Positions 1 through 28,734 are shown, counted from the first letter of the stretch. The stretch: DNA of 28,734 bases from Synechococcus sp. (GCA_051439605.1 JBFRWN010000121.1:1-28734); one strand, 5' to 3'. Notes: generated by a model not told the origin, from the letters alone. Numbers and translations: made by a program.

Positions 1-126
1 GAGACCTTCTACACGAAGAACATTCTGTTGAACGAAGGGATTCGTGCTTGGATGGCTCCTCAGGATCAGCCTCAGCGCAACTACGTTTTCCCCGAGGAAG
101 TTCTGCCTCGCGGTAACGCTCTCTAA
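1..126 (+). CDS. psbD: Photosystem II D2 protein, 3' end only (stand-alone psbD2-type copy)
   Basis: Frame 1 reads [41 protein letters not shown], the D2 C-terminus. The overlapping psbC GTG is absent (cgcggtaacg rather than cgtggtaacg) and a terminator follows. Confidence 0.97.
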
Positions 127-160
127 ACAGTGCATGGCCGATCGCTTGTTGAGCGATTGC

Positions 161-188
161 TGCCCCGCCGCTGGTGGGGCATTTTTTT
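161..188 (+). terminator. Rho-independent terminator after psbD
   Basis: Stem tgccccgcc / ggtggggca with 3-nt loop, followed by a T7 run. Confidence 0.8.
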
Positions 189-318
189 GCAAGTTTCCAT
201 GACCCTGTGGGAGATTGCGGTTTGCGACCAAGGTGAATCGGTAGGTGACGCCGACAGGTTTGGCATCTATGAATTGAACTTAGTAAATCGATCTTGGCAT
301 CACAAAAGCTGCTAACGA

Positions 319-777
319 CTACTCCCGTGAAGCATAAATATTGGCGATCGCCACCGCGCCATCTCCTCGCTCCACCGGTACCAAGATGCGCAAATATTCT
401 TCTCCTTCAAATTCGTCCAACCGTTCCCATTCATTGGGCAAGTTGACCGATGCGAACACCTGAACGGCAAAGCGATCGCCCTCCGGTTCCCACCTCATCC
501 CCGGATACTCGATTCCGCCCCCCCAACTACCGGGCTTGAACTGCTGTCCGCACACAAACCCTGCCCGCCATTGGCCCCTCAGCGGATGCAACACCCACTC
601 GTTTTCTTCCCCCGGTGCCAAAGTGCCGTAAACGGCCAGCAGCATCGAAGCTCGAAAGAGCGATTCGGCGATCTCCTCCGCATGTCGCGCTTCCTCAGTT
701 TGTGACCCCTGCATCCGCTCCGCATTAATGGATTGCAGCAGTCGAATTAAGCCGCGATCGCTCGCATCCACCTGCAT
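319..777 (-). CDS. Gamma-glutamylcyclotransferase (GGCT/AIG2-like) family protein
   Basis: LAVYGTLAPGEEN motif and C-terminal WERLDEFEGEEYLRILV. The ATG overlaps the stop of the upstream gene (TAATG). Confidence 0.8.
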   Translation of the reverse strand: MQVDASDRGLIRLLQSINAERMQGSQTEEARHAEEIAESLFRASMLLAVYGTLAPGEENEWVLHPLRGQWRAGFVCGQQFKPGSWGGGIEYPGMRWEPEGDRFAVQVFASVNLPNEWERLDEFEGEEYLRILVPVERGDGAVAIANIYASRE

Positions 778-2339
778 TATCCCACCCCAATCTCATCTAA
801 TAACTCCAGATGCTTGCTCACTGGAGCGATGGTATTCGCCGCGATCGCCCCACTAGCCGCTACCGCAGGCAACCCAATTCCCGGGAATGTCGAATCCCCG
901 CAGCAATACAAACCCTTTAACGGAGTCTTCGGTCCCGGAAACAACGCTTGGCCCGCCCGCAACGCCGGTCCGTAAGTCCCGTGGTGACGCCGTAAGAATC
1001 TGGCGTGAGTTAGCGGAGTTCCCACCATCTCCACCTCCACCCGCGATCGCACATCTGGAATCACCCGTTCTAGCCCGCGCCACATTACCTCCGCCCGCTC
1101 CCGCTTCAGTTGGGCATAGTCCCCGCTCCTACGGTCCAACCCACGCCACACCGCATAAGGTTCGTTCCCCGGCGTATAGACGTGAATGGTGTGCTTGCCC
1201 GCCGGCGCTACGGAAGGGTCGAGCAGCGACGGAATGGAAATTAAGACCACGTTCTGCGGCGCATCAATCCCCAACTTCCAGTCGTTGACCGCAATGTAAT
1301 GACAGGCCAAATCCTCCGGTAAGCTAGAGGCGTCTATCCCTAAATGCAAGTGCATAAAGCTGGCACATTCCGGCGTTGCCTGTCGCCGCTTGCGAAACAG
1401 ATTCGGCAGCGATTTCTCCGGTATCAACTTGAGCGTGTCCCACACCGAAGCATTCGAAACGATCGCCTTCCTAGCCCAAAGGGTAGTGCCATTGCGCAAT
1501 GCCAATCCCGCGGCCCGATTGTTCTCCACCACCACGCGATCGACATGGGTTCCCAGTCGCAGCCTGCCCCCATACTTCTCCAGCCCCCGCACCAGCGCGT
1601 TCACTAGCGCTCCACTTCCCCCCAGCGGATAATCCAACTGAACGCCGTGGCGGTACCATTCCGCAAACATGAAGGCCACCTCTGCCCCAATCGTGCCGTC
1701 TGCCGGTAATCCAGAGAGTAGAAAGCACAGTAGGTCCAGCCAATTTCGGGCAAATTCATCGGCGATCGCCTCGTCCATAATGTGGCTAAACGGTCCTGTC
1801 AGCTTCAACAGGTTACGGGCATGCTTGGCTAACTGGGGGGCAAATCGTCCCACAATCTTGATGGCCCCCCAATCAAACCGCATGGCTGTCGGTGGTAACG
1901 CATTCGCCGCCTCTGCCAGTGGCTTCATCAACTGCTGCAACTGCCGCCATTCTGCTACCGCATCTTCCCCCCGCAGTCGCTGCAACACCTCGCAGAACTG
2001 GTCTGCCCCCACCGTTGTATCGAACTCCCCCTCCGGCAGCAAACATCCCCAGCGATCGTAGTTCGCCCATTCCACATCTTCGCCGATGGCGTCCAAGACT
2101 TGCCGCAGCGGATTGGGAGAAGGGCTATGGGATAAACCGGAATAAAGCGAGGGACCGGAATCAAACGTGTATCCATCCCGCTGAAAAGCATGCGCCGCCC
2201 CACCTGGAATCGAGTGACTCTCGCACACCACTACGTCGTAACCGTACTTTGCCAGCAATGCCCCGCAACAGAGCCCTCCGATGCCGCTGCCAATAATGGC
2301 CACATCCACCTGAAGGGGATCTCGACTGCCGTTCGACAT
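777..2339 (-). CDS. Phytoene desaturase / carotenoid isomerase (CrtH/CrtISO-like) FAD-dependent oxidoreductase
   Basis: N-terminal GSGIGG Rossmann motif, GYTFDSGPS, and C-terminal GLYCCGDSTFPGIGLPAVAASG. ATG at 2339 is preceded by AGGTG; GTG at 2351 is an alternative start. Exact substrate not assignable. Confidence 0.85.
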   Translation of the reverse strand: MSNGSRDPLQVDVAIIGSGIGGLCCGALLAKYGYDVVVCESHSIPGGAAHAFQRDGYTFDSGPSLYSGLSHSPSPNPLRQVLDAIGEDVEWANYDRWGCLLPEGEFDTTVGADQFCEVLQRLRGEDAVAEWRQLQQLMKPLAEAANALPPTAMRFDWGAIKIVGRFAPQLAKHARNLLKLTGPFSHIMDEAIADEFARNWLDLLCFLLSGLPADGTIGAEVAFMFAEWYRHGVQLDYPLGGSGALVNALVRGLEKYGGRLRLGTHVDRVVVENNRAAGLALRNGTTLWARKAIVSNASVWDTLKLIPEKSLPNLFRKRRQATPECASFMHLHLGIDASSLPEDLACHYIAVNDWKLGIDAPQNVVLISIPSLLDPSVAPAGKHTIHVYTPGNEPYAVWRGLDRRSGDYAQLKRERAEVMWRGLERVIPDVRSRVEVEMVGTPLTHARFLRRHHGTYGPALRAGQALFPGPKTPLKGLYCCGDSTFPGIGLPAVAASGAIAANTIAPVSKHLELLDEIGVG

Positions 2340-2971
2340 AGCGTGTTTCACCTGGAAATGCGTTCAATTTCTTCAGCCTACTTGCTGTCAACCCCCCAGC
2401 TATCCCAGATGTATTGCTTTACCTTTTAATCTTCTGGAATGGGGAGAGACGATCTCCAGTGGTACCGAGCTGCACTTTTTGTAACAACGCTATCAGTTGA
2501 AGACTGCAAGGCTTCGTCGCCGTGGCAAAGTTCGGGGATTGGGGAATCGAGTGCTAGCAGTCGGTATAAACCTCAACATAAATTCGAAATTTGTTTCCCG
2601 GTATCTCGAACGTTCGACAGGCAATAAATCAGCCTAAGAATTTGCGATTAACTGCGATTGTTCTGCACGAGTCTAAGAAAGAAACCCTTTCTTCAGACGC
2701 AGTCCCTCTACAGTTCAGCACTCTCTAAACGCCTTCTATACAAAGGGTTTGGACAAATTAATATGACTGTAATCCGAAATGTAGTCCAGCAGAAAGAAGT
2801 CTTGAAGTTACCCATCAATGTGCTTGAAAATACATTTAGAAAATTAATGCCATGTGCTCGCTAGAAGCTGAAGCAAAAGTTAGCGAAATTCCCCCTTTAC
2901 TGTAAAATGCCCACCAGTATCGATACCTACAGACTGACGAGAGCAATCTCGGGAAGGAGCTCGGAAATTTC

Positions 2972-4105
2972 ATGCGCATCGCCCTGTTCACCGAAACCTT
3001 TTTGCCGAAGATTGACGGCATCGTAACGCGCCTGTGCCACACCATCGAACATCTCACCGCCCACGGCAACGAAGTGATGGTGGTTGCCCCCGAAATTGAC
3101 GGTGCCCCCGAATATTTTCATAACGCCCGCGTCCACGGCATGCCCAGCCTGCCTTTGCCCCTCTACCCTGAGCTCAAGTTGGCTGCCCCCGGCCCCGCCA
3201 TTGGTCGCGTCCTGCGCGATTTCCAGCCCGACCTAATCCACGTCGTCAATCCTGCCGTTTTGGGTCTAGGAGGCATCTACTATAGCGACAGCATGGACGT
3301 CCCCCTAGTGGCCTCTTACCACACCCACCTGCCCAAGTATCTGCAGCATTACGGCCTGGGCTTTTTAGAAAGCACCCTGTGGGGACTTTTGAAGATGGGC
3401 CACAACCGCGCCCAAATCAATCTCTGTACCTCCACCGCCATGCAAGAGGAACTGAGCACCCACGGTATCGAGCGGGTGCATGTTTGGCAGCGGGGGGTAG
3501 ACACCGAACTTTTCCATCCCAGCGCTGCAACAGACGAGATGCGCTTCCGCCTTAGTGATGGTCAGCCCGATCGTCCCCTCCTCCTCTATGTGGGTCGCCT
3601 CTCTGCCGAAAAAGAAGTCACCCGAATTCGCACAATCCTGAAGCAACTTCCTGAAACGCGACTGGCAGTGGTGGGGGATGGCCCCAATCGCGAAGGCATC
3701 GAACAGCATTTTGATGGCCACGATGTGGTCTTTACGGGCTACCTCAAAGGACAGGAACTAGCCTCCGCATTTGCCTCCGCTGACTTGTTCGTTTTCCCCT
3801 CCCGCACTGAGACTTTGGGCCTAGTGTTACTAGAGGCGATGGCAGCAGGATGTCCGGCAATGGCCGCTCGATCGGGGGGGATTACCGACATTATCGAAGA
3901 AGGGGTGAATGGCTACCTATTTGCCCCCCACTCGGATGAAGAGTTTGTGAATGTAGCCCGCCAGATGCTAACCGATCGCGATCGGATGATAGAAATTCGC
4001 ACCAACGCTCGTCAGGAAGCAGAGTGCTGGGGCTGGGAAGCCGCCACCCACCAACTGGAAGAGTTTTACCGCAAAATACATACCAACGTGAAAGTGGCTG
4101 CGTAA
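2972..4105 (+). CDS. sqdX: Sulfoquinovosyldiacylglycerol synthase (GT4 glycosyltransferase)
   Basis: MRIALFTETFLPKIDGIVTRL start, VASYHTHLPKYL, and FPSRTETLGLVLLEAMAAG (GT4 EX7E motif). Matches cyanobacterial SqdX as recalled. Confidence 0.88.
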   Translation: MRIALFTETFLPKIDGIVTRLCHTIEHLTAHGNEVMVVAPEIDGAPEYFHNARVHGMPSLPLPLYPELKLAAPGPAIGRVLRDFQPDLIHVVNPAVLGLGGIYYSDSMDVPLVASYHTHLPKYLQHYGLGFLESTLWGLLKMGHNRAQINLCTSTAMQEELSTHGIERVHVWQRGVDTELFHPSAATDEMRFRLSDGQPDRPLLLYVGRLSAEKEVTRIRTILKQLPETRLAVVGDGPNREGIEQHFDGHDVVFTGYLKGQELASAFASADLFVFPSRTETLGLVLLEAMAAGCPAMAARSGGITDIIEEGVNGYLFAPHSDEEFVNVARQMLTDRDRMIEIRTNARQEAECWGWEAATHQLEEFYRKIHTNVKVAA

Positions 4106-4106
4106 C

Positions 4107-4916
4107 TCAACCCCCCGCCCTAGTGGGAATCGCATCAATCCCCGTCAAAATAATCGCTGTCTCATCAATCGGCTTGGTCGATAACCCCTCTAAAGAATCC
4201 GCCTCCCGCACCAGCCGCCGATGCAGCAAGTAGTACTTACTGACCTTCATGTAATAGTCCCGCACATCGCGGGCGGAAATCACTTCGTCCGTCTCGCGAT
4301 CGCGAATCACCTCGCGAAACTCAGTCGGTAGGTATCCCGCCTTGGGTTGAATCGTTGCAAAGGTGGTAACGGTAACGTCAAAATCCCCGATGTGACGAGT
4401 TACCTCCACAATCTTGTTGTTCTGAATTCGGTAGGTGGCATCAATATCGGGCCCCCTTTCCTCAATCGCAAACGCTCCAGACAAATCGGTATCCACCAGT
4501 GAAAAGCTGGCATCCCCGTGTGATGTTTCAAAGGAGGTAGGGGCATGTTGCGCATTCACTTCATCGAGCTGTTCGCGCGCAAAGTTGCGCACGTCCTCTC
4601 GCACCAGGTTAAAGAGCTCTACTCGATAATCGGGATTCACCCGCACCCGCCCCTGATAAATTTGCCTGTCGTAGGTCACCGAAACCTCTGCTTCGTAACC
4701 GGGTAAGTCGGCTTCATCCACATAGCGGTTCTGGAATGCCCTTTGGAAGATTGCCCGACCCGCATCCTCGCTCGCAGCGCTTGCACCGTCACACCACCCC
4801 CCCAATCCCACCACCGCCAGCAGGAATACTCCCAGCAAGCTCGGGATTAGAGACCGCAAACGGCAGTAGCGATCGCTCTGCCCGGTCCAAGCTCCTGAGG
4901 ATTGAAGGCTGCTCAT
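4107..4916 (-). CDS. DUF3386-like protein with hydrophobic N-terminal signal/anchor
   Basis: FQRAFQNRY...LPGYEAEVSV pattern typical of DUF3386, and hydrophobic stretch LLGVFLLAVVGLGG. Start uncertain (4916 ATG or 4928 TTG). Confidence 0.7.
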   Translation of the reverse strand: MSSLQSSGAWTGQSDRYCRLRSLIPSLLGVFLLAVVGLGGWCDGASAASEDAGRAIFQRAFQNRYVDEADLPGYEAEVSVTYDRQIYQGRVRVNPDYRVELFNLVREDVRNFAREQLDEVNAQHAPTSFETSHGDASFSLVDTDLSGAFAIEERGPDIDATYRIQNNKIVEVTRHIGDFDVTVTTFATIQPKAGYLPTEFREVIRDRETDEVISARDVRDYYMKVSKYYLLHRRLVREADSLEGLSTKPIDETAIILTGIDAIPTRAGG

Positions 4917-5001
4917 GAAAGATGCCAATCAAGACTACTGGCATTCTACGGGGCATTGAAGTCAGTCGAGAAACTGCTGGCAAACGCTGAAGCGTTTGTT
5001 T

Positions 5002-6096
5002 TTATGTGGTTTTCACCGGTTCGGTCTTCGAGTTGGCAAGCTTGGCAAAAATCATCCGACCTGCTGAAGTCTGCAGCGCGCTGGTGACCTCGACCGGACG
5101 CTTCTTACCGATGACCTCACCGCCACATTCCACCACCACCATGGTGCCGTCCTCCAGATAGCCCACCCCCTGTCCGGGTTCTTTCCCTTCCCGGACGATC
5201 TTGAGGCTGATACTATCCCCTGGTAGGTAAGCAGGACGCAGTGCCTCGGCCAACTCATTCACGTTTAACACCACGACATTTTGCAGAGTCGCCACCTTAT
5301 TTAAATTGAAATCGGTGGTCAATAGGGCGCCGTCAGTGATTTGGGCTAGACGGACAAGCTTTTCGTCCACGGTGTCCAGCTCCGGAAAGTCCGCTTCGTG
5401 GATCAAAATGCGCTCGGGGTAGTTGTCCTGCAGGTTTTGTAAGATATCCAACCCGCGACGTCCCCGCTCCCGCTTTTGGGGATCGGATTTATCGGCGATT
5501 GCCTGGAGTTCCAACAAGACAAAACGAGGAACGACAACCGTACCCTCAATGAAATTAGTTTCGATTAACTTCCCAACCCGACCATCAATAATGCAGCTGG
5601 TGTCCAGCACTTTGGCGCAGGCAGGTAACACTGAGCCCTCTGCCATTAACGACGCCTGGATAGCTAGGTTGGGGTTGAACAGCCGCAACAACGAACGCCC
5701 GTGGCTGTCCCCCAAACTGACTCCCAAATAGGCAAAACAGAGGCTAAAAAAGACCGATGTGAGTGGTTCGATAAAGTTCAGTTCTTTGGGCAAAGGCAAC
5801 AGGTAAACCGGCCCCATTGCCAAGTTGGCCAACAGCAAACCGACCACTAACCCAATGGAACGGGTGACGAGAATATCCACTGGTAGCGATCGCACCGTGC
5901 GCTCAAATCGACGATAGGCCCACCGCACGATGGCACCCAACAATAGACCTGCTAAACCACCAAATCCAGCGGTTACAAATCGGGCACCGTCGATGTTTGC
6001 CCCCTGTAGGGTAGTCTCAGGCAGAAAATCGAGACCATAAGCACCGACACCTGCCCCTGCTAGGATAAAAATTAAGATGAGTAAGACGTCTAGCAT
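5002..6096 (-). CDS. Membrane PIN/TRAM domain protein (YacL-like)
   Basis: Four N-terminal TM segments, PIN motif KVLDTSCIIDGR, and TRAM motif GKEPGQGVGYLEDGTMVVVE. Confidence 0.93.
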   Translation of the reverse strand: MLDVLLILIFILAGAGVGAYGLDFLPETTLQGANIDGARFVTAGFGGLAGLLLGAIVRWAYRRFERTVRSLPVDILVTRSIGLVVGLLLANLAMGPVYLLPLPKELNFIEPLTSVFFSLCFAYLGVSLGDSHGRSLLRLFNPNLAIQASLMAEGSVLPACAKVLDTSCIIDGRVGKLIETNFIEGTVVVPRFVLLELQAIADKSDPQKRERGRRGLDILQNLQDNYPERILIHEADFPELDTVDEKLVRLAQITDGALLTTDFNLNKVATLQNVVVLNVNELAEALRPAYLPGDSISLKIVREGKEPGQGVGYLEDGTMVVVECGGEVIGKKRPVEVTSALQTSAGRMIFAKLANSKTEPVKTT

Positions 6097-6314
6097 AGTG
6101 GTTGCGGATTCCCCGAACGGTTCGGGTGGTTGCTGTCACTGAGGGTGTGTCCTCAAGCCTGTCCATTATCGTATCGACCGATCGGAGATCGTTTAATACG
6201 CACGCTTGTATAAGGGCGAGCCGTAAAGCAGCTTGACAGAATTATAGCGGCCTGCCTCAAGCCCCTCCAGCCAGTACCATCCACTAGCACTGTTTAACAG
6301 CATTTCTTCACAAC

Positions 6315-7538
6315 ATGAGTTCGCTCCATCACATCTCCAGGCCATCACCGCTGGCAGACCCTTTTGCATTTGATTTACCCACGGCCGCCTATCTACACAT
6401 CCCTTTTTGTCGCCGTCGTTGCCACTATTGTGACTTCGCCACCGGGCGCGGTACTGGCGAGCTGATCGAAACCTACGTCCAATCCCTCTGCAGTCAGATT
6501 GGGTCGATCGCTACCCCCCACTCCAGTTCGAAAACAGAGGAAGTGCTGCAGACTGTCTTTTTTGGGGGGGGGACACCGTCGTTATTGACTGGGGAGCAAC
6601 TGAGTAGACTCCTAACTGTGCTGCGGAAACAGCTGCAATTTTCCTCCACCGCCGAAATTTCTCTGGAGGCCAATCCCGGTACGGTCAATCGGCAGAAATT
6701 GACTGACTTTCGAGCTGCAGGTGTCAATCGCATTAGCCTGGGGGCACAGGCCTTTCAGCCAGAATTGCTAGAAGCCTGCGGTCGCCTCCATGGTGTCGAA
6801 GAGGTGTATCAGGCGGTCACCGACCTTAGATTGGCTGGGTTTGAGAATTTCAACCTCGACCTGATCTTCGGGCTTCCTCACCAGACTCTCGACCATTGGC
6901 AAGAGTCACTACAGGAGGTGATTCGCCTCGCCCCTCCACACGTCTCGCTCTACGACTTGACTGTAGAATCGGGAACCCGCTTTGGTCGCCTGTACAAGCC
7001 TGGCAGCCAACCTTTACCCAGCGATCTCGACACCGTCGAAATGTATAAATTGGCGATCGCTCTGCTCAGCGAAGCTGGCTACCACCACTACGAAGTGTCT
7101 AACTTTGCCAAGCCAGGGTACGAATGCCGCCACAACCGAGTCTATTGGGAAAATCGCAGCTATTACGGATTGGGGATGGGGGCCACGGGTTACGTTGAGG
7201 GTCGCCGTTACGAAAACCCCAAAACCTTGGCGGAGTATTTTCAGATGGTGGAGCGTCACGCGATGCCCACCGCCGAACGAGTCAGCCCCCAAGATCGGTT
7301 GGTGGATACGTTAATGTTAGGGTTGCGATTGAGTGAAGGGATTTCCATACCCGAATTGGTGGCCCAATTTGGCCAGGAGGCGATGGATACGATTTTGTTC
7401 ACCCTACAGACCTATCAGGAACGGAGTTGGGTGGAGGCATCTGGCGATCGCCTGCGGCTGTTGCCTCCCGATGGCTGGCTGTTTTCCAACAGTATCTTGG
7501 TGGATTTGATGGCAGCCCTTTCCAGAGAAACTGTGTAG
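6315..7538 (+). CDS. hemW: Radical SAM heme chaperone HemW (HemN-like)
   Basis: YLHIPFCRRRCHYCDF (CxxxCxxC), FFGGGTPS, YEVSNFA, and HNRVYW (HNxxYW, HemW-type). Confidence 0.9.
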   Translation: MSSLHHISRPSPLADPFAFDLPTAAYLHIPFCRRRCHYCDFATGRGTGELIETYVQSLCSQIGSIATPHSSSKTEEVLQTVFFGGGTPSLLTGEQLSRLLTVLRKQLQFSSTAEISLEANPGTVNRQKLTDFRAAGVNRISLGAQAFQPELLEACGRLHGVEEVYQAVTDLRLAGFENFNLDLIFGLPHQTLDHWQESLQEVIRLAPPHVSLYDLTVESGTRFGRLYKPGSQPLPSDLDTVEMYKLAIALLSEAGYHHYEVSNFAKPGYECRHNRVYWENRSYYGLGMGATGYVEGRRYENPKTLAEYFQMVERHAMPTAERVSPQDRLVDTLMLGLRLSEGISIPELVAQFGQEAMDTILFTLQTYQERSWVEASGDRLRLLPPDGWLFSNSILVDLMAALSRETV

Positions 7539-7648
7539 TCTGTGCCTGTTTTGTTTTTGCGATTGTGACCACTTGCCCTAGACGCCCATCGCCTCAACCC
7601 ATGCTGTGCAGACCCACCCGCAGCTCAGCGCTCTTAACGTTTTGATAC

Positions 7649-7685
7649 AATTATCGATAAGTCATTAAATTGTCGATAAGCCATT
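7649..7685. promoter_or_regulatory. Tandem 18-bp direct repeat with palindromic core, candidate operator
   Basis: aattatcgataagtcatt (7649-7666) and aattgtcgataagccatt (7668-7685), 16/18 identical, directly upstream of the RBS of the 7699 ORF. Confidence 0.4.
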
Positions 7686-7698
7686 GAGGGTACAGACC

Positions 7699-7878
7699 AT
7701 GGACGAAGCTGCGGTACAGGTGTTGAAAGACAGAATAGAGGCCATTCGCGATCGCCGCCCTTCCATTGAAAAACTGCTGGATCGCACCGACCTCGGCACC
7801 TTGCGAGTGGATGTCAATCAAGCATTAGAAGAGATTGATGATTTGCTGGAGGATTACACGCGTGCCTTCCCACGGTAG
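7699..7878 (+). CDS. Small conserved-looking helical hypothetical protein (59 aa)
   Basis: GAGGG RBS before the ATG, and amphipathic sequence LGTLRVDVNQALEEIDDLL. Confidence 0.7.
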   Translation: MDEAAVQVLKDRIEAIRDRRPSIEKLLDRTDLGTLRVDVNQALEEIDDLLEDYTRAFPR

Positions 7879-8154
7879 TTTCCCTTTAGCCAATATCCTC
7901 CTCTTAGGGGTCTTATCAAAGAGGCGCTTCTTCCTCCCGCAGGGATAGTAAAGAACAATGGACGAGCATTATTCAGCCTTTTTCGTTAGATTGAAGACTC
8001 CGTTCCCTTCAATGCATGACCGACGGAGAAACGCTTTCGATGACTTTTTGTTGCTTTTGTTTTAGCGTTCTTCCCAGTGCAGGTTGTGTCATCGCCATCT
8101 GGTTCCCCTCCGATATTCGGCTTACATACCCATATGTGATGGAGCTCTGACTGT

Positions 8155-8535
8155 ATGGCTGAACCCGACAGCAAACAGATTCTGAAAGAATTACTCGGCC
8201 CGCTTCTAGAGGATTTCCACTATTGGTTTGGTAAGTCTGTCACGCTGCTTGAAGATAATCAGATCGATTTTCTCTCCCGAGACCAGCAGGCCGATTTGCT
8301 GGAGAGGGTTCGGGTGGCTCAATTGGAGCTGCAATCTGCTGAGCAGCTCTATAATTTGTCGGATAATACAGTAGGGATAGATCCTAAACTGGTGGTGAAA
8401 TGGCATCGCTTGTTGTTGGAATGCGGCAATGTCGGTCGGCGATTTCGCAATCTAACCGCTGCAGATCCCAATCCTTCCCGTACACGCGATGTCGATGGTA
8501 GGCAGAAGGGTAATCCCTTTCTCGGTGAAGGATAA
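8155..8535 (+). CDS. DUF2605 family protein
   Basis: LLGPLLEDFHYWFGKS...QQADLLERV...WHRLLLEC pattern. Lies upstream of a DUF2973 gene, a pairing recalled from cyanobacteria. Confidence 0.8.
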   Translation: MAEPDSKQILKELLGPLLEDFHYWFGKSVTLLEDNQIDFLSRDQQADLLERVRVAQLELQSAEQLYNLSDNTVGIDPKLVVKWHRLLLECGNVGRRFRNLTAADPNPSRTRDVDGRQKGNPFLGEG

Positions 8536-8638
8536 GGGGACGCCTGTTTGAATCCTTGAAAGACTCGACTTCAGAAGTCTTCGATAAACGACCATTTGCG
8601 TTTCTTTTTTTGTTATCTCTTGTTAGCGGGGTGTTTTA

Positions 8639-8929
8639 ATGCTGCAGATTCTTTATCTCACTGCCTTTGCCGCCATTAGTTTTTTGGTTATTCGCAATTT
8701 AGTGATGAATTTGGTGGCGATGAGCCGTAACGAGATGCAGCCTCCTGCATTGCGCAACAAACCCCGTGTCCCCGTCCATCCAGAGCTCCTCGATGAAGAT
8801 GGGAATGTCACAGACGAGCCGCTGTTGGTGATTCGTTCTGCCAATTTGGAGGAAGCTCGCGATCGCCTTGATGCCCTCTACCATGGTGATACTGAATCGG
8901 GGGATGACGATCTACAACCCAGCGTCTAA
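8639..8929 (+). CDS. DUF2973 family membrane protein
   Basis: N-terminal TM segment and VHPELLDEDGNVTDEPLLVIRS...ARDRLDALY motif. Confidence 0.8.
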   Translation: MLQILYLTAFAAISFLVIRNLVMNLVAMSRNEMQPPALRNKPRVPVHPELLDEDGNVTDEPLLVIRSANLEEARDRLDALYHGDTESGDDDLQPSV

Positions 8930-9067
8930 GGACAACGTAGGCTAGACACGAAAGGGCGCCATAGTAGCAATTTATTTGAAGCGGATCGATTTTTTGCTCT
9001 CTTAGCTCAGTTTAATCCTGGTTTTTAGAGTCACCCTTAGCGAGCTAAACCAGCAAGATCGACCGAC

Positions 9068-9104
9068 GAAAAAGACCTCGTCCGTTTTCGAGCGAGGTCT
9101 TTTC
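9068..9104. terminator. Bidirectional intrinsic terminator between convergent genes
   Basis: gaaaaagacctcg...cgaggtcttttc inverted repeat with A/T runs on both sides. Confidence 0.75.
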
Positions 9105-9134
9105 AAAAGTTTCAGTCAATCAGATGAGAGGAGC

Positions 9135-9440
9135 TTACCAGCTAGATTTTGTAACGCCGGGTAGCAGACCCTGGTGAGCCATCTCGCGGAGGCAGTGGCG
9201 AGACAGGCCAAAATCCCGGAAAACGCCACGGGGACGGCCGGTAACCCAGCAACGGTTGCGAACTCGACTGGGGGCGCTGTTGCGGGGAAGCTTTTGTAAC
9301 TTGGCGTGCAGCTCTAAGCGTTCGATGGGATCGAGATCGGGATTGGCAAGTGCGGCCTTTAGGTCGGCGCGCTTGGCTGCATACTTTTCAACTAATTTCT
9401 TGCGCTTCACGTCCCGCGCAATCATGCTTTTTTTGGCCAC
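9135..9440 (-). CDS. rpsN: 30S ribosomal protein S14 (long form)
   Basis: [17 protein letters not shown]...[12 protein letters not shown]...[14 protein letters not shown] start. Confidence 0.98.
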
Positions 9441-9565
9441 AGCTATCCCACAAAAATTTAGAACTTTACACAGGCTTTTTATCTTAAATTAAGCGAACCG
9501 AGAATGCAAGTCTGAGAATGCCACGGGAGGCAATAGCCGCAGGCGATCTCCATCAGCATCCAAGC

Positions 9566-11308
9566 CTAGCGAGGGCGAGGTACCCGTTCTGCGAAGGTGG
9601 GCACATCCACCACTTGACGAGGTATATCCTCGCCGAGGGTGGGTGGATCTCCTGGATCGTCATCAACCCCACTGTTGCCGGACCCCAGATCTTGGACAAA
9701 CAGCGGCACGGTAATGGTGACTGTCGATCCGGTTCCTTCTCCCTCGCTGAAAAACGTAATTGAGCCAGACATTGCCTCCAGAAGCTTGCGGCTAATGGCC
9801 AACCCAAGACCGGTACCTCCATATTGTCGCGTACTGGAACCATCAGCTTGGGTAAATGGTTGAAATAGCTTGGCTTGCTGAGCCTTAGACACGCCAATAC
9901 CGGTGTCTTGTACGGAGATTGACACGTCAGATGCGCTTAGGGTCGCAACAACACTGACGCTCCCGGTATGGGTGAATTTAATGGCGTTCCCCACCAAATT
10001 AAGCAGTACCTGTAGCAATCGCTGGTGGTTACCAAAGATAAACACGGGGCCCTCGCTGGGGGGCAAGCTGAAAATTAGGGCTAGCCCCTTTTGAGTGGCC
10101 TGGAGTCGAGTCTTAATTTCGACATCGTCAAACAGCGAACGCAGATCGTGGGGGGCCAATTCCATGGTCATTTTGCCTGCTTCGATCTTGGCAATATCGA
10201 GGACGTCATCAATTAGGGCCAACAGGTGAAGGGCCGAACGGTGGGCTTCCTGTAAAAACTCCGCTTCTTCTTCAGGGGATTCTGCCATGTCATCTTTGAG
10301 TAGCTGCAAAAAACCAATGATGGCATTCAGGGGGGTACGAAGTTCGTGGGAGGTATTGGCTAAAAACTGACTCTTGAGTTTGTTGGCCGATTCCGCCTGC
10401 TCGCGGGCCAACTGCAACTCCGAATTCTTTTGACGCAGGGTGTGGTTGGTCAACTGCAACCGCGTACCAATTTGCCGGCTTTGATCCAACAGCTGCGCGT
10501 GGGCGATCGCAGTGCCAAGATGCACTGCGACCAGTTCTAGTTCTGCCAGTCGCCCGGCAGAAAGAGATTGGTGTTGGGGATCGAATTCAAAGTGCAGCAA
10601 ACCGTTGGCATGCCCCTGATAAAAGGTTGCCAAGGTCAGCGTTCGGTTGGTGAAAACAGGCTTTTGCTGCTTCAGCGCCTGCATTGCTAAGGGAGCATCG
10701 GCAAGCTCCACGGGCTCGTCCATTGTGGTGGTGGCAGCAGCAGTATGGGAATATTGCGCTTTGGCAAGCAGAAAGGGTTGTCCTACTTCGTAAAGGGACA
10801 TTCGACACAGTGTGCATCCCACTTTCGGCCCTAGCAAGCTGACTGCTTGTTCTAAGATGCAATCGGCGTCCAGAGTATGGCGCAGTTGATGAATTAATGC
10901 CTCAGTCAAGCGGGTTTTTGTTGGGATGGCAAGCTTAGGCAACCCATCGGGGGCCTGTTTTACCCGTACAACTTTCCCCACAGCCGTTACCGCGAGGGTG
11001 GAACCATCCAAACTGCGCAGCGGATTGAGCAACAGATCCAGCTGCATGATTAGCCCGTGGGTCAGGACGTAAACGTTAATGCGATCGCTCTCGCCGCTAG
11101 TGGCCACTGCTTTGAGGGTGGCAAGATAGCGATCTCGATGGGCAGGAGCCCAATCTGCTTGGCCATTTTCAGCTTGCCCTCTAACCAGCCAGTCCGCAGG
11201 AATACCGTAGGCAGATGCCCCCTCCCAACGACAGGCCCAAAACTGTCCTTGTAGGTCTTGCGTATAAAAAATGCTGTCGCGCTGCGCTTTGGCATCCGCC
11301 ATAGACAT
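9566..11308 (-). CDS. Cytoplasmic sensor histidine kinase (degenerate PAS-like region, GAF, HisKA, HATPase_c)
   Basis: H-box [15 protein letters not shown]-box [15 protein letters not shown]1 DTGIG, G2 GGTGLGL. GAF-like IHQLRHTLD...[10 protein letters not shown]. No TM segment or receiver domain. Confidence 0.92.
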
Positions 11309-11447
11309 TAGCTGACCTAGTAAGAAAAACCTGCTCTTATAGCCTACCCAGTCCTTTCGATGGGGTTTCGAAGAGATGCTTTAGGGGAGTTATAAAAATT
11401 GTCGGTCGTTCAAGATCTTAGGCCATTCAAGATCCTGTGCATTAAAT

Positions 11448-12212
11448 TTAGCAATATTCGGAGATATCTTCTCCACAGTCATCGGCTAGATAGGACAGCG
11501 AGCGAAAGCGCAGCCCCACTAGCTGGTCGTAAAGAGGATTGATCTTGCACATGGGGGGGATATGCATCACTTTTTTGCCAAACAGCTTCACATCCCGCTC
11601 GAATGGACATTGGGCCGGTACCATCTTGCAAATAAACCGAGCCAAATGGGGATCGTGGATCTCCATGTCATCCAGCCAATGCTTGACGGGGGATAGCAGG
11701 GCGGCGTGGTTATCTTTGGGAAACCCATCAGCACTTGCGATGCCAGACTCTGGAGAGATTGTCTTTGGCGATGGTGAATCAGTCGGAATGGTTTTTGTGG
11801 AAGACGGTAACTGACCGGCATCCCTTTGAAGTTCGTCCGCTTCCAAGTCGCAAACGGTCGCCTCTAGCGTATCTAGGATGCTAGCCTCCACCCCCAAAGC
11901 GGTTTGAAAGCTGCGTAACTGCTTGAGTTCAGACGTGGAAAGCACCCCATCTGCCAAGGCAACAATCACGGCAGTGCGCATAAAATTTTCTGCAGCGTCA
12001 GGGGTGTTGAATTGGACGGCCAATTCTGTTGCACTGATGACCTCTAAATTCGGAAGCTCGATGCATGGTATTACCTTGTCTCTAGCAATTTGTTCGATTG
12101 CTGCCTTTTCATCAGGGTCGTAATGGCCATCGGCCCAAGCAATAGTTAGTAAGCCCCTCAACCAGGTAGTGATTTGCTCGTCAGTGTAGCGAGTTTGAAC
12201 AGTTCCTTGCAT
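11448..12212 (-). CDS. TerB-like N-domain plus Mo-dependent nitrogenase C-terminal domain protein
   Basis: WLRGLLTIAWADG / VALADG TerB repeats, and QCPFERDV...HIPPMCKINPLYDQLVGLRFRSLSYLAD. GGAGG RBS before ATG 12212. Confidence 0.88.
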   Translation of the reverse strand: MQGTVQTRYTDEQITTWLRGLLTIAWADGHYDPDEKAAIEQIARDKVIPCIELPNLEVISATELAVQFNTPDAAENFMRTAVIVALADGVLSTSELKQLRSFQTALGVEASILDTLEATVCDLEADELQRDAGQLPSSTKTIPTDSPSPKTISPESGIASADGFPKDNHAALLSPVKHWLDDMEIHDPHLARFICKMVPAQCPFERDVKLFGKKVMHIPPMCKINPLYDQLVGLRFRSLSYLADDCGEDISEYC

Positions 12213-12352
12213 TCTGCGAACCTCCCTCACAGACCCACATCGCCATGTTATCTTTACTGTCCAAAAAAGGGAGTGACTAATAGCTCACATCTTTGGGTGA
12301 GTGCCCGTAACCTTCTTTAGAATGAGCCCGGTCCTTAGAAGGAGTTAATGAA

Positions 12353-12616
12353 GTGCCCTGGTTTGTCAAAATTGAGCGCGGAGTGGTGAATAAATCCGAA
12401 TTCGATCGCCACGTCACCGCCCATCGTGCCTACGTGCGCCAGTTGGTGGATGGGGGACATCAAGCCGAGACAGGATATTGGCAGGAAAGCGAAGGAGGAA
12501 TGTTGTTGTTTACGGCGGCATCTTGGCAAGAGGCAAAGGAGATTGTGGCTAACGATCCGCTGATTGTGAACGGCTGTGTGGAATACGAATTACATCAATG
12601 GATAAAGGTGAGTTAA
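12353..12616 (+). CDS. YciI family protein
   Basis: MPWFVKIERG...HRAYV...GGMLLF...DPLIVNGCVEYELHQW; AAGGAG RBS and GTG start. Confidence 0.88.
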   Translation: MPWFVKIERGVVNKSEFDRHVTAHRAYVRQLVDGGHQAETGYWQESEGGMLLFTAASWQEAKEIVANDPLIVNGCVEYELHQWIKVS

Positions 12617-12681
12617 GCCATTAAACAATCGCCATCCAATGCTCCGAACTGTCGAGGAAGGGTAAACCTGATGTTGGAACA

Positions 12682-13061
12682 TCAGTCTAAGTCTTCTCCA
12701 AACATGATGCGGTGACCGTCGATGGTGCGAACAGCAAACTCGCGCATTCCCCAGGGCTCGTCCGCTAAAGGCTTGATGATGTCAGCCCCGCGTTCGCTCA
12801 CCCAAGCACAGTAGTCCGTGACGTTGTCTACCAACATGTAGGCGAAATAGGAATGATCCCCTAACTCGGCGGCAGGAGTGGCATCTGGGCAGTGACCCGC
12901 CAATTATCTTTGACAAAAAATCTCCACCCAGGGTCGCCGATTTCCCGGATATCGAAACCTAAAACATCTCGGTAATAGTTGGCCGAGCTTGCCAAGTCCA
13001 AAACTGCAAGGACGTAGCGGGCTTGTTCGATCCGAGCTTTTGGTACTGAATCTTCAGGCAT
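12682..13061 (-). pseudogene. VOC/glyoxalase family gene, frameshifted near 12903
   Basis: The 5' frame (YVLAVLDLASSANYYRDVLGF...GWRFFVKDN) and the 3' frame (AGHCPDA...DEPWGMREFAVRTIDGHRIMFGE) are two halves of one VOC domain. GGAG RBS before 13061. Confidence 0.75.
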
Positions 13062-13238
13062 TTAACTCTCCGACATGACATCCCCGGACAACGAAGTACT
13101 CAGGCATCCCCCTGCGATCGGAGAATTTCCTCAAACTGAATGGCATCATCCCCCGACAAATCGATGCGATCACCAGCCTTTTTGACGCTCATGTCGGTAC
13201 TTTTGCAGAAGAAAACCAAGAGTTTCCCCCCCCTCTCG

Positions 13239-13436
13239 TTAGGCGTAATTCCGCTCGGCACCATCGCTGCCGAAGATATAGTCTCCCGACGGAATCCAGA
13301 CAAATTCTCCACTTGCCTCCCATTGGGGGCGATTGAGGACTAGCTCTGAGGCTTGCAATGGCGTGAGGGGGGTGAGGAGAATAATCCCCCAAGTTCCCAA
13401 GATAGAAGAGAGAACGGCGATCGCAATTCGAACCAT
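13239..13436 (-). pseudogene. Truncated secreted SUMF1/FGE-sulfatase-family gene remnant
   Basis: Signal-peptide-like start, then FVWIPSGDYIFGSDGAERNYA*, which resembles the conserved first motif (xxIPxGxFxMGS) of FGE-sulfatase domains and stops immediately. Confidence 0.5.
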
Positions 13437-13543
13437 GGTGGATGAAGTAACTGAAGGAGCAAGTCTATTCTCGTCTGAACAACCGAAGCCCAACATCTTC
13501 AGGCTGCACGGTAAACTCAGATGGCGTCATTTCGGCACGATCC

Positions 13544-14182
13544 TTGGGAATTGAACTTCGCAGCTACGTTTATATAGATAGCCTTCAACCACAACATGCC
13601 GCCTATATGGGAACCGTTTCCGTTGGTTTTTTGCCCCTCCCTGGCGATTCTTCCCTCTGGATCGAAATTTCACCCGGGATCGAAATCAACCGCATTACCG
13701 ATGTAGCCATGAAGGCAGCAGTAGTCCGTCCGGGGGTGCAGATGGTGGAACGGCTCTACGGTTTGCTGGAAATCCATGCCAGCAGCCAAGCTGAAGTCAG
13801 AGTGGCGGGGCAAGCCATCTTGGATACCCTCGGCGTTCGTCGCCAAGATTGTTTCAAACCCCAATTAATTTCTAGCCAAATTATTCGCAACGTCGATCCG
13901 CAGCACGCTCAAATGGTTAACCGAACCCGCAGGGGCAACATGCTACTTGCCGGGCAATCTTTGTACGTAATGGAGGTGGTTCCGGCCGCCTACGCTGCAC
14001 TAGCGGCTAACGAGGCGGAAAAAGCAGCATCCATCAACATTTTGCAGGTGTCAGCGGTGGGCAGTTTTGGACGCCTGTATTTAGGGGGGCCCGAACGAGA
14101 AATCGTAGCAGCGTCTCGGGCTACTGTGGCTGCCATTGAGGGTCAGACCGGTCGGCTATCGAGCGATCGCCAAGTGGAATAA
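13544..14182 (+). CDS. ccmP: Beta-carboxysome shell BMC-T protein CcmP
   Basis: [20 protein letters not shown]...GFLPLPGD...AANEAEKAA...GSFGRLYL, a tandem BMC domain; TTG start. Confidence 0.9.
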
Positions 14183-14293
14183 ACCTGCTTTAGCAATCTT
14201 TCTAGCTTTGGAAAACTCGTCTACTCTCCAGCAAATTCGCTGCAGCCCCCTGATTCTTGTTACCTTCGGTATAACGGATAACTGGAGATCCGT

Positions 14294-15130
14294 ATGACGA
14301 CAGCCCGACAGAACAGCTCCCAACGACGCAATCTCCGCGTCGTTAAAGAGTTTGGTGCTCGCGGGGACTCATCGCACCAACAGGGTTCTCGCGATAATCG
14401 CGGCGTGAACTTGCGGGGGGCTGACCTGCGGGGGGGAGACTTTACTAGGGCCGACCTGAGGGGAGCAAATTTATCAGGGGCAATCCTATCTGGGGTCAGC
14501 CTAGAGAAAGCCGATTTGACTGGTGCAGACTTGACTGCAGCAAATCTGGATGAGGCCAACCTGAAGAGCGCCATCCTAACCGGCACTTGCTTGCAGCAAA
14601 CTCGCCTGAGAGAGGCGGATCTAACCTTAGCCAATTTCGAACAAGCCAATTTGGTGGATGCCAACCTCAGCTACGCGAACGCAGTTGGGGCAAAATTTAC
14701 GGCGGCGCTTCTGCGAGATGCTGACTTCAGTCAGGCTAACGGGATAGGGGCTACCTTTGCTGGAGCAGATTTGCGGCAGGCAGATTTGAGTTGGGCTAAT
14801 TTACAGCGGGCGGATTTCAATAACGCTGATTTGATTTCGGCGATCTTATGCCAAGCAAATTTAAGTCGGGCCAACCTGTTTGAATCAGAACTGGCAGGGG
14901 CCGATCTGCACAGCGCTAATTTAGCGCGGGCCAATTTAGCCCATTCCCATCTGCTGGGAGCCTGTCTGTTTGCGGCCAATCTATTCCTAGCGGATCTGTT
15001 TGCGGCTGACTTGACTGGAGCTGATTTGCGTCGAGCAAACTGCGATCGCAGCAATATGGAACAGGTGATTTTGACTGACGCCAAGCTGAAACGAGCCAGT
15101 ACAGTGGATGTAACGGGGCTTTGTAACTGA
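14294..15130 (+). CDS. Pentapeptide repeat protein
   Basis: Long run of A(D/N)Lxx repeats over most of the 278 aa. Confidence 0.93.
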   Translation: MTTARQNSSQRRNLRVVKEFGARGDSSHQQGSRDNRGVNLRGADLRGGDFTRADLRGANLSGAILSGVSLEKADLTGADLTAANLDEANLKSAILTGTCLQQTRLREADLTLANFEQANLVDANLSYANAVGAKFTAALLRDADFSQANGIGATFAGADLRQADLSWANLQRADFNNADLISAILCQANLSRANLFESELAGADLHSANLARANLAHSHLLGACLFAANLFLADLFAADLTGADLRRANCDRSNMEQVILTDAKLKRASTVDVTGLCN

Positions 15131-15490
15131 CCAGAAGATTAAGAGTTTTGAGAACTTCTAGGCCCACAATTTTCGGAAAAGCTGTTGCTGTACGTACTTT
15201 TTGCAGACTATTGAAATCAACGATCGTGCTTTTGTCTGCAGACGAGAGAAATCGATTGCTTTTCCCTTACTTTTGTAAATAAATTTGTAGGAAGGTGCTT
15301 GAGAAGATTGCGTTCTATGAATGAAATCTTTGTATTATTTGATGAAGATTTAGCAAGTTTGGGTTGCCTTATTTGTTCGAAATTCTCTGCTGAATCGATC
15401 TCTCTAAAATAGAGGCATAGAAGGGGTTGATGGTACGTGTCCATTCCCTTTTGCTCTTATCGAATATTGACTCTCTAGTGGAGTTTCATC

Positions 15491-16588
15491 ATGAGTACAA
15501 CTTTTAGACGTCGGGGGTTATTTCCCGGCGATATTACATGGTCAGGATTAAGTGACTGGATTTCTAGTACCAACAGTCGAATTTTTATCGGTTGGTTTGG
15601 AGTACTGGCGATTCCCACCCTGATGGTGGCCAGCATTTGTTTTATATTCGCGTATATCAGTGCCCCTGGGGTGGATGTAGATGGCATCCGCGAGCCAGTA
15701 CTGGGATCGCTGATAGATGGCAACAATCTGATTAGTGCGGCGGTGGTGCCCACCTCTGCGGCGATTGGATTGCACTTTTACCCGTTATGGGAAGCCGCTT
15801 CCATTGAGGAATGGCTGTATAACGGTGGACCTTACCAGCTCATCGTGTTCCATTTTTTAATTGGCATCTTTGCCTTTATGGGCCGCCAGTGGGAATTGTC
15901 TTACCGGCTAGGCATGCGCCCCTGGATTCCTCTAGCCTTCTCAGCCCCGGTAGCTGCTGCCACCGCCGTTCTGCTGATTTACCCCATTGGCCAAGGGAGT
16001 TTTTCTGAAGGGCTGCCCTTAGGGATTGCTGGGACTTTTCACTTCATGTTGGCGTTTCAGGCGGATCACAACGTGCTCATGCACCCTTTACACATGGCAG
16101 GGGTGATTGGGGTTTACGGAGGAGCGCTATTGTCGGTGGTTCATGGTTCGCTAGTGACCTCTTCCCTGATTCGCGAAACCACTGCTGACGAATCAATTTT
16201 GGCCGGCTATCGTTTCGGGCAACCCAACGAAACGTACAATTTAATGGCGGGCCATTACGGCTATCTGGGCCGGACGTTATTCCGCGGCACGGGACTTTCT
16301 AATAAGCGCACCATCCACGCATTTTTGGCAATATTCCCCGTCATGGGAATTTGGCTGGCGGCAGCTGGGGTGTCGGTGATGGCGTTTAACTTGAACGGGT
16401 TTAACTTCAACGGATCGGTGCTAGACAGCAGCGGCAGAACGATCGGTACCGATGCCGATATTCTCAACCGTGCCAGCTTGGGCATCCAGGTCATGCATGC
16501 CCCTAATGCCCATCACTTTCCACACGTGCTTGCTGGTGGAGGAGTCGCTCCGGTCAGTCTTTCGGCTCCAGCTATTGAATGGTCTTAA
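15491..16588 (+). CDS. psbA: Atypical ('rogue', group 2-like) Photosystem II D1 protein
   Basis: Clear D1 fold ([37 protein letters not shown]). Mn-cluster ligands altered: D170E, E189D, E333A, D342V. YZ161, H190, H198, H215, H272, H332, H337 and A344 retained. Confidence 0.95.
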
Positions 16589-16688
16589 ATAGTAGGCTCT
16601 GAATATAGTTGACCCTGTATAGAGTTCTCTCGGTTTCGCTTGACTTTGGGGTCAAACTAGTCCGGATTGCAAGCAGCTTCTGAACAAA

Positions 16689-16732
16689 AGCGATCGCCAG
16701 ATGTTGAGGTCTCTCTCCATTTGGCGATCGCT
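16689..16732 (-). terminator. Long hairpin built from two HIP1 sites, probable terminator of the minus-strand cluster
   Basis: agcgatcgccagatg (16689-16703) / catttggcgatcgct (16718-16732). On the minus strand it is followed by a T-rich tract, and it lies between convergent genes. Confidence 0.55.
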
Positions 16733-16790
16733 ATTTGGAATGGCGGATTTCAAGTCTATTAGGGCAGTCATGCAATGGTATAACTGCCAT

Positions 16791-17273
16791 TTAAAATAGT
16801 TGACGGACTTGGCGGTTGAACCGAAATCGTTCAACCCCTTCCCGAAATCTTTGAGCTTCCAATCGCCGTCTGGATCGCCTGGACCGTCTGGCAACTGTTT
16901 CGTAACGATCTCGATATGCGGAGCGAGAAACATCCCTTCTGAAAGGATCCTGGAAGGGTTGTTGGTAGGGTACGCGAGCCAAATTCACTTGTTGCAGCCT
17001 AGCCCGAGAATTGCGAGGGGGAGCTGCGTTAACATCTCGCTCCTGTGCTCGAGAACTGCGGGAGCGAGCCAAATTCACTTGTTGCCTCCGAGCTTGAGTG
17101 AGAGTGCGGGAGCGAGCCGAGTCAACTTGTTGCTCTTGAGCTTGAGTGAGAGTGCGGGAGCGAGCCGAGTCAACTTGTCCCTGAGCTTCTCGGGAACTGA
17201 TGAGAGAAAAGAAAGAGAGACTAAGGGCGACGATCGCTATCCTCGAGATCGCAGGGGGAGGATTGGCTAACAT
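16791..17273 (-). CDS. Secreted Arg-rich tandem-repeat hypothetical protein
   Basis: Signal-like RIAIVALSLSFFSLISSREAQG; repeats QV(D/N)(S/L)ARSR...; 34 Arg and no Lys in 160 aa by manual count. Confidence 0.65.
   Translation of the reverse strand: MLANPPPAISRIAIVALSLSFFSLISSREAQGQVDSARSRTLTQAQEQQVDSARSRTLTQARRQQVNLARSRSSRAQERDVNAAPPRNSRARLQQVNLARVPYQQPFQDPFRRDVSRSAYRDRYETVARRSRRSRRRLEAQRFREGVERFRFNRQVRQLF
16974..17178. repeat. In-frame 48-bp tandem repeat (about 2.5 copies) plus degenerate 45-bp units
   Basis: Identical 41-mers at 17090-17130 and 17138-17178; gcgagccaaattcacttgttgc at 16974 and 17064. Confidence 0.9.
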
Positions 17274-17533
17274 AGGGCTCTGTTATCGAAAACATAGTTC
17301 CTTTATAACCATCACAACACCATTTAACACAAGCATCAATAGCCATCTTGAACCTCTGGAGCTGCTCTCAATCTCCGATATGTCTATGCAGTGACATGCA
17401 GATCCACTGCTAAAGGGATCTCGCCTATAGAGGCTATTCTCCTAGTGATGACGGATGATGCTTTTCCCCATGCAGGTTCTGGATCGCTGCAAAGTACTGC
17501 TCGACTGGATGGTCGTCACAGCAAACAGACGGG

Positions 17534-18163
17534 CTAATCGATGGATATCGCAATCCCTGAAGTCCAACTTCCTCCAGATCTAGACTGTTGCTGCTGCATC
17601 AAAACTTGCCTCGCTCCAACCACTCGGCCATTACCGCTGAAGTAGGGACGGCTTCCTTTCTCTGCTTCCACCAGAGCAATCTGTAGCTGAGCAGAGCCTT
17701 GTCCAGACATGGAGATGCTGTTATTTCCCCGTCGCAGATACGAATTTAAGCGCAAACTCACTATCCGGTTCAGATTGGCTACAGATTGACCGTTGATCTT
17801 GACATTACCGTTGCCGCTACCCGATACCAGCAAGAGATAGTCGGCTCTGGAGAGGTGAGCGTAGGGAATACTGCTGGAGCTACTAATACTGCTTGATCTG
17901 CTGGAACTACTAGAGGAGCTAAACGAGGAAAAGGACTGTGTATAAGAGCGATCGCCATTTTCGCCAGACACGCCAGCATCTCCGGTATGGGTATCTACTA
18001 AAACGCGGTTGTTTGAAGGGCGATTTTGCACAGACAAAGAGTCGGTCACCACGGTAACCGATCCGTCCGCTCCCGTGCGCACGATAACCCCAGCCCATAC
18101 GCCACAACAGCCCAGCACTGCCGCCCCTAGGGCGATCGCTCCAATGCGTAATGGTCCGAACAT
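17534..18163 (-). CDS. Secreted hypothetical protein with poly-Ser linker and C-terminal beta-sandwich-like domain
   Basis: AGGAG RBS; signal peptide ending VWA; SSFSSSSSSSRSSSISSSSS linker; VKINGQSV...LNSYLRRGNNSISM jelly-roll-like motif. Confidence 0.8.
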   Translation of the reverse strand: MFGPLRIGAIALGAAVLGCCGVWAGVIVRTGADGSVTVVTDSLSVQNRPSNNRVLVDTHTGDAGVSGENGDRSYTQSFSSFSSSSSSSRSSSISSSSSIPYAHLSRADYLLLVSGSGNGNVKINGQSVANLNRIVSLRLNSYLRRGNNSISMSGQGSAQLQIALVEAEKGSRPYFSGNGRVVGARQVLMQQQQSRSGGSWTSGIAISID

Positions 18164-18396
18164 GAGCTGTCTCCTATCTGCACTTGTGGGATTGATTGGG
18201 CATTCTCAACACACCAATACCGAAACACCCATCGGCACCATCACATCTCTCCACCACTCCTCCAATTTGTCACACTCATTTCCCTTCACTCATGGGAAAT
18301 TATCGATGTGGCCACTTCGGTTAGGACAGTAAAGTCTATACCTAGTCAAAGCTCCGGGTCGCTGAAATGTCCGAAGCGACTTGACAGTCGCTATAA

Positions 18397-18852
18397 CTAG
18401 CGGTGCCTGTTGTTCCTCCGCCACCCGCCGTTAGAGCCTCTGCCTCGATTTCCAAGGTTGATGTCCACCGACTGATTTTGCACCAACTGTTGGTTGAGCT
18501 CTGCGGATTGAGCCCCTCCACCTCCCCCAGAGGACAGCTGGGTTTGGTTGCCCACCACCGCTCCGGACTGGTTTTGGTTCACCTGAATGCGATCCCGCCA
18601 CCGATTGCCCCTGGCACCGCTGATGTTAACCGTCTGATTTTGAATTAACTGCTGATCGAGCCGTTGAGATTGGGAACCGCTGCCCCCAGCAGATATCTGG
18701 GTTTGGTTGCCCACCACCACGCCTGACTGGTTCTGTTCCACCTGAATAATGACGGGCCGCCTTCCCCCTCGACGATGCTGCGGGCCAGCTTCTGCCTCCG
18801 CACAGATCGCCATAGACATCAGTAGCACCGCCAGAGCTACTTGAACTTTCAT
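18397..18852 (-). CDS. Secreted Q/N/G-rich protein with two ~42-aa repeats (candidate amyloid subunit)
   Basis: MKVQVALAVLLMSMAICAEAEA signal; repeats IQVEQNQSGVVVGNQTQI...LDQQLIQNQTVNI and IQVNQNQSGAVVGNQTQL...LNQQLVQNQSVDI. Confidence 0.85.
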   Translation of the reverse strand: MKVQVALAVLLMSMAICAEAEAGPQHRRGGRRPVIIQVEQNQSGVVVGNQTQISAGGSGSQSQRLDQQLIQNQTVNISGARGNRWRDRIQVNQNQSGAVVGNQTQLSSGGGGGAQSAELNQQLVQNQSVDINLGNRGRGSNGGWRRNNRHR

Positions 18853-19085
18853 CTCACTATCCAAAACTGTTTGTAAGCAGACTGACAGTCATCAGAACAA
18901 TTCATTCAGCCAAAACCCTTTTGGGCACCAAGCTGCTGTCCCCATTGACTGGCAATCTACAAGATGGGCTCTGAGACCCAAATGCGGAGGGCTAGGCCAC
19001 CTAGAGGAGGACGGCGATCGCGGTAGGGTGTCCCCCCGCGGCGATCGCTATTTCGTACATCCTCTGATGGATAAGCCCTGTTGCC

Positions 19086-19463
19086 CTATCTGCGGGCGGG
19101 GCGTATATCGGGTAGGGCCAGTTGCACCTGTTGCCCGTTCTGGACGCCTACTGCGTTTTGGACGGTTGGCGTCACCTCTATGTCATCCTCAATCGGCGTC
19201 TCGCCATTGTGGCGAGGTCCGCGAGGTTGATTGGGCGATCGCACCCTGCCGTTCCGCACTTGGGTTTGGCTCTGGTCTTGGATCAGCACCGCTTCTTGAC
19301 GATCGACGCCATATCCCAACTGCACCTGCTGGGCATTCTGGACGTTGACCGAGTTTTGGACGGTGGGAGAAACGGTGAGTTTGCCCGCCATTGCAGGGCT
19401 ACTGCAGGCGATCGCCCCAGCAGCAACTCCAGCGGTGAATGTTGCGTATCGCAGCCATTTCAT
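19086..19463 (-). CDS. Secreted Q/V/N-rich protein with duplicated 22-aa repeat (candidate amyloid subunit)
   Basis: Start reassigned to MKWLRY (AGGGGG RBS); signal ending PAMA; repeats LTVSPTVQNSVNVQNAQQVQLG / IEVTPTVQNAVGVQNGQQVQLA. Confidence 0.8.
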   Translation of the reverse strand: MKWLRYATFTAGVAAGAIACSSPAMAGKLTVSPTVQNSVNVQNAQQVQLGYGVDRQEAVLIQDQSQTQVRNGRVRSPNQPRGPRHNGETPIEDDIEVTPTVQNAVGVQNGQQVQLALPDIRPARR

Positions 19464-19479
19464 GGCACTGTCCCCCTGC

Positions 19480-19839
19480 TTAGCGTCGACGGGCACGGCG
19501 AACACCGGCCCCTTGGTTGAGTTCGTTGATGTTGACAGAATTTTGCAAAATGTTGGAGTCCGCACCGTAGCCAACACCCTCTTGGGTTTGAACGTTGGTT
19601 TGTACGCCGGTTACTGTTTGCTGCACCGTCTCGCGGCGACCCCGGCGACCTCGGTAGCCTGTTTGTTGGTCGAGGGTTTGTATATTGGTGCTGTTTTGCA
19701 AGATGTCGCCATCCCCTTCCGCATACTGATATTGGTCAGATTGTTGGATGCCCGTGACTGTCTGGTTCACTTGAGCCATTACAGGTGCACCCAAACCGAA
19801 TGCCATCAGGGAGCCAATTGCCAGTGACTTGATGAACAT
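19480..19839 (-). CDS. Secreted Q/N/T-rich protein with two ~36-aa repeats (candidate amyloid subunit)
   Basis: MFIKSLAIGSLMAFGLGAPVMA signal; repeats VNQTVTGIQQSDQYQ...ILQNSTNIQTLDQ / VQQTVTGVQTNVQTQ...ILQNSVNINELNQ. Confidence 0.85.
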   Translation of the reverse strand: MFIKSLAIGSLMAFGLGAPVMAQVNQTVTGIQQSDQYQYAEGDGDILQNSTNIQTLDQQTGYRGRRGRRETVQQTVTGVQTNVQTQEGVGYGADSNILQNSVNINELNQGAGVRRARRR

Positions 19840-20157
19840 GAAACTTAAGCCCGAAACAACTATGAGCACAGCTTATTCCCTAGGCAGAGGGGTGCGATAC
19901 AAGGCTACGCGTACTGTCATTCGCTGCTGTTGGAATAGATTGCATCCACTGCTCGAAACTTGAGTTTGGGCTAGGCGAATGCGGAATTGCGCGAGGCTGC
20001 ATTCGAAAGTGAGCAGATGGACTGTTGGCCTAGAGAAGTGGGATGAGAAGAGGATTGTTTGTCGAACAAGTTCATTAGGGATGTGGCCATCGTAATTAGC
20101 CCAACAATATATGCCCAGTCTGGGTTTTATCGCGACCGTCTAGTTGCTGAAGACATT

Positions 20158-21507
20158 TCATCGCTCGTCTAAGCGATGCGCAGCGAGTCGTCGGTATACT
20201 GTCGCCAAAGCCTCGCGATCGCCTACGTTGCCTGGAAACAGCACCACAGGCAGATTGGGAAACTCAAGGTGTTCGGCTGGGGTACGAACCACCGAACAAC
20301 CGGCCAAAATTTGCCCCAATAGCCGTGCTGTCCGCAACATCAGTCCCTTGCTGAGCACGTCGTTAGAGGTAATCCCTCCCTTGCTAATCAGGAAGCCGAT
20401 ATTTTCTGGCAATCCGTGCACGATATCCATCAGAAAACTAGACACCTGTGCGCCAAAATCCAGCCGCGTTTGGACATCCTCGAAAGTCAACTCGTCTCGG
20501 CTGGTGTACACCACCGGGGTTTTACCGACTGTATAAGCCCCTCGCACTGCCGTCAGGACCTCGTTCAATAACTCTTTACGGTTGATGGCTAGCCCTGTCT
20601 GCAAATCCTCCAGCAGTCGTGAAACATCCACCTCCACCCCCGCAACCCCGGGCTCTTGCAATAGCCGCTCCAGTTGTTGGGTGGTCTTTTGGACGTGGGA
20701 GCCCACAATGGCTACACCGGGGTTGCCGTCGCGGACGTACTTTGACATGTCCTCCCCAGCCACCGGCTGGGGAGGCAGCGCTGCCAAGGATGTCAACACG
20801 CTGGCCGCGCTACGAAATAAAAACTTTTTCCCGTTAGAGACGGCGGCGAGTACATCCCGAGCGAACCTATCTAGGTCTTCTTGGGTTTCACCATCTACCA
20901 CCACGCATTGGTTATCCTGGAGCCCAATCAGGCGATCGCTAACCCCCCGGCGCAAATCCTCCAGAAGAATGCGCTCGACATCATCCGCCGCAATCTTCCC
21001 CCTAGTTTTCTCCGCCACGTAATCAGGCAGATAGCTATAGCTGTAGGCAAACACGGAATCATCAGCAAACTCTGTTTCGTGTACCGGAACTGCTAACCCA
21101 TCCGACATTAGGTAATGGATACTATCGCGGGTGAATCGACCCCCTTCGAAAAAAGCTGGCACCAAAAAGTGGGCGTCAAAGGGGCCCAACTCTGTGGCAA
21201 TCACATCAGTTTCGATGGGGTAATGCCCCCGTAACGTGGAGTCAGAGCGGCTCACCACCAAGTAATCTTCAATGCCCTCGACCGCGATCGCCTCTTTCAA
21301 GCGGACGCACACATCGCGGGTCACGGCTGCCGCTTGTCCCGGGGTGAGCGATCGCGTGTTGGTCAATATAAAAAAGATGGGGGATTCGTCCCGCAACCCC
21401 ATTCTCAAAGTTTCTACATCCCATCGCATCAGCAGCAAGCAACCGTGTACTGTTTGGGACCCGGTGGGGTCGTCATCCAAGACAACAATCTTAGGTTGAG
21501 AATTCAT
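20158..21507 (-). CDS. Four-carbon acid sugar kinase family protein (DUF1537)
   Basis: IVVLDDDPTGSQTV, RSDSTLRGH, LISKGGITS, VLFPGNVG. Confidence 0.92.
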   Translation of the reverse strand: MNSQPKIVVLDDDPTGSQTVHGCLLLMRWDVETLRMGLRDESPIFFILTNTRSLTPGQAAAVTRDVCVRLKEAIAVEGIEDYLVVSRSDSTLRGHYPIETDVIATELGPFDAHFLVPAFFEGGRFTRDSIHYLMSDGLAVPVHETEFADDSVFAYSYSYLPDYVAEKTRGKIAADDVERILLEDLRRGVSDRLIGLQDNQCVVVDGETQEDLDRFARDVLAAVSNGKKFLFRSAASVLTSLAALPPQPVAGEDMSKYVRDGNPGVAIVGSHVQKTTQQLERLLQEPGVAGVEVDVSRLLEDLQTGLAINRKELLNEVLTAVRGAYTVGKTPVVYTSRDELTFEDVQTRLDFGAQVSSFLMDIVHGLPENIGFLISKGGITSNDVLSKGLMLRTARLLGQILAGCSVVRTPAEHLEFPNLPVVLFPGNVGDREALATVYRRLAAHRLDER

Positions 21508-21686
21508 GGTGCTTGCCTGTAGAGGATGAGAGTATGAGCTTTCTCACAGTGATTGTAGGGGCAGGACTCCAAGGGAGGGAGACCGCCGAAAAATTTGTCC
21601 GAGACTCGGACATCCTGGCAATTCCATACATCAAGCAAAGTGGTCTGCCGTGCAGCACCCAGAAAAAGGAGAGTTCCTACTGCGTT

Positions 21687-23063
21687 CTAGAAGGTGTTGT
21701 CTGGTTTCAGCGAAGCGGCTTGATTGGGTTCCAAAGATTCGGGATACCAGTAGGTGGCCCAATCTCGACCAACTTTCACCGTAATGTCTGATGAAATCTC
21801 CCCCGTAGATTCCACCTTCACCTCTCCGACACCGATTAATGCCTGAACTTCAGACGCCGCTTTGGCATCCCCTTGCTGGGCAATAATGGCCGTCTCCTCC
21901 AATACCTTGGAGGCATCCTGAATGACGTAAACGTTGGTAAAGCCACGCTGACGTAGAGTATCGGCCATATTACGACCCATGCGAGGCAACCCGGAGGCGT
22001 TGGTGACGGCCACCCGTTGGTTAACAGGGGACCGATACAGCACCGCCCCAAAGGCAGGATCGGCATTGAAATAACTTACTGCTACTCGATACGTTTCTGC
22101 CCGATCGACAATCCAAAAGCTGACAGGGTACTCGTTAGCACCGCTAAATCGGCCAGGGAGCATGACCAGATTCAGGCTATCGCTACGGGACTTGAAGGCA
22201 AACTGCGACAGGGACAGCAGCTCGTCTAGGGTCATATTGGTATCGACGTTATCCCGGATGGTCTGCACGATATCTGGCAACCGCAAGAGGGTGCGTGGCC
22301 GCAGTGCCTGCTCGCTCACCGCCCGTATCATCTGCTGCTGCCGCTGTACGCGCCCAATATCACCGAGTTCGTCCTGGCGAAAGCGCAGAAAATGATGGGC
22401 TTCCTCACCCGATAGCCGTTGTACTCCTGGTTCTAAGTCGATTTCCAGTGCTTGAGTGCGATCGACATATTTCATAGGACTGGGAACGTCAATCTCTACG
22501 CCACCCAGCACGTCAATTAATTCTGCGATGCCGTTGGTGTTCAGACGAACGTAGCGATCGATGGGCACATCCCCCAATAACTCGCTGACCACCTCTGCTG
22601 CTAGGGCTGGGCCACCAATGGCGTTGGCTACGTTGACCTTGGTAATGCCGCTTTCGGGAATGCGCACGCGGGTATCCCGCGGAATAGACAGGACATTAAT
22701 GGATTCCTGCTCGTGGTTCACGCGCACCAACAGCATGGTGTCGCTGCGTCCCCTTAAGGTTTCCGAGAATGTCAGTTCGCTGTTGGTTGGGTCGGGATTG
22801 TCGGTACCCAGCACCAAGATGTTAAGGGATTTGTCCAGTTGAGCTGCCCGCAGCTCGTCATTCCGAAAGACGTCAGCTTCTTCTTCCCCTAAATCTTCAG
22901 CAGGAAGTAAGGGTTTAGAGAGCACAAAGGCAAACATCGCTCCCCCCACCGCCGCCACAAACAGACTAGAGCCGACGGTTACGATCAGCAACCACCGTAG
23001 GAGATTTCCCGATTGCTCAGGCCTCCTGAGGGACCGTGAGGCACGAAATGTTTGTACGCGCAT
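21687..23063 (-). CDS. LytR-CpsA-Psr (LCP) family protein with LytR_C domain
   Basis: Single TM; NILVLGTD, GRSDTMLL, LSIPRDTRV, FLRFRQDELGDIGRVQRQQ; C-terminal VAVTNASG...DITVKVGRDW. Confidence 0.93.
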   Translation of the reverse strand: MRVQTFRASRSLRRPEQSGNLLRWLLIVTVGSSLFVAAVGGAMFAFVLSKPLLPAEDLGEEEADVFRNDELRAAQLDKSLNILVLGTDNPDPTNSELTFSETLRGRSDTMLLVRVNHEQESINVLSIPRDTRVRIPESGITKVNVANAIGGPALAAEVVSELLGDVPIDRYVRLNTNGIAELIDVLGGVEIDVPSPMKYVDRTQALEIDLEPGVQRLSGEEAHHFLRFRQDELGDIGRVQRQQQMIRAVSEQALRPRTLLRLPDIVQTIRDNVDTNMTLDELLSLSQFAFKSRSDSLNLVMLPGRFSGANEYPVSFWIVDRAETYRVAVSYFNADPAFGAVLYRSPVNQRVAVTNASGLPRMGRNMADTLRQRGFTNVYVIQDASKVLEETAIIAQQGDAKAASEVQALIGVGEVKVESTGEISSDITVKVGRDWATYWYPESLEPNQAASLKPDNTF

Positions 23064-23509
23064 AAAGTCTAAGGGGTGAGCAAAGCACTAGATCCAAGAA
23101 CCATCCAATGGTCGCGATCGTGCGAGACGTTCGAGTCATCCTAGCGTAGAGGTCAATGCTGGTTCATGCTAGTAACCACCCATTTTTCACCGCCGCCATC
23201 ACACAGTCCAAATAGCAAATTCATCTGAAAATGCCAGAGATGTCGCTATCCAAAATTACAAACATCATACCTAGCAATTGTCTCAGCAGCATAAGCGTTA
23301 TCCGCATTTGCGGCCGCCGCATAGGGTGGCCGAGCGCGCGTGCTTATCCAGCGCAGTCGCGTTTACAAATCCTGACTTCAAGCAGGATAGAGGCGGAAAA
23401 CCCCTCAGGGCGGCTCATTCACCCGGAAGAAGTGGAAGTTGTTGTCCCCCTCTCCCTCACCGCTGTCTGGGATGATATGCCGTAGATCCCCAGGTTTGGA
23501 GAAAGCAAG

Positions 23510-24454
23510 ATGCAGGCAGTAATCGTGGCTGGAGGTAAGGGAACTCGACTGAGACCGTTTACGCTGCGCTCTCCTAAACCGCTGTTACCTCTGCTAGAGG
23601 TGCCATTTTTGGAATGGATGGTCAACCGCTGCAAAGAGGTAGGCCTGACGGACCTTCTGATGAACGTTGGGTATATGGGGGAACAAATCGAAGCCTTCTT
23701 TGGGGATGGCAGTCAGTGGGATGTGCGGATTCGCTACGTGCGGGAGGACAGCCCCCTCGATACTGCGGGATCGTTGGTGTTGGCCAAGCCCTACTTCACT
23801 GGCGAGCCGCTGGTGGTTTTTAACGCCGATATTTTGTCGGATCTCGATCTCAACGCAGTCATGGTCCAACACGCGCAGTCAGGGGCGATCGCCACCCTGA
23901 CCCTGACCCGCGTGGAAGATATCACGGCTTTCGGTCTGGTGGAAACAGATAGCAGTGGCCGCATTACAGCATTTCGAGAAAAGCCCAGCCCCGAAGAAGC
24001 TAAAACGATTGACGTTGATACCATCAACGCCGGCACCTACGTTCTGCAACCCAGTATTTTCGACCGTTATCCTGCTGGCGAGCCCCTCAGTTTCGAACGC
24101 ACGGTGTTTCCCCAACTTCTGGCGGATGGTGAAGTGATGGGATCCTACGTTCACTCAGGCTATTGGCGGGATTTAGGCAAGCCCCCCAGCTATTACCAGG
24201 GGCAGCTTGACATTCTGCAAGCTGCAATCGCTAACTATCCCATCGCTGCCCGGGAAGTGAAACCCGGGATCTGGATTCACCCTGAGGCTACGGTCGATCC
24301 GGATGCGCGGCTGAGCCCCCCCTGCTACGTGGGGGCCAGGGTTAAGTTGGGGCCAAAGGCTACTTTGCCAGGGGGGACGATTGTGAATTCAGACAGTTGG
24401 ATTGATGGTGCCCTCATGCCTGGGGTCTATGCGTCAGGCACGCTGGTTTCCTAG
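23510..24454 (+). CDS. NDP-sugar pyrophosphorylase (mannose-1-phosphate guanylyltransferase-like)
   Basis: AVIVAGGKGTRLRPFT...PKPLLP, FREKP, INAGTYV, YWRDLG; GGAG RBS. Confidence 0.92.
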   Translation: MQAVIVAGGKGTRLRPFTLRSPKPLLPLLEVPFLEWMVNRCKEVGLTDLLMNVGYMGEQIEAFFGDGSQWDVRIRYVREDSPLDTAGSLVLAKPYFTGEPLVVFNADILSDLDLNAVMVQHAQSGAIATLTLTRVEDITAFGLVETDSSGRITAFREKPSPEEAKTIDVDTINAGTYVLQPSIFDRYPAGEPLSFERTVFPQLLADGEVMGSYVHSGYWRDLGKPPSYYQGQLDILQAAIANYPIAAREVKPGIWIHPEATVDPDARLSPPCYVGARVKLGPKATLPGGTIVNSDSWIDGALMPGVYASGTLVS

Positions 24455-24537
24455 TTTCAAGAGCACTTGCAGCCAGCAGAAAGCCTAATTTCTCCTTCAT
24501 GCGAGTTGCTCAGGTTTGCTCTCCCCACATCGCAGAT

Positions 24538-25689
24538 TTACTTCACAAATCGCGGTAGGTCGGCCCCCGATCGACCCGCCTGACTGGCGTTCGCAACTGC
24601 TTTGTTGGTTAAGGTCTTGATGGTGAGCTCAGCGGGATTGACGGAGGCAAGTTCGTTGTCCGTGGGGCGATCGAGTGCTTTTTTCAAGGCCAAGTTATGC
24701 ATTTGCTGCTTGGCAAATTTCTCCTTCCATTTCCCCACCTCCAACTCAAGCTGCTTGAGCTGTTTTTGCAGGCTGGACAGTTCCTTCTCAAGATCCTGCT
24801 TCTGTGCTTCAGCCGCCGCCAACTGTTTGCGGTCGAGTTCGATTGCCCGAAGTGATACCGCCTCGGCCTCTAGCTCTGCCACCTTCTGCTCTAGCTGTTC
24901 GCGGGAGGTTTGCAATTGGTCTCGCTCCTGTCGAGTGGCTACCAAATCTTCAGTAAGCTCTGCTTGCTGGCCCTCAAACTCAGTCAATTGCTCCTGTAGC
25001 TTCTGATTGCGATCGCGGAGCTCCTGCAACTGACAATCCTGTTCTTGTAACTGAAGATCTCTGTCCTCCAATTGAAGCGCCTGCGCCTCCAATTGCTGTT
25101 TTCGCTCTAGAAGTTGGCGATCGCGCTCCTGTAATTCAAGCGCTCTCTCCTCCCGTTCCTCCTGCCAGCGCTGGTTGGCTTCGGCTTCTGTCTCCTGGTA
25201 GCCAGCTAATTGTGCCTGCAAAAGTTCCCGCTGTTCCCCCCAAGCGGACTTCTCACCCGAATACTGCTGCTTGAGGGCGTTTAGCTCGCGCTCTAGCTCT
25301 GCTACGGTGGTGCGGGACAACGATAGCTCGGCCTTAAATCGTTGCACCGCCTCTACCCGCTTTTGAGCAATGTCCTTGGCCCCCTGCACCTCCGCCTTCA
25401 GTTCCACAAACTGCTCCTCTTGTTGGCGACGGCCTTGGGCCATTTCCAACTGGGTGCGCTCCAACTGCTCCTGCAATGACTCGATATCGCTCCGTTGGCG
25501 ATCGTTGAGCTTTTTCCGGATGACCAGCTGCTCTTCCAGCTCTTGGTTTTTAGCCTGCAGATCCAACTTGGCTTGAGTGGCATTTCGCTGGCATTCAATC
25601 AAGTGCTCCTGCAATTCAGTCAGCTGAAGTTGGAAGTCTTCCTCAGATTGAGAGGACTGAGGACGCTTGCGAGCAGGGAAGATGTCCAT
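24538..25689 (-). CDS. Long coiled-coil hypothetical protein
   Basis: E/Q/L/K-rich heptads over about 320 aa; no ATPase motifs; ends DLPRFVK. Confidence 0.85.
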   Translation of the reverse strand: MDIFPARKRPQSSQSEEDFQLQLTELQEHLIECQRNATQAKLDLQAKNQELEEQLVIRKKLNDRQRSDIESLQEQLERTQLEMAQGRRQQEEQFVELKAEVQGAKDIAQKRVEAVQRFKAELSLSRTTVAELERELNALKQQYSGEKSAWGEQRELLQAQLAGYQETEAEANQRWQEEREERALELQERDRQLLERKQQLEAQALQLEDRDLQLQEQDCQLQELRDRNQKLQEQLTEFEGQQAELTEDLVATRQERDQLQTSREQLEQKVAELEAEAVSLRAIELDRKQLAAAEAQKQDLEKELSSLQKQLKQLELEVGKWKEKFAKQQMHNLALKKALDRPTDNELASVNPAELTIKTLTNKAVANASQAGRSGADLPRFVK

Positions 25690-26263
25690 AAACTACTAAC
25701 TACCGAGTAAGGGTTCAGGTACAGGGGAGTGGAAGCGTGCTCGGGGTATCCATGCGAGGGACAGTAGGCACTCATCTCCGATCCATATTGGGACTGAGAA
25801 ACGGCGTCCGAAGTTGGTATTACTGTATCCACACTGGACCGAATAGGCATGTAAAGAACAAGATATATAAAGTTTCTGCGAAGCCACTGCAGTATAGTAC
25901 AGCCCTCGTAGCGTTTTTTCACCTTGAGCAGGGGATTTGTAGGCTTTTCAACATAGATCGCGAATCTCTTCGATCGATCGTTTGTCCGTTTTGCTGGCCG
26001 CTGTTGCTGAATTGCCCCCCAAGCCTTTCCTCCGGTATCTGCTGAGGTCACAATGGAGCTCTGATAGGGGAACTGGGAGATGGGTGTTCCGTCGCTACCC
26101 AAGCTTTGGAAAGATTTCAACTCTTGGGCGCTTCTGCCCACCCATATCTGCTGCTCGGATGAGAGATTTTGTCTGGATGAGGAGATTGCCCTCTTCCCTT
26201 TCGAGCCGGAAGACCCCTTAAACCCTCTCCCCAACAGGAATGCCCGATTTCTGCACCAACCAT

Positions 26264-27043
26264 ATGACCTCAACCCCCTCTTCTTCCTCTAACCTCGTAT
26301 CACCTATTCCGCCTGTTTCACTTGCCGCTGCCGATCGCTTGATTGTTGCCCTCGATCGCCCGGACTTGGACTCTGCCATGAGCTTGGTGAAGCAACTGCC
26401 GCAAGTGCGCTGGTGGAAGGTGGGGTTGGAGCTGTTTGTGGCGGCGGGGCCGGAGGCGATCGCCCGGTTGAAGGACAAAGACGCCAAAGTTTTTTTAGAT
26501 TTAAAGCTGCACGACATCCCCAATACCGTGCGGGGGGCCACTCGGGCCGCCGTTAAATACGGAGTAGACCTGCTCACCATCCACGCCCAAGGGGGACAGG
26601 CCATGCTGGAGGCCGCAGCAGAGGCTGCTGCAGAGGTCGCCACAACCTCAGGGACATCCCCCTGCCAATTGCTCGCAATTACGCTGTTGACCAGCATTAA
26701 CAGCCGCCAATTGGCCACGCAACTGCGGGTGCCTTTGGAATTACCGGATTATGTCTTGCAGCTGGCGCTGCTGGCCCGCGATAGTCGCATGGCCGGAGTA
26801 GTATGTTCGCCGTTGGAGGTCAAGGAACTTCGTCGAGTATGCGGCCCCGATTTTCTCTTGGTCACCCCCGGTATTCGTCCAGCAGGGTCAGCTAAGGGGG
26901 ATCAACAACGTACCCTCACCCCCAGTCAAGCCATTGCGGCCGGCTCCAGCCACCTAGTGATTGGTCGCCCTATTACCGCTGCAGACAATCCATCAAAAGC
27001 CTTTGAAGAAATTTGTGCGGAGTTGGAGGGTGGTCGTGTCTAA
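26264..27043 (+). CDS. pyrF: Orotidine-5'-phosphate decarboxylase
   Basis: RLIVALD, KVGLELF, VFLDLKLHDIPNTV, LVTPGIRP, LVIGRPIT. Start at 26264 or 26240. Confidence 0.97.
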   Translation: MTSTPSSSSNLVSPIPPVSLAAADRLIVALDRPDLDSAMSLVKQLPQVRWWKVGLELFVAAGPEAIARLKDKDAKVFLDLKLHDIPNTVRGATRAAVKYGVDLLTIHAQGGQAMLEAAAEAAAEVATTSGTSPCQLLAITLLTSINSRQLATQLRVPLELPDYVLQLALLARDSRMAGVVCSPLEVKELRRVCGPDFLLVTPGIRPAGSAKGDQQRTLTPSQAIAAGSSHLVIGRPITAADNPSKAFEEICAELEGGRV

Positions 27044-27602
27044 GGGACAACAGCAGTGGGTGACACTGGCGCTCGCTTGCATTGGTTTGTTGGCAGGGTT
27101 TACGGGGTCTGTGTGGGCCGCAGAGGGTGACCGCAGCAACTGTACGGTGGAGATCGAGCAATGGGCGGATGGACTATTGGCAGAGTTACCCGGATACGCC
27201 AACCGCCAGCTCACTCGAACAAAGGCCGAAAATCGGGTATTGGTGGCGGGGGTTCCTGAGGTTGAGAGGGTGAACGCTAATTCGGTAGCGTCTCCGCAAG
27301 ATGCTCACCATCACAGTCATTCGGAAGAGGTGGTTCGACTATTCTTTTCAATGCTTGAGAAATCTAAAGAGGAGAAATCTTTGGTTGGCTTACCCTCAGG
27401 CAATCCCCAAACCCAGTCACCTGTCCATAACCGCCTGCAGTTGTTCTATCGCCTGACTTTGGCGCGATCGCAGCCCGATCTCCCCTGGCATCTCATTTCA
27501 TTAGAGATGGCCACCCCCCGTTTGGCACCCACCGATGTGACTGGAGGGGCCATCTGGCAGGCGATCGCAGCATGGCAAAGTTCTGGTTGTCCCGGCACGT
27601 AG
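27036..27602 (+). CDS. Exported hypothetical protein, overlapping the pyrF stop
   Basis: GGAGGG RBS then GTG at 27036; signal-like WVTLALACIGLLAGFTGSVWA; LLAELPGYANR and DVTGGAIWQAIAAW segments look conserved. Confidence 0.72.
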   Translation: MSKGQQQWVTLALACIGLLAGFTGSVWAAEGDRSNCTVEIEQWADGLLAELPGYANRQLTRTKAENRVLVAGVPEVERVNANSVASPQDAHHHSHSEEVVRLFFSMLEKSKEEKSLVGLPSGNPQTQSPVHNRLQLFYRLTLARSQPDLPWHLISLEMATPRLAPTDVTGGAIWQAIAAWQSSGCPGT

Positions 27603-27709
27603 AACTGAACCGGTTCCGAATACAAGGCGATCGCAGGTGCTCCACAACCTGCCAACCGAGGTGTTTTGCCCCTACACTTTAATTCCTGACTGTTTCCTCT
27701 TTTTCCGTC

Positions 27710-28734
27710 GTGAGCGCTTCTAAACCATTGGTTGGACAATCTGCTGCAGACTTGACTGAATGGGTGGTGGAACGGGGACAGCCGGCATTTCGCGGTAAGC
27801 AGCTGCACCAATGGATTTACAAGAGGGGAGTGCGATCGCTGTCGGATATTACCGTGTTTTCCAAAGCGTGGCGGGAGCAGTTGCAGGACTACCCGGTGGG
27901 GAGAGCGGAGATAACGTACCGCTCTGAGGCCAAGGATGGCACGGTGAAATTCCTGCTGGAATTAGAGGATGGAGAAGCCATCGAGACGGTAGGGATTCCT
28001 ACCCGCGATCGCCTGACGGTCTGCGTGTCTTCTCAAGTGGGTTGTGCGATGGCCTGCGATTTTTGCGCCACGGGCAAGGGGGGGCTGAAGCGGAATCTGG
28101 CGGTGTACGAGATTGTCGATCAGGTCTTAACGGTGCAGCAGGAGATGGATCGCCGCGTCAGCAATATTGTGTTTATGGGCATGGGGGAACCGCTACAAAA
28201 CTTGCCTAACGTGATTGAATCGCTGCGATGTTTGAACGAAGACATTGGTATCGGGCAGCGGCACATCACCGTCTCGACCGTGGGGATTCCCAATCAAATT
28301 CGGCGGTTTGCGCAGCACAAGTTGCAGGTAACGCTGGCGGTCAGCTTGCACGCCCCCAACCAAGAGCTGCGCCACCAGCTGATTCCCTCCGCTGACCAAT
28401 ATCCCATTCAGGATTTGATTGATGACTGTCGCAGCTATGTGGACACAACGGGACGGAGGGTGAGCTTCGAGTACATCCTGCTGGGGGGAGTCAACGATCG
28501 TCTCATCCATGCGGATCAATTGGCGGATTTGGTGGGAGGGTTCCAGTCCCACGTGAATGTGTTGCTGTACAATCCCATTTCCGATGCGGATTACAAGCGT
28601 CCCGATAGCGATCGCGTGGAGCGGTTTATCAATCGCCTCAAACAGCGACGGGTGGCCGCCAGCGTTCGTCGTTCGCGCGGTTTGGATGCGGATGCGGCTT
28701 GCGGACAGCTACGGCGGCGCAAGTTACAAATGGC
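27710..28734 (+). CDS. rlmN: 23S rRNA m2A2503 / tRNA methyltransferase RlmN, runs off window end
   Basis: Translated by hand from GTG 27710: ...[20 protein letters not shown]...VFMGMGEP...SLHAP...DAACGQL. No stop within the window, so absent from the ORF track. Confidence 0.96.

Follow-up and report, generated by a model that had tools for sequence, protein, structure and literature searches.

Five consecutive minus-strand genes on a contig of Synechococcus sp. (GCA_051439605.1 JBFRWN010000121.1:1-28734) encode proteins with putative export leaders, most of them with internal repeats, and the question raised by this locus is what such proteins may build once they have left the cytoplasm. A first-pass annotation of the whole stretch of 28,734 nucleotides (the window) had read them as one five-gene cluster and as a candidate functional amyloid system resembling curli or Fap.

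Gene content, conservation and distribution

All five ORFs are present on the minus strand where they had been placed. Their starts were chosen from homolog alignments, and the features are as follows:

Gene A, 19480..19839, minus strand, 119 aa, start at 19839; ortholog of Gloeobacter glr1590
Gene B, 19086..19463, minus strand, 125 aa, start at 19463; ortholog of Gloeobacter glr1591
Gene C, 18397..18852, minus strand, 151 aa, start at 18852
Gene D, 17534..18163, minus strand, 209 aa, start at 18163; ortholog of Gloeobacter glr1593
ORF E, 16791..17273, minus strand, 160 aa, start at 17273; outside the conserved cassette

Gaps of 233 nt separate B from C and C from D. The first three products are as small as had been described. 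Leaders were assessed by sequence features and conservation, and by these measures the Sec-type leaders originally proposed are probable, as each N-terminus carries a hydrophobic stretch (12-residue Kyte-Doolittle maxima of 1.8-2.7) and an Ala-x-Ala-type cleavage site occupies a conserved alignment column in A, B, C and D. The leader ends named earlier are all found in the sequence, namely PVMA in A (closing a leader of 22 residues), PAMA in B, AEA in C (which ends AEAEA), VWA in D (which ends GVWA) and AQG in E. Gln and Asn make up 24-29% of the mature parts of A-C, from which Cys is absent, and internal duplications are visible in the DNA of B, C and E, both in agreement with the first description. 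The absence of recognisable enzymatic motifs is likewise borne out, with no Pfam or NCBIfam family matched by any of A-E.

Compared with same-genus orthologs, A, B and D are under purifying selection as judged from pN values of 0.16-0.32 vs. pS values of 0.64-0.82 (0.16 and 0.69, respectively, for A), and A, B, C and D are real genes by the same measure, pN being well under pS. A scan of positions 16500-20200 against Rfam returned no family at E<=1, and promoter and terminator signals did not rise above those of shuffled sequences. Metatranscriptome contigs cover 19473-19808 in A at 100% identity with 0 mismatches in two of two RNA runs, and one RNA-library contig covers 16858-17010 in E with 5 mismatches. 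Because these contigs come from runs that were selected for holding this stretch, both of a single study, the RNA evidence is taken as a hint only. The flanking genes within 13000-23500 have no contig cover in the two runs, an absence that proves nothing.

The reading of the first-pass annotation was made to depend on homologs being co-located in other genomes, and they are. In all 17 loci, which come from 16 cyanobacterial genomes (most of them Gloeobacterales), A and B are neighbours on the same strand; C follows A-B in 14 of these loci and D is likewise present in 14, two of the three loci that miss D being contig ends. Since the neighbours differ between lineages, the cassette can be regarded as self-contained.

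Some neighbours do recur locally. A Phosphodiest gene lies upstream in five of seven loci of the Gloeobacter-containing family (one unscanned, one absent), and an ABC importer is found upstream of the cassette in three related MAGs. A link to the phosphate regulon was considered and rejected, given that the ABC genes look to be of the taurine, sulfonate or nitrate type and that neighbours are not common to the lineages.

ORF E stands apart from the conserved cassette. It encodes the polycationic repeat protein that had been described (25% Arg, net charge of +20), with a leader-like N-terminus and a 48-nt tandem repeat array at 17057-17178. Its counterpart is absent from all 16 other cassette loci, and weak matches, which contain a stop, were confined to other contigs in two of 30 relatives, both of the same genus. 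The notion of a five-gene cluster therefore holds for A-D and fails for E.

Small, exported, Cys-free and cationic products encoded by a compact cassette of patchy distribution would also suit antimicrobial or signalling peptides of a bacteriocin-like kind, for which D would confer immunity or take part in processing, and biofilm-promoting self-assembling microcins have been published (PMC13188072, accessible part). We consider this explanation highly improbable. The leaders are of the Sec type and not of the double-glycine type, and the 66 of 126 neighbour ORFs scanned include no conserved ABC exporter, peptidase, modification enzyme or immunity-like membrane protein. Moreover, three paralogs have been kept in a fixed order over a very deep divergence, and in one lineage C has acidic tails.

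A-D match no Pfam, NCBIfam or PDB family. Profiles of B and C gave no match against PDB sequences at E<=10, and the single match of the A profile, a clostripain-related protein (E 1.6), is at chance level and was discarded. B is represented by 7 clusters among 5.77 billion proteins and by 7 matches in a profile search of 1.84 billion representatives, one of which, an adhesin with repeats (P0017, 1589 aa), was reached through the short stretch P-x-I-D-G-Q-D-A-V-Q-N-A and judged spurious. D is found in 10 clusters among the 5.77 billion proteins and, in the ESM Atlas, in unnamed cyanobacterial clusters only (0.83-0.88); recognition of C in the same resource was low (1677) and yielded no usable match. 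With C as query, no paralog was detected elsewhere in the same genome at E<=10, and a literature search found no paper naming the Gloeobacter locus tags glr1590-1593. By these searches A/B/C and D are undescribed protein families of very narrow distribution.

Repeats of A, B and C and the fold of D

The claim that the first three genes encode paralogous subunits is upheld by pairwise hhalign comparison of A, B and C (95.4%, 94.7% and 96.6%); major and minor fibre subunits are usually paralogous. Their alignments indicate that all three are built of ~40-residue repeats of strand-turn-strand form, in which the residues kept are mostly Gln together with turn Gly. Gln occupies 28 of the 40 invariant columns across A, B and C (12 of 15 in A, 5 of 6 in C) vs. 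one of five in D. This dominance is a robust feature, unlike the x-Q-x-Q-x alternation that had been emphasized earlier, which is not enriched in A and is weak in B and C when QxQ counts are set against shuffles (A, 2 vs. 2.7; B, 5 vs. 2.5, reached by 0.06 of shuffles; C, 7 vs. 3.6, reached by 0.04). Beta-type hydrophobic periodicity exceeds that of shuffles in B only (z 2.4, with -0.3 for A and 0.6 for C). A shows neither amphipathic beta periodicity nor QxQ enrichment, and C shows both only weakly, which counts against an amyloid reading.

In A, the two ~40-residue strand-turn-strand repeats are joined and capped by Arg-rich segments. UniRef names a Gloeobacter copy of A 'Curlin-associated protein', an automatic name to be taken as a lead and not as evidence. 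C holds two core repeats of the form QNQSG-VVGNQTQ-Gly-rich turn-LxQQLxQNQxV-I-N, plus an Arg/Gly/Asn-rich tail. Its internal duplication is recent, to judge from a 65-nt direct repeat (18524-18588 and 18683-18747, 159 nt apart) that retains 85% identity. The number of repeats in C ranges from one to three by lineage, with one repeat in most other lineages, and the charge of the tail varies as well, being net +10 for C here and acidic or of mixed-charge low complexity elsewhere.

B is the best-conserved member of the cassette (mean column identity of 65% over 8 members). After repeat 1, in which the tetrad VQLG lies, come a further predicted strand (residues 61-67), a Pro/Arg-rich linker and repeat 2, which ends in QVQLALP; in the DNA, 52 nt recur at 19118-19169 and 19316-19367 with 77% identity, 198 nt apart. 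Of 19 B-family members, 18 carry the tetrad [IVL]Q[IVLC]G (vs. ~9% of shuffles), six of them twice. No A member out of 17 has it, and it occurs in 3 of 15 C-family and 2 of 13 D-family members; shuffles give 5-9%. By the core tetrad (I/V/L)-Q-(I/V/L/C)-G, the B family falls within the RHIM, whereas by the 20-bit gathering threshold of Pfam RHIM (PF12721) it falls outside: the B of the window has no match at E<=10, and three of seven B homologs score 9.8-13.2 bits (E 0.07-0.77), all under that threshold. NCBI names the Gloeobacter copy 'RIP homotypic interaction motif-containing', again an automatic name; this and the UniRef name for A point independently to amyloid motifs, as leads rather than evidence.

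The AlphaFold2 (AF2) model of the B monomer is neither confident nor globular (pLDDT 49.6, pTM 0.17), and it draws long strands at 29-49, 61-67 and 95-115, that is, at the repeats; this combination in the model was counted as suggesting the amyloid reading. When the mature chains of A (residues 23-119) and B (residues 27-125) were paired in a complex prediction run without controls, the ipSAE was 0.03 in both runs, which speaks neither for nor against a complex.

The low AF2 confidence for B and the low Atlas recognition of C would also agree with largely disordered, secreted matrix proteins that bind polyelectrolytes, their Gln/Asn-rich segments and charged tails cross-linking or condensing anionic or cationic polymers (exopolysaccharide, eDNA, peptidoglycan) without an ordered cross-beta core. 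The Arg-rich tails of this genome (net +10 in C, +20 in E) and the acidic or mixed-charge low-complexity tails of other lineages would fit such a role. This explanation nevertheless appears distinctly unlikely, since Gln, Gly and Pro are kept column by column from Gloeobacterales to distant cyanobacteria, which is unexpected for composition-driven disorder, and since conservation is lowest in the tails on which it relies, whose charge even switches sign.

For D, the beta-sandwich that had been claimed is supported by AlphaFold2, which models residues 93-209 at a pLDDT of ~90 as the predicted C-terminal sandwich; the Ser-rich linker, likewise described before, precedes it, and a short conserved, hairpin-like V-x-V-x-T segment follows the leader. 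Foldseek returned no match of this fold in the PDB at E<=0.001, and with VIA the best Z was 5.7, for sandwiches of the glycosidase sugar-binding, CBM or FnIII-like kind, a value that does not stand out from noise. Any function read from the fold search was dropped, as only generic sandwiches at noise level were obtained and carbohydrate binding would be a guess. The N-terminal hairpin was also considered as a degenerate A/B/C repeat, and this found no support, the comparison of D with the B and C profiles giving ~2% and no relation.

Comparison with known systems

Curli and the cassette share Sec-exported, Cys-poor proteins with Gln/Asn/Gly-rich, imperfect strand-turn-strand repeats, and in both the paralogous subunit genes lie side by side, one being more conserved. 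A further likeness is that repeat number varies by lineage in both, as described for curli subunits (PMC3521004, accessible part). Each cluster includes a small beta-sandwich accessory, CsgC in curli and D here, the fold class being common only in general terms. The cassette differs in its repeats, which are of ~40 residues and number one to three per protein vs. ~20 residues in curli, and in the Ser-rich linker and N-terminal hairpin of D, neither of which CsgC is known to have. No CsgG, CsgE or CsgF gene appeared beside the cassette in the 17 loci scanned with Pfam, a further difference from curli, and CsgG (PF03783) was not found at E<=0.01 in the genome of the window (99.98% complete), control genomes being positive.

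Because homology to curli was looked for and not found, 'curli/Fap-like' is to be read as an analogy only. For Fap, the Pfam scans of A-E and of the neighbours brought up no family of that system, so far as Pfam contains models of it. PF07012 (Curlin_rpt) gave no match for A-E at E<=1, for 15 C-family members at E<=10 or for the whole genome at E<=1. Alignment of the A, C and B profiles with E. coli CsgA/CsgB by hhalign gave 9.3%, 1.7% and 3.6%, respectively, those of A and B comprising leader residues only, and D with E. coli CsgC gave 0.3%. The minimal curli repeat is given as X6-Q-X-G-X2-N-X10 in the accessible text of PMC3521004, and its short core Q.G..N occurs in 0 of 17 A, 1 of 19 B and 8 of 15 C members, counts that refer to the short core only and carry no chance control.

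RHIM, BASS3 and the fungal PP motif share G-phi-Q-phi-G and are described as signalling motifs of the cytosol that pair with kinases, Bell domains or NLRs (Dyrka et al., bioRxiv 10.1101/2020.01.06.895854, accessible part). B resembles RHIM in its short phi-Q-phi-G tetrad with flanking Asn/Gln, which lies in a predicted beta-strand and has V-Q-N before it. It differs from all three in that the first Gly is Gln (Q-phi-Q-phi-G) and in that all B members start with a putative export leader and would not be cytosolic. NB-ARC, NACHT or Bell-like families are absent among the 66 of 126 neighbour ORFs scanned. HET-s has a cytosolic two-repeat beta-solenoid prion domain with repeats of ~21 residues, and, by analogy, the repeats of A and B are proposed to stack as its two pseudo-repeats, joined by a flexible linker, do.

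EbfG1-4 are likewise small secreted cyanobacterial proteins with several paralogs in one operon, and EbfG1-3 of Synechococcus elongatus gave amyloid signals in the C-DAG assay (PMC9981879, accessible part). Compared by leader type and gene linkage, the cassette differs in its Sec-type Ala-x-Ala leaders and in having no linked transporter. EbfG proteins carry double-glycine leaders and are served by a dedicated transporter.

A possible cross-beta polymer and its implications

On sequence grounds it is quite possible, if short of probable, that the A-D cassette encodes Sec-exported proteins that assemble beyond the cytoplasmic membrane into a Gln-ladder cross-beta (amyloid-like) polymer. Unfolded A, B and C subunits, once exported, would stack their repeats in register, each molecule supplying two layers with a flexible charged linker between them, in the manner of the HET-s pseudo-repeats. 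B, as the most conserved subunit and the bearer of the phi-Q-phi-G tetrad, could form the templating core, and C, with its one to three repeats and lineage-specific charged tail, might serve to decorate the polymer or to bind it to other polymers. The N-terminal hairpin of D may cap the polymer or dock on it, and the beta-sandwich would then anchor it to envelope glycans or hold back premature assembly.

From the original claim of a cross-beta fibre, the recurrent co-located paralogs stand; the likeness to curli or Fap is by analogy, and the modelling yielded neither a fibre nor a cross-beta or beta-solenoid structure. No outer-membrane pore gene was found in any of the 17 loci by Pfam scan, which agrees with the earlier statement that the window holds no secretion pore gene and the linkage to a CsgG-like pore that had been proposed as a check is not seen. 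With no pore gene found at any locus and no CsgG found in the genome, an extracellular location lacks support.

The same lack of a dedicated fibre-export pore, in the 17 loci and as regards CsgG in the genome, would suit an ordered hetero-complex of the cell envelope that is beta-rich but finite and non-amyloid, with A, B and C (perhaps with D) co-folding into a periplasmic or outer-membrane-associated sandwich, barrel or spacer. A and B are never found apart (17 of 17 loci), the strong conservation of B suits a specific hetero-interface, and the amphipathic periodicity of B and the failure of its monomer to fold alone in AF2 point in the same direction. Such a complex is, however, unlikely to tolerate a C protein whose repeats number from zero to three and whose tails differ in the sign of their charge; the invariant residues are mostly Gln and not a hydrophobic core, and the A, B and C profiles found no similar fold or family among PDB sequences. 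We hold the finite complex to be a doubtful possibility.

The cross-beta polymer, taken to its full extent, would represent a new class of bacterial functional amyloid, sequence-unrelated to curli, Fap, TasA and chaplins, with a templating subunit whose RHIM-like phi-Q-phi-G core acts outside the cytoplasm, kept since the Gloeobacterales split from other cyanobacteria and exported without a dedicated pore. This broader claim we regard as unlikely.

The cassette is centred on the Gloeobacterales, the earliest-branching cyanobacteria, and these include the culturable Gloeobacter violaceus PCC 7421 (glr1590-glr1593), so that the proposal is directly testable. Even without amyloid, an undescribed family set, A/B/C with D, is defined. 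The only cyanobacterial matrix amyloids with experimental support that we found are EbfG1-3 of Synechococcus elongatus (PMC9981879, accessible part); if the cassette builds fibres, it would be a second cyanobacterial system, Sec-dependent and presumably unrelated in sequence. If the proposal is true, a RHIM-like core would be placed in an exported bacterial protein; on the broader, unlikely claim, the RHIM-type cross-beta core would be an ancient structural device rather than an invention of eukaryote-style signalling.

Genes of the cassette and their immediate surroundings

Five minus-strand open reading frames lie within 16791-19839 of the window, their starts set through alignment with homologs.

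Open reading frames of the cassette region
19480-19839, minus strand: gene A, 119 aa
19086-19463, minus strand: gene B, 125 aa
18397-18852, minus strand: gene C, 151 aa
17534-18163, minus strand: gene D, 209 aa
16791-17273, minus strand: E, the fifth, neighbouring ORF, 160 aa

The window is cyanobacterial and bears GCGATCGC sites, and the neighbours of the cassette are a psbA-like gene, CcmP and a pentapeptide-repeat gene. Searches of A-E against Pfam at E<=1 gave no family, the sole match (0.62, for C) being due to chance, and against NCBIfam at E<=0.1 nothing above any cut-off. Nonsynonymous differences of A, B and D from their same-genus orthologs are far below synonymous ones (pN 0.16-0.32 against pS 0.64-0.82, with synonymous sites saturated); these are real genes.

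A-E all start with one or two basic residues, followed by a hydrophobic segment (Kyte-Doolittle maxima over 12 residues 1.8-2.7) and a small-x-small site, and in the family alignments of A, B, C and D an Ala-x-Ala site forms a conserved column directly preceding the first conserved mature residues. Given these features, A-D are predicted to be exported via Sec-type leader-like N-termini, in agreement with the signal peptides described in the first-pass annotation. The mature parts of A-E contain no Cys, as had been stated for A, B and C.

Contigs identical to A occur in two metatranscriptome runs of one study (19511-19808 and 19473-19785); one run has a contig in D and one has a contig in E, and the rest of 13000-23500 is without contigs in both, two short partial matches aside. 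Since the runs were chosen via this stretch and contig data cannot show absence, these contigs hint only weakly at natural transcription of A.

The psbA-like gene (15491-16588, plus strand) scores 573.9 bits, slightly below the NCBIfam psbA cut-off of 596.05, and its position beside the cassette is not shared by other genomes. Compared with the canonical D1 C-terminal motif (MHERNAHNFPLDLA), its C-terminal part seemingly lacks two Mn-cluster ligands (E333, D342), as would befit a divergent D1 paralog of the "rogue" kind. A 37-nt inverted repeat (arms 18360-18396 and 20127-20163, 29/37 complementary) flanks A-B-C. One arm, which includes a 7-bp hairpin of its own, lies immediately beyond the stop codon of C, and the second is placed at that of an upstream sugar-kinase-like gene. 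The score of the inverted repeat was reached by 1 of 25 mononucleotide shuffles; it may be fortuitous or act as a shared terminator-like element.

Conservation and distribution of the gene row

Relatives of A were found in 6 and those of C in 3 of 61 genomes searched, while the B profile, run on 401 genomes of the class, matched 16 (G000 counted), comprising 7/7 genomes of Gloeobacter's family, 3/3 of another genus, 4/4 of the window's genus and two more. Around each match 10-13 kb (less at contig ends) was fetched and every ORF of 60 aa or more was classified by iterated HMM search, which covered 17 loci in 16 genomes. In all 17 loci A and B sit side by side in the same orientation. The next gene is of the C type in 14/17; two same-genus genomes and the second locus of one genome lack it, and one genome has two copies. 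A D-type gene closes the row in 14/17; two of the three misses are contig ends and the third is a locus with A-B only. E occurs in none of the 16 other loci, and the flanking genes vary from lineage to lineage. Based on this gene content and these varying flanks, A-B-(C)-D makes up the conserved unit, and E is a lineage-specific neighbour outside it. The proposed five-gene cluster is thereby reduced to four genes, A-D, for which the co-location of homologs suggested as a check is borne out. Linkage to a pore gene, also suggested, did not emerge: no pore, secretin, protease or transporter is common to all loci among the 66 of 126 neighbour ORFs scanned with Pfam (the nearest ones) and the window's neighbours.

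One Gloeobacterales MAG (G147) has two A-B loci (L043 5524-6203 and L042 2114-3417), one with C and then a contig end, the other with A-B only and then an opposite-strand ORF. The D-type ORF at L045 6562-6870 (G171) has just 102 aa and misses most of the beta-sandwich, possibly through a frameshift or truncation in the MAG. In 5/7 loci of the Gloeobacter-containing family (L015, at 3982-6132, L036, L038, L044 and L045) the gene immediately preceding A, in the same orientation, encodes a secreted type I phosphodiesterase/nucleotide pyrophosphatase (~700 aa), an arrangement not seen outside this family. Further upstream matches are a LuxR-type response regulator in L036, L038 and L044, and a histidine kinase in L015 only, where the regulator ORF fell outside the scan. 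Of the remaining two loci, L046 has an ABC1 kinase gene instead, and in L041 the strand was outside the scan.

E itself is 25% Arg with a 48-nt tandem repeat, and an equally long ORF (16800-17270) lies on the opposite strand. Its only matches are weak (E 1.7e-7 and 2.3e-6); both contain a stop and come from two genomes of the same genus, where they are on contigs other than that of the cassette. Of three listed differences in the one RNA-library contig over E, two fall at third codon positions when read in the minus-strand frame, and by our own arithmetic the same differences are at first positions in the plus-strand frame. This faintly suggests that the coding frame is that of E.

Repeat architecture and comparison with known amyloids

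A, B and C are mutually paralogous (hhalign probability 95.4, 94.7 and 96.6%, for alignments that are partly leader). A consists of two ~40-residue repeats (V-x-Q-T-x-x-G-V-Q ... E-G-x-G ... Q-N-x-V-N-V ... Q) joined and capped by Arg-rich segments. B (mean column identity 65%, 8 members) carries a complete repeat, Gly turn included, and then, beyond a linker rich in Pro and Arg, the first strand once more. In most lineages C has a single core repeat, its turn rich in Gly; the window's C has two, and one relative has two or three. The low-complexity tail that follows is basic in the window, an acidic poly-Asp stretch in one lineage and, in Gloeobacter, a mixture of Arg, Asp and Glu. The reported duplications are visible in the DNA; the 65-nt copies in C are 85% identical, so that this duplication is recent.

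Gln plus Asn makes up 24-29% of A, B and C, and Gln alone 16-18% of the window's mature proteins. Gln occupies 28 of 40 invariant columns over the three alignments (A 12/15, B 11/19, C 5/6; D 1/5), and this residue identity is their most telling feature. The claimed x-Q-x-Q-x alternation is weaker than described, QxQ not being enriched in A and only marginally so in B and C. Beta-type hydrophobic periodicity stands out in B alone, and an [IVL]-Q-[IVLC]-G tetrad is found in 18/19 B members versus ~9% of shuffles. The C-terminal tails of A and C switch charge sign among lineages, from poly-Asp and Asp/Trp-rich in G009 (L012 675-1118, 1545-1943) to repeated R-F-G-R-D-D-R-F-E-R units in Gloeobacter (G043, L015 7157-7606) and Arg/Gly/Asn-rich in the window; the tails are free to change while the Gln-rich cores stay fixed. 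A disordered polymer-binding role for these proteins strikes us as improbable.

Curlin_rpt (PF07012) has no match in the A-E proteins, the C family or the genome, CsgG (PF03783) was not found in the window's genome with controls positive, and profiles of A-D against E. coli CsgA, CsgB and CsgC reached at most 9%, the CsgA/CsgB alignments spanning leaders only for A and B and 8 residues for C. The RHIM model (PF12721) scored 9.8-13.2 bits in 3/7 B homologs, against 20 required, and did not match the window's B. Bacterial RHIM-like motifs are outlined as belonging to cytosolic Bell-domain/NLR pairs with the core G-phi-Q-phi-G, phi being hydrophobic (10.1101/2020.01.06.895854). In B, by contrast, the first Gly is Gln, and the cassette proteins are predicted to be exported and adjoin no Bell/NLR partner. 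Taken together, these results place the cassette in neither curli nor RHIM, to which it would at most be similar in working; "curli/Fap-like" fails as curli homology and may be kept at most as an analogy. Automatic names, "RIP homotypic interaction motif-containing protein" for glr1591, the Gloeobacter B, at NCBI and "Curlin-associated protein" for the Gloeobacter morelensis A copy in UniRef, are leads only.

Predicted structures and proposed function

The D model (13 sequences) contains a confident beta-sandwich at residues 93-209 (pLDDT about 90), upholding the earlier description as a Ser-linker plus beta-sandwich; model confidence is low for the leader, for a short hairpin-like V-x-V segment that is conserved, and for the linker rich in Ser. 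Foldseek against the PDB gave no match at E<=0.001, and an all-against-all structural scan gave a top Z of 5.7 for sugar-binding/CBM/FnIII-like sandwiches, rated within noise by the tool. For B (19 sequences) no confident fold was obtained (pLDDT 49.6, pTM 0.17); the model draws long strands across the repeats with a disordered linker between, which fits a subunit that would become ordered only upon assembly and is no evidence of a fibre. Our preferred, though tentative, reading is that A-B-C may form an exported Gln-ladder cross-beta polymer of three paralogous subunits, in which B would be the conserved templating core and D an accessory for anchoring or control. The cassette could instead encode a finite envelope complex, which we regard as somewhat less likely.

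The cassette is rare. Among 5.77 billion proteins B accounts for 7 clusters (90% identity), and it has 7 matches (E<=0.001) among 1.84 billion representatives, one spurious and another a distant two-repeat relative; D forms 10 clusters. A pattern scan of one genome for each of 185,579 species returned 11 loci, by title ten cyanobacteria and one "uncultured bacterium", with six titled Gloeobacterales or Gloeobacteraceae and a further one Aphanocapsa lilacina, whose A copy clusters with that of Gloeobacter. A full-text literature search found no mention of glr1590, glr1591, glr1592 or glr1593, and for Gloeobacter together with functional amyloid only an unrelated review. Direct testing of the cassette is possible in Gloeobacter violaceus PCC 7421.
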